DNA of 64,000 nt from an uncultured delta proteobacterium (lineage in GTDB: Bacteria > Myxococcota_A > Polyangia > Polyangiales > Houyiibacteriaceae), in the NCBI GenBank assembly GCA_963699755.1, contig CAVOVB010000006.1, forward strand, positions 1 to 64,000, given 5' to 3'. Positions within the stretch are counted from its first letter, which is position 1. Every line of letters begins with the position of its first letter. The notes beneath the pieces were generated by a model. The model saw only the letters and a program-made list of their open reading frames with translations. It had not been told where the DNA came from and did no database searches. The position numbers were made by a program, and so were the translations under genes. Shown one piece after another: positions 1 to 64,000 of this stretch.

Positions 1-70
1 GCGTGGCGAGCCGCGACCAGAGACGGGCGGCACGATGTGCGACGTGGGAGCTTTTGAGGTGCAGCCGTAA
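1..70 (+). CDS. 3' end of a gene entering the window; tail resembles a choice-of-anchor Q domain C-terminus
   Basis: Frame 2 reads RGEPRPETGGTMCDVGAFEVQP* (TAA 68-70), matching the (DQ)RG..RP....CD(I/V)GAFE end motif. Confidence 0.7.
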   Translation, partial: RGEPRPETGGTMCDVGAFEVQP

Positions 71-85
71 ACCCAGGAGGTTGTC

Positions 86-919
86 ATGAGGTACTTATTC
101 GGAATTGTGTGCGTCTGCGCGCTGGGCATGCTGCCGCTGGTTGGGTGCAGTGATAACAACGGTGGCGGCGGTAGCGGTGGCTCGGCTGGAACGGGGGGCG
201 CTGGTGCGACTGGTGGCACAGCATCTACCGTGCGGGTTTCCTTCATTGGTGACTCGATTACCGAGCAGGTGGGCACGCCAGAGAATCCGGTCAACTACCC
301 GGAACACTTGGTGTCGCTGCTGGGCGACGACTTCGAGTTGGCGAACTTCGGCGTCGGCGGCGCGACGATGCTTCGAACCAGCACTATTGCGGTGTGGGAC
401 CTTCCTGAGTTTGAAGAAGCCAAAGGCTTCGAGCCTCACGTGGTTACGGTCATGCTTGGCACGAACGACACCAAACCTCAGCACTGGGACGCTGCCGCTT
501 TTGAGTCGGACTACAGCGACATGATCGAAGAGCTGCAGTCGCTCCCTTCGAAGCCGACCGTCCTGCTCTTACTTCCCGTGCCGGTATTTGGAGCAAACGA
601 GTGGGCGATCCGAGGCGACGTTCTTCGTGACGAGGTGATTCCGATCATCGAGCAGCTCGGAGGGGAGTACGTGCTCGACGTCGTCGATCTCTACACTCCT
701 TTTCTCAACCAAGGTGAGCTTTTCCCCGACAACCTTCATCCAACTGCTGAAGGTGGCTTGCTCATCGCGCAGCAGCTCGTCGCTCCGCTCGAAGCGGCTG
801 CGAGAGCTCGCGGGTTCCAGTTGGCGGACGAGGAGCAACTCGGCGCGACCCTTCCCCAAGGAGCGAATCACGAAGTGGGGCCGCTCTGCGACGTGGGTGC
901 GTTTGAGGTGCAGCCGTAG
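86..919 (+). CDS. SGNH/GDSL hydrolase lipoprotein
   Basis: GGAGG RBS; lipobox LVGC; Gly-rich linker; FIGDSIT (block I), GVGG (II), LGTND (III), DNLHP (V). Confidence 0.88.
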   Translation: MRYLFGIVCVCALGMLPLVGCSDNNGGGGSGGSAGTGGAGATGGTASTVRVSFIGDSITEQVGTPENPVNYPEHLVSLLGDDFELANFGVGGATMLRTSTIAVWDLPEFEEAKGFEPHVVTVMLGTNDTKPQHWDAAAFESDYSDMIEELQSLPSKPTVLLLLPVPVFGANEWAIRGDVLRDEVIPIIEQLGGEYVLDVVDLYTPFLNQGELFPDNLHPTAEGGLLIAQQLVAPLEAAARARGFQLADEEQLGATLPQGANHEVGPLCDVGAFEVQP

Positions 920-940
920 AGGTGACCAACGAGGTGGGTC

Positions 941-2602
941 ATGCGTTACGTATTCGGATTTCTAGGCGTCTCTGCGCTGAGCCTGATGTCGTCACTCGGA
1001 TGCGGCGATGAAGCGGGCACCAAAGCGGGCCACTTGGTCGCTCCGGCGGTCGAGGGCGTTGCGTACGAAACCGACACGCACCAGGGGTTGACCGATCCCG
1101 AGGGAGGATTCCGTTACGAGCCAGGCGAGACTGTTCGGTTCATGGTCGGCAAGACCCTGCTCGGCGAGGTGCCCGCGCGACGCGAAGTCACGCCCTTCGA
1201 CCTCACGGGCGCACCGATTGTCACGGGCACGCTCCGACTCTGCGAGGCGCTTGGAACCGGCCATCTCGGGCTCCTTCCAAGACACCCGTGCGCGAAGAAC
1301 TTCTATGTCCCGCCAGCTAGGAGCAGCGCGGCGTTCAGTGCGCTGGTCAACCTGGTCGTGCTTCTGCAAAGCCTGGACCAGGACGCCAATCCCGACAACG
1401 GAATCCGGATCACCTCGGAGGTGCGGGGGCTGATGACCCACGCGGCGATCGATCTCACCCAGCCCTGGACATACTTCGCCGAAGACTTCCAGTTTCGTCG
1501 TGTGCTCGGGGAAGCGCATCAGCGGGGGCTGTTCAGCCGAGTGCACGGTGCCACCAACCCGGCGCCGGCGCTTCAGCGCCTGTACGAAGAGCTCGACATC
1601 AATCCTGGAATCCACGGGGTCGTCGTTGCGCTGACGGACTACAACTTCATCTACGAACAGCCCGACCTAATCGAGCGCTTCGCGTATGACGCAGCGGGCA
1701 ACTGGACCCGCAGAGAAGAGGACCGAAACGAAGATGGGGTCGTGGATTGGTACCAAACCTGGGAGTACGATTCCGACGGCAACCAAACGCGCTGGAATCT
1801 CTACGAGAAACCCGGCTCCATCTGGGTATACGACGAGTTGGGATACCTCGTTGAGAAACACTCGGCAGAGTATGCGTTTACGTATGAGCGCGACCCATAC
1901 GGTAGCGTGACCCGGGAGATCAGCGAGGACCTGGCCGCCCAACGTACCACCACGCAGAACTGGACCTACGACGAGGCGGGGCGGTCACTAGGGAGCGTGA
2001 GCGACGTCAACGGTGTTTTCGAACGGCGGACTGTCTACCACTACGACGAAGACGGCAATCTCACGCTACACGAAAGCGACTACGATGACGACGGCATCGC
2101 TGACGCCGTTTGGATATACGAATACAACTCTCAAGGATTGCGGACGCGAACCGAACGGGACTACGATGCGGATGGCGTGCTCGATTACATCGTGATCTCA
2201 GAATACGACACTAGCGGGAACACCACGCGTACCGACTTAGACGAGGACGGCAATGGCGAGCCGGAGAGCATTGAGACCTTCGAGTACGACAACGCAGGGA
2301 ACCTGACCCGCTCTACGTGGACGGTCGACCTCGATGGGGATGATGTCCTCGAAACCTATACGCTCGAGTACCGGCCCGACGGGAGGCCTGGAATCGACGG
2401 GATTGAGTACGATGCAGACGGCGACCCACTCCGTGTCTGGGACGGGACACTCACTTGGCTCTGGACTTACGATGCCGATGGCAATCCAACCCGCGAAGAA
2501 GCGGTGACCACCAACGGGCACACGGAATGGGTCACGACCTTCGAGTACGAGCCGACCGGGTTTGCGTATGTAGTCGGGCTCTGGCCGCCCCCCCAATTTT
2601 AG
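941..2602 (+). CDS. Lipoprotein with YD/RHS-like and DxDxDG repeats
   Basis: Signal MRYVFGFLGVSALSLMSSLGC; repeated YDxxGNxT units interleaved with DxDxDG motifs; no RHS core DPxG or toxin tip seen. Confidence 0.8.
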   Translation: MRYVFGFLGVSALSLMSSLGCGDEAGTKAGHLVAPAVEGVAYETDTHQGLTDPEGGFRYEPGETVRFMVGKTLLGEVPARREVTPFDLTGAPIVTGTLRLCEALGTGHLGLLPRHPCAKNFYVPPARSSAAFSALVNLVVLLQSLDQDANPDNGIRITSEVRGLMTHAAIDLTQPWTYFAEDFQFRRVLGEAHQRGLFSRVHGATNPAPALQRLYEELDINPGIHGVVVALTDYNFIYEQPDLIERFAYDAAGNWTRREEDRNEDGVVDWYQTWEYDSDGNQTRWNLYEKPGSIWVYDELGYLVEKHSAEYAFTYERDPYGSVTREISEDLAAQRTTTQNWTYDEAGRSLGSVSDVNGVFERRTVYHYDEDGNLTLHESDYDDDGIADAVWIYEYNSQGLRTRTERDYDADGVLDYIVISEYDTSGNTTRTDLDEDGNGEPESIETFEYDNAGNLTRSTWTVDLDGDDVLETYTLEYRPDGRPGIDGIEYDADGDPLRVWDGTLTWLWTYDADGNPTREEAVTTNGHTEWVTTFEYEPTGFAYVVGLWPPPQF

Positions 2603-3070
2603 CACTGCTGCGTACGAGAACATTCTGGAGTTACGGTGGCGCATTTGCGACGGCGTTGATAACACTCAAAAACCGTTGAACGGGCGGCGCGCAAGCGCGA
2701 CAGGATTCGCCGCGATTTGCCTCCAACCTCGCTCGGTGAGCCTGATGCCGGGCGGTCCTGAGGCGATCGTGGACTCGATCGGCTTGATCGAAGTAGACCA
2801 CCCTCGGACGTTCGCGTGATAGCTAACGGGCGATTGTGGAACGCGGAATGCGGACGTGATGAAAAAACCGGGGGTTGCCCGTCTGGCAGACAATCTCTCG
2901 GATCCGATGGTTGTAGCGACGACGGCTTCGCAGGGGCTGCGACATGGCTCAGGGTCTGGCACACCGACCGGTCTGAGCGAGCTCGAGTTCCGGAGCAGGA
3001 GAGGGCGGTTTCACCCGGAGTGTCGCAGTTGCGAACAGGGGTGTTGTGAATGTCTGGGGACGTAGCAGTG
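2603..3070. mobile_element. Putative MITE or internally deleted IS remnant bounded by imperfect inverted ends
   Basis: 2603-2651 and the reverse complement of 3022-3070 align ungapped (29/49) in three blocks: CACTGCTRCGT, ACATTC, CGCAnnTGCGAC; no convincing transposase inside. Confidence 0.45.
3015..3068. repeat. 54-bp direct repeat, copy 1 (copy 2 at 4263-4316)
   Basis: 51/54 identical by manual alignment; internal dyad TCGCA-GT-TGCGA; upstream GGCGGTTTCACC also shared. Confidence 0.9.
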
Positions 3071-3092
3071 TCGAGTGCGATCGCGTCGCTCA

Positions 3093-3848
3093 TTAAGGCG
3101 GTGGCAGACAAAACGGCGCTTCGTCGCCCTCCTGCTGGCATATGTAGTCAGGGGTCAAGGTGCTGCAGTCGAGCATGTTCACCCAGTCGAACACCGGATC
3201 GCTTCCGCTGCCCATGTTCTGGCACTCCTGAATCCAGACCACGTCTTCGGGGTTGCATCGCTGCTCGAGCTCGTTCTGCGCCGAGCAGGTAGGGCCTTCG
3301 ACACAAGTCGGAACGAAGGTGCCAAGCTCGCACACCCGGTCCGGCGGGCAGACCTCTGTGACGACCCAATCGCCCTCGTCGTCGCAGGTTTCGATCGCTT
3401 CACCCTCCGCGGCACATCGACTCTCACCCACCGCGCAAGAGGCGCCGACGCAGGAGGCGGCATCGTCTCGGACCACGCATACACGCGCGTCGCCGCAGAC
3501 TTCATCCGGCTCCCAATTGCCGTACTCGTCGCAGAGGGTGACCCGTCCGTAGTCGGTCGTGCACCGTGTTTGTCCCTCTTCGCACGGCCGACCCACGCAG
3601 ATCGGTTCGCCGTCGACGTGGCTGCAAACCATCCCGAAGTCGTCGCACGCCGATTCGACCTGCCACTCCAAAGTGTCGACGCAAACCAGAACGTTCAACG
3701 ACTCGGAGGTGTCTCGATCCAAGTCGCAATCCTTGTCGCCGATCGAGTCGCACGTATCGCCCGCCTCAGGGGGATATACAGGGTCGCACGTGCATCCGGT
3801 CCACAGGAGCACCATGGCAGCACCCATCAGTGCGAGAAGCGGTTGCAT
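3093..3848 (-). CDS. Cysteine-rich repeat lipoprotein
   Basis: GGAGGT RBS before ATG 3848; MQPLLALMGAAMVLLWTGC lipobox; repeated C-x-x-G-x-x-R-C...C-D-x-x-G-x-W...C modules. The ORF-track extension to 4436 is not supported. Confidence 0.78.
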   Translation of the reverse strand: MQPLLALMGAAMVLLWTGCTCDPVYPPEAGDTCDSIGDKDCDLDRDTSESLNVLVCVDTLEWQVESACDDFGMVCSHVDGEPICVGRPCEEGQTRCTTDYGRVTLCDEYGNWEPDEVCGDARVCVVRDDAASCVGASCAVGESRCAAEGEAIETCDDEGDWVVTEVCPPDRVCELGTFVPTCVEGPTCSAQNELEQRCNPEDVVWIQECQNMGSGSDPVFDWVNMLDCSTLTPDYICQQEGDEAPFCLPPP

Positions 3849-3984
3849 CTCAATACCTCCCATCGGCGAAACGCTAGGGTCGACGGCACCGAACTTCCAG
3901 GCACATGCATCGACGGGCCCGTGCGGGGAGCCTTTGTACTGACCATGCCGTGACATTCGGCACATGGCGGGCGTAGAATGCGCC

Positions 3985-4259
3985 ATGCCCAAGCTGACGC
4001 CCCGTGAGACCGATTTCATCGACGTCGCCCCGATCCAGCTCGCTACCGTGGCGACCGTCGCAGCCACACCGGACGAGGTGTGGGCGGTCATCGCCGACAA
4101 CGAGCGATGGCCCGAACGGTTCAAGGCGGCCAAAGCCTGCCGCACGACCTCCGACGTCGCAGGGGGGTCGGATCGACGCGATGGATTCACGTGGACTTGT
4201 TCAAGGTCACCGAGCGTTTCATCGCCTGGGATCCGCCGAGAAGGCGGTTTCACCTTTAG
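3985..4259 (+). pseudogene. Frameshifted, truncated SRPBCC (polyketide cyclase-like) protein
   Basis: MPKLTP...ATPDEVWAVIADNERWPERF then, after a frame change in the G-run near 4162-4167, GSTRWIHVDLFKVTERFIAWDPP; ends at repeat copy 2. Confidence 0.7.
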
Positions 4260-4262
4260 TTT

Positions 4263-4316
4263 CCGGGGTGTCGCAGTTGCGAACAGGGGTGTTGCGAATG
4301 TCTGTGGACGTAGCAG
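4263..4316. repeat. 54-bp direct repeat, copy 2
   Basis: Near-identical to 3015-3068. Confidence 0.9.
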
Positions 4317-4442
4317 CGGAAGGCACGCAAGCGCGTCCGCACCGAAGGTGGCCTCAGCAAGAAGAAGGTCAACATCGACGCCTGCCTCAGGACGAACGCG
4401 AACGAAGCGATTCGGTACTTGCAGAGCCTCTGACAAGCCTCC

Positions 4443-7160
4443 CTAGGGGCTGGGGTTTGGACACTGGTCGTTGTAGGTGCACATACCGCCGCCGCAGTTG
4501 ACCTGCACGACGTTGTACTCGTTGTTGGAGAAGCCCTCACAGTCAGCCGTGACGGATACCGACCCACATTGGCCTTCGCCGGTGTAGTACACGACGCCTT
4601 CGAGCCACCCGGACACGTTGGTGTCACTGACCGTGGCGCTCACGGTTGCGGGTGTTTCGTAGCAAGACTGCAGCATGATGCCGGTAGCGAGTTGCTCACG
4701 ATTCGGATGTGCGAGCGTCGAATCGTAGATGCTGAGCGAGGTCGAGCCGCCATTCCATGGACCCCAAATGATGCCGAAATCCGTATTCGAGCCGGCTTCG
4801 ACCGTGACATCGCACAAAGTGACGTGCTGTGCGTCGAGGCAGTCGATGATGGGCTCCGCCTCTCCGCCCTCGATGGTGAGGTTCTTGATCGTGGCGCTAC
4901 CGTAGGTCTTCAGACCGATGCCACCGTATGGATCACCGGTCATGACGATCGTGGTTTGACCGCTGCCTGCGCCGACGAGCGTCATGTCTCTCACGAGGAG
5001 GTTCGCTCCGAACGGCCCGAACTCGGGAGTTGGCCACTGCATCAGCGGTGGAGAGTAGGTCCCGGCCGCGAGCTTGATGACGGAGCCTGGGGACATCGTC
5101 TGCAAGGCATCTTGGAGCTCGCCTTCGGTCGAGACTTCGATGTCGGGTTGTGGTTGCCCGCCGCACGGGTCCTCGATCCACACCTCGAGCTTGCTCAGCT
5201 TGCTCGGGGTACCCGGTGGGTAGTTCCACTGCGGGTCGACGACAAAGATGTACGCGAGCTCGTCCGGGGTCAGCTTCGCCATCAAGTCGCCGGTGCTGCC
5301 GGAAATGTTGCGAACCGTATCCGAGGCCTGCACGTCGTAGTTTTCTGTGTCGACGACGATCAGCATGGCGTCGTAGCCCTGGAACGGCGCGAGGAAGCGC
5401 ACGTTGAGCGTGCCGGAGAGATCGAGACTCTCTACCTGAATCACGTCTGCGGTGCCGTGTGGAGCGAGAGTGAAGCCGACCTCGACTGCGTCGTCCTCCG
5501 AGGCGCCAGCGAGCTGGGAGATGATCGTGCCGTTCTTGTAGATGATGGCCTTCGGTTCTCCGAGCTCGTCGGAGCCCTTGGACCAGAGCTCATCGTCCCG
5601 GGTTTCCGAGATGTCGAAGTCCTTTAGGTAGCGGGCTCGGTAGGTGAAATCGAGGAAGTCGACGTCAGACCAGAGCTTCTTGAACGAGAGGAGGTGGTCG
5701 ACGAGGGCGACGTTCTCCACTGGATTACGGGCGCCGGGCAGCGTGCTGTGCGTGTTGGCGTAGTGGTCCTCCAGCATGCGCTTGATGATCCCGGTGTTGA
5801 AAGTCTCGGCGTACTTCCAGAAGGCGACGTTGTGGTAGGCGTACCGCGACACCGTATTCGTGACTGCCTTCAGGATCGGAATGTCGAATCGACTCCACGG
5901 CGTTGCGTGGTACAGACCGCGGATCTGGTCGTAGACTTCGTCCATGGCCCAGGTCGCCGTTCCCTCGGCGAACCAGCCGTCCAACTCGTGGTAGCTCCAG
6001 GAGGACAGGCGGTTTGTGTAGTGGTTCTGAATCAGGTGGAAGAACTCGTGCGCCACGACCTTCTTCACGTGGTCTTCGGAAGTCAACGTGTGACTGAGGT
6101 GAATCGTATGCCGGTCGAAGAACGGGACGTACGCGTCCCATTTCTTCGGCAGCGGCCCGACATAGACGACGATGGCGCCGTCCGGGCCTCGGTATCCGCG
6201 ACTATCCATTAGGTGCGCGCGCGAGTCAGCCAGCCCTTGGACGATGGCGTTCTTGAAGTTGGTGATCGTGATGCGCGTCGGATTGCGTTTGAAGGTGATG
6301 ATGGGGGCTGGCGTTGCCGCCTTCGGCGCTGCCGCCGCGACGAGGGGAACCACCTCCGCGTCCAACGGCTCGCTCAACTGAACGAGCTGAAAGCGTTTGC
6401 GGTCGTAGATTTCGCCATGCGCCGTACCATCCTCGTCGACTCTCGTGACCGGAACCAGCACGTAGTCGGCGAGTGGCGCTTGGCTTCCTTCGAAGTCACT
6501 GCCGTCGGCGGGCGGCACTGGATGGGCAATCATGCGGACCAGCCACGCGAGCTCGCTCGGGTCGACCCCCTGAGCGCCGGGGTCTTGCACCGAAATGGCC
6601 ACGGCTTCGCTCGGCTTGAGCGGCATGTCGACGTCGTAGGCGCTGCCCAATGCCGTGAGCTCGCCAACGCCGATGGCCCGTGCGGCTGGGGGCACCATTG
6701 AGGGCAACTGGGTGAGCTGGAGCTCGATAGCCTCGGGAGCGACGTTCAGTGGGATGGTCACGCTGCACGCACCCTGGGAGACCGACCCACCAGCCTCGTC
6801 GATCTCGGTGCGCGCCTTTGGTTGCTCTTCGACGAGCACAGTCGTCGTGTCGTCGGTGGTCGATTGACCGTCGGACACCGTCACCGTGACTTCGTATGTT
6901 CCCGCGCTTTCAAACCGGTGAAGCAAGCGCGCGCCTCCCGAGACGGGGCCTTCACCCAAGTCCCAGGTGTACGTTAGCTCCTGCTCGGCCGCGGGCTCGA
7001 CTCCGGAGTCGAGGACCACCTCGCACGGAACGTCGCAGACCTCGGGGTCGGCGAAGAGCTCCGCCTCGGGTGGGGGCGCCGCACCGTCACTGCTGCAAGC
7101 AGTCCACCCGAGTACGGCGACCGCCAACATCATCCAGAGCACCAGAAGCGAACGCATCAT
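4443..7160 (-). CDS. Large lipoprotein: PKD domain, HEXXH zinc-metallopeptidase-like domain and C-terminal pectin-lyase-like beta-helix
   Basis: Start MMRSLLVLW...WTAC; PKD motif YTWDLGEG...H.FESAGTYEVTVTV; AHEFFHLIQ...WFAEGTATW; LQDAL...PGSVIKLAAGTY...LVGAG beta-helix cap. Confidence 0.8.
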   Translation of the reverse strand: MMRSLLVLWMMLAVAVLGWTACSSDGAAPPPEAELFADPEVCDVPCEVVLDSGVEPAAEQELTYTWDLGEGPVSGGARLLHRFESAGTYEVTVTVSDGQSTTDDTTTVLVEEQPKARTEIDEAGGSVSQGACSVTIPLNVAPEAIELQLTQLPSMVPPAARAIGVGELTALGSAYDVDMPLKPSEAVAISVQDPGAQGVDPSELAWLVRMIAHPVPPADGSDFEGSQAPLADYVLVPVTRVDEDGTAHGEIYDRKRFQLVQLSEPLDAEVVPLVAAAAPKAATPAPIITFKRNPTRITITNFKNAIVQGLADSRAHLMDSRGYRGPDGAIVVYVGPLPKKWDAYVPFFDRHTIHLSHTLTSEDHVKKVVAHEFFHLIQNHYTNRLSSWSYHELDGWFAEGTATWAMDEVYDQIRGLYHATPWSRFDIPILKAVTNTVSRYAYHNVAFWKYAETFNTGIIKRMLEDHYANTHSTLPGARNPVENVALVDHLLSFKKLWSDVDFLDFTYRARYLKDFDISETRDDELWSKGSDELGEPKAIIYKNGTIISQLAGASEDDAVEVGFTLAPHGTADVIQVESLDLSGTLNVRFLAPFQGYDAMLIVVDTENYDVQASDTVRNISGSTGDLMAKLTPDELAYIFVVDPQWNYPPGTPSKLSKLEVWIEDPCGGQPQPDIEVSTEGELQDALQTMSPGSVIKLAAGTYSPPLMQWPTPEFGPFGANLLVRDMTLVGAGSGQTTIVMTGDPYGGIGLKTYGSATIKNLTIEGGEAEPIIDCLDAQHVTLCDVTVEAGSNTDFGIIWGPWNGGSTSLSIYDSTLAHPNREQLATGIMLQSCYETPATVSATVSDTNVSGWLEGVVYYTGEGQCGSVSVTADCEGFSNNEYNVVQVNCGGGMCTYNDQCPNPSP

Positions 7161-7201
7161 GACCTCTCTTGCGACCTCGAGCCCGCCCCCTTCAGTTGGT
7201 A

Positions 7202-7217
7202 AGCAAGCGGCGTGCCA
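7202..7217 (-). promoter_or_regulatory. Sigma-54 -24/-12 promoter for the PKD metallopeptidase gene
   Basis: Minus strand TGGCACG-CCGC-TTGCT, a full match to TGGCACG-N4-TTGCW, about 40 bp upstream of the start. Confidence 0.75.
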
Positions 7218-7643
7218 CGGGAATTCACTGAAGATTCGTGGTCTTTTCGTTGACCCGTTCGCGCAGGGTTTGCGTTGCGGGGAACCGGGCGCGAATCCTG
7301 CGCCCGCACGCTTGAATCGCGGATTCACCTCTGCGTACTGTCGTTCCTGAGAACTTCATCCGCGCCAAGATCATAGCCGGTAGTGTGACGAAGGCGGAGC
7401 ATAGTCGACATAAACGCCCATTCCGGTTCGGGTCCTTGGCGACATAACGAGCTAGTACCGCGAAATTCGGTTGTCGTTCCTCACAAGGTCATCCATCTCG
7501 AGATGATAGCCCCCAATGTCCGCGGAGGCGATCAAGCGGACGGGGTGCGAGCCCTCACGTGCGTTGGTGACGTGACCTGCCCCCGGAATTTCGGACCACT
7601 AAAAACGTGACAGACTGCCTCTTCGGGACCGTCCGGAGAGCGC

Positions 7644-7901
7644 ATGAGGAAGAGTCGATTCAGGGAAGAGCAGAAGGTGAAGATGGTGCGGGAGACCGAG
7701 CAGAGCTCGATCGCGGAAGTCGCCAAGAAACACGGGGTGAGCGTCGAGACGCTGTACCGGTGGCGCCGGGCGTACGGCGGCATGGAGCTCCCCGAGGTCA
7801 AGCGTTTGAAGCAGCTTGAGCAGGAAAACACCCGGCTCAAGAAGCTGCTCGCCGAGCGCGACCTCGAGGTCGAGGCGATGAAGGAGATCGCCGCGAAATA
7901 A
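7644..7901 (+). CDS. IS3 transposase OrfA (HTH plus leucine zipper)
   Basis: MRKSRF.EEQ...KHGVS..TLYRWRR.YGGM...RLKQLEQEN.RLKKL. Confidence 0.9.
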   Translation: MRKSRFREEQKVKMVRETEQSSIAEVAKKHGVSVETLYRWRRAYGGMELPEVKRLKQLEQENTRLKKLLAERDLEVEAMKEIAAK

Positions 7902-8761
7902 TGGTGAGTGTGTCGACACGCCGCCAGCAGGTGGCGTACGCCCGAGCGCGGGGCGTTTCATGTCGGCGTGCATGCGTGCTTCTGAGCGTGGCTCGCTCGT
8001 CGTTGCACTACGAGTCGAAGATGGCGGTCAAAGACGCGCCCGTGGTCGCACGGATGCACGTGCACTCGGCGCGCTATCCGCGCTGGGGCTACCGGCGTGT
8101 CCGCATCCTGCTCGGTCGGGACGGCATCCGGATGAGCCCGGGACGAGCGCATCGACTGTGGAAGAAGGCGGGGCTTCAAGTCCCGAAGAAACGGCGCCGA
8201 CGGCGCCTTGCAGCGAGTCGCCCGCGACCTCATCCGCCGACCGGCCCCAATCAGGTCTGGGCCTACGACTTCGTCTTCGATGCGTGTGCCAAAGGACAAA
8301 AGCTCAAGTGCCTGACCGTGGTCGACGAGTGGACCCACGAAGCGCTCGCCATCGATGTCGGCGGGAGCATTCGCTCGAGCCGCGTCATCGAAGTACTCGA
8401 CCGGCTCGTCGTCGAGCGCGGAGCACCTGAGACCTTGCGTTCGGACAACGGGCCGGAGTTCGTGTCGCTGGCCGTGCTCGGTTGGCTCAGTCGCTCCGGC
8501 GTCAAGAGCGCCTTCATTGCTCCAGGCAAGCCCTGGCAGAACGCCACCAACGAGAGCTTCAACGGGAAGTTCCGCGACGAGTGCCTCAACATGCACTGGT
8601 TTTCGAGCCGTGCTGAAGCCCGCGTGTGCATCGAGCAACAGCGACGCGAATACAACGAGGTCCGCCCTCATTCGTCCATCGCCTGCTTGACCCCGGCGGC
8701 CTTTGTTCGCCAGAACCGTTCAACCCCTAACCTTGGTCGAGGAGAGGCAGCCCTGTCCTAA
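7901..8761 (+). CDS. IS3 transposase OrfB (rve DDE integrase core)
   Basis: WAYDF, VVDEWT, RSDNGPEF, PGKPWQN..NESFNGKFRDECLN, YNEVRPHSS. Confidence 0.92.
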   Translation: MVSVSTRRQQVAYARARGVSCRRACVLLSVARSSLHYESKMAVKDAPVVARMHVHSARYPRWGYRRVRILLGRDGIRMSPGRAHRLWKKAGLQVPKKRRRRRLAASRPRPHPPTGPNQVWAYDFVFDACAKGQKLKCLTVVDEWTHEALAIDVGGSIRSSRVIEVLDRLVVERGAPETLRSDNGPEFVSLAVLGWLSRSGVKSAFIAPGKPWQNATNESFNGKFRDECLNMHWFSSRAEARVCIEQQRREYNEVRPHSSIACLTPAAFVRQNRSTPNLGRGEAALS

Positions 8762-8823
8762 CTCGTGGTCCGAGGAAACAGGGCAGGTCACCCTGCCCAA
8801 CTGCGTGAGCATCGGTGTAAGAA

Positions 8824-8921
8824 GCGCAACCGTGCGCAACGGAGCGCAACAATCGGATCGATCATGCAATCGGCCGCGTGTGCCACGCCAATTCGCGCAA
8901 GAACGTGCAACACCACGCAAC
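8824..8921. repeat. Helically phased (G/A)(C/T)GCAA repeats, two triplets with 10-bp period
   Basis: GCGCAAC at 8824, 8834, 8844; GCGCAAG, GTGCAAC, ACGCAAC at 8895, 8905, 8915. Confidence 0.6.
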
Positions 8922-9513
8922 GCACAGCTCGATTTGTCTCGCCGAGGGCGAGAAACCAAAGTTCCTGCGACCTAGCTTACCGAACCCAGAGCAACTTCTT
9001 CGGGGGCAAGACCAAGCCCGCGCGAGCCAAGGATCGCCTCATTCGGTGATGCCGGCAGATCGCGCTCGAGTCCCACGCCCTTACGCCGCGATTAGCGCCT
9101 CCATCGGCACCCCGAGATCCACCGGACAACGCTGTGCGTATCGGGCCACCGCAACTAGTAGCGGTGGCCGCTCTTTGGGAGCATCCGGATTCACCTGAGA
9201 TTTTATCGTTCCAATGATCAACAGTGGCGCAGACCAGGTCGAGTATCGGGGTAGGCGAGCGCGACGCCAAACGTCGAAACGAAACGATCGTGCGGTCGAC
9301 GAGGTTCTGAGGAGGCACAGGGCTCAACGCCGGCCCCCGATTGCGTTCGGGACGTGGGCGAACCCGGGGGACGTCAGGGGGACGTGGCGACCTGCAATGG
9401 AGTGAGAACATGTGACGAAGAGTGGACGTGGCCATGCGCGAAGCCCCTGGATATTGCTCGTAAACGACGAGAGTGGTTAGGGTTCTGCGCGACCGAAGGA
9501 ATGGGCCTCGACA

Positions 9514-9537
9514 GGTTCGAATCCCGCCCCCGGCACC
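9514..9537 (+). mobile_element. tRNA 3'-end fragment (probably tRNA-Leu), putative att site of an integrated island
   Basis: GGTTCGAATCCCGCCCCCGGCACC = T-loop TTCGAAT, T-stem 3' arm, acceptor 3' arm CCCCGGC, discriminator A and CC; no matching 5' half upstream. Confidence 0.75.
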
Positions 9538-9790
9538 TAGGCGTTCGCGTGGGGGCGGCGGGGTGGGGATGAAGGGTCCCGACGCCGCCTTAGCGTCGCC
9601 GTCGCTCCCCGCGCCCCATGCCGACCGTGCCAGTGCCAGTTCCAGCGTCCGCGGCGGTGCCAGTCTCGGCTACCGTGAACCATTCGGCTTCGCTGTGGCA
9701 TTAAGGTCACAGCCCCGCACAAGGGCTCACCTGATTCTACTCAATTCCAGTCGTCGTGCGCTTGGTGCAGTTCTTGCGATTCATCCCGGC

Positions 9791-10531
9791 ATGCGTTCAA
9801 TCTCTCTTGGCATCTTGGTCTTGTTCTTTGGCTGCTCCCCCTACGTGCACTCGCCCGCGGGCCGTACCTTCCCCCTGGAGGCTGCCAAGGCGCTCGACCC
9901 TCGCGAAACTGGCATTCAAGTGGAAGGCGGTGGCGGCTTCGGAGATGAGGTGGATCTCGGTGGGCTTACCGCACGGGTTCGGCATGGGCTCGTGAAGGGG
10001 CTCGATGGGAACTTCGAGACCGGGTTTCAGCGCTTCCGAATCAGCGGAAGCGACTACCAGATTTCGAATCGGAACATCTTCACCGCGCGCGTCGGCATGA
10101 AGTACGCGCCCATCGATCACGTCGCGCTGGTTGCGGGGCTTGCCGGTGGTGGCTGGACTGGTGGGGGGTTCATCAGCCCCGATGTGTCCCTCATCCTCGG
10201 TTACGAGAATCCGTATTGCGTGCCGTTCATCAGCGTTGGCGGATACTGGAGCATTCCCGTGCGCGAAAACATCGTCACCCTCGTGAACACGGGAGTTTCA
10301 GGTGATGATGACTACTTCGCGGCCCCAACCAACACCGTCGGTTGGACCGTAGGCACAGGGGTTCGCGTCCCCATCTCGCACGATAAAGATGGGAGCACCA
10401 AGAGCGCGTTCCTGGCCGGCATTCGCTTTCGTGGCGCGGCCTTCGACAACAGGCCACTCGGGAACCGGGACCACCGGACTTACTTCTACGGGTCGGGGGC
10501 GTTTGAGTACGTGTTCGGCCGCAGCCCGTAG
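9791..10531 (+). CDS. Lipoprotein with probable outer-membrane beta-barrel character
   Basis: MRSISLGILVLFFGC lipobox; alternating amphipathic strands; ends ...AFEYVFGRSP. Confidence 0.62.
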   Translation: MRSISLGILVLFFGCSPYVHSPAGRTFPLEAAKALDPRETGIQVEGGGGFGDEVDLGGLTARVRHGLVKGLDGNFETGFQRFRISGSDYQISNRNIFTARVGMKYAPIDHVALVAGLAGGGWTGGGFISPDVSLILGYENPYCVPFISVGGYWSIPVRENIVTLVNTGVSGDDDYFAAPTNTVGWTVGTGVRVPISHDKDGSTKSAFLAGIRFRGAAFDNRPLGNRDHRTYFYGSGAFEYVFGRSP

Positions 10532-10587
10532 CGCGATTCTGCCGAACCAGCGGGTCGCGTTTAAGATCCTAATATCCGATCTATGAT

Positions 10588-10639
10588 CGGAAGATCCCGG
10601 AAGATCCCGGAAGATCCGACCCACGGAAGATCCGACCCA
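10588..10639. repeat. Left REP-like array: CGGAAGATCC x4, two extended to AGATCCGACCCA
   Basis: Copies at 10588, 10598, 10608 and 10624. Confidence 0.8.
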
Positions 10640-10795
10640 GATTGGCGCAAACGTGGCGCGCCTGAGAGGATTGCTTCGTAGTTTCGTAGCGAGACGGCCA
10701 CCGTCGGCCATCCCGAAACCGACACCTCAGCGCCGCCAAGGCTCTGAAATCACGCGACCGCAAGTCGGCACGGCATTCGCTTGCATCGACGAGGT

Positions 10796-11713
10796 ATGAC
10801 GCGACCTCGCATCGTGGATTCGGGCGCCGTCCTGGCGCTCTCCCGACGGACGACGCGCCGTCACTTCCTCCTTCATCCGGACGAAGGGCGGCAGATGGAG
10901 CAAGTGTACTGGTATTGCCTGGCTTATGCAGCGAAGCTTCATGGCGTAGTGGTGCACGCCGCCTGCCTCATGTCGACCCACAGCCACGAGGTGATCACCG
11001 ATGTACGGGGCGAGTATCCCAAGTTTCTGCACACCTTGCACCGCCTCATCGCCTTGTGCACCAAAGCCTACCGCGGCTGGCCCGCTGAGGTCTTCGACAA
11101 GGAGAGCACCAGTGTGCACACGTTGCTGACGCCCGAAGCAATAATTGAGTCCATCGCCTACCTCATCGTGAATCCGGTTGAAGCAGGGGCCGTGCGTTAC
11201 GCTAGAGATTGGCCCGGGGCGCACACGCTTTCTAGTCATGTGGGAACACGCGTGATTCGGGTGAAGCGGCCCAAGCACTACTTCGACCCCGACAACGGGC
11301 AGTGGCCCGAGGAGCTCGAGCTTCGCATGGAGATGCCTGTGGTGCTCGAGCTGGGCTATGGACCGGAGCTTGCCCGTGAGCGCATCGCTGCGCGGGTGCG
11401 CGAAAAGCAACACCGGGCTTGGAACAATGCCAGGCGTAGCGGCGTTTCGTTCATCGGGCCGAGGCGTGTCCTGAAACTCCCGCACACTAAGCGCGCGAAG
11501 AGCTACGAAGTGTTTGCGAGTCTCAATCCGCAATTTGCCGCGGCGGGGAATCGAGCGGCGGCAACAGAAGCGGTAAAGCGGATTCGCGCATTTAATGCGC
11601 AGTATGCCAGAGCGCTGGCGGCTTGGACGGCCGGAGACCGAAGCGCGTGCTTCCCGCAGGGCACGTGGTGGATGCGGGTATGTCACGGAGCGCGCTGCGG
11701 ACCCGGGCCGTAG
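10796..11713 (+). mobile_element. RAYT-like (IS200/Y1 HUH) tyrosine transposase
   Basis: SRRTTRR.F; HUH motif LMSTHSH; catalytic Tyr motif AYLIVNPVEAG; DWPG. Confidence 0.85.
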
Positions 11714-11922
11714 AGGCTAGCTACAGCTTGAATGGATTTCGCGGCTGCTTGAGGAGGGCGGTGGTGGTCGATTGCGTGCGCCCGAGGCGATCCGCCGAAC
11801 GACAGAGGACATCGAGGAGCTTCTAGCCTCGAACTGTGGGGAATCAGGCTCCTCTTCCGATTTCAGCGCACACATCACCGTCTGCTTCGGCCTCACCGGG
11901 GGCCTGCCGCAGTCCCTTGCTA

Positions 11923-12022
11923 GCACCAACCACGGTCGGATCTGGGCCTGGATCTGGGCCTGGCTAGCACCAACCACGGTCGGATCTGGGCCTGGCACCA
12001 ACCACGGTCGGATCTGGGCCTG
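11923..12022. repeat. Right REP-like array: three exact 28-bp copies of GCACCAACCACGGTCGGATCTGGGCCTG
   Basis: Copies at 11923, 11967 and 11995, plus a partial copy at 11951; core GGTCGGATCT is the reverse complement of the left core AGATCCGACC. Confidence 0.88.
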
Positions 12023-12027
12023 CCGAC

Positions 12028-12270
12028 TTAGGCGGCGCGGGTGGCGTCGCCGATTTTGCCGGCTTCCTCGACGAAGAGGCGGCGTTCGGCGTTGACGAGC
12101 TCGAGCAGCTCCTTTTGATCGATCAGGCCGGCGTCGAGTAGGGCGCGCATGTAGCCGTCGGCGTAGCCTCGAGCTTGGGCGAGGGTCGCGTAGTTCGCCC
12201 CGCTGAAGCGGGTTTCGATCGTCTTTCGCACCAGGCCACGCAGGGTCCCCTTGAGCTCATCTAGATTCAT
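12028..12270 (-). CDS. Small hypothetical protein
   Basis: AGGAAGGA RBS; 80 aa helical protein with GYADGYMRALLDAG; last gene of a minus-strand run. Confidence 0.72.
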   Translation of the reverse strand: MNLDELKGTLRGLVRKTIETRFSGANYATLAQARGYADGYMRALLDAGLIDQKELLELVNAERRLFVEEAGKIGDATRAA

Positions 12271-12332
12271 AGCCGTTCCTTCCTAAAGCCGGAGTGTCGA
12301 TTTCGGGCGGCTAGGGTCAAGAAAACGACTGG

Positions 12333-13226
12333 CTAGAAGCAGGTTAGCTCTCGGAAGTCGTGGATTCGCTTCTCGAGGTGCTCGCGGCTCAGGTCCTGCA
12401 GCGCTCCGGTGCCAACATCTTGCACGCAGAAGGATGCTGTCGCGGAGCCGCAGATCACGGCCTGGCGAAGGTCGGTGTGACCGTTCTCCGCGAGGTATCC
12501 GAGGAAGCCGCCAGCGAACGAGTCGCCCGCGCCCGTGGGATCGGCGACCGCTTTGAGCGGGTAGGCCGGAGCACAGAAGATGTCTTCTTCGAGGAAGAGA
12601 AGCGCACCGTATTCGCCTCGCTTCACGATGACTGTTTCAGGACCAAAGGTACGCAAGGCCTCCGCGACAGCCAGAGGGTGGTGAAAGCCCGTGAGCTGTC
12701 GCGCCTCTTCCTCGTTGATCACGAGGATGTCGACACGCTTGAGGACCTCCTTGAGCGGATCGAGCGCAGTGTCGATCCAGAGGTTCATCGTGTCGGCGAT
12801 GACGAGCTTGGGATCGTCGATCTGGTCGAGGACGTGCAACTGCAGCTCCGGTGCGATGTTGCCGAGCATCACGAATTCCGAATCTCGGAACGACACCGGA
12901 ATCTTCGGGTTGAAATCCGCGAAGACGTTCAGATCCGTTCTGATCGTTTCACGCGACGTGAGGTCGTCGGTGTAGCGGCCTTCCCAATGGAACGTTTCCC
13001 CGTTCGCCACTTCTAGGCCGGTGGTGTCGATACCGTGGCCGCGGAGCATGTCGACCGCTTCTCGCGGGAAGTCCTTGCCGACGACACCGACCAGTCGGAC
13101 CGGCGCGAGCTGGCATGCGGCGAGAGAGGCGTAGGTCGCCGACCCTCCGATGACCCGATCATGCGACCCCAGATGATTGTGGATGGTGTCAAAAGCGACG
13201 GAACCGACGACGAGAAGCGAGGACAT
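12333..13226 (-). CDS. PfkB-family carbohydrate/nucleoside kinase
   Basis: VVGSVAFD, GGSATY, NEEEA, DPTGAGDSFAGG signature. Confidence 0.92.
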   Translation of the reverse strand: MSSLLVVGSVAFDTIHNHLGSHDRVIGGSATYASLAACQLAPVRLVGVVGKDFPREAVDMLRGHGIDTTGLEVANGETFHWEGRYTDDLTSRETIRTDLNVFADFNPKIPVSFRDSEFVMLGNIAPELQLHVLDQIDDPKLVIADTMNLWIDTALDPLKEVLKRVDILVINEEEARQLTGFHHPLAVAEALRTFGPETVIVKRGEYGALLFLEEDIFCAPAYPLKAVADPTGAGDSFAGGFLGYLAENGHTDLRQAVICGSATASFCVQDVGTGALQDLSREHLEKRIHDFRELTCF

Positions 13227-13234
13227 ATTGCCTT

Positions 13235-14107
13235 TCAGGGTACGTATTTGCGGATGAGGGGCCACAGCTTTTCACGCGCGGCCTCTGAAATCGAATCGGT
13301 CTCGGTGATGATCGCTCGGGCGAGCGCGGAGGTGGCTGGCTGTCCTGCGGGGTCAGGGACGCTTGAGGCCAGCTCGAGTATGATTTCCTGGGCTTTCGCC
13401 ACGTTTCGGTGCATCACCGCCACGACAGCTTCGACCGAAACCGCTTCGTGCATTTCATGCCAGCAGTCATAGTCGGTCACCATGGCCAGCGTCACATAGG
13501 GGAGCTCCGCCTCTCGCGCGAGGCGCGCTTCGGGGAGGTTGGTCATCCCGATCACCGACACGCCCCAGGACCGGTAGAGCTCAGATTCGGCATGTGTCGA
13601 GAACTGCGGGCCCTCAATGCAGAGATACGTGCCGCCCTGGTGCACAGTCGCGCCGGCTCGCTCCGCCGCGGCGCACAGAGCGTTCGCGAGCTGTGGGTCG
13701 ATCGGATCTGCAAATCCGACGTGCGCGACCACCCCGTCATCGTCGAAGAAGGTGTCGATCCGATGTCGCGTCCGGTCGATGAACTGGTCGACGATCACCA
13801 TGTCTCCCGGGTGAATGTCCTCTTTCATCGAGCCCACGGCCGACACGCTGAGAATTTGTTCCGCACCGGCCAACTTGAGCGCGAGGATGTTGGCCCGGTA
13901 GTTGACCTTGTGGGGCGCGAGCTCGTGCGCGGCGCCGTGTCGCGGAAGAAAGAGCAGTTTCGTGCTTCCAATCGCTCCAGCCATAATCGCTGAAGAAGGC
14001 GCTCCGAACGAAGTGCTCACCTCTAGTCGTTCCACGTTCGTCAGATGCTCGAGCTCGTAGAGCCCGCTTCCTCCGATGACCCCTAGCGTGCGTTGAATCT
14101 TGCTCAT
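13235..14107 (-). CDS. mtnP: S-methyl-5'-thioadenosine phosphorylase
   Basis: GVIGGSGLY, PRHG..H, EGPQFST, IGMT.LPEA, TDYDCW. Confidence 0.93.
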   Translation of the reverse strand: MSKIQRTLGVIGGSGLYELEHLTNVERLEVSTSFGAPSSAIMAGAIGSTKLLFLPRHGAAHELAPHKVNYRANILALKLAGAEQILSVSAVGSMKEDIHPGDMVIVDQFIDRTRHRIDTFFDDDGVVAHVGFADPIDPQLANALCAAAERAGATVHQGGTYLCIEGPQFSTHAESELYRSWGVSVIGMTNLPEARLAREAELPYVTLAMVTDYDCWHEMHEAVSVEAVVAVMHRNVAKAQEIILELASSVPDPAGQPATSALARAIITETDSISEAAREKLWPLIRKYVP

Positions 14108-14475
14108 CTGCTGTAGGCCTGGCGTCTAACGACAACCGTGTTGACCTCACCGTTGCGGAACAGGTCGAGCTGAACAGATGAGCCCACGGGACCACGCAAC
14201 CGCTCTACAATTGTCTGGTAGTCTAGCTCTCGCAAGGAAGTGCCATTGATTGCGATGATCACATCGTTTCGCTGGACGCCGGCGAGATCGGCTCCGCCGC
14301 CCGCAGGGACTTCGACGACGCGGAGCCCTCCGCCCTCCGAATAGGCGAGCTTGGCGTGGATCCCGCCGACCGGCTTGCCTGTTCCCGCGCCGCCGCAACC
14401 CATGAGCAGCAACGAGCTGGCGAGCGCGAGGGCGGCGACTGTGGGGGAATGCGGGCTCACTCTGGGCAGGGGCAT
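14104..14475 (-). CDS. PDZ-domain lipoprotein
   Basis: LLMGC lipobox; GGIHA..., AGV..NDVIIAING, LRGPVGSSVQL. Confidence 0.8.
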   Translation of the reverse strand: MPLPRVSPHSPTVAALALASSLLLMGCGGAGTGKPVGGIHAKLAYSEGGGLRVVEVPAGGGADLAGVQRNDVIIAINGTSLRELDYQTIVERLRGPVGSSVQLDLFRNGEVNTVVVRRQAYSR

Positions 14476-14593
14476 AGCCGGGTTCTTCGGGAGTGCAAAC
14501 GTTCACCGAGGCGAGATTGACAGCGGGCCTCGCCGGTGTACCCTCCTCTCAACTCCGCGAAACTTTGGGCGAAACTGCTATTGGGCCGACACG

Positions 14594-16075
14594 ATGTATA
14601 AGCTCGTCATCTCGGACGACGAAGGTCATACGACTGTCGTTCCGCTTCTGCGCGACGAAATCACGATCGGTCGACAAGATGGCAACAGCATTCGGCTGAC
14701 CGAGAGAAACGTTTCTCGCAGTCACGCCCGACTGCTGAAACGTAATGAAGCTTACATTATCGAGGATCTCGGCTCCTACAACGGCGTGATCGTCAACGGA
14801 GAGCGAATCGACGAAAAGGCCGAGCTGGCTGCCGGCGATCAGCTGGGCATCGGCGACTATGATCTCGAGCTTCAGTCCGATGTCGTGCCGGTCGCAAAGC
14901 CGATGCGTGTACCAAAGCCGAAGAGCGCGCCGCCTCCTAGGTTGGTCGTTCTGAGCGACCCGGCCGCCGGGGCGGAGTTCAGCCTGAACAAGCCCGCACT
15001 TCGAATCGGTCGCGACGAGCGCCTCGACATTTGGATCAATCACAAATCCATTTCGCACGAGCATGCCGAGGTTCAGTTGACAGACGGCGTGGTGAAGGTC
15101 TTCGATCTCGACAGCGCCAATGGTATGCGGGTCAACGGTGTGCCCGTGTCGCGCGCCGTGCTCGAAGCGGGCGATGTCCTCGAGCTCGGAAAGGTCCGCT
15201 TCCGTTTCGTCCCGGCGGAGGGATCGCGCAGCTTGAATCCACTTCCTCTCGAAGCGATTTTCACCGGGCCCACTCCGTCGTCGCGAATGCCGGTGATTGC
15301 GATGTCGGTGATTGGACTGCTCCTGGCGGCAACGGGCGGGGCGGTGTTGGTCACGATGCGCGAATCCTCCGGGCCGATGGCCGAAGCCGAGGCGCCCGCC
15401 GTCGCTGCCACGGTAGCACCCCGGCAAGTGGAGGCGGTGATTGCAGAAGATCTGGGCGTGGCAGATGACTCGGACACGCAAACGATGGACGAGCCCCAGG
15501 AATGGGAGGCAAGGCTTGTCCAAGCCCGGAAAGCGCTGGCGAACGGTGAGATCGACAGCGCCTTTGCGATCGCGAATGGCCTTCCGACGGACAGTGTGCT
15601 TCGCGAGACGCCGGAATTTGGCGAAATTCGCTACCGCTATGCGCAGGCCCACATCAGCGAGGGCGAGCTCGCAAGGCAAAAGGGGGACCTCGAGCAGGTT
15701 CGAAGCTCAGCCAAGATCGTGCTCGAGCTCGATGGAATCACCGCAAAACAGCGTTCGGATGCACAGCGTCTGATGAGAGGCGCTCGCGCTCCGAAGTCGA
15801 CCAGCAAACCCACGCCAAAGCTGGGTTCCACGGCAGATCCGAAGCGGGCCCTCGAGGAGGCCTACGCTTGCGTAGCTCGCGGAGACAATGCCTGCGTCAT
15901 TCGGGCCCTCGGCGGAGGCAAGGCGCGCAGCCCTGCCGCCCTGGCGCTGTTGATAGAGACCTACCGGGCTACGGACAACCTGGCGGCCGCCCGACGCCAC
16001 ATGAATCGGTTCGTCCAGCGGTATCCAGACAACCCGAGGACCCCAAAGTATCGGCAATTGTTGGCGGCCGAGTGA
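14594..16075 (+). CDS. Double FHA-domain membrane protein with C-terminal TPR-like region
   Basis: IGRQ...VSRSHA...S.NG and IGRD...ISHEHA...SANG; one TM helix; start MYKLVISDDEG. Confidence 0.88.
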   Translation: MYKLVISDDEGHTTVVPLLRDEITIGRQDGNSIRLTERNVSRSHARLLKRNEAYIIEDLGSYNGVIVNGERIDEKAELAAGDQLGIGDYDLELQSDVVPVAKPMRVPKPKSAPPPRLVVLSDPAAGAEFSLNKPALRIGRDERLDIWINHKSISHEHAEVQLTDGVVKVFDLDSANGMRVNGVPVSRAVLEAGDVLELGKVRFRFVPAEGSRSLNPLPLEAIFTGPTPSSRMPVIAMSVIGLLLAATGGAVLVTMRESSGPMAEAEAPAVAATVAPRQVEAVIAEDLGVADDSDTQTMDEPQEWEARLVQARKALANGEIDSAFAIANGLPTDSVLRETPEFGEIRYRYAQAHISEGELARQKGDLEQVRSSAKIVLELDGITAKQRSDAQRLMRGARAPKSTSKPTPKLGSTADPKRALEEAYACVARGDNACVIRALGGGKARSPAALALLIETYRATDNLAAARRHMNRFVQRYPDNPRTPKYRQLLAAE

Positions 16076-16131
16076 CGCAGAGGTGCAGAATCGTTGATTA
16101 ATGGGCTTCTCCCATGACAAACTGAGGCAGG

Positions 16132-18168
16132 GTGTTTGGGGGAACACAAGGTAGGTGGGGTTTGCCCGTCGGGTACGCGTGGGCGGCTGCGCTCGTTTTG
16201 GGGCTGTCCGCCCTGTCGAACGTCTCCGTGGCCCAAGTCGCGACCCTCAGCGATGGTGGCATGGACCTGCACCTCTTTCGTCCTGCCGTCGACTCGCGAG
16301 GGTACTTCAGCGTCAACGGTACCGAGGTCATGCCCCACAAGGATTTCAGCTTCGGGCTGGTCCTCGATGCGGGCTTCGGGATCCTTCGATACAACGGCTT
16401 CGTCAATGACCCTGACGGCGCAGCCGACACCGCCGGGCGTCAGAGCCGAATCGCAAAGCAGGCGTTCACCGGGACGTTCATGTTCAACATCGGTCTGGTT
16501 GATCGACTGGTCCTCGGCATCCAGCTTCCGATCACGTTCTTTCGGGGGGACGCGGTGCAGACGCCGCCGCTCGGGGGAGCCTGCACGCTTGGTGCGGGTT
16601 GTCTCTACAACAACCAGGCGGGCGGGCTGCGGTCACAAGGGGTCGGCGACCTCACGCTCCTGGTCAAAGCGCGTCTGCTGAACCTCGGCGAGTACCCAGC
16701 CGGCATCGCCGTGACTTTGCGCGCGGGATTCCCGACGGCCAAGACGACGCAGTTCGCCGGGGAGCCGGGCTATTCTCTTTGGCCCACGGCCGTGTTCGAG
16801 TTTCAGCCGATCGAAAAGATCCGGCTCGCATTCGAAGGCGGGTATCGCTGGATTTCGGGGCAGGGCGCCACCTTCATTTGGGACGGGCGTTCGGACCCTG
16901 CCGGGCTTGGCATCCCCACGGCCAACGCAGTGGATCCGGTCGACCAGGGTACGGGTCGTCAGTTCACCTATGACGACCTCATTACATTCGGGTTCGGCTC
17001 TGCCTTCCGCATCGCAAGCTCACTCGATTTCATCGTGGAGTTCTACGGCAGCCAAATCGCGCGTGAGATCGGGACCAAAGGCACCCTTTCGATGGAGGTT
17101 CTCGGCGGGTTCAAGTACTTCGTGACCAACAAAAGCTTCCTGTTCGTCGCGGCCGGTGCGGGGATTCCCAAGACCGGCTTTGAAGCGGCTGATGTTCGCG
17201 CAACGCTCGGAATCGTCTACGAACCAGCCGTCGGGGACCGCGACAAAGACGGGATCGCCGATGACGACGATGGCTGTCCGGACGAGGCGGAAGACAAGGA
17301 TGGCTTCGAAGACCGTGACGGCTGTCCGGATCTAGACAACGACGGCGACGGAATCCTCGATGTGGATGACGCATGCCCCTTGGTCAAAGAGGACTACGAC
17401 GGCGACCGCGACGAGGATGGCTGCCCGGAGGGCAGGGAGGGGGATCGCGACGGGGACGGGATTCCCGATACGGTCGACGACTGTCCGGACGAGCCGGAGG
17501 ACTACGACGGCTTCCAGGACGAGGATGGCTGCCCGGACCTCGACAATGACGGCGATGGTATTCCGGACGAGAAGGATCTCTGTCCGAACGATCCGGAAGA
17601 CTACGACGGCTTCCAAGACGAGGATGGCTGCCCCGACCTCGACAACGACAGCGATCGGATTCTGGATGTCGATGACGCCTGTCCCAATGATCCGGAAACC
17701 TACAACGGCCACGAAGACGAGGACGGCTGCCCAGACAAGGGCCTGGTGATCCTAGAAGATACGCAGATCACGATTCTCGAGAAGGTCTACTTCGAGACGG
17801 ATAGCGCGATCATCAAGCCGCGCAGCTTCCCGCTGCTCGATGCGGTCGCCGCGACGCTGAATGCCAGCCCGCAGATCACGCTGGTAGAGATTCAGGGCCA
17901 TGCGGACGAAAGAGGCAGCGACGACTACAACATCAAGCTCACGCGGGCTCGGGCCGCCTCGGTCATGAACGCCTTGATCGAGCGTGGGGTACTCAAGCAG
18001 CGGCTGAGGTCCGGCGGGTACGGCGAGCGATGCCCGGTCGACCCCAAGCACAACGCGACGGCCTGGGAGAGAAACCGCCGCGTCGAGTTCAAGATCATCG
18101 AAACCGACGCCGGTCCCACGGGAGTTGAGGTAACATGCCCGCGGGGCCGTTCGCTGGTGCCGAGGTGA
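16132..18168 (+). CDS. OmpA-family protein with N-terminal beta-barrel and thrombospondin type 3 repeats (TraB-like architecture)
   Basis: Signal peptide; barrel-like N-domain; repeated DxDGDGIxDxxDxCPxxPEDxDGFxDxDGCP; OmpA motifs YFETDS, IQGHAD, RARAASV, NRRVEF. Confidence 0.9.
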   Translation: MFGGTQGRWGLPVGYAWAAALVLGLSALSNVSVAQVATLSDGGMDLHLFRPAVDSRGYFSVNGTEVMPHKDFSFGLVLDAGFGILRYNGFVNDPDGAADTAGRQSRIAKQAFTGTFMFNIGLVDRLVLGIQLPITFFRGDAVQTPPLGGACTLGAGCLYNNQAGGLRSQGVGDLTLLVKARLLNLGEYPAGIAVTLRAGFPTAKTTQFAGEPGYSLWPTAVFEFQPIEKIRLAFEGGYRWISGQGATFIWDGRSDPAGLGIPTANAVDPVDQGTGRQFTYDDLITFGFGSAFRIASSLDFIVEFYGSQIAREIGTKGTLSMEVLGGFKYFVTNKSFLFVAAGAGIPKTGFEAADVRATLGIVYEPAVGDRDKDGIADDDDGCPDEAEDKDGFEDRDGCPDLDNDGDGILDVDDACPLVKEDYDGDRDEDGCPEGREGDRDGDGIPDTVDDCPDEPEDYDGFQDEDGCPDLDNDGDGIPDEKDLCPNDPEDYDGFQDEDGCPDLDNDSDRILDVDDACPNDPETYNGHEDEDGCPDKGLVILEDTQITILEKVYFETDSAIIKPRSFPLLDAVAATLNASPQITLVEIQGHADERGSDDYNIKLTRARAASVMNALIERGVLKQRLRSGGYGERCPVDPKHNATAWERNRRVEFKIIETDAGPTGVEVTCPRGRSLVPR

Positions 18169-18169
18169 C

Positions 18170-18733
18170 ATGTCGCGAGAGCGCTTCGTCGAGTTGATGA
18201 CTCCTGCCCTGATTCGATTCAGTCAGGATTTGAAGTCCTTCCTTCGGATTGTCGAAGATCCGGAAATCGACGACGAGAGTCGAGTCGCGGCAGCCGGGGG
18301 TCTATTGCACGTGATCTTCTCGACCGGTGCGGTCCCACGTGTACGTGGCGTGCTCCGGTATCTGATAGACGTCCTGTTGATGAGGCTCGTGCTGAACGAG
18401 GTGCGTGAGCGATCTCCGGATGGGTTTGAAAAACACTTGCTCAAGTCGCCGGAGATGCTCGAGCCGCTCTCCGACGAGCTCGATGCGATGCGTGCTTATC
18501 TCGGAGACCGAGTCACAGTGCTCGAAAAGGTTGCCAAGAAGTTTCCGAGCTTGAGTCAGCAGGGGCATCAGGCCGCCGACTGCGTCGACGACGCTGAGTC
18601 GAGCACCTGGCTCTACGATGCGGTTCACGAGGCGTTGATCGATCAGATCGACTTCGACGAAGAGGATGTCATGCGCGAGCTCAAGCAGGTCGACCAGATC
18701 TTGGGGCCGCTCGACTCCCTCGTCAGCCGCTAG
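18170..18733 (+). CDS. Hypothetical protein, weak YkvA/DUF1232-like segment
   Basis: Starts 1 bp after the upstream stop; AAGGLLHV...VP...GVL.YL.DVLL resembles a degenerate DUF1232. Confidence 0.6.
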   Translation: MSRERFVELMTPALIRFSQDLKSFLRIVEDPEIDDESRVAAAGGLLHVIFSTGAVPRVRGVLRYLIDVLLMRLVLNEVRERSPDGFEKHLLKSPEMLEPLSDELDAMRAYLGDRVTVLEKVAKKFPSLSQQGHQAADCVDDAESSTWLYDAVHEALIDQIDFDEEDVMRELKQVDQILGPLDSLVSR

Positions 18734-18737
18734 ACCG

Positions 18738-20342
18738 CTACGCTGCTTTGCGTCCGGGCTCGGAGATCTCGCGGAGCAGCCAGGTACCGCGTGACGCCTT
18801 GACGGGCTTGGGAGCCTTGCGCGCCAGGACCCTGAGCAACTCCATTGCCTCTTGGTCCCAGTCCACGAGTCTGACTATGTTGCCATTGGAGGTGCGCAGA
18901 CCGGGTTGGACTCTCGTGCGGCGCCGCATGAGGTCGTCCGCATCGGACTGAGCTCGTGTCTCGACTGCGAGCATCAGCGTGCGTCTCAGAACGAACCCCA
19001 CCGTGCTCGAGGCAAGCACGAAGCTCAGCGAGGAGAGCCCCGCGCGATGGCTGGGCAGGTAGACACGCAGGCGAGGCACCGATTCGGACGAGAGCTCCCA
19101 GGCGAACGACATGCTCGGTGCCTCTGCCGAGAGTCGGAGCTCCGATGCGAATCTGTGAAGCGCGAGAGCGGTCTGCGAAGCAGTGACTGGCAAGTGGTGT
19201 CGCGTTCCTGTGAGAAACACCGGTAGAAGGAGCAGTGCCGCAGTTGCTTCTCCGAGGACGATCAGGCCAATCCCGCTTGCGAGCAAGATGGCGAGACCGG
19301 TTGCGCGAGTCCCGTCTAGGAGCTCGTTTGCCCGGGTTTTGGGCTTCATGAGATCCCTCTCGAGAGCAGGGCGCCAGTCCTGTGGGTCAGTGGCGACCAC
19401 CCGACGTGCCGGACGGTGCAGCGCAAAGGCGACGAGCGGAACCGCGCAGAGGAGGTAGCTCGGTGCGAGCCACTGTCCGATTGCAAGTATGATTCCACTG
19501 ACCGTGAGGACGGAGACCCAGGGCGCAGGCACCAAGAGCGCGCCTCGACCCATCGCCGCTTCGACAGCGCGACGCTTGAACAGAACCAAGAAGACGAACA
19601 AGAGTAGCGCCCAGGCAATGGGTCGCTCATCCGGTCTCATGAGCGGGCGGAAGCCGGTGGGCGTATTCGTATCGGGCGCCGAGATCGGAAGGTCGATCGC
19701 TCGGAGCGGCACGTCGAGCGTCAGCGGCCAGGCAGTCATGCGCGGAAGATGAATGCGGTGCCACTCGACTACGGTCTGCCCACTGCTCTCGGTGACTTGG
19801 AAGTCGACGCCGGCTGGGGTGTCGTGAAGCTCGCTCGGAACAGAGGAACCCTTCGGTGCCCGGATCTCGACCGCAACGTCGTGGAGGCCGGTCTCCCAGG
19901 ACGGCACCGACCAGACCAGTCGCGCGTGCTCCGTATCGTCGACTGCACGCACGTCCACCTTGGTGCGATATCGTATGAAGACCCGGTACTCGCCTCGCTT
20001 GGGAGCCCGTTTACGGGAAAACGAAAGGTGTATCCGTCCGTCTTCGAGGACCTCGGCCTCGGGGCGAAAGACCTCGCCTTCCTCCGAGCGAAAGTAGGGC
20101 GGCCGATAGCGGTCTAGCTCGACGCCGTCACCGAGGTCGACCAGCTCGAGCTCGTGCAGCCATCCGGCGTGTACCTCGACGTCCAAGCGAAGCAGGACGC
20201 TGAGCGTTGCGTCGCGCTCGACGTCAACCGTCGCTCTAGCACCTTTGACCACCGTCCGAGTCCACGCCTGCGCTGGCGACGATGAACCGAGGACGGCAAC
20301 GAAGATGAATAGAAGCAGGCCTGAATCGCGGCAGGGGCGCAT
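18738..20342 (-). CDS. Exported membrane protein (DUF2207-like architecture)
   Basis: Signal peptide ending AQA; periplasmic beta domain; several TM segments; soluble tail. Confidence 0.65.
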   Translation of the reverse strand: MRPCRDSGLLLFIFVAVLGSSSPAQAWTRTVVKGARATVDVERDATLSVLLRLDVEVHAGWLHELELVDLGDGVELDRYRPPYFRSEEGEVFRPEAEVLEDGRIHLSFSRKRAPKRGEYRVFIRYRTKVDVRAVDDTEHARLVWSVPSWETGLHDVAVEIRAPKGSSVPSELHDTPAGVDFQVTESSGQTVVEWHRIHLPRMTAWPLTLDVPLRAIDLPISAPDTNTPTGFRPLMRPDERPIAWALLLFVFLVLFKRRAVEAAMGRGALLVPAPWVSVLTVSGIILAIGQWLAPSYLLCAVPLVAFALHRPARRVVATDPQDWRPALERDLMKPKTRANELLDGTRATGLAILLASGIGLIVLGEATAALLLLPVFLTGTRHHLPVTASQTALALHRFASELRLSAEAPSMSFAWELSSESVPRLRVYLPSHRAGLSSLSFVLASSTVGFVLRRTLMLAVETRAQSDADDLMRRRTRVQPGLRTSNGNIVRLVDWDQEAMELLRVLARKAPKPVKASRGTWLLREISEPGRKAA

Positions 20343-20382
20343 CGCCCGAACGTAAGGAATTTCCGCGCCTCGGTGAAATTTC

Positions 20383-21303
20383 CTACTGCATCCGGATCCA
20401 GGACGGCATGAACAATAGAGCGAACAAAGAAAGGGTTAACCAGCCAACGACCCGGCGGCGTGAAGAGAGCTGGTCGTCCTCGGTGGGTGGATGGCCGGGA
20501 CCAGTCGTGCGGGTGAGCAGCCAGAGGACCAGTGCCCAGACCAGCCAATGGCTACCAGCTGCCACGTCGCTCATGAGCGCGTCTCCGCGAAGCCCGTCGA
20601 GGTAGCTTCGGATGGCGTATACGGCGCTCACGAGGATGGCGAGCAAGGGGAGCAAGTGGAGGACGCGGCGGGAAATGCGATTCTGCCTCGGGCCCAGAAG
20701 CGCATAGGCGACGTGTCCGCCATCGAGCTGGCCGAAGGGAAGGAGGTTGATCATGGTGACGAGCAGCCCTGCCCAGCCTGCCAGCGCCGTCGGTGTCAGC
20801 ATCACGTCGTACCCGTCCGGGATGGGGCCTTTGAGCAGGCCCAGGAGCGCGAGGTAGAGAACGGAACGTCCTTCGAGGATGTAGGGACCTTCCGGGAGCG
20901 GTTGGACTGGCGAGGTGGCGAGACCGAAGGCCACTACGGGGAGGGCAACGGCCATGCCGGCTAGGGGCCCTGCGGCGCCGATATCGAGGAGCGCGTTTCG
21001 AGACCGGATGCGTTCTCGGATCTGGATCACCGCACCCATCGTCCCCAGCAGAAAGAATGGAACCGGGATGAAGAAGGGGGGAGACACGTCGACCCGGTGG
21101 TACTTGCCCGCGAAGAAGTGGCCGAACTCGTGGGCGAGGAGAATGGCCATGAGTGGGAGGGAGAACACCCAACCCGCCCGCAGCTCCGCGAGCGAGCCTG
21201 GGGGATGCCCGAAGACCATCCCGGCGCCGACATAGAACGTGGACGCGAAGGTCAGGGCGATCAGGATGAGCGGTAGCGCCCAGGTCGTGTTTCGCCGCTG
21301 CAC
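20383..21303 (-). CDS. Site-2 protease family (M50) intramembrane metalloprotease
   Basis: HEFGH, AGPLAG, NLLPFGQLDGGH. Confidence 0.92.
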   Translation of the reverse strand: MQRRNTTWALPLILIALTFASTFYVGAGMVFGHPPGSLAELRAGWVFSLPLMAILLAHEFGHFFAGKYHRVDVSPPFFIPVPFFLLGTMGAVIQIRERIRSRNALLDIGAAGPLAGMAVALPVVAFGLATSPVQPLPEGPYILEGRSVLYLALLGLLKGPIPDGYDVMLTPTALAGWAGLLVTMINLLPFGQLDGGHVAYALLGPRQNRISRRVLHLLPLLAILVSAVYAIRSYLDGLRGDALMSDVAAGSHWLVWALVLWLLTRTTGPGHPPTEDDQLSSRRRVVGWLTLSLFALLFMPSWIRMQ

Positions 21304-21317
21304 GGCGTGCCTGTAGC

Positions 21318-23255
21318 ATGTGCGATGCGAAGCGCACGATCTGCTATTCTCCCGAACGGATGGACCTCTACAGCGCGGCCAAGCGGCTCAGTCGGCCGTT
21401 CGTCTTCACCGATGAACAATCGAGGCGGGATCTGACGATCGCGGACCACGGGTTGATTGGGGACGGATTTTCCGCAGCGCTGGTTCGTGCAGACGGCGCG
21501 ATCGACTGGCTCTGCTTGCCACGTTTCGATAGCCCCAGCGTCTTTGGTTCCCTGCTCGACGAAAACAATGGCGGCTCCACCTCGGTGAGCCCCGTCGACT
21601 ATCCCTTCGAGAGCCTGCAGCGCTACGACCCTGGAACCAACGTACTCGAGACCGTGTTCCAAATCGAAGGCCGCGGGACCATTCGACTGACCGACTACAT
21701 GCCCTGGACCGACGATCCACGATCGGCGATGCATGAGGTTCATCGCCGCGTGCAATGCGTGGAAGGCGCGGCGGTGGTGAAGGTCGTCTTTGATCCGCGA
21801 TTCGACTACGGCCGCGTCAGCACGACGTTCGACATCGATGGGCGATCGGCGCTGGCCAAAGGAGGGTCGGGAGAGCGTCTCGTCGCCGTTCTGGGGGGCC
21901 TCGGCCATTGGGAGCAGCGACTCGAAGGCGGCGTGCAGGCCATCTTTCCACTCAAGGCCGGAGAGCGTGCATGGGTCGTCATCAGTTGGAACGCAACCGA
22001 GTCCGAGTCGATCCTGGCGTTCCGTCCTTTCGACGCCCTTCGCAACACGCGGCGCCGCTGGCGCGACTGGGCCCAGAAGCTCCAATATGACGGCCCCTGG
22101 CGGCACCACGTCATTCGATCAGCGCTCGTGCTGAAGCTCTTGATGTATGCGCCCACTGGAGCGATGGTGGCTGCGCCGACCACTTCGATTCCCGAATGGA
22201 TCGGAGGCGTTCGCAACTGGGATTATCGCTACACATGGACGCGGGACACGGCCATGGCGGTGCGCGCGGCGAATCTGCTCGGCTGCGATCGGGAGGCGCG
22301 CGAATTCTTCCACTTCGTGAGGGATACGCTGGAACGCGATCGCGAACTTCACATCATGTATGCGGTCGACGGTGGTCGTGTCCCCGATGAGCAGACCCTC
22401 GAGCACTTCTGCGGCTATCGTGGGTCACGCCCGGTGCGAATCGGGAATGGCGCGCGCGACCAGTTGCAGCTCGACACGGCCGGGGCGCTAATGGATGCTG
22501 CGTACGTGTACGAGCGAGGTGGCGGCTCACTCTCTGCGCGCGGCTGGCGACGGCTTCGCGCAGTGGTCGATAACGTGGTTGCGATGTGGGCCGAGCCCGA
22601 CCATGGCATCTGGGAGCCGCGTGCCGGCAAGCGGCACAATGTACACTCCAAGCTCATGAGCTGGCTTGCGCTTCGACGCGGCGCAGAGCTTGCGCCTTTG
22701 TTCGGTGATCAGGCCTTGAGGGCTCGATGGCAGCAAGTGGCTGACACGCTCCACGCGGAGCTCTGCGTCCGGGGGCTGGACCGGACAGGTAAGCGTTTCG
22801 TCGCCGCGTATGATCACGAGCACCCGGACGCGTCCTTGCTCTTGCTTCCGATTCACGGCTTCCTGCCGCCGAACGATGAGCGGGTGCTTCGAACCGTGGA
22901 GTGGATTCAGGACACCTTGAGCGAAGGGCCCTTCGTGTACCGTTACCGTACCGACGATGGGGTCGGCGGCGAGGAAGGGGCGTTCGTTCTTTGTGGCTTC
23001 TGGCTGGCCGAGGTTCTCGCGATGGCGGGGCGGATCGACGAGGCGCAGCACGTGTTCGTGGCCCATGCGGAAGCCTCCAACCACCTGGGTCTCCTCGCAG
23101 AACAGGTCGAGCCAGGCGCTCGGACCCTACTTGGGAACTTCCCGCAGGCTTTCAGTCACCTCGGCCTGATCAATGCTGCCGCGAGGATCGACTTGGCGCT
23201 GCGTTTGCGTGATGAAGGGTCTGCCCGGATTCCCGAGGTCCAGATCGGTCGCTAG
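21318..23255 (+). CDS. Glycoside hydrolase family 15 (trehalase/glucoamylase-like)
   Basis: IDWLCLPRFDS, AAPTTS.PE..GG.RNWDYRYTW.RD, GIWE.R, GNFPQAFSH; start may be ATG 21360. Confidence 0.93.
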   Translation: MCDAKRTICYSPERMDLYSAAKRLSRPFVFTDEQSRRDLTIADHGLIGDGFSAALVRADGAIDWLCLPRFDSPSVFGSLLDENNGGSTSVSPVDYPFESLQRYDPGTNVLETVFQIEGRGTIRLTDYMPWTDDPRSAMHEVHRRVQCVEGAAVVKVVFDPRFDYGRVSTTFDIDGRSALAKGGSGERLVAVLGGLGHWEQRLEGGVQAIFPLKAGERAWVVISWNATESESILAFRPFDALRNTRRRWRDWAQKLQYDGPWRHHVIRSALVLKLLMYAPTGAMVAAPTTSIPEWIGGVRNWDYRYTWTRDTAMAVRAANLLGCDREAREFFHFVRDTLERDRELHIMYAVDGGRVPDEQTLEHFCGYRGSRPVRIGNGARDQLQLDTAGALMDAAYVYERGGGSLSARGWRRLRAVVDNVVAMWAEPDHGIWEPRAGKRHNVHSKLMSWLALRRGAELAPLFGDQALRARWQQVADTLHAELCVRGLDRTGKRFVAAYDHEHPDASLLLLPIHGFLPPNDERVLRTVEWIQDTLSEGPFVYRYRTDDGVGGEEGAFVLCGFWLAEVLAMAGRIDEAQHVFVAHAEASNHLGLLAEQVEPGARTLLGNFPQAFSHLGLINAAARIDLALRLRDEGSARIPEVQIGR

Positions 23256-23263
23256 GTGGGGGG

Positions 23264-24244
23264 ATGTCGGACGCAAATGGGGTGAAGTTACGCCGATCCG
23301 TGATGCTTCGGCTGGGTTCGTATGCATTGTGCGTGGCCTTGCTGACCGGCCTCGCACTGTTCTTCCACGCTGGGATTCGCGATGCAGGTTCTTGGGGATG
23401 GTTCACGCTAGGCGCGATGGCCGCCGCGGCCGGGCTCGTCAGCCTAGGCCATTTTGCGCAGAGCGCGTCCGTCGAGCTCGTGAAGCAGGGGGTAGGCGAT
23501 ACGAGCGTCGTACAAGGAAAGGATTCAGAGCCAATCACACCGCCGGACGTCATGCACGGCGCAAAGGCAGCGCCCGACGAAGAGGAAGTCGACTACTTGA
23601 TGGCGCTCCGTCACGAGTTCCGCACACCGCTCAACGCGGTTCTGGGATTCTCCGACGTGCTCTTGAGTGGAATCGATGGCGAAGTGAACGAATCACAGCA
23701 TGAAGATCTCGAAATCATTCGTGCTTCCGGGATTCGCTTGAAGCTGCTCCTCGATAGCGCGCTCGATCTCTCGCAGCTCGCCGGCGGGCAGCTCCGGATG
23801 AACATCGAACGCACCGACGTTCGTGAGCTCCTCGCCCGGGTAGCCGCAGAGGCCAGACAGCTCTGGTCCAACAAGCGAAGCGCCAAATGCGCTCTTCCAG
23901 AGGAACCTTGCGTCACTCAAGTGGACCAAGGCCGTCTCTGTCGCTCCATCCTGGTGCTGGCCGATTTCCTGGCGACCGACCATCGAGACGCCGAGATCGT
24001 ATTGGGCCTCGCTTCCTCTGGGGGACGTCTCGCAATCGAAGTCACGGCCATCGGGTCGGATCGCCTTTCGTTCGATGCGCTCCCGAACACGTCGGAGGTT
24101 CTAGCGTCGGAGGACGCCTCGGAGATTCGTCGCTGGCCGGTCGCAGTGACAGCGGAGATCATCTCGCAGCACGACGGGTCGCTCTATCACGGCAATGCGC
24201 CATCCCGTTTTCTGGTTCGGCTACCTCTTCAAGGTGCACGATGA
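23264..24244 (+). CDS. Membrane HisKA-domain protein with degenerate HATPase domain (#1)
   Basis: Two TM helices; H-box HEFRTPLNAVLGF; N, G1 and G2 boxes not recognisable. Confidence 0.82.
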   Translation: MSDANGVKLRRSVMLRLGSYALCVALLTGLALFFHAGIRDAGSWGWFTLGAMAAAAGLVSLGHFAQSASVELVKQGVGDTSVVQGKDSEPITPPDVMHGAKAAPDEEEVDYLMALRHEFRTPLNAVLGFSDVLLSGIDGEVNESQHEDLEIIRASGIRLKLLLDSALDLSQLAGGQLRMNIERTDVRELLARVAAEARQLWSNKRSAKCALPEEPCVTQVDQGRLCRSILVLADFLATDHRDAEIVLGLASSGGRLAIEVTAIGSDRLSFDALPNTSEVLASEDASEIRRWPVAVTAEIISQHDGSLYHGNAPSRFLVRLPLQGAR

Positions 24245-25206
24245 CTGGCGAAGAGCAGCATGCGATTGCCAAGCTTCGCTGGGGGATCGCCGCAGTGTCG
24301 ATCTACTTCGCTGCCTGCTGGGTTTTGCTGGCCGCTGAGGATCGCTATCAGGGAGCGTTGCTGGTCTTGCTGGTGAGCCTCACGTTGGGTGCCGGGGTTC
24401 TGCAATCGGTCAGACGGCTCTTGAACGCTCCCGCGTCCTTCACGCCGTCCAGCTCAACGGCAGCGCTGCCGCCTTCGATTTTCGAGACGATCGCGGCTCA
24501 TTCGGCCGAGCCAGAGGTGCCCGAACGGCAGCGCGCGCGTTTCCTCGGTGCACTTGGCCATGAGCTCCGAAACCCCCTCAATTCAGTTACCGGCTTCTCC
24601 GACATGCTGCTCGGTCGTGTGGATGGTGAGCTCAATGCGGAGCAAGAGAGCAGCGTACGCACGATCCGGGCCAGCGCGGAGCGTCTTCTTCGACTCGTCT
24701 CTACGGTGGTCGATCAAGCGAAGATCGAAGCCGGAACACTTCGCTTACAGCAGCAGTGGGTAGTGCCCGACGAGCTGATCGGGGAGGCCATCGGTTTCAC
24801 TCGCGCGCGCGCCGAGGGCATATCGGTCATCGGCGGGGTGGCAGAAGGGCTTCCGCGCATCTTCGTAGACCGTCATCGCACCGTTCACGCGTTGGTGAGC
24901 CTGGCGGTGTTGGTGATCCGTTCCTCTGGAACCGACATCGTCATGCGCGTGGCGCCGCCGCGGCGTGATCAGGTGGGCAAGGGGTTCGTTCAGTTCGACC
25001 TGATGGCAACGCTCAAGGATTCGTCGGCCGATACGCTGGCGATCGTCGAACGACTCGAAAAGCCGCTGTCACGCTCAGATGCCCTTGGATTGGAAGTGGC
25101 GGTCGCGCGGAGCGTGATCGAAGCACAGGGCGGACGCATCTGGACCGAAGCAGGAACGGCTGGGAGCCTTCGCGTTTGCATGACGCTACCCACCTCTGCG
25201 CACTAG
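24241..25206 (+). CDS. Membrane HisKA-domain protein with degenerate HATPase domain (#2)
   Basis: ATGA overlap with #1; two TM helices; HELRNPLNSVTGF; lacks NAxK and DxGxG. Confidence 0.82.
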   Translation: MTGEEQHAIAKLRWGIAAVSIYFAACWVLLAAEDRYQGALLVLLVSLTLGAGVLQSVRRLLNAPASFTPSSSTAALPPSIFETIAAHSAEPEVPERQRARFLGALGHELRNPLNSVTGFSDMLLGRVDGELNAEQESSVRTIRASAERLLRLVSTVVDQAKIEAGTLRLQQQWVVPDELIGEAIGFTRARAEGISVIGGVAEGLPRIFVDRHRTVHALVSLAVLVIRSSGTDIVMRVAPPRRDQVGKGFVQFDLMATLKDSSADTLAIVERLEKPLSRSDALGLEVAVARSVIEAQGGRIWTEAGTAGSLRVCMTLPTSAH

Positions 25207-26042
25207 TCTTGTTCCGACGTCGAGGTGTCGAGCACGGCCCGGTAGGCGCGGTTGCGTTTCCAACCCAGGTCGTGCTGTAGCCTCTGGGTCATCTCTCTGG
25301 TCGAGAGGCCCTCATGTTTCCATTCGGTTATCAGGGCTTCGATGTCGACGTCTTCGACCGCTTGGTCCACGGCCTTGCCCTCGATCACGAGCGTGATCTC
25401 GCCTCGGACCGGCTTGATAAGCTCGTTTCGAACCTCTGGAACCGTGCCGCGAATCGTTTGTTCGTGCATCTTCGTAAGCTCTCGGCAGAGTGCGATCTGC
25501 CTGCCGCTGCCGAGGTCGCGTTCGAGGTCGTCGAGGGTCGCGAGGATGCGGTGAGGGGATTCGAACAGAACCACTGTGACCTCGGATCGCGCGATTCGCT
25601 CTAAGGCACGAGTTCGCTCGCCGCCCCCCCGAGGAAGAAACCCTTCGAAAACGAAACGACGCACCGGAAGCCCTGCAACGCAAAGAGCCCCCAAGACGGC
25701 GCTCGGGCCTGGAATCGCTTCTACGACGATGCCGGCGTCTGCCGCGCGCGAGATGAGATAGACCCCGGGATCGCTCACCACCGGAGTCCCTGCATCGCTC
25801 ACCAGCGCGTAGTGGGCGCCGTTTTTGAGCTCCTCGATGATGAGGTCCACCTTCTCGTCGCTGCTATGCGCGTGAAAAGAGCGCAATGGCGTGGCGATGC
25901 CGTGCTTCGAGCAAAGCGTCTTGCTGTGACGGGTGTCTTCGGCGAGAATGAGGTCAGCGTCGCGCAGAACGCGGATCGCCCTCAGCGTGATGTCCTCGAG
26001 ACATCCAATGGGCGTCGCAACCACGGACAAGCGGCCTGACAT
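25203..26042 (-). CDS. rsmI: 16S rRNA C1402 2'-O-methyltransferase
   Basis: VATPIG.LEDIT.RA, AEDTR, SDAGTP..SDPG, FESPHR, RELTK. Confidence 0.95.
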   Translation of the reverse strand: MSGRLSVVATPIGCLEDITLRAIRVLRDADLILAEDTRHSKTLCSKHGIATPLRSFHAHSSDEKVDLIIEELKNGAHYALVSDAGTPVVSDPGVYLISRAADAGIVVEAIPGPSAVLGALCVAGLPVRRFVFEGFLPRGGGERTRALERIARSEVTVVLFESPHRILATLDDLERDLGSGRQIALCRELTKMHEQTIRGTVPEVRNELIKPVRGEITLVIEGKAVDQAVEDVDIEALITEWKHEGLSTREMTQRLQHDLGWKRNRAYRAVLDTSTSEQD

Positions 26043-26085
26043 TCAGAAGCGTTACCACATCTCGGTGGCTCCGCGACCCGGCCGC

Positions 26086-27072
26086 TCAGTGAGATTCGTA
26101 GACTTCCACGACCGTTTCACCAAGCTGTTCATGCAGGTATGCCTTGAGCTTCTCCAGGAGACGCTTTTCGATCTGCCGGACGCGCTCGCGGCTCACCCCG
26201 AACTCGTCTCCGAGTATCTGCAAAGTCTTGGGGTCTTCGGCCACCAGGCGGTCGTCGAAGATCTTCTTTTCTTTACCCTCCAGGGATTGCCCGAACTCGT
26301 GGATCTTCGCCGAGAACTGATCGCCAACCTCGGCGTCGGCGAGAGTGTCGTCGGCTCGGAGGCCCTCCGATGGAAGAAGCTCCACCCTCGCCACCGAACG
26401 GCCCTCTCCCGTCCCCACCGGAGCGTCCAGAGACGCGTCTCCGGCTGCCAGTCGCATGTCCATCGAAACGACATCTCGTTTTGGCACATTGAGGCGTTCC
26501 GCGATGATCTCCGCGGTCGGTTCGATCCCCATCGCCGCCAGGCGAGCCTTTTCTTTTTGTAGATTGAAGAACAGTTTTCGTTGAGCCTGCGTCGTCCCCA
26601 CCTTCACGAGGCGATGGTTGTTCAGGATGTAGCGAAGGATGTATGCGCGAATCCACCAGGCGGCGTAGCTCGAAAGCTTCACACCCTTGTAGGGATCGTA
26701 CTTCTTCACCGCCTGCATCAGTCCGATGTTGCCCTCCTGAACGAGGTCGAGGATGTTCTTGTAGGCTTGACGATAGTCGTATGCGATCTTGACGACCAGT
26801 CGCAAATTCGAAGTGACCAGTCGTCTTGCTGCTTCGACGTCGTCCTGTTCCAGGAAGCGCACGGCGAGCTCGTGTTCCTCTTCCTTGGAGAGTAACGGGT
26901 AGCGCTGCACGTCCCGCATGTAGACGCCGAGCGGGTCTCGACGTGAGAGCGCCGAAGAGGGGAGAGCCAGACTGGCGGCGTCGTCGCCGCCCAGGCTGGG
27001 CATATCATCCATGACTTCGACGTCCTGTGGCTCGTCGAGCTCATCAGGTTCTTCTAATTCGTTTCCAGTCAT
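26086..27072 (-). CDS. rpoH: RpoH-type (sigma-32 family) sigma factor
   Basis: NLRLVVKIA, DLVQEGNIGL, YAAWWI, RpoH box QRKLFFNL, SRERVRQIE; start could be TTG 27090. Confidence 0.85.
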   Translation of the reverse strand: MTGNELEEPDELDEPQDVEVMDDMPSLGGDDAASLALPSSALSRRDPLGVYMRDVQRYPLLSKEEEHELAVRFLEQDDVEAARRLVTSNLRLVVKIAYDYRQAYKNILDLVQEGNIGLMQAVKKYDPYKGVKLSSYAAWWIRAYILRYILNNHRLVKVGTTQAQRKLFFNLQKEKARLAAMGIEPTAEIIAERLNVPKRDVVSMDMRLAAGDASLDAPVGTGEGRSVARVELLPSEGLRADDTLADAEVGDQFSAKIHEFGQSLEGKEKKIFDDRLVAEDPKTLQILGDEFGVSRERVRQIEKRLLEKLKAYLHEQLGETVVEVYESH

Positions 27073-27133
27073 CGATTCCGACCGTGACAACCTTCTCTAA
27101 AGCACAGCCCTGCCAGACGTCCAGTGGGGGACC

Positions 27134-28090
27134 TCACTTCGGAGCTTGGAAAGGCTGATTGCCCGCTGCTCTCGGGCGCAATCGCCCGCCAACCGAGCCG
27201 GCGATCACGTATTGAATGGCGCCATCAGCGGTCTGTGCAGCTTTCAGCCCCGACGATGCCAGCTCGAGCATCGTGGCCACCTTCGCGCTCCGCTCCTTGT
27301 AGGCATCCTGTATCTTGGCTCGGAGCATCAGGTTCAGCTCGGAGCGCTTGAGCGGCCGCATGAGCCGCACCTTGCCGAGAACGTCGAGCTCCAGGTCTTT
27401 GCCATGGGATGTCGCGCGTTCGATGTTTGCGAAACCACGCTCGACTTCGACGATCAACTCGAGATTTCCTGCATCCGCCGGGTCCAGCGTCAATCCACCC
27501 CATCCAGGAATCTCGAGCTTCGACTTTCCGTCGCCGACGCTCAGCCCCTCGATGGTGAGCTCCACGTTGCCCGTCGACTCTGCGACCTCGGGCGGCATGG
27601 CCAGCTCGATTCCACCGCTGAGGACTCCAGCGAGTGGAACCTTGGTGAAGGTTTGTAGCGCCGGCAGTGCTCCGAGGTCGACATCCTCGATCCCGACATC
27701 GACGTCCATGTCGTTCTCTCCGATCGTGATGTCGCCGTCCGCATCCCCCCCCGCCAGCTCCGCATCGAAGCTGTAGGATTTCGTGTCGGACATCAGGGAA
27801 AAAAGTGACGTGCTTACGCTGAGCTCGTCGATGATGAGGTCGAGCGGAGGGGAACCCTCTTCCTCCGACGGAACTAGCAGGCGGAGGCCCTCGAAGGTGA
27901 GTCCCGTCAATCCCGAATGAGTCAAGTCGACAATCTCGATCTCATAGCCCCGTGCCCTCGCCTCTTGAATGATCCGATCGGAAAGTCGCTCGTAGGGGAA
28001 GGTCTTGTAAGCGAAGAAGATGAAGCAGAAGACGAAAAACAGGGGATATCCGGTCCACTTCAGAATCTGCTTGATTGGAATCCGGTCCAC
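27134..28090 (-). CDS. gspN: Type II secretion system protein N
   Basis: N-terminal TM followed by TFPY; beta-rich periplasmic region; last gene of the gsp operon. Confidence 0.8.
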   Translation of the reverse strand: MDRIPIKQILKWTGYPLFFVFCFIFFAYKTFPYERLSDRIIQEARARGYEIEIVDLTHSGLTGLTFEGLRLLVPSEEEGSPPLDLIIDELSVSTSLFSLMSDTKSYSFDAELAGGDADGDITIGENDMDVDVGIEDVDLGALPALQTFTKVPLAGVLSGGIELAMPPEVAESTGNVELTIEGLSVGDGKSKLEIPGWGGLTLDPADAGNLELIVEVERGFANIERATSHGKDLELDVLGKVRLMRPLKRSELNLMLRAKIQDAYKERSAKVATMLELASSGLKAAQTADGAIQYVIAGSVGGRLRPRAAGNQPFQAPK

Positions 28091-28093
28091 GGC

Positions 28094-28660
28094 CTACTCC
28101 TGCTTCGCCGGACCGGATTCGCGGTCGTAGGCGTCGACACCCAACTGCACGGTGTACCCGGTCCGCATGCGCCCGCCCGTCATCTGGATGCGTTCGATTG
28201 CGATGGGATACGAGCTGTTCTCGATATCGGCGAGCATTTCAATCAAGGGACGAAGCTCAACCACGGGTAACGACACGCGCACCGAACGTCGGCTGTACGC
28301 GCCCAAGTCGAGATCCGGTTGGTCGGTAATGCCAAGCCCGGTCACTCCGTATTGCTGAGCGCGCTCTTCCAGGAAGCCGCCCAGGGACGGCGCCTTCCGG
28401 TTGTACAATTTCTCTACCGCGATTCGGTCTGCCTTCTGTTGCCGCAGACGAGGCTCCGAGCGGCGAATGTCCTGCAAGACCTGGGAGATTTCCACGTTCT
28501 CGGTCTCGATGTCCGAAATGCTTGCGATCGCGATGTACATGGGGAGGATGACTATGATTGCGACGAACACCACCGCCATGATAGTGAGAAGTCGACGTTC
28601 TCGGCTGCTCAGGGCATCAGCCCAGCTGCGTACGTTGTCCAGTGCGTCTCCGAAAGCCAC
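28094..28660 (-). CDS. gspM: Type II secretion system protein M
   Basis: GTG start; LSSRERR plus TM, coiled coil and ferredoxin-like C-domain; follows gspL. Confidence 0.8.
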   Translation of the reverse strand: MAFGDALDNVRSWADALSSRERRLLTIMAVVFVAIIVILPMYIAIASISDIETENVEISQVLQDIRRSEPRLRQQKADRIAVEKLYNRKAPSLGGFLEERAQQYGVTGLGITDQPDLDLGAYSRRSVRVSLPVVELRPLIEMLADIENSSYPIAIERIQMTGGRMRTGYTVQLGVDAYDRESGPAKQE

Positions 28661-28661
28661 G

Positions 28662-30131
28662 CTATCTCCCCTTCTTCGGGCGAGAGGGCTTGTCGTCGCA
28701 CTTGACCTTGACGACCAGCTTGTAGTCCTTGCGGTCGCCCACCGCGTTCGAGATTGACCCCTTTTCGGCTTCCGCGAAGCAGGGATGTTCCTGAATCTCA
28801 TCCACGAGCCGATCACGCTCGGCGATGGAACCCACGGTGCCCTGGATCTCGACGCGGCCGTTGTCACCGTCGTCGTCGATTTCGATGAGAAGCCGTCGGG
28901 TATCATGTTGAATGTCTTCAGGAATGCTCTCCGAGATCGCCTCGAGAACATCGTAGGCATCGAAGCGAGGGAGCGGGTCGTCGATGCGGGGTCCGGCCGT
29001 GAGGAGCTCGCGCGCATGGAGCGCACTGTGCGCCTCTTCGCCGAGCAATTCCTTGCTGACTTCCACCAGCCTTGCCGTGAGCCGTTCGTGCTCGGCTTGC
29101 GCGACTTGGTACCGCGCGAACAGTGAAACACCGAAGGCGAGAACGATTGCGGTGAGGCACACGGCGATCAGACGAGCGTGCTTGCGGAGCTCGCCCGCCG
29201 TGGCTGCCGACGCAAATTCCCCTCGTCGGAGGTCGAGCTGCTTCCTCCGCGAGATGGCCCGCGATGCGAGGGCTGCTGCCTTGGCAAACTTCGGCAGAGT
29301 ATCTTCGTCCGCCCCGGCGGCCAGTGGAAGTGGCGCTACGCCGCAGTCGATGCCGAGCTGTTCGGTCAGCCAACCCCTCGCGCTCTCCATGGGCGCAGTC
29401 TCGCCTGAGAGCAGGACCAGAGTAGGCTCTTCGGCGCGCCACGCCCGGTAGCTCGCGAGTGTGCTTTGCAGTGAGGCGCCGAGTCGAGCGCGCTGGCCCG
29501 ATTCCACAAGGTCCATCCCGCCGGAAACGGTTCTGGCAAACGTGCATGCACCATTGGTCAACACCGCGAAGTCGGTGTTCTTCGGGCCGACATCGACGAT
29601 GATGACCGTTCGGTTTCCGAGCGAGTCGCGGAGAAGCGCCCCGAGACCATCGAACGCCGCTGCCCCGACGGCAAGCTCAGTCGGATCGACCCCGGCAGAC
29701 TGAAGCTCTCTCAAGCGGTGGGAAACATTCTGGCGGGGGACGGCGACGGCCATGAGCTGGACGGTCGACTCGTCTCGGCCGACTACTTGGTAGTCGATGA
29801 TCGCGTCTTCGATGTCGAAAGGAAGGACAGCCCCGAGCTCACCGGGCAATACTTCCGCGGCCTTCTTCTCGACGCCGGCGGGCAGGTCCAGCAGACGAAG
29901 TGACGCTGCCTCACCGTTCAACGAGGCGATGATGCGGTCAGGCGCTCGGGCTCCTTGGCTCAGGATCTGCGCAATCGCGGCCTCGAGCACGCCCGGCTCC
30001 AATTCCGATTCGGCGGAGTAGGGCAACGGCACTTCGGCGTATTGCTCCATCTCGGATCCGCGCATCGTGGTTCTCAGAAACGCGCCGCGAACCACTCGCG
30101 ATGTGACCTCTAATCCCAAAACCAAAGACAT
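28662..30131 (-). CDS. gspL: Type II secretion system protein L (PilM/actin-like cytoplasmic domain)
   Basis: VLGLEV, LPFDIED, IIVDVG, LDLRRGEF then TM; operon position. Confidence 0.82.
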   Translation of the reverse strand: MSLVLGLEVTSRVVRGAFLRTTMRGSEMEQYAEVPLPYSAESELEPGVLEAAIAQILSQGARAPDRIIASLNGEAASLRLLDLPAGVEKKAAEVLPGELGAVLPFDIEDAIIDYQVVGRDESTVQLMAVAVPRQNVSHRLRELQSAGVDPTELAVGAAAFDGLGALLRDSLGNRTVIIVDVGPKNTDFAVLTNGACTFARTVSGGMDLVESGQRARLGASLQSTLASYRAWRAEEPTLVLLSGETAPMESARGWLTEQLGIDCGVAPLPLAAGADEDTLPKFAKAAALASRAISRRKQLDLRRGEFASAATAGELRKHARLIAVCLTAIVLAFGVSLFARYQVAQAEHERLTARLVEVSKELLGEEAHSALHARELLTAGPRIDDPLPRFDAYDVLEAISESIPEDIQHDTRRLLIEIDDDGDNGRVEIQGTVGSIAERDRLVDEIQEHPCFAEAEKGSISNAVGDRKDYKLVVKVKCDDKPSRPKKGR

Positions 30132-30132
30132 C

Positions 30133-31482
30133 TCAATTCACCCGATAGTAGTGGAACACGCCCAAACCTGGGATTCGTCCCGTATTGGGCGGCGGTGGAA
30201 CCCAGCGCGCATGGAAGTTGACGACCGACTCGATTCGAACCTGAGATCGTCCAACCAGTCCTACGGCCTCGATGGTGAATATCTGAGCAGAGTTCGAAAA
30301 CGAGCGCGCCAGCGGGGTGCGTTGCTCGGCTGGGATCTCGATGGGCGTGAAGAGGAGCTCGCTGTCGGCACCGAGAAAGCCCGTGAGCATGCCGTACAGG
30401 TCCTTTTCGGATCCCTTGCCTTCGACGAAGTTGAGCAGGTCGGTCGGGCTGCTGAACAAGGGAATCGGAATGAGTTGACGAATCGTGGTGAGAATCTGGA
30501 TGAACTTGACGCTTTCGAGAGGATCGGCGCAAAGGCTGACGTCGGGCACGAAGGAGCAGATCCTGCCGAGCAGCACTTGAGGGCTCGCTTCGTTCACGTT
30601 CACGAGGCCTGATGCGTAGATCGTCATGAGCCGTGCCACCGGGTCGTTGGGTATCGGTTCGACGAAAGTGGCCCAGAAATCGTCGTTGAAGCCTCGCACC
30701 AGGCGTAGCTCCTCTATCGAGTCGAAGGGGGCGTTCTTGTTTCGGTAAGGGTTTTCGTTCAGTTGATAAAGCGAGTCGTCTTCTATTCCCGTGCCGCCGG
30801 TCCGGGTCTGCGCTGCGCCTGGATCGAAATCGGTGCGCTGAATGTCCTGATCCCACCAATCGATGACCGCAGTGATGAGATCGATGCGCGTGGTCAGGGT
30901 GCCGGTCTCGTCTTCTTTGGTGAAGAGCGCATCGTAGGGGCTCGATGGGAGTTGTCCGCCCGTGAGTGAGAAGAGCTGCGTCGCCACGGCATTGCGCGCC
31001 TGATCCCCATCGAGGAAGAGCGGGTCGTTGACATTGACTTTGCCGTTCTCGCTGACCACGCGGACGTGGCATTCGCCCGGAAGATTGTCGAACCCCACCG
31101 TATCGCCGAAGTCGACACCGAGCTCCATCAATGTGTCGCGCTGGTCTTCGGGGGTGCAGAACGGGGCGAGGAGCTCGTTGGCGAAGTTCCAGACCGGCAG
31201 CTGAGGTGCAGAGCGACCCGTTGCGGCTCGATAAAGCGGGTCGACGAAGCGCCTGACATCGGGCTCCTTCGCGATCAGAAGACGCGTGAGGTTGGTCGCG
31301 CTCTTCGCCATGTACTCCGCTTGAAGGGCATCCCGCTGCGCAGACGACACCGCAAACGCCGTGCCGGTCGTCTGGTACATGTCCGTCAGCATCACCGAGA
31401 GTATCGCTACCGTCGCGATCGCCATGATGAGCGCGATCCCTTCTTCAGAACCCTGACGATGTGATCTGCTGCTGCGGCTCAT
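30133..31482 (-). CDS. gspK: Minor pseudopilin K
   Basis: G|IALIMAI with no Glu5; ENGKVNVN; DWWD; KNAPFDSIEELRLVRG; VNVNEAS. Confidence 0.9.
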   Translation of the reverse strand: MSRSSRSHRQGSEEGIALIMAIATVAILSVMLTDMYQTTGTAFAVSSAQRDALQAEYMAKSATNLTRLLIAKEPDVRRFVDPLYRAATGRSAPQLPVWNFANELLAPFCTPEDQRDTLMELGVDFGDTVGFDNLPGECHVRVVSENGKVNVNDPLFLDGDQARNAVATQLFSLTGGQLPSSPYDALFTKEDETGTLTTRIDLITAVIDWWDQDIQRTDFDPGAAQTRTGGTGIEDDSLYQLNENPYRNKNAPFDSIEELRLVRGFNDDFWATFVEPIPNDPVARLMTIYASGLVNVNEASPQVLLGRICSFVPDVSLCADPLESVKFIQILTTIRQLIPIPLFSSPTDLLNFVEGKGSEKDLYGMLTGFLGADSELLFTPIEIPAEQRTPLARSFSNSAQIFTIEAVGLVGRSQVRIESVVNFHARWVPPPPNTGRIPGLGVFHYYRVN

Positions 31483-32165
31483 GGGTTGTAATTCGCGTGG
31501 TTGAGAGCGTAATTGAGTGGAATCGTGACCCTGGTGCCAAAGGCTTCGGTCTCTCCCCGGCGGCGCGGGTGCTTGACGGCCAGTCGGATTCGCACCTGGG
31601 TTGGCAGTCGGTTGGGCTGCGCGAGCACGTCCTCGGTGTTCCAGGTTTGCACCCATTCGCTCAACAACGGATCGAAGTATTCGATGTTGAGCTCTTCAAC
31701 GTTCTCGACCAGAATTTGCGACTTGCCTCCGCGTCGCGGCTCGTCGTCGATTCGGTTCTGCTCGCGCCGAGCGAGCACCTGCGTCCCTGGGTCGTCCGGA
31801 TGCTCGGTGACGAAGTAGCTGATTTCGTTCTGATCCGACTCGCGCGCGTTTCGATACAGTCTTCGATGCGAGAACGACGTGAAATCGATACGGTCCTGTT
31901 TGCCGTGGTCCGTGCCGATGAAAGCAGTCTCGACGACGCGAAGATCGGGCGACGGATTGGTGTGGGTCGACACGAAAGCCATCGTTAGCTCTCGACTCAT
32001 GCGCTCGAGCGCCATGTGAATGATGCGTGAGTGGTCGACGTCCCCTTCGACCCGCGCCTTGTTGAGGGCCGTCTGAGAGAAGCCGCCGTAGATCATGGTG
32101 CCGACCAGTGCGAGCACTGTTACGGCGAGGATGACCTCGAGCAGCGTGAAACCCCGTTTCCTCAC
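31479..32165 (-). CDS. gspJ: Minor pseudopilin J
   Basis: RG|FTLLEV; RLPTQVRIRL near the C-terminus. Confidence 0.88.
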   Translation of the reverse strand: MRKRGFTLLEVILAVTVLALVGTMIYGGFSQTALNKARVEGDVDHSRIIHMALERMSRELTMAFVSTHTNPSPDLRVVETAFIGTDHGKQDRIDFTSFSHRRLYRNARESDQNEISYFVTEHPDDPGTQVLARREQNRIDDEPRRGGKSQILVENVEELNIEYFDPLLSEWVQTWNTEDVLAQPNRLPTQVRIRLAVKHPRRRGETEAFGTRVTIPLNYALNHANYNP

Positions 32166-32788
32166 TACTGGCCTTCCTCCGCTAGAGATTCGTCCGTCGG
32201 CGCCGCTTGCTCGGACACGAGAAACTGTGTGACGTCGAAGCCTCGCTGCTTGGATCCCTCCGTCCAACTTACGGTCACCGTAGCTCTTCGGACCTGCTCT
32301 TCGAGAAAGGGCTTCAAGATCGGAAAGCCAATCTGCAAGGCGAGCATTGCGAGGTTCCCGGCCTGGCCTGCGATCACCTGTTCCGTAGGTCCGCCCTCGC
32401 TCGTTACCTCATCGACCGCCTCGTTTACAATCTCGGTGGGGCTGTTGCCCTCATCGCCTTCGCCGTCTTCGTCGTCTTCTCCCCCGACACCGAACTCTGG
32501 CAGGACGATTCGGTCGACGATCCACTCGCACTCGAAGCCCTCCACCGGTGCGTGCTCGCAGCAATTGTCGGTGTCTTTCTTCTCGAGGGCGGGTAAGCCT
32601 TCGATTGCGATGACTTCTTCGATCTCTCCCATTTTGCAGCGCGCGAGGGTTGCAGCGACGCTTTGTCGGCGAGCACGTGCGGCAACGTTAGCGGCACCGA
32701 CCTCGCTCGAGAATATTGCGGTGAGTGAGATGCCGAGGATCGCCACAGCGATCATCACTTCGAGCAGCGTGAAGCCGGTGCGGTTCAT
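32165..32788 (-). CDS. gspI: Minor pseudopilin I
   Basis: TG|FTLLEVMIA; VRRATVTVSW. Confidence 0.88.
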   Translation of the reverse strand: MNRTGFTLLEVMIAVAILGISLTAIFSSEVGAANVAARARRQSVAATLARCKMGEIEEVIAIEGLPALEKKDTDNCCEHAPVEGFECEWIVDRIVLPEFGVGGEDDEDGEGDEGNSPTEIVNEAVDEVTSEGGPTEQVIAGQAGNLAMLALQIGFPILKPFLEEQVRRATVTVSWTEGSKQRGFDVTQFLVSEQAAPTDESLAEEGQ

Positions 32789-33474
32789 AGCGAATCCTCG
32801 ACTTCGCCATCGTCCTCTAGCTCGTTTAGCGGCTCGTAGGCGAAGTTGTGAATACGTGCGTTGCCGGTGAGTGGGTGAATCTCGATGCTGTAGACAGAGT
32901 CACTCGAGTCGCTCAGCTGAATGACCGCGTGCTCCGTCAAGCCTCCCGGGAAGAAGTAGAGCGACCCGTCTCCATCCGTCCGAGTTTCCGTTTCGTGCGG
33001 CGTGATCAAAGCGTGTAGGGAAACCCCATCGGCGAGCGGCTTCGCGCTGTACTCCTCCAAGACCTTTCCATTCTGGTTCGTGATCGGCTGGAACGGCGAG
33101 GTCGGCTCTACCGGGGTCAAGGGTTGTTCGAGCCTGGACCTGGCGAGATCCCAGGGGTCGACCGCCTGACCTTCGGCGGCTTCGAGTTGTTCGTTGGTGG
33201 CTAGAGTGACCGGTGTCTCTGTCTCCTCGACGGCCATCGTGTTCTTCTCGAAATCGAAGAGGAGCCGCGTCGTCGTGCCCTGGGTGAGGGAGCGATTGTA
33301 GGCGAATTGCGCAGCGCTCATCACTCTGTAGGCCGCAGACCGCAGCCGGCTTCGACTGATCGCGCCCAGGCCAAAGGTTGCACCGGTAATCACGACCGCA
33401 ATGATCGCCACTACCAGAATCACCTCGATGAGGGTGAAACCGCCGTTCGTTCGGGATGGGAAGCGTCTCAGCAT
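32785..33474 (-). CDS. gspH: Minor pseudopilin H
   Basis: GG|FTLIEV; YFFPGG; IHPLTG. Confidence 0.87.
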   Translation of the reverse strand: MLRRFPSRTNGGFTLIEVILVVAIIAVVITGATFGLGAISRSRLRSAAYRVMSAAQFAYNRSLTQGTTTRLLFDFEKNTMAVEETETPVTLATNEQLEAAEGQAVDPWDLARSRLEQPLTPVEPTSPFQPITNQNGKVLEEYSAKPLADGVSLHALITPHETETRTDGDGSLYFFPGGLTEHAVIQLSDSSDSVYSIEIHPLTGNARIHNFAYEPLNELEDDGEVEDSL

Positions 33475-33480
33475 GATTCG

Positions 33481-33876
33481 TTAGATGTCGTCCTCGGTGC
33501 CGAACTGCAGGTCTGGGCCTGCCGAGACGACGGCCACGTCACCGTCCTCGCAGTTGACTTGAAATGGTGTGTTCCAAGCATCCGTCGACCGACGACTGCT
33601 GTCGAGGTATCGCTCGGTGATGAGATCTTCCACGGTTGGACAGCCTCTGGGGTTGTCGGCCACGTAGAGCATCACGGCCGAACGAAGCGCCTGCGCGTCC
33701 GTCGCCGTGGTCTTGATGCGTGCTTCTTCGAGCCGAGGCAAGAGCGCTACAGCAACGCCACCGGCCATCATGGCGAAGATCGTGATGACGATCATGATTT
33801 CGATGAGGGTGAAGCCCTCCTGGCGCCTGCGCCGGTCCAATCGCCGTTGAGGGCTTGTGTTGTTCGTGTTGGGCAT
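33481..33876 (-). CDS. gspG: Major pseudopilin G
   Basis: GGGAGG RBS; EG|FTLIEIMIV; DAWNTPF; SAGPD.QFGTEDDI. Confidence 0.9.
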   Translation of the reverse strand: MPNTNNTSPQRRLDRRRRQEGFTLIEIMIVITIFAMMAGGVAVALLPRLEEARIKTTATDAQALRSAVMLYVADNPRGCPTVEDLITERYLDSSRRSTDAWNTPFQVNCEDGDVAVVSAGPDLQFGTEDDI

Positions 33877-33893
33877 AGAGCCTCCCGTTCGCT

Positions 33894-34316
33894 TCATTGA
33901 ATGTTGTCGTCCTTCAAAAACGAGCCACTGGGGCCCGCAGAAATCACTTCGGCTTCCTCCGCGAAGTAGCCCGGACAGCGGATCGCGAGGGATCTCCCCC
34001 AGCCGTCCTTCGGCATCGCAGCGAGGTAGCGCTTCTGAGAGAGCGGAGGGTGAAGCAGCTCGGTCTCCGAGACTGGGCAGCGCCCCACGTCCGACCGAAA
34101 TTGGTCGATCGCTTGCTTCACCTGAGCGATCACGACCCGGGTGTCGCGGAGCTGGACCCGACGCCGCGCGTAGCGCGCGAACCCGAGCGTCAGCGCGATT
34201 AGCAAGAGGGCCCCGAGCAGTGCCTGCCAGCGCGTGCCGTGTAGAGGATTGCGCCAGCGCCCTCCACGGCCCTCCCAGGGAAGTGAAACTCGCTCTCTTT
34301 GTGTACGTCGCGTCAT
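33894..34316 (-). CDS. GspG-like protein lacking a canonical prepilin cleavage site
   Basis: F..D.GRCP, DGWGR, SAGPSG...DDNI match the GspG globular domain; N-terminus has a TM helix but no G|FxxxE. Confidence 0.78.
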   Translation of the reverse strand: MTRRTQRERVSLPWEGRGGRWRNPLHGTRWQALLGALLLIALTLGFARYARRRVQLRDTRVVIAQVKQAIDQFRSDVGRCPVSETELLHPPLSQKRYLAAMPKDGWGRSLAIRCPGYFAEEAEVISAGPSGSFLKDDNIQ

Positions 34317-34325
34317 GCTCGTCTC

Positions 34326-35549
34326 TCATTGAATCATCTCGTTGAGCTGGAGCAGCGGCATGAGAATGGCGAATGCGATCCCTCCAACGACGACGCCCAT
34401 GACCACGATGAGCACAGGTTCGAGGATCGACGTCATCGCGCCGACTCGCACTTCGATCTGCTGGTCGTACGTGTCGGCGACGTGCACCAGCATTTCTTCC
34501 AGCTGACCGGAGCGCTCACCCACGGCAATCATGTGCGTCACAATCGGCGGGAATCTGCCTGCCTGCCGCAGCGGCTTGGCGATTCCTTCGCCCTCACGAA
34601 CGCTTTCGCGCGCCTCCTCGACTACTCGCATCAGCTCCGTATTGCCGAGAACGTTGCGCGTGATGTCCATGGCGGTGAGCACGGGGACTCCGCTCGACAG
34701 GAGCGTGGCGAGCGTCCGTGCGAAGCGGGCCACGGCAATCATGACTATCAATGGCCCAAAGAGCGGCGCCTCCAGCACGAGGAGGTCCCATCTCCTGCGG
34801 CCGTCTTCGGTCGCCTTCCAGCGGCGGAACCAATAGACTCCTCCGCCGATGAGCGCCGCGAGGAGCCACCAGTAGTTGCTGAAGACGTTACTAACCCAAA
34901 TCAATAGGCTGGTGTACCAGGGAAGCGTCTGGTTGAAGTTCTCGAAGATCGACGTGACCTTTGGAACCACCACCGACATCATCAAGAAGAGAATGGCAAC
35001 CACGACCACAGCCATGACGACCGGATAGGCGAGGGCACCACGAACCTTGCTCTGAAGTCGGGTCTGTTCGTCCAGGAACTCGGCAAGTCGGCCAAGCACC
35101 TCCTCGAGCGTGCCTGACGCTTCACCCGCGGCCACCATGTTGACATAGAGCGGGAGGAAGATCTTGGGGTGTGCCTTGAGCGCGTTGGCGAGCGTGCTGC
35201 CTTCGTTCACCTGATTGCGCGTATCGGTAAAGGCATTCTTGAGCTCGGGCTGGTCGAGCTGTTCAATCAAGGCGCTCAAGGCTTCGACCAAAGGGACGCC
35301 CGAACGGATCAAGACCGAGAGTTGCCGGGTTGCCATGGCAACGTCCATTGGCGAAACGCGCCGAAACATCCGTCCGAAGTCGATGTCGCGTGATGCTTTG
35401 CGCGCCGCCTCCGATTGTTCGAGAATCTCGGTAGCCAGGACCCCGTCACGCTTGAGCACAGTGCGCAGCGCCTTGGCACTATCGGCATCACGGACACCCT
35501 TTACCGACTTACCTCGCCCGTCGATGCCCTTGTATGCGTAGACCCCCAT
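34326..35549 (-). CDS. gspF: Type II secretion inner-membrane platform protein F
   Basis: RQLSVLIRSGVPL, AGEASGTL, ALAYP, VGERSGQL, LEP. Confidence 0.95.
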   Translation of the reverse strand: MGVYAYKGIDGRGKSVKGVRDADSAKALRTVLKRDGVLATEILEQSEAARKASRDIDFGRMFRRVSPMDVAMATRQLSVLIRSGVPLVEALSALIEQLDQPELKNAFTDTRNQVNEGSTLANALKAHPKIFLPLYVNMVAAGEASGTLEEVLGRLAEFLDEQTRLQSKVRGALAYPVVMAVVVVAILFLMMSVVVPKVTSIFENFNQTLPWYTSLLIWVSNVFSNYWWLLAALIGGGVYWFRRWKATEDGRRRWDLLVLEAPLFGPLIVMIAVARFARTLATLLSSGVPVLTAMDITRNVLGNTELMRVVEEARESVREGEGIAKPLRQAGRFPPIVTHMIAVGERSGQLEEMLVHVADTYDQQIEVRVGAMTSILEPVLIVVMGVVVGGIAFAILMPLLQLNEMIQ

Positions 35550-35552
35550 GGA

Positions 35553-37331
35553 TCAGACCTCTGCCGCCTGAGTCGCCGCGAGTACTTCTTCGACGCTGGT
35601 GACGCCTGCCACGACTTGACGCGCTCCGTCCTCGCGCAGAAGCCGCATACCCTGGTGCTGTGCGACCCTCTGAATCGTCTTTGCGTCGCTGTTGTTCAAG
35701 ACTTCGCGGCGTACGGGCTCGTCGATCATCATGAGCTCGAAGATCCCGATTCGGCCGCGATAGCCCGTGTTGCTGCACTCGTCGCATCCACGGTGGTGGA
35801 AAAAGGTCAGCTTCCCTGAGCCGTCACCTGCCGGATCGGGCAGGGTCACGGGGTTGCTTTTGCCGATTACGGTCGTCGCAGCGAGCTTCCGAAGCTCTAC
35901 CAGCTTCTCTTCGGCAATCGCCGCGTCGATTCCCAGCTCGCGCAGGTCTTGCGCGGTCGGTGTGTACGGGCTCTTGCAATGCTCACAGAGCTTTCGAACC
36001 AGGCGCTGAGCCAGGACTGCGAGAACCGAAGAAGAAATCTGATAGGCCTGCACGTCCATGTCGACCAAGCGGGTGATGGCGCTCGGTGCGTCGTTGGTGT
36101 GCAGGGTCGAGAGCACGAGATGACCGGTGAGCGAGGCGTGAATCGCAATTTCGGCCGTTTCCTGGTCGCGAATCTCGCCGACCATGATCACATCCGGATC
36201 CTGGCGAAGGAAGCTCCTCATGCCCGAGGCGAAGGTCAGCCCAATTTTCGGCTGAACCTGCATCTGCCCGATGCCGCGGAGCTCGTACTCGACCGGATCC
36301 TCCGCCGTCAGGATGTTCTTTTCAGGCGTGTTGATCTTGTTCAAACAAGCATAAAGCGTGGTCGTCTTCCCCGACCCCGTCGGGCCTGTGACCAAGATGA
36401 TGCCATTCGGGCGTCTGATGAGTTTCTCAAGCTGGTCGAGCTCTTTACGCGCGAAACCTAGATCGATGAGGTTCAGCAAGACCTGTTCCTTGTCGAGCAG
36501 ACGCATGACGACCCGCTCGCCCTTGGCCGTCGGGATGGTCGATACACGAACGTCGATCACCTTACCTGCGATCTTTTTGGTGATACGTCCGTCCTGTGGA
36601 AGGCGCTTCTCTGCGATGTTGAGGCCTGCCTCGATCTTCACGCGGCTCACGATGGACGAGAGGAATCCACGATTTGCTTCTTTGCGGGGAATGAGCCTTC
36701 CGTCGACGCGATACCGAACCACGACCTTTTCGTCGGTAGGCTCGATATGGATATCAGACGCGCGCTCCTTTACTGCCGTGTAGAACAGGTTGTTGACCCA
36801 TCGAATGACTGGCGCTTCGTCGGTCATGTCGATGAGGTCGCGAAGCTCTTCGACCTCCTCGCCTTCCTTCGCCTCGGCAAGAGCGGTTTCATCCTTGCGT
36901 TCGTAGACGCGGTTGATCGCGTCGTCGATGCTCTCTTCTGAAGCGGCCACTGGAATGATCGTCTTCCCCAGAAGAATGCGCAGGTCGTCGATCGGGAACG
37001 GGTCTAGGGGATTAGCGACGGCAACGCGGATGGTATCGCCGGAGCGGGACAACGGGAGCACGTGGTTTTGACGGGCGAAGTTGATCGGGACGGCATCGAT
37101 GAGGTCTTCCGGAATCAACTCCGTGGCGAGCTTCTCGACGAACTCGATGCCCACCTCATCGGCCAGCGCGCGGACGAGCTTCACCTCTTCCACTGCGTGT
37201 GTTGCAATCAAGAGGTCGGTGAGGTCGACCGATCGATCCGCTGCCGTCTCGAGCGCATGCTCGAGCTTGTCCGGTTCGAGCGCGCCGCGCCGAACGAGGA
37301 TCTCGCCGATGTAGCGTTGCTCGAAGCTCAT
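35553..37331 (-). CDS. gspE: Type II secretion ATPase E
   Basis: ASDIHIEP, RLPQDGR, GPTGSGKTT, EDPVE, LRQDPD, TGHLVLSTLHTND, two CxxC. Confidence 0.96.
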   Translation of the reverse strand: MSFEQRYIGEILVRRGALEPDKLEHALETAADRSVDLTDLLIATHAVEEVKLVRALADEVGIEFVEKLATELIPEDLIDAVPINFARQNHVLPLSRSGDTIRVAVANPLDPFPIDDLRILLGKTIIPVAASEESIDDAINRVYERKDETALAEAKEGEEVEELRDLIDMTDEAPVIRWVNNLFYTAVKERASDIHIEPTDEKVVVRYRVDGRLIPRKEANRGFLSSIVSRVKIEAGLNIAEKRLPQDGRITKKIAGKVIDVRVSTIPTAKGERVVMRLLDKEQVLLNLIDLGFARKELDQLEKLIRRPNGIILVTGPTGSGKTTTLYACLNKINTPEKNILTAEDPVEYELRGIGQMQVQPKIGLTFASGMRSFLRQDPDVIMVGEIRDQETAEIAIHASLTGHLVLSTLHTNDAPSAITRLVDMDVQAYQISSSVLAVLAQRLVRKLCEHCKSPYTPTAQDLRELGIDAAIAEEKLVELRKLAATTVIGKSNPVTLPDPAGDGSGKLTFFHHRGCDECSNTGYRGRIGIFELMMIDEPVRREVLNNSDAKTIQRVAQHQGMRLLREDGARQVVAGVTSVEEVLAATQAAEV

Positions 37332-40084
37332 TGCTGCTCGCCCTCCCTCCCCTGGTCGCTGCCGAGCCCCGACTGTTCGTCAGCCGGAATGCTCGTAGGC
37401 TCGACCTCGTCTTCGATCAGCACTGGCTCCGGGGCCGGCTCGCCGGGCTCGATCACCTCATCGGGGCCGTCGGCGCCAGCGGGTTCCTCGGCCTGGTCGG
37501 GGGTTTCGGGCTCCTCGGGGATCGAGGGCTCGGCTCCATGTGGGACCTCGGTCGGCGGAGGCGGCGCCCCACCACCTTCTTGGAGGTCAGCCGCCGTGGG
37601 TGGAATCGACTCTGCGGAATCCGCTTCGGTCTCTTCCGTCACTTCGATCCCGTTTGGTCCAATCACATAGGTGTCTTCGACTTCAACGCCTGGTTCCCGG
37701 TACGCACCAATCGGTGAGCGGGGCACGTGGTCTGGTGGCGGTGCGAGCTCTGCGGCCCTGGCGAGCCGGATTTCTTCTTCCACACTCTCGATCTCGTTGA
37801 CGATCTCGGCGACGAGACCGCGCGTGCGGCTGTAGTCGACGTGAGGCTCGAACTTGTCTTCGCCGAAGACGAAGTAGCGGTCGATCATCTGTTGCCGCTC
37901 TTGCATCTTGCGCTCGAAGATGTCCCGAAGGTCGCCCGGGTCACGGATGATGTACGGGGTGAGAATCAGTAGAAGGTTCGTCTTGCGCTTAGTCTTGCTG
38001 GTCCTGCGAAAGAGGGCGCCCAAGATCGGGACGTCCCCGAGGACCGGTACTTTGTCTTCCTTGTTCTGAATTGCGTCGCGCATCAGACCACCGATGACGA
38101 TCGTTTGCTGGTCCCGCACCATGATTTCCGTCCGCGCGGTACGACGGTTGATCGAGACGACGCCGAGAGTACCCGAGGTCGCTCCCTGTTCAGAGATCTC
38201 CTCTTCGATTTCGAGTCGAATTTCGTTGTCTTCGTTTATGTGCGGCACGACGCGAATCGTGGTGCCTACGTCCTGACGTGCGACGCTTCCAAGCCCGCCG
38301 GCCAGCCCGGACAGGTTGCCCAGATCCTGTCCGCCTGCGGATGCTTGGGCCAACGCGCCCAGGCTGCCGGCGCCGGCGAAGGTACCCGGCGCGACGCCAT
38401 TGGTTTGCAGCGGGATGTTCTCTCCGACGCTGATCTCGGCTTCCGTATTGTCCATCGCGATGATGTGCGGTGTCGAGAGCACGTCGGCATCACCAGAGGT
38501 CGCGAGGGCCGTCACGGTGACGCCGAAGCCCGGAACCGAGAAGCCGACTAGCTGCTGCGAGTTTTCGATCGTCGGACCGCGAACGCCGAGCGCCAATCCA
38601 GTCAGGTTGTTCTGGGTGATGTCGATCGACGATGGAGCATTGAAGCCGAAGAGAGAGAGCGAGCCATCGGTGGGGAAGTCACCAGCGCCGCCATGGAACG
38701 CGAATCCGAGCTCTGACGAGCGTTCGACCCCGAGCTCCATCACGACCGCGTCGATGAAGACCTGCTTTCGAGGCGCGTCGAGGCGATCGATGACCCGTTT
38801 GAGCGCCGTGTAGTCGTGAAGCGAAGAGGTGATGAGCAGCGCGTTGGAAGGCTCATACGCCGTGACGGCAATCTGTCCCTCGAAGAGCGACGCCGTGGCG
38901 TTCGGGGCCGCGGCGGGACGCTGCACCGTAGCTCTGCCGGCCACTCGAGGTCCCGAGCTGGCGCCGACGAGCGCTGTGAGCGCGGCTGAAATGTCCGTAG
39001 CTGCGCCGTGCTGCACGTAGTGCACGTGGATGCGACCTTCACCTTCGAGGGCAACGTCGAGCTGACGGATCATTTCCAGGATGCGTAGATAGGCACGCTC
39101 CGTTGCGATGATGATGAGGGAGTTGGTGCGCTCGTCCGCGATGATGTTTCGAATCGTCGACTCCGCCGAAGCGCTCCCGAGGACCTCCGAAGTGTTGCCC
39201 TTTGCCCTGGGCGCCGGTTTCGCTGCCGCTGTCGGCGCGGCTCCCGACGTATCGACCGCGAAGATTTCCAGCAATCTCTCGGCGAGATCGCCCGCGTTCG
39301 CGAAGTGAACCGGTTCGATCCAGGTTTGGGTGCCACTCCGGGGTAGGTCGATCGCGGCGACCAAAGCAAGCATGCGGCGAATCTGCGCCCCCGTATCGGT
39401 GAGGATCAGCATGTTGGTCGGAGCGTATGAGGTGATGTTTGCGGTCTTGGACGAGAAGCGCCCGAGCAGGGTGGTGACGTCTTCAGCCGATACGTGATCC
39501 AGGTGGTGGATCCGCGTGATGAATCGATCGCTAGCAGGGACGGCGCTTCCGCTCTCGAATAGCGGGACCGTTTGTCGTTCGATGCCGGTCGTCTCGACAA
39601 TCTTCAGATATCGACCGGCTGGCACCACCGTGAAGCCGTTCACCTCCAGAACGGACAAGAACGCTTGGTACGCCTCTGACACCGTGACCTTGGTGGGCGC
39701 GAAGACCGTCGCTTTGATCGTGCGGAGCTTCGTAGGCAGGATGAAGCGACGCCCCGTCATGTTGGAGATCAGGCGAACCAAGTCGGGGAGCTCCGCGTCC
39801 TCGAGGTTGAACGTCACCCGGGTGCGCGGCGACATCGCTTTGAACTCGACGCCGGTCTCGAACTGCGGCAGCTCGTTCTCGAGCTCAGGCTCGGCTTCGA
39901 CCTCGGCTTCGACCTCGGCTTTGGCTTCAGCTCTGGGCGCCGGCCTTAGAGGCACCGGGGCAGACGGAATCCGCGTGGGCGGAGCTTTGGGCTTGGCCTC
40001 GTCCTCTTGCGCTACCGCGCCGGGTCCGGTGCTCAGCAGTAGGGAGCCAACGAGCAAGCAAACCAGCTGTTTTCTAGAAGTCAC
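37328..40084 (-). CDS. gspD: Type II secretion secretin D
   Basis: N0-N3 domains (DERTNSLII); QVFIDAVVME; IVIGGL; KVPVLGDVPILGALFR. Confidence 0.95.
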   Translation of the reverse strand: MTSRKQLVCLLVGSLLLSTGPGAVAQEDEAKPKAPPTRIPSAPVPLRPAPRAEAKAEVEAEVEAEPELENELPQFETGVEFKAMSPRTRVTFNLEDAELPDLVRLISNMTGRRFILPTKLRTIKATVFAPTKVTVSEAYQAFLSVLEVNGFTVVPAGRYLKIVETTGIERQTVPLFESGSAVPASDRFITRIHHLDHVSAEDVTTLLGRFSSKTANITSYAPTNMLILTDTGAQIRRMLALVAAIDLPRSGTQTWIEPVHFANAGDLAERLLEIFAVDTSGAAPTAAAKPAPRAKGNTSEVLGSASAESTIRNIIADERTNSLIIIATERAYLRILEMIRQLDVALEGEGRIHVHYVQHGAATDISAALTALVGASSGPRVAGRATVQRPAAAPNATASLFEGQIAVTAYEPSNALLITSSLHDYTALKRVIDRLDAPRKQVFIDAVVMELGVERSSELGFAFHGGAGDFPTDGSLSLFGFNAPSSIDITQNNLTGLALGVRGPTIENSQQLVGFSVPGFGVTVTALATSGDADVLSTPHIIAMDNTEAEISVGENIPLQTNGVAPGTFAGAGSLGALAQASAGGQDLGNLSGLAGGLGSVARQDVGTTIRVVPHINEDNEIRLEIEEEISEQGATSGTLGVVSINRRTARTEIMVRDQQTIVIGGLMRDAIQNKEDKVPVLGDVPILGALFRRTSKTKRKTNLLLILTPYIIRDPGDLRDIFERKMQERQQMIDRYFVFGEDKFEPHVDYSRTRGLVAEIVNEIESVEEEIRLARAAELAPPPDHVPRSPIGAYREPGVEVEDTYVIGPNGIEVTEETEADSAESIPPTAADLQEGGGAPPPPTEVPHGAEPSIPEEPETPDQAEEPAGADGPDEVIEPGEPAPEPVLIEDEVEPTSIPADEQSGLGSDQGREGEQQ

Positions 40085-40119
40085 GATTCATTCCCCGCCT
40101 GAAATCCCAAGTTGGCGTC

Positions 40120-41100
40120 TCATTCGATGTTGTAGTCAATGGTCATCTCTTTGTTCTGCCGCTTGATCGCGAGCGTGAGCTTGTCGGCGCTTCGCAAACG
40201 CGAATATGCTTCGAGTGCGGTGTCCGGGCTCGTCATGCTGAACCCATTGATCGTTCGCAGCATGTCGCCGTTTCGAACTCCGAGTCGGCCAAGCAGGCTA
40301 TTACGGCGAATCCCGTAGAGCTTGACCCCGGTCACACGACCGTCCTCTTCATGCGGAATCACACGCGCCGATTTCATCAGACTTCCCTGATTCGCCAATA
40401 CCTTGTCGACCAAGCCGCGTTGGATATTGAACTTGGTGTCGCTGATTCGCTCGATGCCGTCCGTGAGCTCCTCGTCGCTCAAGCCGGCGTTGCGCTCGTC
40501 GACTCGCTTGGCGGCTACGGGCCTGCTGACCGCAGGCGCGCGAGCTGGGGCTCCCTCTTCTTCCTCGAACATCAAAAGTTGGCAAGCTCCGCTTGAGGAG
40601 CTCATCACGACGCTCGAGGAGTAAACCGCCAGTACCCGAGAACCGTCTACTTGCGACCCCTCTCGATAGAGCATGGTCTTGCCGTCCTCTGAACCCGCGA
40701 TTGCTGCAAACGACCAGTCTGGCGAGCTCGGGCTCACCACCGAGCCGACGAGCCGCAAGTTGCCCGTGCACTTGGGTGGCGGCTGGTTGGGATCCCAGTC
40801 GTCGATCGGTTGCCCATCTGGCCCGAGGGGAACCTCTGGCAACGGCTCGGCCGTGAGGTCGCCTCGGGCCGAATCGAAGATGTTTCTCCGAAGGATGATG
40901 ACGGAATCGCGCTTTCGAAGAAAGCGGGGTGATGTTGCCGTGAAACCTGTGCGCGGGGTCGAAGGAGCGACCGTCTCTTGCGTCAGCAATTCTGCGGCCA
41001 GGACCCGGGTCGTCCCTTGCGCCAGGAAGAAAGCGCAGAGAGCCAAGGTTACGAGGATAATCGCAACCGAGAACCGTCTTTGCCGTGGAGTTGTCACCAT
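40120..41100 (-). CDS. gspC: Type II secretion protein C with PDZ domain
   Basis: TM, RRNIF, LRLVGSV HR domain, LGVRNGD...ING PDZ. Confidence 0.9.
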   Translation of the reverse strand: MVTTPRQRRFSVAIILVTLALCAFFLAQGTTRVLAAELLTQETVAPSTPRTGFTATSPRFLRKRDSVIILRRNIFDSARGDLTAEPLPEVPLGPDGQPIDDWDPNQPPPKCTGNLRLVGSVVSPSSPDWSFAAIAGSEDGKTMLYREGSQVDGSRVLAVYSSSVVMSSSSGACQLLMFEEEEGAPARAPAVSRPVAAKRVDERNAGLSDEELTDGIERISDTKFNIQRGLVDKVLANQGSLMKSARVIPHEEDGRVTGVKLYGIRRNSLLGRLGVRNGDMLRTINGFSMTSPDTALEAYSRLRSADKLTLAIKRQNKEMTIDYNIE

Positions 41101-41110
41101 GGGTTACTAG

Positions 41111-41126
41111 AGCAACCACCGTGCCG
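41111..41126 (-). promoter_or_regulatory. Sigma-54 promoter of the gsp operon
   Basis: Minus strand CGGCACG-GTGG-TTGCT (GG-N10-GC), directly upstream of gspC. Confidence 0.72.
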
Positions 41127-41252
41127 AATCGAAACAGGCAAAACCCGAATAATTTCGAGTCTGAGGAGCTGTTTTAGACGCGTCCTCGTGGACAACGTGG
41201 CGTGCCCAATCCGTTGCAATTGACAAAATGACAGCCACAGGGGCGCGGCCGT

Positions 41253-42611
41253 TCAGGCGGCCTCGTCGCCCCTCTCGGCGCCCAGCTTGCGATAAATCGT
41301 GCGCGCTGAAATCCCGAGGAGTTGGGCGGCGAGCTGTTTGTCTCCCGATGTGTGTTTCAGCGTGCCGTGGATCACGCGGCGCTCGACCTCGCTGAGCGGG
41401 GTCCCGACCAGGAAAGTGAAGGTATCGAACTGGGGCTCGGCGCGCGCGACCGGGTCGGGAAGATCGGCGAGCTTGATGACCCCGCTCTTGTTCAAAACCA
41501 CTGCGCGCTCGATGACATTTTGAAGCTCTCGAACGTTCCCCGGCCAATCGTATGCGACGAGCTGCGCGAGCGCATCGCGGTCGACCGCCAACGGCTCTTT
41601 GTCGTTCTTCGCGCAGTAGGTTGCGACGAAGTGCTCGGTAAGCAGTGGAATGTCGTCGCGTCGCGCGCGCAGTGGCGGACTGGTTAGCGCGATGACGTTG
41701 AGCCGGTAGTACAAGTCTTCGCGGAATTCCCCGGCTTCGACCGCTGCATGAAGGTCGCGATTCGTCGCTGCGATCAGACGGAAGTTCGCCTTTTTGGTCT
41801 GACCGCCGACGGGTTGATACTCGCCTTCCTGGAGCACGCGGAGCAGTTTCACTTGCACCGCCGCCGACAGCTCACCGATCTCATCGAGGAATAGCGTGCC
41901 GCCTTCAGCCTCCGCGATGCGGCCTCCGCGTCGCGCTATCGCGCCCGTGAAGGCCCCTTTTTCGTGGCCAAAAAGCTCCGACTCCACGATCGTTTCGGGG
42001 AGCGCGGAGAGGTTTACGCCTACGAACTGTTTCCTGCCGCTCCGCTCGTGAATATGCCGCGCGAGAAGCTCCTTTCCGGTCCCGCTCTCTCCGAGGATCA
42101 GCACATTGGCGGATGAAGGCGCGGCTTGCGTAGCGATCTCGAGCGCGCTTCGAAGTGACGCAGCGGAGCCGACGATGCTTCGATCGCTGAGTTGCGAAAG
42201 TTGTTGCCGAAGGTCTTTGTTCTCGACGACCAGCTGGTGCCGCTCGGCCGCCTTGCGAACCGTCTTGACCATCTGCAACCGCTTTAAGGGCTTCTCAACG
42301 AAATCGTATGCGCCCGCGCGCATGGCTTCGACTGCCTTTTCGACCGTTCCGAAAGCGGTCATCAAGACGACCTCCGCGTCCGGGACGATCGTCTTCAAAG
42401 CCTTGACCAACTCGATGCCGTTCATCCCTGGCATCATCAGGTCGCTGACCACAACGTGCACCTGCTGTTGACGGCACAGCTCGAGCGCCTTCTTCCCGCT
42501 CGTCGCCGTGAGCACGCTGAAGCCCTCCCGTTCGAAGATGCGCCGGAGGGAGTCGATGTTGGGTGCTTCGTCATCGACGACGAGAACTGAGATTTCGGTC
42601 GAATCGGTCAT
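41253..42611 (-). CDS. NtrC-family sigma-54-dependent response regulator
   Basis: REC (VDDE, DLMMP); GESGTGKE; GAFTGA; FLDEI; WPGNVREL; Fis-type HTH. Confidence 0.95.
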   Translation of the reverse strand: MTDSTEISVLVVDDEAPNIDSLRRIFEREGFSVLTATSGKKALELCRQQQVHVVVSDLMMPGMNGIELVKALKTIVPDAEVVLMTAFGTVEKAVEAMRAGAYDFVEKPLKRLQMVKTVRKAAERHQLVVENKDLRQQLSQLSDRSIVGSAASLRSALEIATQAAPSSANVLILGESGTGKELLARHIHERSGRKQFVGVNLSALPETIVESELFGHEKGAFTGAIARRGGRIAEAEGGTLFLDEIGELSAAVQVKLLRVLQEGEYQPVGGQTKKANFRLIAATNRDLHAAVEAGEFREDLYYRLNVIALTSPPLRARRDDIPLLTEHFVATYCAKNDKEPLAVDRDALAQLVAYDWPGNVRELQNVIERAVVLNKSGVIKLADLPDPVARAEPQFDTFTFLVGTPLSEVERRVIHGTLKHTSGDKQLAAQLLGISARTIYRKLGAERGDEAA

Positions 42612-42773
42612 TTGAGACTCTCTGGCAGCCAGTATTGACATTGTGGCAGACGATGACAAGTCGTCCAGAACATGTGACACCATATAACCATTTGTAATCA
42701 CTTTGGTTTTCTCCCTAGAAGCCGGGGACGAAGCCCGTTCAGACCTGGAGAGCCCTGCAATCAGTGGGCCAGC

Positions 42774-43799
42774 TCAGAAAAGGAGCGGCAGCTGCGGGCC
42801 CTTGCTCAGCTCCCCTCGTGGCGCAGGCCCAGCCGCCTCTCCGACGAGATCCGCGAGCCCTAGTCGCGCGCAGTGCAGGGAAAACAAGCGCTCGATCATC
42901 GCCCAACGCGGACCGTCGCCGACCATGCGCGAGCCGAAGCGCGAGTCGTTCTTGCGACCCCCGCGCACGTCCCGAAGGGCGCTCATGACCTTTACCCGCC
43001 GAAGTGGAAAGGCTTCCGATAGCCGTGCCTCGAAGATCGGACCGACCTCGAGCGGGAGCCTCAGTAGAATCTTGAACGCGCTGGATGCACCCGCGTCTCG
43101 CGCACGCGTTAGGATCTCTGGAATCTGATCGTCGTTCAGACCGGGAATGATGGGCGCGACCGCCACGGCTGTCTCAATCCCCGCATTCGCAAGTACGTGC
43201 AGTGTTTCGAAACGTTTGCTTGGCGGGCTCGCGAATGGCTCGATCGCCCGCGCTTGCTCGTCGTTTGCAAAAGGAATGCTAAGTGCGACGCGACAAGCCG
43301 ACTTGCGCTGGAGGTCTTGGAGCAAGTCGATATCGCGCCGCACGAGCTTGCCCTTCGTGATGATCATCACCGGCGTTTCATGCTCTGCACATACTTCGAG
43401 GCATCCACGGGTTAGCTGGTAGTGCGCTTCGATTGGCTGGTAGCAGTCCGTGTTTCCAGAAAAGGCGATCAGCTCGCGCCGCCAGGAGCTCTTTCGAAGC
43501 GCTGCGCGCAGTCGTTCGACGATGTCGACCTTCACGACGATCTGGCGCTCAAAGTCGGTGCCTGCACCAAAGCCGAGATAGGGATGCGTCGGGCGAGCAT
43601 AGCAATACGCGCAGCCGTGAAAGCAGCCGCGGTAAGGGTTCACGCTCCAACGAAAGCCAACATCGGGGCTGCTATTCTGGGAGAGCGCACTCTTGGTCCT
43701 TTCTTCATGAACGCAGAGATCCGCCGGCGGAGCATCGCCTTCCCAGTCGACATGGGCTTGTTGAAAACGGTTGGGAGGATTGAAGCGGGGGTAAGGCAC
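42774..43799 (-). CDS. Radical SAM protein, PA0069/Rv2578c (SPL-like) family
   Basis: SVNPYRGCFHGCAYCYAR; TDCYQPIE; TKG; APIIPGLND. Confidence 0.9.
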   Translation of the reverse strand: MPYPRFNPPNRFQQAHVDWEGDAPPADLCVHEERTKSALSQNSSPDVGFRWSVNPYRGCFHGCAYCYARPTHPYLGFGAGTDFERQIVVKVDIVERLRAALRKSSWRRELIAFSGNTDCYQPIEAHYQLTRGCLEVCAEHETPVMIITKGKLVRRDIDLLQDLQRKSACRVALSIPFANDEQARAIEPFASPPSKRFETLHVLANAGIETAVAVAPIIPGLNDDQIPEILTRARDAGASSAFKILLRLPLEVGPIFEARLSEAFPLRRVKVMSALRDVRGGRKNDSRFGSRMVGDGPRWAMIERLFSLHCARLGLADLVGEAAGPAPRGELSKGPQLPLLF

Positions 43800-43960
43800 T
43801 GAACGGGCGTATAGTATCTTGCTATGCAAGCCCAGACAAGCGGAGAGCGCCTTGCGACAGGCGTGCCCGGTCGTGGGGCCTGCTCGCCACCTTGGCGCGC
43901 CCCGAGATGCAGGTCGCCGATCGCGAGGTGATGCAACGGCGAGCGCAAGGGGCCAGTCGG

Positions 43961-44713
43961 CTACAAGCCGCTGGACTTGAGGCTCTGGTTTTGTTCCTCG
44001 GTCAGCGGGAGGTGGAGCCCGCACTCCCTGGTTTTGCCCAGGATGCGACCGTCGCGGGGGTCCATCTCCGCGGTCGTCGGAATCGTGGAATGGTGGTCGC
44101 CGATGGAGCGGTACCCTTGTTCGAACATCGGATGGTAGGGAAGGTCATGGCGCTCCATGTAGGTCGCCATCTCTTCGCCAGTCCAGTGCAAGACGGGGTG
44201 GAGCTTGATCTTGCCGTCTTGCCGGTCGATTCGCCGAAGCCCTGCGCGATGTTCCGTTTGTTCTGAACGCAAACCCGCCATCCAAGCCTCCGCACCAAGC
44301 TCACGAATTGCCCTCTGCATCGGTTCGACTTTGTTGATTTGCAGGTAGCGTTTCACTCCGTCCTCTCCCTGTTCCCAGAGCTTCCCGAACAATGCCTCCT
44401 GGCGAGCAGGAGACATCCGCGCGGAGTAGAAGCGCACGTCGAGCTCGAAGCGTTTGATCAGCGCATCTGCGAATTGATAGGTTTCTGGAAAGAGGTAACC
44501 GGTGTCGACGCAGATGATCGGAGTACGCGGCGCCACCCGATGCACGAGATGGAGCATGACTGAGGAGGTCGCACCGAAGCTGGTCGACGCGATCAGCTTC
44601 TCGCCAAAGCGTTTCGAAGCCCAGTCGATGAGCTCTTCAGCACTCGAGGCTCCGACTGCCCGATTTTCTTCATCGAGGTCGGAATCAACTGGGGCGATGT
44701 AGGCAGCTTCCAT
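43961..44713 (-). CDS. cysH: Phosphoadenosine phosphosulfate reductase
   Basis: TSFG, DTGYLFPETY, KVEP, GLRSEQ, YRSIGD, ECGLH; lacks the CC/CxxC Fe-S ligands of APS reductases. Confidence 0.92.
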   Translation of the reverse strand: MEAAYIAPVDSDLDEENRAVGASSAEELIDWASKRFGEKLIASTSFGATSSVMLHLVHRVAPRTPIICVDTGYLFPETYQFADALIKRFELDVRFYSARMSPARQEALFGKLWEQGEDGVKRYLQINKVEPMQRAIRELGAEAWMAGLRSEQTEHRAGLRRIDRQDGKIKLHPVLHWTGEEMATYMERHDLPYHPMFEQGYRSIGDHHSTIPTTAEMDPRDGRILGKTRECGLHLPLTEEQNQSLKSSGL

Positions 44714-44857
44714 CGTGGCTCGGAGTAACTTGACAAGTTTGCTGCGCTTTTGCAATGCGTCCAGCCCAAGCAGGGTAGACTAGCCCCCAAAGCCCGAAGA
44801 AAACAGCATTTTCGGCAGACCTCCACACGATAAATTGCCGACTAATACAGTAAACAA

Positions 44858-46189
44858 CTATCTCAGTGTGACGAATTCCTCGGCTGCACTCGGGTGAATC
44901 CCAATCGTCGCGTCGAACTGGGCCTTTGTCGCACCCGCCTTCATGGCCACTGCCAGCCCCTGGATGATCTCCGCAGCGCCGTGGCCTGCCATGTGACAGC
45001 CCACTACCCGATCATCGGAGGCGTCCACGACGAGCTTCATGATGGTGTGTTCTTTTCGTTCGCTCAGCGCGAGCTTCAAGGGGGTGAAGACCGACTTGTA
45101 GACGCGCACATCCTGGCAGCGGTGCCAGGCCTCGGCTTCGGTGAGGCCCACGGTTGCGAGCTCCGGTTGACAGAAAACCGCCGTCGGAATGTTGGCGTAG
45201 TCAATCCGGTGATCCCCACGACCGAAGAAATGGTGTGCGAAGTGCATGCCTTCAGCCACTGCGACAGGAGTGAGTTGGATGTGATCGATTACGTCGCCGA
45301 CGGCGTGAATCGAACGCACAGAGCTGCTGTAGTTGTCGTCGACTACGATTCCCCCGCGCTGACCGAGCTCCACGCCGAGCTCCTCGAGTCCGAGGCCTTC
45401 GATGTTCGGCTCGCGTCCGATTGCAAACAGTGGAAAGTCCGTCTCTAGGACTTCGCCACTATCGAGCTCTGCCGCGAATGCAGAGGCCGTCTTCCGCAGC
45501 TCTTTCACCTGCGTCTCAAGCATAATCCGCATCCCCTTACACTCGAGCTCGTCGTGAAGGTGGCACCGAAGATCATGATCGAATCCTCGTAGGATCTCCT
45601 CGCCGCGATGGACCAGGGTCACTTCGACCCCCAGCGCACAGAGCATCGAGCCCAGCTCGAGGGCGATGTAGCCCGCTCCCACGATCATCATTCGCTTCGG
45701 CAGCGTCTCGAGTGAGAACACGGCGTTGGACGTGCGCGCGTATTCTCGCCCAGGTATCTTCGGCACGATAGCCCTACCGCCCGAAGCAATAAGAATCCTC
45801 TTGGCGGAGTATCTCGCATGGCCGATCTCGACAGTATGGGCATCCAGTAGTCGAGCACGTCCCCGGATGATTTCGACTCCAACGCGCTCGAGAAGGTCTC
45901 GATAAATCCCGTTCAGGCGGGCGATCTCGCGGTCCTTGTTCCTTTTGAGCGTTGCCCAATCGAATTTCCGCTGTGTTGACCATCCATAGCCCCTGGCGTC
46001 GTCGAGGTCGTAAGCGAAATGAGAGCCGTACACGAAAAGCTTCTTGGGGATGCAGCCAACGTTGACGCAGGTGCCACCGATGCGATCCGTCTCTGCGACA
46101 GCGACTCTGGCGCCGAGCTCGCTCGCCACCCGAGCCGCCCTCACGCCACCCGAGCCCGCTCCGACGACGAAGAGGTCATATTCAGTCAT
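44858..46189 (-). CDS. gor: Glutathione-disulfide reductase
   Basis: GAGSGG; GGTCVNVGCIPKK; GAGYIALE; IHPSAAEEFVT. Confidence 0.92.
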   Translation of the reverse strand: MTEYDLFVVGAGSGGVRAARVASELGARVAVAETDRIGGTCVNVGCIPKKLFVYGSHFAYDLDDARGYGWSTQRKFDWATLKRNKDREIARLNGIYRDLLERVGVEIIRGRARLLDAHTVEIGHARYSAKRILIASGGRAIVPKIPGREYARTSNAVFSLETLPKRMMIVGAGYIALELGSMLCALGVEVTLVHRGEEILRGFDHDLRCHLHDELECKGMRIMLETQVKELRKTASAFAAELDSGEVLETDFPLFAIGREPNIEGLGLEELGVELGQRGGIVVDDNYSSSVRSIHAVGDVIDHIQLTPVAVAEGMHFAHHFFGRGDHRIDYANIPTAVFCQPELATVGLTEAEAWHRCQDVRVYKSVFTPLKLALSERKEHTIMKLVVDASDDRVVGCHMAGHGAAEIIQGLAVAMKAGATKAQFDATIGIHPSAAEEFVTLR

Positions 46190-46211
46190 GGACACTCACG
46201 TACGGCGGACG

Positions 46212-46877
46212 CTACCAGCTTGCAAATTCGCGAAGGGCTGCTGCCGCCGAAAGCTCCGTGCAGCCGCCTTGGAGAAGGCTCATTGCACCCTCCTCGGAGA
46301 CGCCCACGTAGATCTCGCGTGAGTCGGCGGCGACGAGGAGGATGAGCCTCTCGTCGACCCCGGCCTTGGCCAGAAGAACATTGAGGGCACGAACCAAAGC
46401 CCGTACCGCAACCGTGCCCTCTTCGGCGCCCTCGTCGTCTTCGTCCGTCACCGCGCTAAAGTGCTCTCCGGCGCGCAGGACCAACGGTCCGTCGTCCGCT
46501 CCAATTCGCTGAAGCTCCACGGGTGCGACTTCGGGATTGAGGCTAGCCAAGGAAGCCACCATCTGATGTGCGTTCACCGAAAAGCACTCGTTGTGCATGA
46601 AAAATCGGTCGCCCGCTCGGCGGCGCAACGCCGTGCTGGTATCGTCGTTTCCTCGATAGTAGAGTTCGAGGATGTCCATTCTGCGGGAGTCGATTGTCGA
46701 ATCCTCGAGGCTCGAGGCGATCGCCGAGAGCTGCTCTGCGTCGAGCTCGTAGGCGAGGCCCACGGAGTTGAGAAGGCGCACGAAATCCTCGTCACGCTTG
46801 GAGCAGCGCGTGCCCTGTGCCTGAGGATGCGGACCCCCGCTCGGCGGATGGACCGACTCTTTCAGCGACGCTGTCAT
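46212..46877 (-). CDS. Hypothetical protein
   Basis: GAAGGGGG RBS; 221-aa ORF co-oriented with gor. Confidence 0.65.
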   Translation of the reverse strand: MTASLKESVHPPSGGPHPQAQGTRCSKRDEDFVRLLNSVGLAYELDAEQLSAIASSLEDSTIDSRRMDILELYYRGNDDTSTALRRRAGDRFFMHNECFSVNAHQMVASLASLNPEVAPVELQRIGADDGPLVLRAGEHFSAVTDEDDEGAEEGTVAVRALVRALNVLLAKAGVDERLILLVAADSREIYVGVSEEGAMSLLQGGCTELSAAAALREFASW

Positions 46878-47072
46878 GACCCCCTTCGCAATTCAGTGTT
46901 CAACAAATGACGAAAAAGGTCGAACCTGCGGCAGAATCGGCCCCCCAGATGGGCGAAAGCTCTGTATTTTCCTCGATTCTCGTCCCCAAAACCGGACAGC
47001 TGGTCGCCGGATCGGGCGGGAATTCATCGTCGCCAAAGAGCTCGGCACCCGGCGCACCGAGCGGGGAGGTGA

Positions 47073-47549
47073 CTATCGGATTGTCCGGTGTCCATGGATG
47101 CCCACGATTCTCGTCGTGTCGACACGCAGCGAAAGCAGGAGCGTGAAGAGTCGGCGTGAAGTCTCCAAATCGAAACCGAAGTCTCGGAGCTCCCGCTTCA
47201 GGACTCGACCAGCGCGGTCGTGCGTCACCTTTTTCGCCATGTCCAGCGCCTCCATTTGATTGAGCCCGTCCGCTTCGGCGATTTGACGGACAATATCGAT
47301 GTATTCGCGGATGTGCTCGGACAAGAGCTCGTGCGGAATCGTGACCGTCCCGAGGACCTGACCGTCTTCGGTCTGGAAATCCAACACGAATCGCTGCTCC
47401 GTGACGCTCAGGTGAAGGCTCGCGAGCTCTTCGATTTGGCTCTTGGGCCTCGAAAGAAGCTCCCGAATGATAGCCTCCCACTCGACGCGCTGGGCTTCGG
47501 AGCCGCGCTGCAGGGTGCGCTCATCAATGAGCACCGCATGGAGGGACAT
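47073..47549 (-). CDS. UPF0262-family protein
   Basis: EALDMAKKVTHD.AG..L...DLETSRRLFTLL. Confidence 0.75.
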   Translation of the reverse strand: MSLHAVLIDERTLQRGSEAQRVEWEAIIRELLSRPKSQIEELASLHLSVTEQRFVLDFQTEDGQVLGTVTIPHELLSEHIREYIDIVRQIAEADGLNQMEALDMAKKVTHDRAGRVLKRELRDFGFDLETSRRLFTLLLSLRVDTTRIVGIHGHRTIR

Positions 47550-47613
47550 GCGCCGACCATATCAGTTTCGACTGCCTCTGCATCTCCCATCGCTTGGCTG
47601 CTATGGTCCACTG

Positions 47614-48669
47614 GTGGCACCGGATTTGAGCGAGCGCAGGCACGAGATCGTCTACCGCTGGGACCTGGATAAGACGTACCTTCGGACGGAGTTCGACACG
47701 TTCCGCGACCTCGTTCGCACGGCGTTCGAGCCGGCTTCCCACAAGCGCGCTTATCCGGGCGCGAGCACGCTTTTGCGCGAGATCCGCGCTACCGATCCGG
47801 CGGCTATCTTCATTTTGTCAGGGAGCCCCGAGCAGATGCGCAGTGTTCTCGAGGCCAAGCTCCGGCTCGATGGAATTCGCTGGGATGGTTTCACCCTGAA
47901 GCCGAGCCTGCGGAATCTGGTCCGCGGCAAGTTTCGATTCTTGCGCGATCAGCTGAGCTACAAGCTCACCGCGCTCCTTCGCTCCCGCACCAACGTCTCA
48001 CCCGAGACCGATGAGATCCTATTTGGCGACGACGCAGAGGGAGACGCGTTCATCTATTCGCTCTACGCCGACATCGTAGCCGGCCGCGTAAGCCAGGAGC
48101 TGCTCATGAAGATCGCCGAGGCTGCGGAGGTGTATCCAGAGGACATCCCCGAGCTCGTCCGCATTGCCGCCCGGGTTCCTCGAGGTGACACGGTTCGGCG
48201 GATTTTCATCCACCTCGAGCGCGTCTCTTCGACCGCAGGGTTCGGTGATTTCGGGCGTCGAGTCTGTCCGTTCTACAACTACTTTCAGCCTGCGCTGGTG
48301 TTGCTCGAAGATGGCGCGCTCGATGCCCCGGCCGTGCTGCGGGTCGGTGCCGATCTGGTCGTCGCCCATACGTTCAATCCGGAGGTGCTCGTCGCCAGCT
48401 TCGATGACCTTCGTAGACGGGGCTATCTGAGCAAGAACGTCGTCGACCGAATGTCCGAGATCTCCGATAGCATCCAGGCCTCCACCTTTGGTCAAGCGTC
48501 GGGGCCGCTCCAGTTGCTCGTTCGTGCGATGGGCGCGGCGCGCTCCGATCTACCCGATCAAGTCGAGGCAGGCATCGTCAAGGAGGACTATCTCACGCTC
48601 TTCGCCAAGGACCGATCCCGAGCCAAGGCCGCCAAGCGTCGCGCGCTCTGGACCCGCGAAAGCTCATAG
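47614..48669 (+). CDS. HAD-like (App1/DUF2183-type) phosphatase-domain protein
   Basis: WDLDKTY (DxDxT), LSGSP, LFGDDAEGD; start approximate. Confidence 0.75.
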   Translation: MAPDLSERRHEIVYRWDLDKTYLRTEFDTFRDLVRTAFEPASHKRAYPGASTLLREIRATDPAAIFILSGSPEQMRSVLEAKLRLDGIRWDGFTLKPSLRNLVRGKFRFLRDQLSYKLTALLRSRTNVSPETDEILFGDDAEGDAFIYSLYADIVAGRVSQELLMKIAEAAEVYPEDIPELVRIAARVPRGDTVRRIFIHLERVSSTAGFGDFGRRVCPFYNYFQPALVLLEDGALDAPAVLRVGADLVVAHTFNPEVLVASFDDLRRRGYLSKNVVDRMSEISDSIQASTFGQASGPLQLLVRAMGAARSDLPDQVEAGIVKEDYLTLFAKDRSRAKAAKRRALWTRESS

Positions 48670-48689
48670 CCGGCAGCGCGACTTGCTGC

Positions 48690-49316
48690 TCAGCTGAGCA
48701 TCTCGAGCGCGTCTGCCGCCAGCTCGCCCAGCGTCGTCTTGGTTTCGTCCTCGAAGTCTTCGATGGTCACGACTCGTGGATCGTCCAGGAAGCGTTCGAG
48801 GTCGGAGATCGATTCTGGGTCTTGCAGCTGCGCAAGGGCCTCGATGGCCGCCGCGACGACGTCCGCGTTCGGCTGATCGAGAAAGCGACGAATCAAGGCC
48901 AAGGCGCTGGGCTCAGCGATTTCCGCGAGAACCCAGGGAAGCTCTGACATGGCGGGCCCGTCGGCATTGCGGTCGAGGGCGCGCTCGATGCCACGGGCAA
49001 CCTCGGCATATCGCTCGTACCCTAGGTCTCTCAGGGCTTCGCCTGCCGCAACGCGGACCCTCGGCTCCCCGTCGTTCAAGATGGCGATTAGAGCGTCCGT
49101 CATTCGGGGACCGGGCACCTGCGCGCAGAGGTCGGCCAGGCGTTCGAGCCGCATGGCGCCTTCTTTGCGGTCCTCCATTCCGAGTGCCCGCTCGGTCTCA
49201 CGTTCGAGCAGTGCGACGAGATTCTCGGAGTCCTTGTTCCGAAGCAATTTGATCTCCGCCTCCCGTAGCGCTCGGTCGGCATCGAATATCCGCTGAATCT
49301 CATGGAGAAGTGACAT
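48690..49316 (-). CDS. HEAT-repeat protein
   Basis: LND.EPRVRVAAGEAL, FLD.PNADVVAAAIEALAQL. Confidence 0.8.
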   Translation of the reverse strand: MSLLHEIQRIFDADRALREAEIKLLRNKDSENLVALLERETERALGMEDRKEGAMRLERLADLCAQVPGPRMTDALIAILNDGEPRVRVAAGEALRDLGYERYAEVARGIERALDRNADGPAMSELPWVLAEIAEPSALALIRRFLDQPNADVVAAAIEALAQLQDPESISDLERFLDDPRVVTIEDFEDETKTTLGELAADALEMLS

Positions 49317-52300
49317 CGTTCGAACCATCCTTAGGGGCGTGCTGCCCTTCCGAGCGCATTGGCTCGAGCTCCACGATGAGGGACCGTATTCGATCGACGG
49401 CATCGCCCGATTCCTCATCTCGATAGCGCCGAGTGAGCTTCATGTCAGGTGAAAGGCTCCAGCCAGCGCCCGGCGTCGCGACCAGAGGCATCAGCTTCGC
49501 CGGGTCGAGCGGGGTGTCCTCTCGCAGGTGCAGGGTGACTCGCCTTCGGTCGGCTTCACAACCGAGCGCGCGAAGCTCGCGGAGCAAGGGCTTAACCGAC
49601 ATCACGCGAACAAAGGCACGGGCCGGAGGGGGAGGTGCTCCGAAACGCTCTTCCATCTCGGCTGCGAGATCTTCGACGGACGGCTCGTCTAGAGCGGTAG
49701 CAAAGCGTCGATATAGGGAGAGGCGGAGGCCGATATCGTCGATGTATTCTTCGGGGAGATAGTGTTCGAGCTCAATCGACAGCTCGGGGTCGACCTCCTG
49801 ATGAAGCTCCTCTCCTTTGAGCTCCGAAACGGCTTCATCGAGCATCTGCACGAACATGTCGAAGCCGACGAGCGACGCATTGCCGCTTTGCTCCGAGCCC
49901 AAGAGATTTCCTGCGCCTCGCAGCTCCATGTCGAGCGTCGCCACCCGAAAGCCAGCGCCCAGGCCGGAAAATCGTTCGAGGGCCTCCATTCGAATCCGGG
50001 ACTCTTCGGACATTTGATTGGGTGGGGGCGTGATCAGATAGCAATAGGCGCGTTGGTCCGAGCGGCCTACGCGGCCTCGTAGCTGGTAGACCTGGGCGAG
50101 CCCGAGCGTGTCAGCGCGATCGACCAGAACCGTGTTGGCTCGTGGAATGTCGAGCCCGCTCTCGACGATTGCGGTCGAGCAGAGGACGTCGTAGGCGCCC
50201 TCCACGAAGTCGGTCATCGTCCGGTCTAAAAGGGCGGGCTTCATCTGACCGTGTGCAATGGCGATCCTGGCATTCGGGAGCAGGTCCTGCAGCCGCTGAG
50301 CACGTTCGTACAGGCCTTCGATCCGGTTGTAGACGAAGAACACCTGTCCGCCACGGCTGAGCTCTCGTTCGATGGCCTCCTTGATCAAGTGATCATCCCA
50401 GCGGCAAACGAAAGTTCGGACTGCCCGTCTGTCCTGAGGTGCTGTCGTGATCAACGAGAGGTTTCGCATGCCCCCGACGGCAAGCTGAAGCGTGCGGGGA
50501 ATCGGCGTTGCGCTGAGCGTAATCACGTCGACATTGGTTCGGAGCTTCTTGATCCGCTCTTTGTGAGTGACGCCGAATCGCTGTTCCTCGTCGACCACCA
50601 GGAGCCCGAGCGCCGCGAAGTGCACGTCTTTCGAGAGAATCCGATGGGTTCCGATGACGACGTCCACGGTCCCCTCCTTCAGGCCAGTCAGAACATCGAG
50701 CTGCTTGCTGCGCGGGACGAATCGCGAGAGCACCTCGACGCGAAGCGGGTACCCGTCCAAGCGCGAAGAGAAGGTACGATAGTGTTGCTGCGCCAAGACC
50801 GTGGTCGGGCAGAGGACCGCCACCTGCCTTCCACTCATGGCGACCCGAAACGCGGCGCGAAGCGCGACCTCGGTCTTGCCAAACCCCACATCCCCGCAGA
50901 CCAGACGGTCTGTCGGTTGCGGCTCTTCGAGGTCTGCCATCACATCTTCGATTGCCTTTTCCTGATCTCGGGTTTCCTCGAAGGGGAAGGTGGCCTCGAA
51001 CTCCGCATAAGCGGTTCCCGTGGGTTCGAATGGCTCGCGCCGGACCGCCGTGCGCTCCGCATAGAGCTTCAGAAGTTCCTCGGCCATCTGCTGTACGGCC
51101 TTGCGTACGCGTCCCTTCTTCGTCCCGAACGTGGTGCCGCCCAATCGATCGAGCTTTGGCTGGTGTCCCTCTCCGCCTTTGAACTTCTGGATGACCCCGA
51201 GGCGGGTCACGGGCACGAGCAGCTTGTCGCTGCCGGCGTACTCGACGACCATGACCTCGACGGTCTGCGGGCTGCGACCGTGAAGACGGTCCATCGCGGT
51301 GAGGCTCAGGGCCTTGTGCTCGAGGCCGAGGTACTTGCCCACACCGTGGTCGACGTGGACCACGAAGTCGCCGGGAGCGAGCTCTCGAAGGTCTTCGAGG
51401 AAGCGCTGTTGTTGCCGGCGTGTCTGGCGCTGACCGCGACGCTGCCGCACGCGGGATCCGAAAATCTCTTCCTCGGTGACATAGGCGAGCCCTTCGCTCC
51501 AAAGCACGAACCCGTCGCGAAGCTCCCCGAGGCGTACCTCGTCGAGGATCCGGTTCTCGACTCCGTAGCTCTTGAGCAGATCGATCAAGCGGTCGGCTTG
51601 GTGCCGGGTTCTGCAAACGAGCGGGACTCGTAAGCCTTGCTCGTCCCAGTCCTGGAGTTGGTCGGCCAGCGGTTGCAGCCCTCGATCCCCGTGTCCCTTC
51701 TGCGCGCGCAACTCGGAGATCAGTGCCTGCTGGTCCGACGCGCTCACGCGCATCAGCGTATTCCCCGGCGGAGCGAGCATGGCAATGAGCGGCCCTTCGT
51801 CCTCGCCTGCGGTCCCGTGGACGGCCAGTCGATGCGCCACCAGGATCGGGTGGCTCAGCAGGCGTTCATTGAGCTCTTCCTCGCTCATGTAGTACGCGGA
51901 TAGCTCGAAGGTCGGGCGGCCCCTGCGCGCGGCGTGCTCGTCTTTGGCCTGCTGCCGCTCCGAGCGAACCGAGGCTGCGATGGAAAGCGGGTCGGACGCG
52001 ACCAGGTGCACGTCTTTCGGAAGATAGTCGAAGAGGGTGTCTAGACCATGGAAGTAGGCGGGCAGGAGCGCGTTCGAAATCAAAGCGCCGGAACCGCGGT
52101 CGAGCTCGGCTATCAGCTCGCGCGCCTGCAAGGTGGGCATGTTCATTTCGTCGCAGAGCTCTCGTACGACCTGCTTCGCGCGGGCAATGGCAGCAGGCGT
52201 GTCCGGCACCTCTCGTGCGCTTGCGAGTTGGACCGCGTCGACCTCGTCGGCGCTCTTCTGATCGTCAGGATTGAAACGACGAATCCGCGAAACTAGATCG

Positions 52301-52902
52301 TCGTCTAGCTCGATTCGAAAGGGGAGCGTGGCGTCGGGCCCGTAGACATCGACGAGGGCGCCGCGCGCCGAAAACGTTCCGCGGTCCTCGACCAGGGGAA
52401 CGCGGAGATAACCGAGCTCCAAGAGACGACGCACGAGGTCGTCGCGCTCGAGCTGCTGAGCGATCTCGATCGAAACAAGCCCTGTCTTCACGTGCTCGGA
52501 TGGCGGAACTCGACGCAGGAGCGCAGGCGCCGGAACGATGAGAACACGCCAAGGTGTCTCCTCTGCGAGCAGAGCCAACACGGCCATGCGCTGCATCTCG
52601 GCGCGCCGGTCTGGTACCACGTCGAGAAGTGGGCTGGTATCTGCAGCGGTGAACAGTAGGACGTCTCCACTTTCACCCTGAAGCAGGAAGCGGAGGTTCG
52701 ACTCGTGACGGTAGGCTTCGTCCAGATCTGGAGAAATGATCACGAATCGTCGCTCGGGGTACGCCGAAGCAGCTTCCGCGATCGCCCAGTCGAGCGCACC
52801 TCGAGGGATTGATGCGACGTCGGTCCGATAATTGGATCCGAGAGACTCGACCAGATCACGAATCGATGCGTTCGCGTGTTCTAGAGCCGCTTCAAGCGAC
52901 AT
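49300..52902 (-). CDS. mfd: Transcription-repair coupling factor
   Basis: RGALVD, VVHVDHGVGKY, CGDVGFGKTEVA, DEEQRFG, SATPIPRTL, QLRGRVGRS, TRCF C-domain. Confidence 0.97.
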   Translation of the reverse strand: MSLEAALEHANASIRDLVESLGSNYRTDVASIPRGALDWAIAEAASAYPERRFVIISPDLDEAYRHESNLRFLLQGESGDVLLFTAADTSPLLDVVPDRRAEMQRMAVLALLAEETPWRVLIVPAPALLRRVPPSEHVKTGLVSIEIAQQLERDDLVRRLLELGYLRVPLVEDRGTFSARGALVDVYGPDATLPFRIELDDDLVSRIRRFNPDDQKSADEVDAVQLASAREVPDTPAAIARAKQVVRELCDEMNMPTLQARELIAELDRGSGALISNALLPAYFHGLDTLFDYLPKDVHLVASDPLSIAASVRSERQQAKDEHAARRGRPTFELSAYYMSEEELNERLLSHPILVAHRLAVHGTAGEDEGPLIAMLAPPGNTLMRVSASDQQALISELRAQKGHGDRGLQPLADQLQDWDEQGLRVPLVCRTRHQADRLIDLLKSYGVENRILDEVRLGELRDGFVLWSEGLAYVTEEEIFGSRVRQRRGQRQTRRQQQRFLEDLRELAPGDFVVHVDHGVGKYLGLEHKALSLTAMDRLHGRSPQTVEVMVVEYAGSDKLLVPVTRLGVIQKFKGGEGHQPKLDRLGGTTFGTKKGRVRKAVQQMAEELLKLYAERTAVRREPFEPTGTAYAEFEATFPFEETRDQEKAIEDVMADLEEPQPTDRLVCGDVGFGKTEVALRAAFRVAMSGRQVAVLCPTTVLAQQHYRTFSSRLDGYPLRVEVLSRFVPRSKQLDVLTGLKEGTVDVVIGTHRILSKDVHFAALGLLVVDEEQRFGVTHKERIKKLRTNVDVITLSATPIPRTLQLAVGGMRNLSLITTAPQDRRAVRTFVCRWDDHLIKEAIERELSRGGQVFFVYNRIEGLYERAQRLQDLLPNARIAIAHGQMKPALLDRTMTDFVEGAYDVLCSTAIVESGLDIPRANTVLVDRADTLGLAQVYQLRGRVGRSDQRAYCYLITPPPNQMSEESRIRMEALERFSGLGAGFRVATLDMELRGAGNLLGSEQSGNASLVGFDMFVQMLDEAVSELKGEELHQEVDPELSIELEHYLPEEYIDDIGLRLSLYRRFATALDEPSVEDLAAEMEERFGAPPPPARAFVRVMSVKPLLRELRALGCEADRRRVTLHLREDTPLDPAKLMPLVATPGAGWSLSPDMKLTRRYRDEESGDAVDRIRSLIVELEPMRSEGQHAPKDGSNDVTSP

Positions 52903-54205
52903 CGGGTTGCTTGCCGATGACCTGTCGAATGCGCTGGGCGAGCCATGGAGGCGTCACCACGGTGGTGGCCATCACCATGAGCACGATCGCTGCATAGACG
53001 GCCGGCGCGATCAGCGGTTTGCCCTCGAACTTGATGCCGGCGCCGACGTTGGCGAAGATGAGGCCGACCTCTCCGCGCGGGATCATCCCGATGCCGACTG
53101 TGAGCTTGTCCGCGGCACCCCCGCGAACGCCGAGGCCCGCCACCAGCTTTCCGATGATCGCGACGGCTGTGAGCGCGAGGGCGAGCAGCAGGGGTTCCGT
53201 TCCGATGCCTCCCAGTTGGACCATCATGCCGGTGCGGACGAAGAAGATCGGCGCCATGACGGCGACGATGGGGCCGATGATCTCGGTGAGGTCGTGCGCG
53301 GATTTGCGCCCGAACGGCCTGACGTGGACTTCGTCCAGAACGAGACCTGCGGCGAACGCGCCTACGATGGGCGCGAGGCCCGCCGCGCCAGAGATACCAG
53401 CAAGGAGCAGGCAAAGGCCGATGGCAACGGCGGCGAGGACATCTTGGGTGCGGAGCTTCGATGCGAAACGGAAAACGCCCGGCATCACGTAAGCGCCGAG
53501 AAGCAGCGCGCCGATGAGGAATCCGGCGGCCAGTCCGATGATCCTCGTGAGATCCAGGGGTCCCGGCATCGCGCCGAACTCGGCGATGCTAGCGACCACC
53601 GCTAGGACGATGAGGCCGAGGACGTCGTCGATGACCGCAGCGCCGAGAATGACCCGAGTCTCCGGACGAGCCATTGCATTGAGGTCCTTCAAGACGCGCG
53701 CGGTGATACCAACGCTCGTCGCGCAGAGTGTTGCGCCGATGAAGAGGTGGAGGGAGAACGGCTCGTCGGGGAGCAGCCAAACGCTCACGCCGTACCCAAG
53801 CATCATCGGGGCCAAGACGCCGAGGATGGCGACGAGCCCCGAAGTTGGCGCGACCGCGCGCATTTCGGTGAGCGTCGACTCGAGGCCGACCTCGAAAAGC
53901 AAGAGAACGACGCCGAGCTCCGCGAGAAACTCGACCGGGACGAGCTCAGCCGCGCCCTCGAACGTCCCGATGCCGAACAGATAGAGATTGCCCAGTACGA
54001 TGCCGGCGCAGAGCTCGCCGAGAACGGAGGGCTGGTTCAGTCGGACCGCGACCTCGCCACCGAGCTTTGCGGCGAGGATCATCGCCGCGAGGACGAGCCA
54101 GACCTCGTAGCTCATGCCGTGTCCACTGCCGCTCGCCAGCGCGGTGGCTGGAATTGCGGCGAATAGAATGAAGAGAAGGGAAAAACGAGCCGGTCGGCGG
54201 CGCAT
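52892..54205 (-). CDS. CPA2-family cation:proton antiporter (NapA-like)
   Basis: LLFEVGLE, ATSVGIT, AAVIDD, GMIPRGEVG. Confidence 0.92.
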   Translation of the reverse strand: MRRRPARFSLLFILFAAIPATALASGSGHGMSYEVWLVLAAMILAAKLGGEVAVRLNQPSVLGELCAGIVLGNLYLFGIGTFEGAAELVPVEFLAELGVVLLLFEVGLESTLTEMRAVAPTSGLVAILGVLAPMMLGYGVSVWLLPDEPFSLHLFIGATLCATSVGITARVLKDLNAMARPETRVILGAAVIDDVLGLIVLAVVASIAEFGAMPGPLDLTRIIGLAAGFLIGALLLGAYVMPGVFRFASKLRTQDVLAAVAIGLCLLLAGISGAAGLAPIVGAFAAGLVLDEVHVRPFGRKSAHDLTEIIGPIVAVMAPIFFVRTGMMVQLGGIGTEPLLLALALTAVAIIGKLVAGLGVRGGAADKLTVGIGMIPRGEVGLIFANVGAGIKFEGKPLIAPAVYAAIVLMVMATTVVTPPWLAQRIRQVIGKQPDVA

Positions 54206-54318
54206 CGCGCGGGACCATAGAGAGGCAGGTCCCCTTGGGCAAGGCAGCGATCCTCGGCCTGGCTTGCTTGGGACTGAAGGCTCGGGTAAATGAATGGCCA
54301 TTCAGTCAGAGGAGAACC

Positions 54319-55461
54319 ATGGAACGAAGCCTATTTTCCGAGGAACACGAGATCTTCCGCAGCAACTTCCGACAGTTCGTCGAGACCCGGGTCCTGCCAC
54401 AGCAGGCGAAGTGGCGCACGCAAGGGGTTGTCGACCGCGAGATCTGGCTTGAAGCCGGTGAAGCAGGCTTTCTCTGTCCCTGGATGGAAGAAGAGTACGG
54501 TGGCGCCGGAGGCGACTTCCTTCATTCAGTGGTCGTCATGGAAGAACTGTCGCGAGCCTATGAATCAGGCTGGGCGGCGAGCCTCCACTCCGACATCATC
54601 GTTCCCTACCTGCACTCGTTTGGTACTCAGGAGCAGAAGGCCAGCTGGCTGCCTGGTTGCGCCAGTGGCGAGACGGTCACTGCGGTGGCGATGACGGAGC
54701 CCGGCACTGGCTCCGACCTTGCGGCCATCGCGACCAGCGCAAAGCGCGATGGCGACGAGTACGTGATCAACGGCGCCAAGACTTTCATCTCCAACGGCAT
54801 GAGCTGTGACCTCGTCCTCGTCGCTGCCCGGACCGCGAACTCCGACGATCCGCACCGCAGCGTATCGCTGTTCGTCGTCGAAGGGGACAGACCCGGCTTC
54901 ATCAGGAGCCGCAAGCTCGAAAAGATGGGGATGGAAAGCCAGGACACCGCTGAGCTCGCATTCGACGAGTGTCGGATACCCGCTGAGAACCTGCTCGGTC
55001 AAGAGGGCATGGGCTTCATGATGCTCATGCAGAAGCTCCAGCAGGAGCGTCTCTGCGTCGCGATCCTCTCGCAAGCGAGCGCCGAAAAAGTTCTCGAAGA
55101 TGCAATCGCTTACACGCAAGAGCGCCAGGCCTTCGGTCGCTCGATTTCCAAGTTCCAAAATACGCAGTTCACGCTGGCGCAATGTGCGACCGAGATCGAG
55201 GTGGGTAGGGCATTCTTGGACGCCCTCGTCGCCCAGCACGTTGCGGGGAAGTACCTCGTCAAGGAGTGCTCGATGGCCAAGCTCTGGCAGACCGAAATGC
55301 AGGGCCGAATCGTGGATGCCTGCCTTCAACTCTACGGCGGCTACGGCTATATGCTCGAGTATCCGATCAGCCGTGCATACGTCGATGCGCGCGTGCAGCG
55401 GATCTACGCAGGCACCAACGAGATCATGAAGATGATCATCGCCAAGCAGATGGGCCTGTAG
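54319..55461 (+). CDS. Acyl-CoA dehydrogenase
   Basis: GAGGAG RBS; AMTEPGTGSDL, NGAKTFISNG, RQAFG, GGYGY, IYAGTNEI. Confidence 0.95.
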   Translation: MERSLFSEEHEIFRSNFRQFVETRVLPQQAKWRTQGVVDREIWLEAGEAGFLCPWMEEEYGGAGGDFLHSVVVMEELSRAYESGWAASLHSDIIVPYLHSFGTQEQKASWLPGCASGETVTAVAMTEPGTGSDLAAIATSAKRDGDEYVINGAKTFISNGMSCDLVLVAARTANSDDPHRSVSLFVVEGDRPGFIRSRKLEKMGMESQDTAELAFDECRIPAENLLGQEGMGFMMLMQKLQQERLCVAILSQASAEKVLEDAIAYTQERQAFGRSISKFQNTQFTLAQCATEIEVGRAFLDALVAQHVAGKYLVKECSMAKLWQTEMQGRIVDACLQLYGGYGYMLEYPISRAYVDARVQRIYAGTNEIMKMIIAKQMGL

Positions 55462-55509
55462 GACATTTGATTCTTGACCAACTGTCTATGGTTTGCTTAG
55501 TTCTGCCCT

Positions 55510-55881
55510 GTGGCAACCGAGTCTGATCCTGGTGACGGTAAGGGTCCGGCTGAGGGTGAAAACCCGGAGTCAACGGCGGAATCGGACAGCGGGCCGCGTG
55601 TTAGCCGGATGCGTGTTGGTGGTCAGGATATTCTCGTACTGAGCGTTCCGCTTCCGAAACTGCGCTATCCGGAGGGCACGACATCGGCCGAGCACGAGAT
55701 CATCGACGCGGTGCTCCAAGGCCTTACAGTCAAGGAGATCGCAGAGCAGCGCTGCGCTTCCCTGCGCACTGTGACGACGCAGCTCGGAACGATTTTCAGG
55801 AAGGCTGACGTGAACTCGCAAGCCGAGCTCATCGCGATCATGACCAGCGGCTCAGGAGACGAAGACGCCCACCAGGGCTGA
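55510..55881 (+). CDS. Small LuxR-type HTH regulator
   Basis: TSAEHEI...GLTVKEIA.QR.ASLRTV..QL..IFRK..V.SQAEL. Confidence 0.8.
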   Translation: MATESDPGDGKGPAEGENPESTAESDSGPRVSRMRVGGQDILVLSVPLPKLRYPEGTTSAEHEIIDAVLQGLTVKEIAEQRCASLRTVTTQLGTIFRKADVNSQAELIAIMTSGSGDEDAHQG

Positions 55882-55956
55882 TCTTGCGTACCTCCTCCTC
55901 TTTAAGCCAAGCCGCTTCACTGACTTAGGCCCGCCGTCCGTTCGAGCATCCCGACC

Positions 55957-56004
55957 AAAAAGAGCGACGCGGTCGGTCAGCCCGTTATCCGACCGACCGC
56001 GTCG
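55957..56004 (-). terminator. Rho-independent terminator
   Basis: Perfect 14-bp stem CGACGCGGTCGGTC / GACCGACCGCGTCG (55965-56004) followed on the minus strand by CTCTTTTT. Confidence 0.82.
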
Positions 56005-56106
56005 ATGCCCAACTCAAGAGTCGAGCAGGTAGCTGAGCGCACGATTTGGATCTCTGTCTGCTTAGCCCCTGTTGTCTTCTTCTTAGGTCGTCTGCGCTTT
56101 CTCGTC
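55957..56106 (-). ncRNA. Candidate small RNA or long 3' UTR
   Basis: About 150 nt of purine-rich non-coding minus-strand sequence between an AT-rich tandem repeat and a strong terminator; no family recognised. Confidence 0.3.
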
Positions 56107-56145
56107 CATACGTAATTGTTCACCTTGCATACGTAATTCTTCACC
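56107..56145. promoter_or_regulatory. Tandem 18-bp direct repeat CATACGTAATT(G/C)TTCACC with 21-bp period
   Basis: Copies at 56107-56124 and 56128-56145 with one mismatch; AT-rich in a GC-rich genome. Confidence 0.65.
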
Positions 56146-56192
56146 CAATTCACGGAAAGTCGCGGAGTAGGTGTCGCTTGTTCAGCGCGACG

Positions 56193-57200
56193 TTACGCTC
56201 GAGCCAGCGCTGTAATGAAGGCGGCCAAGCCGGGCCAGGGCATACCCGGCGGCAGGTTGATGATCGGCTGCTCCATGCCGAGCTCGCGCCGCCGCGCGAT
56301 CTCTCGACGGCAGTAGAGAGGATCGCCGGAGATCGTCAGCGCTTCGATCATGTCGTCGGTCACGGCGTCGGGCGCCATCTTGCGCGTCTCTTTGTCGCGG
56401 TAGAGGCGTGCGATCTCGTCGCACTCATCCGCATATCCGAAGCCGCTAAGAAGCTGGTTATAGTAGTCACCCATGCCACCAATGTAAAAAGAGATGATTT
56501 CACGCGCTCTTCTCGAAGCGCCCTTGCCAGGGATCGGAATCACTGTGATGAAAGGCGCGGTTGCGATTCCCTTCGGGTCGCGGCCGGCAATCGCCGCGCC
56601 CTCTGCGATCCATTCGCGGCCATCGCCGAGGCGGTCGTAGGGCCAGAAGATCGGCATCCAGCCGTCCGCCATTTCCCCGATGCTTGTGATCGCCTTTTGC
56701 TTGAGGGCGGCGACGTAAATGGGAATACGGCGGCGCGTGGGCTCGAAGTCCAGCTTGAATGGGCGGTAGCTGCGAAGCTTGGTGTCGGCTTCACTCAGTG
56801 GTCGGCCATCGAGCAGTGTGCGAACGACACGGATCACGTCCCGAGTTTGTGTAAGCGGTTTCTCGAAGTCCCGGCCGTGGAGGCCCTCGATCACGTTCTT
56901 CCCGCTCGTGCCAATCCCGAGGATGAATCGCCCGCCGCTGATCTCATCGAGCGTGCCTGCCTGCATTGCGATGAGCGCCGGCGAACGGCTGAACACGTTG
57001 ATGATGCCGGTTCCGACCTTGATCCGCTTGGTCCTGAGCGCGATTTCGGTCAACAGGGAGAAGACTTCATATCCCCAAACCTCCGGGAGCCAGAACGAGT
57101 CGTATCCGAGTCGGTCCGCCAACACCGCTGCTTTGACGTAGGTCTTACGATCGTAGTCGCGCCAGAAGGCCAGCAGGCCGGTGGATTGCTTGTTCAGCAT
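56193..57200 (-). CDS. LLM-class (luciferase-like) flavin-dependent oxidoreductase
   Basis: [48 protein letters not shown]. Confidence 0.9.
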
Positions 57201-57270
57201 CGCATCACTCCTTGAGCGGGTCATTTAGGTCGGGGAAGGCGTCAGTGCCAGTGTCCTCGCCCGCGGCGAC

Positions 57271-58053
57271 TCACTCCCCCTTGAACTCCGGCCTCCTCTT
57301 TTCGAGGAATGCTCTCACGCCCTCCTTGAAATCCTTGCTCTGGTAGCACTGCTCGATTGATTCCTTGATACGCGCCGTATCTCGTTCGGCTTCGAGCTTG
57401 GCAAGCTCTTGTAGGCTGATCTTGGCGCTGCGAATTGTCAGCGGAGCATTCTTGGCGATCATGTGAGCGAGTCGGTCGACATTTTCGTCGAGGATGCTCT
57501 TCGCGAAGACCTCATTGACGAGTCCAATGTGTCGCGCTTCGGCAGCGCCGATTCGTCGCGCGGTGAACAACAGATCGGCGGCTTCCGAAAAACCGACGAC
57601 GCGGATCAGCGTCTGGATGCCCGCGGTGTGGTATCCGAGTCCCAGGCGGGCCGGCGGAACAGCGAAGAGCGCGTCATCGGCGGCGTAGCGGAGGTCGGCT
57701 GTCAGGGCGATCGCTGCACCGCCGCCGATGCAATAGCCGTGAATCGAAGCGAGCAGCGGCTTTTCTAGCCCCTGCAATGCGGTGAATGCGCGGGCGGTCA
57801 ACGCGTCGTAGCCTCTTCCCGCGTTTCCGGTGCGCGTCTTCTCGAACTCCGAAATGTCGGCGCCCGAGACGAAAGCTTCCGATCCGGCTCCGCGCATGAT
57901 CACGACCCGCACGTCGGCGTCTTTCTCAAGGGTCTTCACTGCGCCGGGGATCGCGTCCCACATGTCGACGCTAATTGCGTTACGGCGCTTTTCGTGGTCG
58001 AAGACCAGGCGCGCAATCGGCCCGTCCCGCTCGATTCTCACCTCACCGTTCAT
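57271..58053 (-). CDS. Enoyl-CoA hydratase/isomerase family protein
   Basis: RNAIS, FVSGADI, GYCIGGG, EGVRAFLEKR.P.F. Confidence 0.92.
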   Translation of the reverse strand: MNGEVRIERDGPIARLVFDHEKRRNAISVDMWDAIPGAVKTLEKDADVRVVIMRGAGSEAFVSGADISEFEKTRTGNAGRGYDALTARAFTALQGLEKPLLASIHGYCIGGGAAIALTADLRYAADDALFAVPPARLGLGYHTAGIQTLIRVVGFSEAADLLFTARRIGAAEARHIGLVNEVFAKSILDENVDRLAHMIAKNAPLTIRSAKISLQELAKLEAERDTARIKESIEQCYQSKDFKEGVRAFLEKRRPEFKGE

Positions 58054-58110
58054 CGGCGCTCAGCCTAGCAGTAAAACCGACGTACGCTCGACCGGTGCCG
58101 CCGCACGAGC

Positions 58111-59055
58111 CTAGAGCATGCGGTTGATCACGGCCTTGCGGCGGATCTCTTCGAGGAAGATCTTTTCCTGACGGACCATCGCCGCGTCCAGCATCTCGCG
58201 GAAGAGCTCCTGCTTCATCTCGTCGAAGGATGGGAAGTCCGCTCCGACCTGCCGATCCTGCAAGAAGAAGATGTGAAAACCTTTTGCGCCTCTGACCGGG
58301 TCGCTGATCTCGCCGGCGTTGAGCGGCAAGAGTGCGCGCTCGAAGTCTTCGGGCAAGTCGCCCGGTGTGAGCCAGCCGAGGTCGCCACCACCGAGCTCGG
58401 CAGCCCGCTCGCTGAAGTTCTCGGGGCTCAGCACGCCGCGGAGCGACACCGCTTCTTCACGCTTCGCGGCCACTTGGATTGCCGACGACCCTTCGGCGAC
58501 CGGGACCACTACGTGCCAGACGTGAAAACGAACTTCATTGCCCTCTCCTCGTGCGAGCTCCTCGTAGCGGGCCCGGACCTCTTCCTCGGTCACGTTGACT
58601 CTCGATCGGACACGTTCGTTCACGACCTTGAGACGGATGAGCTGGCGTTTGAGATCGTTTCGGTACTGCGCCTCCGTGAAGCCCTGCGCATCGAGCGCTT
58701 CTTTGAACTGCTCCTCCGTCATGTTGTTCTGCATTCGCAGGTTGTCGATCGCGCTGTCGACATCGGCATCGGTCACACGGATTCCGCTGCTACTGGCCAA
58801 TTGGCGAATCAGCTGTTCGTCGATCAGGTAGCTCAGCAGCTCATCATAGAGAGCCTTGAGGCGCGACATCCGCTCTACCTCGGTCGTTGCTTCGGCAACC
58901 TGCGGAAGAAATGGAACAGCGCGTTGTCGAAGGTCGCTGAGAAAGATCGCTTCGTTGTTCACTGTGGCCACGACGCGTTCGATCACGTCCGCCCCTGCCG
59001 AGTTGGTGGAGAGCGCGAGAATCATCGCGGCAACGCAGAGGGGGCTCATCCTCAT
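58111..59055 (-). CDS. surA: SurA-like periplasmic chaperone/PPIase
   Basis: IERVVATVNNEAI SurA_N start; GGDLGW...GEISDPV..GFHI parvulin-like domain. Confidence 0.8.
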   Translation of the reverse strand: MRMSPLCVAAMILALSTNSAGADVIERVVATVNNEAIFLSDLRQRAVPFLPQVAEATTEVERMSRLKALYDELLSYLIDEQLIRQLASSSGIRVTDADVDSAIDNLRMQNNMTEEQFKEALDAQGFTEAQYRNDLKRQLIRLKVVNERVRSRVNVTEEEVRARYEELARGEGNEVRFHVWHVVVPVAEGSSAIQVAAKREEAVSLRGVLSPENFSERAAELGGGDLGWLTPGDLPEDFERALLPLNAGEISDPVRGAKGFHIFFLQDRQVGADFPSFDEMKQELFREMLDAAMVRQEKIFLEEIRRKAVINRML

Positions 59056-60017
59056 GGGCTTGGCGGCGCATCCGAGGTCACGACCTGAATGTCCTTCAGC
59101 GCTTCGTAGTCGATCTCGACGTTGATGTCCTTGCGAAGCCGTTGGGTCAGCGCTGCGATAGCCGCATCTTTCCTCTCCCGGATTAGCTTGTGCCGTATTG
59201 CACGCTTCGCTTGTTCGTAGGTTCGCGTGAGCGGCGCGCGCTTTCCGGTGAGCATGACGATGTGGTAGCCGCCGCCCTCCGCCACGAGGTCAGGATACAC
59301 CTCACCGACTTTGACCAGAGTGAACGCGGCGTCTCGAATCGCTTTGGGCGGCGAACCTTCTTCGTCCGCTTCGAAGAATTGCAAATCACCCCCGTTGCGC
59401 TTGGTCTTTTCGTCATCGGACTGTTCGCGAGCCAACTTGCGGAAACCCGCGAGGTCGAGCTTCTTGGCTTTCGCGAGGAGCCTTTGGGCCTCTCTGCGGT
59501 CCTCGATGAAGATGTGACTGGCGCGAACTTGCGCAGGGCGATTGAATTCGTCCGGATTCGCGTCGTAGATCGCCTTGATCTCTTCCTCGGGGATTTCCTC
59601 GGCTTCGAGAGGCGCGTCGACTTCCTGCTTCACGAGTTGCTCAATCATGGCGCTGCGCCGCGCCCTCACGATCTCGGGTTTGTCCTCGTAGCCGCGCCGC
59701 CTGGCTTCGTATACGAGAAGCTCGAATCGAACGAGGTTGTCGAGGAACTCCTTGCGGCGTTCAGGGCTTTCGAAACGAGCTCGAAGGTATGGAGATTGGG
59801 ATGAAAGGCGGTCGGCGAACTCCCCAACGGTGATCGTCCGGTCTCCAACCTTTGCGAGCACCTCATTGGCCTGGGCCTCGGTCAGGCCGTTCTTGGGCCA
59901 TTGTTCCTCGATGACGGGAGCTTCGTCTTCCTCGGCTTTGTTGGAGCAGCCCGCCCCGAGACCGCCGATGAGCGTAATCATCGGGAGCAGGATGAAGACG
60001 GCACGTTTCCAAGACAT
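59052..60017 (-). CDS. PpiC/parvulin-type peptidyl-prolyl isomerase lipoprotein
   Basis: GAGC lipobox; VRASHI, LAREQSDD, GGDL, GYHIV. Confidence 0.88.
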   Translation of the reverse strand: MSWKRAVFILLPMITLIGGLGAGCSNKAEEDEAPVIEEQWPKNGLTEAQANEVLAKVGDRTITVGEFADRLSSQSPYLRARFESPERRKEFLDNLVRFELLVYEARRRGYEDKPEIVRARRSAMIEQLVKQEVDAPLEAEEIPEEEIKAIYDANPDEFNRPAQVRASHIFIEDRREAQRLLAKAKKLDLAGFRKLAREQSDDEKTKRNGGDLQFFEADEEGSPPKAIRDAAFTLVKVGEVYPDLVAEGGGYHIVMLTGKRAPLTRTYEQAKRAIRHKLIRERKDAAIAALTQRLRKDINVEIDYEALKDIQVVTSDAPPSP

Positions 60018-60064
60018 CGTCAGCCGGTTAGCATATACCGCATGCACCGCAACGGGGCCAAAGT

Positions 60065-60457
60065 TCAGGCTGAATCCCTGGCTGCTAGGACTTCGCGAAC
60101 CTTGTTACTCAAGTGATCCAGCTCGAAGGGCTTGTCGAGAAAGGCGTCTGCTCCGTAGAGCGGTGAGGTCATTTCGTTCAGGCGCTCGCCGATTCCGGTG
60201 AGCATGATGACCCCGGTGCCTTTCAAGTTCTCGTCCTCGCGCACTGCTCGGCAGACCTCCCAGCCGCTCATACCGGGCATCATGACGTCGAGCACGATGA
60301 GGTCGGGCTTTTCACGTCGAGCCAGTCGAAGGGCTTCTTCGCCGTCGGAAGCTTCGACCACCTCGGCCGGTAGCGCGCTCAAGTGCCGCGCCACCAACGC
60401 CAGAATTTCCAAGTCATCGTCGGCGACCAGGATCTTGGTCATCGAGTCCGTCGTCAT
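60065..60457 (-). CDS. Single-domain response regulator
   Basis: LVADDD, PDLIVLDVMMP, MLTG, GADAFLDKPF. Confidence 0.92.
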   Translation of the reverse strand: MTTDSMTKILVADDDLEILALVARHLSALPAEVVEASDGEEALRLARREKPDLIVLDVMMPGMSGWEVCRAVREDENLKGTGVIMLTGIGERLNEMTSPLYGADAFLDKPFELDHLSNKVREVLAARDSA

Positions 60458-60518
60458 CGTTTCAGTGCTCCTCGGTACCCCGGTTCGGGACGCATCGTCG
60501 TTCTCTTGATGCGGCTTG

Positions 60519-61334
60519 TCAATGGACGCCGTCGTCCGAGTCGATCAATCCAACCTCGGAGCCCGCCGTCCAGCCCTCGAGACCGCCAACCAAACGCAAT
60601 TTCACGAATTGGCCGTCTCGATCGACGACCTCGCCCCGGTCGCCGCCGCGAGCCTCTCCGCGAAGCTGGGCGCGCGGGTCCGGTCCTTCGCGCAGGACGA
60701 TGCGATCGCCGAGGGCTACCGCCCGCGGGCCATCGCGCAGCAATCCAGCTTTGGCGACAAGCCCAAGTGCAGCGACCAAGAGAAATGCTCCGGAACTGAG
60801 CAGGATCGGGTACAGCCAGCGATATTTTCGACGCCCAATCGACACCCAGGCGAGGGCCATGAAGAAAACCAGGTTTGCCACCAACAGTGCGTACGCGATC
60901 GTGTCTTCCGATACACTTCCGTAGACCGCGTCGCTCATCGAGCTGCTTCGTTGAATGGTCGCTTCGCCCTCACGCTCGGCCCGCTGCTCTTCGAGGGCCT
61001 TTTCGGCAGCTCTTAGGTTTTCCGAGGCCTTGCTCTCGTTGGGTCGCAGTACGAGCGCGCGTTCGTAGTTGAGGATGGCGCGCGGGTAGTCGCCGGACTG
61101 GGCGAACGAAGTCGCCAGGTTGAAATAAACGTCCGGATCGTGGACGCCTGCTTCGATGAGCTTGCCGTAGCTCGAGATAGCGTTCGCGTGGTCGCCTCGC
61201 GATGCCGCAACGTTTGCCGCTTCAAAGATCTCCGCCAGCGAGGATCCGCCGGTCGCACGGGGCGCATTCTGGGCTGATGCCAGCGCCGCCGCTAGGAGCA
61301 GCGTGATCATGAGCGCGATGAGCCAGGAGCGCAT
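60519..61334 (-). CDS. batE: BatE-like protein (TPR, TM segments, SH3-like)
   Basis: YFNLA...G.Y.RAILNYERAL.L.P TPR; two TM helices; LREGP...GW SH3b-like end; follows batD. Confidence 0.75.
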   Translation of the reverse strand: MRSWLIALMITLLLAAALASAQNAPRATGGSSLAEIFEAANVAASRGDHANAISSYGKLIEAGVHDPDVYFNLATSFAQSGDYPRAILNYERALVLRPNESKASENLRAAEKALEEQRAEREGEATIQRSSSMSDAVYGSVSEDTIAYALLVANLVFFMALAWVSIGRRKYRWLYPILLSSGAFLLVAALGLVAKAGLLRDGPRAVALGDRIVLREGPDPRAQLRGEARGGDRGEVVDRDGQFVKLRLVGGLEGWTAGSEVGLIDSDDGVH

Positions 61335-63130
61335 CAGCTGGTCCTCCGTACACGCTGGATTCGATCAATGATTACGTTGGTCCGCTGAAGGCAGCGCTCC
61401 ATCTCGTCTCGGTTCACTCCCGATGCTGCGAAGCGTGCGAAATCCGCGCCTTCGAGCTCGTTGATCAGACGTTGCGTCAGGTCGTCGTCGACACCTTCGT
61501 TAGCGAGTCGCGCCCGGATCTCTGTGTGCGGAAGACCGGCCACGGGTTCATCAAGCCGAGCTTGTAGAGCATGGGTGATCAAAGCTACGATCCGGTCGTA
61601 GAAGGCTCTTGGATCGTTGGCCCGAAGCGCGCCCTCTGCGGCGCGGAGCAGCTTCCGCTGGACGGCGGCGGCGGTAACCCCGCGCTGCTCATGACGCCGG
61701 GACAAGGCCGCGCCCACAAAGACCAGCACAAACAGGACCGCTGGAAGCGCAAGCAACCAGGGGAACCAGGCTCGCTCTCGGACAGGCGTATGGCCCCGGG
61801 TCAATGCGCTGTACACGCGAATCGGTCCGAAGGTTGCACTAGGAGGCTTGGGCGAGGCGTCGACAGGTCCGATCACCGGCTCGGGCGCCTTTGTCTCGCC
61901 GCTTGCCGCGAAGCTGAGTGCCGGGGTGCTCACCGATTGATACGACCCCGCGGAAGGGTTGAAGTAGTGAAGCTCGATCGGCTGCACGGTGTGCTCGCCG
62001 GGCGCCTCCGCAATCAGGATCCACTCCCAGGATCGCGTGCCGGAGAGCTCGCCGTTTGCGAGCTGCTGCTTGTCCCGGATCGCCGGTTGAAGTGTCCGCA
62101 CTCCTGCGATCGGAGGCAGGTCGATATGGAGGTCCTGGACGTTGCCCACGCCCCCGGCATCGATGCCCAGGGTCACGGCGTCGCCCGTCTTCACCGCGCT
62201 GCGATCGAGCCGAGCTTGTATCGCGAAATTCCCGACAACGGCGTTGGCCGGGGCGGGAGGCGGAAGCGGTTTGACGTTCACCGTGATCGGAACCCCTACG
62301 CGTTCGATCCGTTGGGGCACGTCGAAGAGGCTGCCAGTGCCTGCGTCGAAAGTGATTTTGGGTGGACCGATCGTGAGCTCGCCAGTGCGTTGCGGGAATG
62401 CGGCGGAGCGCTGAATCGGATAGGCGCGATACTGCTGGCCCTTCACGGAAACGCTCTGGAACTGCAGGGTGGTGATCGGATCATCGTAAACCCAGAATCC
62501 GTCCATCGACGGTTTGCTTGGGACCACTGACTGCGGTGAGAGGCGGACTCGCGTGTATAGGTACACGGTGACGTTGACTTGCTGGCCGATGTAGACATCT
62601 GTCGGTTCGACGACGGTCCTCAGGAATGCACTCGCATCGTAGTTGGCGCCCGACAGCTCTGCATCCGCTTCGGCGTCCGGCGCTGCGTTCGGATTGTACG
62701 GGACCTGCGCATCAGTCCCCCTCGGAAGAACGCGTAAGGTCAGCGGCGTGCTTCGGTAGAGCTTCCCATCGACTTTCGCCTCCGCGGGCGCGAAATCATA
62801 GGTGCCTGCGACCCGCGGAACCAGAACGTAGATGTTGGCAATGCTCGACTCCTTTTGCACGCCCCTCCCGAAGCCAAAGCTGAACTGCATCGGGCGCATG
62901 GTTTGATGCGACACGATGTCGAGCTCCACATGCTTGTTGAGGTCGCTGAGCTGCAGGTCTTCGATGTTCCCGCCGCGCGCTCGGACCCGAACCTCCAGCC
63001 GTATCGAGTCGCCAACCCGCGCTTCGGTGGGCATCGCGCTGAGCGACACCGTCACCTCCGGCTCGGCCCTCGCGGTCGCTCCGAAGGGGAGAACAGCGAT
63101 GGCGATCAGGAGGAGCGTCAAGAACCGCAT
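61334..63130 (-). CDS. batD: BatD-family protein
   Basis: Signal peptide; Ig-like repeats (VYIGQQV, FPQRTGEL, VGNF, GVGN, YFNP..G.Y); C-terminal TM. Confidence 0.85.
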   Translation of the reverse strand: MRFLTLLLIAIAVLPFGATARAEPEVTVSLSAMPTEARVGDSIRLEVRVRARGGNIEDLQLSDLNKHVELDIVSHQTMRPMQFSFGFGRGVQKESSIANIYVLVPRVAGTYDFAPAEAKVDGKLYRSTPLTLRVLPRGTDAQVPYNPNAAPDAEADAELSGANYDASAFLRTVVEPTDVYIGQQVNVTVYLYTRVRLSPQSVVPSKPSMDGFWVYDDPITTLQFQSVSVKGQQYRAYPIQRSAAFPQRTGELTIGPPKITFDAGTGSLFDVPQRIERVGVPITVNVKPLPPPAPANAVVGNFAIQARLDRSAVKTGDAVTLGIDAGGVGNVQDLHIDLPPIAGVRTLQPAIRDKQQLANGELSGTRSWEWILIAEAPGEHTVQPIELHYFNPSAGSYQSVSTPALSFAASGETKAPEPVIGPVDASPKPPSATFGPIRVYSALTRGHTPVRERAWFPWLLALPAVLFVLVFVGAALSRRHEQRGVTAAAVQRKLLRAAEGALRANDPRAFYDRIVALITHALQARLDEPVAGLPHTEIRARLANEGVDDDLTQRLINELEGADFARFAASGVNRDEMERCLQRTNVIIDRIQRVRRTS

Positions 63131-63996
63131 CACCAATCCTTCTCCGGTGGTGGACGCCCCGCGCCTCTTTGGCGGGCGCGTTGCAGCGGAAGGTTCTCTT
63201 CGTTTTGTTGGAGGGCGTCGAGAAAGCGTTCCACTTCGTCGGCTGAGATGGGCTCAGGTTGCGCTCGCTCACTCGCGGACTCGTCCTGGTTCTCGGACTC
63301 GTCCTGGTTCTTGGACTCGTCCTGGTTCTTGGACTCGTCCTGGTTCTTGGACTCGTCCTGGTTCTTGGACTCGTCCTGGTTCTTGGACTCGTCCTGGTTC
63401 CTGGGCTCGTCCTGGTTCTTGGACTCGTCCTGGTTCTTGGACTCCTGCTGCTCCTGCTGCTCCTGCTGCTCCTGTTGCTCCTGCTGCTCCTGTTGCTTCT
63501 CTTCCGCCTCACGAATTCGCTTCATGGCGTACTCGAGATTCCACGCAGCGTTACGGTTGCCGGGCTGCACACGAAGTGAGCGTTTGAAGGCGTCGGCGGC
63601 CTCTCGGAAGGACGCGGATGCTTCCTCGTAGGATTCCTGTTCCGAAAGCGCGTCGCCCTCTCGGGCAAATGCGATGCCTAGGTCGTAGTAGGCGTCGGCT
63701 CGGGTGCGCGGCGCCGCCGAGGGATCCGCAGCTGCCACGAACGCTTCCTTTGCTTGCTCGGTGAGGTCCCGTCCGAGGAGCGCGAGCCCACGGTTGAGTT
63801 GGACGGCACGATCGTTCGGCAGCTCCCGTGCGGCCTCGTCGTACGCTTCCAGAGCGGGGCCGTACTGTTCCTGTGCCATCAAGGCGTTTCCCCTCTTCGC
63901 GTTGGAGTTTTCTCCACGAAGTGGGCTCCAGGCAGATGCGCTTGCGGGCAGAGCGAGCGCCGCGATGCAGCAGCTCAACAGAGCGACCGGCCTCAT
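63130..63996 (-). CDS. batC: BatC-like TPR protein with Q/E-rich repeat linker
   Basis: TPRs (AYYDLG, AAWNLE); QQE and ESKNQD repeats; ends ...PEKDW. Confidence 0.78.
   Translation of the reverse strand: MRPVALLSCCIAALALPASASAWSPLRGENSNAKRGNALMAQEQYGPALEAYDEAARELPNDRAVQLNRGLALLGRDLTEQAKEAFVAAADPSAAPRTRADAYYDLGIAFAREGDALSEQESYEEASASFREAADAFKRSLRVQPGNRNAAWNLEYAMKRIREAEEKQQEQQEQQEQQEQQEQQESKNQDESKNQDEPRNQDESKNQDESKNQDESKNQDESKNQDESKNQDESENQDESASERAQPEPISADEVERFLDALQQNEENLPLQRARQRGAGRPPPEKDW
63277..63495. repeat. Coding VNTR: 9 x 18 bp (ESKNQD) plus 9-bp QQE repeats
   Basis: GGACTCGTCCTGGTTCTT units at 63277-63438, then CTCCTG(C/T)TG units. Confidence 0.93.
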
Positions 63997-64000
63997 GCTT

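Follow-up and report, generated by a model that had tools for sequence, protein, structure and literature searches.

The ends of a choice-of-anchor Q lipoprotein gene as probable homology arms for cargo exchange in one bacterial genus

The first 64,000 nucleotides of contig C6 of an uncultured delta proteobacterium (genome G000; 5.35 Mb in 11 contigs), which we refer to as the window, begin with lipoprotein genes that have similar leaders and unrelated cargos. We believe that these are probably two units of a genus-wide chassis, which consists of a ribosome binding site (RBS) and signal peptide, an unrelated cargo, and the final ~30 nt from a choice-of-anchor Q (CoA-Q) gene. In the explanation that we favor, a lipoprotein gene of the CoA-Q kind was turned into this chassis, and its two ends serve as homology arms of 30–70 nt, so that cargo could be exchanged without an integrase. 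An initial annotation of this DNA had suggested that the shared ends are either homology arms or a selected C-terminal sorting signal, and preferred the latter. Overall, its interpretation is partly supported: the idea of homology arms stands in a modified form, and the idea of a sorting signal fails. The features at the start of the window are as follows.

1–37, + strand: 3' coding end or relic of a CoA-Q gene (RGEPRPETGGTM), truncated by the start of the contig
38–70, + strand: tail copy 1, the final 33 nt of the CoA-Q gene; putative 3' homology arm of the preceding unit
75–148, + strand: RBS (AGGAGG, 75–80) and lipoprotein signal peptide (86–148) with lipobox LVGC; putative 5' homology arm
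149–225, + strand: glycine-rich linker of the GDSL open reading frame (ORF), end approximate
242–754, + strand: cargo 1, GDSL/SGNH hydrolase core, inside ORF 86–919
836–883, + strand: decayed, older in-frame CoA-Q relic (QLGATLPQGANHEVGP) in the GDSL ORF
887–919, + strand: tail copy 2, in frame with the GDSL gene by chance of the junction; putative 3' homology arm
931–1003, + strand: RBS (GAGGTG, 931–936) and second signal peptide (941–1003; ATG at 941)
941–2602, + strand: cargo 2, RHS/YD-repeat lipoprotein of 553 amino acids
2600–3070, no strand assigned: remnant of an insertion sequence (IS) with an internal deletion, DDE/rve-type by inspection, directly 3' of the stop codon of cargo 2

Shared ends around unrelated genes

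As the initial annotation had noticed, both tails encode CDVGAFEVQP followed by a stop codon and agree at 30/33 nucleotides, and the three differences (tail positions 12, 15, and 33) are silent and lie at third codon positions. An RBS and a leader do follow each tail, but the leaders, which had been described as near-identical, are only similar (10/21 amino acids and 44/63 nucleotides in common). The cargos are unrelated: ORF 86–919, which starts with the ATG at 86, encodes a lipoprotein that matches PF13472 (E = 9e-26) and has the core motifs of a GDSL hydrolase (GDS at 55, GTND at 125, and DNLH at 215), and the second gene encodes an RHS/YD-repeat protein and has no tail within 600 nt. All 37/37 nucleotides present at the start of the contig align with the ends of CoA-Q genes at ~90% identity. 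The repeat at 2600–3070 was considered as a targeting element and rejected because it is a deleted DDE-type IS, which lies outside the cassette system.

The tail is the closing 33 nt of the CoA-Q genes of this genus. The annotation's statement that it is the end of the choice-of-anchor Q domain was right, as three full-length genes that end in this way match the NCBIfam model NF041518 at 57–71 bits; the GDSL protein of the window does not match NF041518 and carries relics only. The domain is present in 50/55 genomes of the genus, which appears to be SG8-38 of GTDB. We searched 88 genomes of the family with a degenerate 30-nt pattern for the tail, using as the control the reversed pattern, which had no matches, and found the tail pattern in 40 of them: the source genome, 39/54 other genomes of the genus, and 0/33 genomes of other genera. 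The source genome has 14 matches to the pattern and none to the reversed pattern, so the tail is not due to chance. When all GTDB species genomes were scanned for exact matches, 48 loci turned up, and the titles of 43 name Deltaproteobacteria, Myxococcales, Polyangiales, Polyangiaceae, or Sandaracinaceae; by title, the others are from uncultured bacteria (2), Coxiellaceae (2), and Gemmatimonadota (1).

Most copies of the tail are non-coding. In a census of the source genome and loci L002–L108, there were 136 distinct copies: 28 form the ends of CoA-Q proteins, 7 belong in frame to other long reading frames, and 101 are in no frame of at least 120 codons, which is how we define non-coding. Of the 13 seeds of our tail matrix, one was shifted by one base. 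The non-coding tails lie beyond the stop codons of unrelated genes, and each of the three frames counted from the stop is represented (11, 12, and 15 copies); for 9 of 103 tails, most of them at the edges of loci, no long ORF ends upstream. For 46 non-coding tails, the ratio of non-synonymous to synonymous changes is 0.67 if two inherited wobble sites, which also vary among the CoA-Q genes, are excluded and 0.21 if they are included, as compared to ~0.15 for the tail within CoA-Q genes. Among these 46 copies, we found no purifying selection on the peptide outside of its parent family. Because the tail is mostly non-coding, occurs in all three frames, and has a loose substitution ratio, the basis for a sorting peptide is gone; judging from these sequences, the tail is a DNA element and not a peptide signal. 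The annotation had also taken the silent-only divergence in the window as a sign of selection on the protein. Coding copies and non-coding copies both show free variation at positions 12 and 33, so the silent differences are uninformative about the GDSL peptide.

Two other readings of the tail sequence were set aside. The phenylalanine codon is TTT in 20/21 cases (as compared to a genome usage of 0.21), but we set this aside as proof of selection on the DNA because other codons of CoA-Q genes are equally uniform, and the bias may reflect common descent. Synonymous conservation of the tail within coding CoA-Q genes is inside the range of those genes' other codons. A small ORF (MCDVGAFEVQP) was rejected as well, as an ATG precedes only 38 of the 101 non-coding copies.

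A profile of the leader identified 138 distinct genes with an RBS and a signal-peptide leader. A lipobox-like motif is present in 124 of these and a glycine-rich linker in 72. Of the 138, 7 are incomplete, 6 have a truncated flank, and 20 are CoA-Q genes; the other 105 could be scored for the tail: it follows the stop codon in 50 (at -6 to 100 nt in 37 of them), is in frame in 5, and is missing within 600 nt in 50. By comparison with these 55/105 genes, just 7 of 5,866 other long frames have a tail within 600 nt; since the loci were picked by leader or tail and some overlap, such enrichments are upper bounds, and the related genomes are not independent. The RBS–leader DNA pattern occurs in 34/54 other genomes of the genus and in 2/33 genomes outside it, which is the same range as the tail's.

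The leader genes encode many kinds of proteins. We grouped 130 leader proteins into 46 cargo clusters, and 26 clusters have a member with a tail; the biggest cluster contains CoA-Q and cysteine-rich proteins that are chained together via common pieces. Among 67 leader proteins compared to Pfam, we found penicillin amidase, GH16, FG-GAP, TPR, BNR, DUF3089, PF00144 serine hydrolase, secretory lipase, PD40, laminin G, GDSL, Dictyostelium repeats, and beta-helix matches, and many were unmatched. For 126 of the 130, DNA around the start codon is shared with at least one gene from another cluster, and between unrelated cargos the shared DNA extends from -87 to +73 nt relative to the ATG (medians), at 78% identity, so that it usually fades in the region of the glycine-rich linker. 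Upstream of the 138 genes there are promoter-like modules of the AATTACGTAT type (49 genes) or of a type that we take to be sigma-54-like by its consensus (21 genes). The annotation's proposal of cargo exchange is supported and on a larger scale than it foresaw, as it extends to the genus, with at least 26 tail-carrying clusters and transfers of single genes across species. The junction of tail, spacer, and leader that it proposed as the arm is a minority form: the window's layout, with a tail at most 21 nt upstream of the leader, occurs in 12/138 genes. Instead, the arms flank each cargo, with the leader before it and the tail behind it.

Shapes of relics and exchange between species

The relics of CoA-Q genes have one sharp edge and one ragged edge. 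On the right, the consensus falls after position 33–35, at the stop codon; in the window, contigs from three independent metagenomes (8, 5, and 9 contigs) diverge at 919. On the left, the edge ranges from -8 to +245 nt from the start of the tail (n = 108), and it lies at -8 to +5 in 51 relics, within +20 in 80, and past +60 in 9. Among the relics within 300 nt of the stop codon and the leader genes without one (n = 105), 43 relics are 25–33 nt long, 1 is 10–24 nt long, and 61 genes have none above background. This retained length matches the minimum for RecBC-dependent recombination in E. coli (MEPS of 23–27 bp), as given in PMC6819513, which also describes HFIR as an anchor plus an illegitimate join over 3–12 nt.

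The history of the GDSL family illustrates how such relics may arise. Four homologues (P0005, P0006, P0007, and P0010) have no tail, and others have altered tails (RDVG.., RDAG..) or none. In P0008 and P0009, the leader and GDSL domain are fused to the body of a CoA-Q protein, and at locus L062 a GDSL gene is cut internally at the last 15 nt of a tail; by their sequences, these appear to be intermediates. P0001 and P0003 end in an old relic, QLGVTFLQGA..VGPFELQ. The QLGATLPQG..EVGP of the window, which had been read as a decayed version of what precedes this tail, is an older in-frame CoA-Q relic of this kind, but the DNA homology of tail copy 2 to present-day CoA-Q ends reaches just 3 nt leftward of 887. 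In the window's GDSL gene and in its paralogue, a fresh tail has been added onto the old relic.

Some cassettes were transferred recently, and the transferred tracts start at the RBS or leader and end in the relic. A cassette that encodes 228 amino acids is 99.1% identical between G000 (contig C2) and G005 (contig C3), as compared to 79% for core DNA (3.7 kb of core genes). Its mismatches are clustered in the first codons of the leader and in the tail, and the promoters and neighboring genes differ. In runs X3 and X4, the G000 copy is covered from RBS to tail, and most upstream neighbors are not covered. A second cassette, of 159 amino acids, is 99.2% identical between G020 and G102 from the RBS to 14 nt beyond the stop codon, and each genome has its own type of tail and promoter around it; core DNA of each is 82% identical to G000, the genome to which the comparison was made. 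All of the genomes are metagenome-assembled (MAGs), with 9% contamination in G000; both of these swaps sit inside contigs of 415–903 kb.

More broadly, of 172 ends of near-identical blocks, tail zones contain 16 while covering 1.6% of bases, and promoter or leader zones contain 41 while covering 4.1%, which is an enrichment of about 6-fold at either arm, subject to the upper bound noted above. Of 17 pairs of near-identical cargos, we dropped 3 with a cut flank; both flanks are unrelated in 8 of the remaining 14, one flank in 2, and neither in 4. In a control on larger loci, both flanks were unrelated in 8/14 leader pairs versus 14/31 other pairs by the first sorting, and in 10/17 versus 2/15 (p = 0.012) after re-sorting, which removed 13 pairs of a repeated 420-nt module and moved 3 missed leader genes; the re-sorting was done after the table had been seen, and the pairs are not independent. 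Some leader genes without tails have changed context too. One island that is common to four or five genomes has the same cassette families in a different order, and G020 and G102 share a left flank with a different first cargo behind it. Among these loci, we found no case of alternative cargo with both flanking genes conserved.

Proposed mechanism and alternative explanations

Cassettes might form and spread in four steps. New cargo would enter a leader–CoA-Q gene by anchoring on the leader and joining illegitimately close to the 3' end; alternatively, the cargo would enter in frame behind the leader and the beta-helix body would be deleted later. Either route would leave a relic that is ragged on the left and sharp on the right. 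Cargo with both arms could then recombine by double crossover into any slot, where it would gain the resident promoter and an export route. Relics of at least ~25 nt would persist, as only those could still recombine. Donor DNA would arrive via integrative elements, satellites, or perhaps transformation, and the candidate enzyme is RecA or an annealing protein. This model is likely, and it comes from comparing sequences, with no recombination seen directly. Two observations weigh against it: the arms (~78% alike between unrelated cargos) and the tails (~83%) have low similarity for RecA over 30–70 nt, and nearly half of the scorable leader genes (50/105) have no tail.

We looked for machinery near the tails. 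In G000, some tails lie in a capsid-encoding, satellite-like element at tRNA-Ser, in a prophage-like element at tRNA-Arg, in an element at tRNA-Cys, beside a large serine recombinase, or in a RadC/DUF3768 island, around which no integrase lies at a distance of up to 15 kb. The genome also has ComEC and DprA. Several candidates were rejected. Searches of G000 for tyrosine recombinases, serine recombinases, reverse transcriptases, and IntI, and of 88 loci from other genomes with the enzymes of G000, gave no constant partner among the enzyme families that G000 has. RAYT transposases, suggested by GTAG and by a preprint on procA, are flanked by repeats of the AGATCC../..GGATCT type, which are unlike the tail, and most tails are far from RAYT genes. 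A repeated gene of 63 amino acids has close copies in about 10 genomes but no Pfam match (and a weak lead to DUF736), and as a query it had no match in the tail-rich genomes G092, G093, G010, and G011. None of 11 proteins of the C1 prophage is an annealing protein. Apparent joints of excision circles have sides of 20–42 nt and are accounted for by the repeat itself.

A different possibility, which we would bet against but take seriously, is a dedicated cassette system: a putative specific enzyme that is encoded elsewhere would recognize the 30-bp tail and the RBS–leader, capture genes, and shuffle them across species and even phyla. Candidates for the enzyme, put forward just as tentatively, are a recombinase, a nuclease, or a single-strand annealing protein. 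We consider it unlikely that the tail is an attC-like target of a trans-acting site-specific recombinase or nuclease and that the units are integron-like cassettes. The length of ~30 bp and the sharp right edge would fit, as would the stop codon abutting the tail (at -5 to 15 nt in 12/50 genes), the shared strand of 51/54 neighboring pairs of tails, and, in G000, the several tails that lie within elements integrated at tRNA genes or next to a large serine recombinase. However, the best match in G000 to the integron integrase model TIGR02249 scores 88.7 bits, far below the cutoff of 265, and the R''/R' motif of attC (as a regular expression) occurs in 0/96 tails by a strict definition and 1/96 by a relaxed one (background 2 and 46 of 2,000). 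Also, the tail has no dyad symmetry and no stable fold (median DNA fold z of -0.48), its left edge spans -8 to +245, the 5' ends of transferred tracts are at the RBS or leader where there is no tail, RAYT ends are unrelated, and G000 recombinases match (by tblastn) only 14/88 loci from other genomes, with differing families. A cis-regulatory role in the 3'-UTR or near a promoter (RNA stability, an enhancer half-site, or a Shine-Dalgarno-like GAGGTG), with the breakpoints as a by-product, is decidedly unlikely. In 17 pairs, non-coding tails are 79–94% alike and cargo ends are 50–76% alike, although these tails were preselected at ≥21/30, and 17/136 tails could pair with a downstream CCAAACGCA module. 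The predicted hairpin has 0/18 compensated pairs and is missing in the other 119/136, the downstream sequences are diverse, Rfam has no match over 1–12,500, and this role does not explain 99%-identical tracts that stop inside the relic.

Could the tails be functionless debris? Cargo would insert in CoA-Q genes, deletion would erode the dead gene toward its end, and the swaps would be turnover of islands or chimeras of MAGs at short repeats. The long relics (up to 245 nt), the abundance of CoA-Q genes (50/55 genomes), and the mosaic nature of islands in general are as expected from debris, yet we find this very improbable given the gap in relic lengths (43 at 25–33 nt versus 1 at 10–24 nt), the ~6-fold enrichment of block ends at both arms, and the location of the two best swaps within large contigs; also, the two partners of a swap have arms of different sequence, unlike what is expected of a collapsed repeat. 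Finally, it is hardly credible that selection maintains CDVGAFEVQP on unrelated proteins as a C-terminal peptide for sorting or anchoring. The peptide is in frame on the window's GDSL protein, its paralogue, and P0002 and P0004, and overall on 5 of the 105 non-CoA-Q leader genes. But those 5 are out of 55 such genes with a tail, the GDSL homologues P0005–P0007 and P0010 lack it, an N-terminal lipobox is usually there already (124/138), and the peptide has no membrane helix, quite apart from the non-coding majority of copies, their three frames, and their substitution ratios.

Related systems and significance

By the features that we compared, the chassis appears to work like minimal mobile elements and displacement arrays, and it fails the tests for an integron, a REP/RAYT system, or a sorting signal. 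Integron cassettes and CALINs are single-gene units with attC after the stop codon, in same-strand arrays whose order is shuffled between genomes. Single-gene units, same-strand arrays, and a site after the stop are found here too, but G000 has no IntI above the cutoff, the tail has neither the attC motif nor a hairpin, its left edge is ragged, and a second breakpoint lies in the leader. REP/RAYT systems have a palindromic repeat that matches the flanks of the RAYT gene, whereas the tail has no dyad. The minimal mobile elements of Neisseria are exchanged through homology of their flanks. As described in PMC1797815, they put unrelated alternative genes in equivalent slots between conserved flanks without an integrase, and each flank is an entire conserved gene, all at a single syntenic site. 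The arms here are the 30–70 nt ends of one gene, with many slots, on mobile elements, and the 5' arm supplies a signal peptide.

The effector–immunity arrays of the Vibrio cholerae type VI secretion system (T6SS) and the C-terminal displacement of Rhs and maf genes (PMC5361080, PMC1797815) have a conserved upstream anchor and 3' remnants of the displaced gene, and the arrays are moved by homologous recombination. Likewise, we see a constant 5' anchor, unrelated 3' modules, and 3' remnants of a displaced gene. For the Vibrio arrays, a two-step model of homology-facilitated illegitimate capture followed by homologous recombination was proposed (PMC5361080). Those arrays carry a toxin and its cognate immunity gene. 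The Pfam matches of the 67 leader proteins are to hydrolases, repeats, and beta-helices, with no toxin–immunity pair seen among these proteins. The cargo here is whole unrelated enzymes or binding proteins, and the remnant has a preferred length of ~30 nt and is a second breakpoint. In the CUP regulon of IncN plasmids (PMC3490853), unrelated genes lie behind a repeated upstream module and are lost via recombination between repeats; here, the repeat reaches into the signal peptide and is joined by another repeat on the 3' side. The prochlorosin procA genes (bioRxiv 10.1101/2020.03.09.984088) have a conserved leader, a diverse downstream part, an expansion in one lineage, and RAYT-like transposases, but their cores are short peptides diversified by indels, and the tail of this genus is unlike the RAYT ends.

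The novelty is that whole genes unrelated to each other lie as cargo between two dispersed arms, both very short and both derived from the ends of one gene, with recent transfer across species. In the literature within our scope, which takes in little of the subscription journals, we found no description of such cassettes and no papers on choice-of-anchor Q. To our knowledge, the origin of new integron cassettes is still open. In this genus, the steps by which cassettes would form are visible as graded relics and 99%-identical transfers, so the positions of crossovers can be mapped from sequence alone. If the dedicated enzyme did exist, the system would be a functional counterpart of integrons that was made from a protein-coding gene's own ends, and foreign genes would be captured into ready-made slots for surface display. 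If the homology-arm model is correct, reuse of the two ends of one lipoprotein gene allows a lineage to assemble an integron-like pool of single genes that can be exchanged, without an integrase. Through the 5' arm, every captured gene would obtain a slot behind a promoter as well as a signal for export, and the likely product is a rapidly changing set of surface enzymes and binding proteins.

Transposable elements and the tails

The following transposable elements and reverse transcriptase were noted.

Window 2600-3070: DDE/rve-type insertion sequence (IS), internally deleted copy
Window 7644-8761: IS3-like element with two ORFs, the second with rve and HTH_21
Window 10781-11713: RAYT-like Y1 transposase
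G000:C7:16985 (locus L116) and G000:C7:40130 (L117): tails 150-220 nt 3' of transposase frames on the same strand, IS30-like by a family assignment made by eye
G000:C1:2568-4784, minus strand: the only reverse transcriptase in this genome (G000), a 739-codon frame

The left end of the IS remnant at 2600-3070, of which fuller copies are found at G000:C5:11-1488 and in loci L130 and L133, coincides with the stop of the RHS gene, and the IS may have displaced that gene's tail. The RAYT-like transposase, with 14 matches across the genome, is flanked by inverted ends of the AGATCC../..GGATCT type with short tandem stutters. They bear no relation to the tail. No tail lies near the reverse transcriptase.

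Separately, the 3' end (10493-10531) of window gene 9473-10531 reads GGGGCGTTTGAG...CCCGTAG (peptide GAFEYVFGRSP*) and looks like a split tail, a likeness that may be due to chance.

A repeated module and promoters among the cassettes

L112:5700-6140: ~420-nt module with a 63-aa ORF (MSTKKHT...), with copies in loci L023, L024, L030, L033, L090, L092, and L104

In one island type, 3-7 repeats of this module are interspersed among the cassettes, and it occurs at high depth in metagenomes. Its ORF has zero Pfam matches, and a DUF736 lead is weak. Two promoter modules recur 5' of leader genes (e.g., L112:4590-4730). One carries a pair of ACGCA-N5-TGCG palindromes, spaced by about 22 nt, upstream of a sigma-54-like site; the palindrome pair is a candidate enhancer for the entire set of leader genes.

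Tails and cassettes in mobile elements and other taxa

L058:3000-4103: leader-CoA-Q-tail gene, complete, on a Gemmatimonadota chromosome
L109:8465-18389 (G000:C1, 126-136 kb): tRNA-Ser satellite-like element encoding VapE, a protease-capsid fusion, and an integrase
L113:1-4794 (G000) and L091:7166-11981 (G102, another genome): large serine recombinase with two cassettes, including the GDSL paralogue

The Gemmatimonadota gene, which adjoins a terminase-small-subunit-like ORF (assigned by eye), could reflect cross-phylum transfer or an assembly chimera. Two Coxiellaceae contigs (L041 and L076), possibly misbinned, also carry the tail. Within the tRNA-Ser element, a 646-aa cargo ends in the tail, and its homologue sits in the tRNA-Cys element of contig C10. 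The serine-recombinase elements of G000 and G102 are 98.9% identical, while the core is only 82% identical, which indicates that the whole element, cassettes included, was transferred recently.
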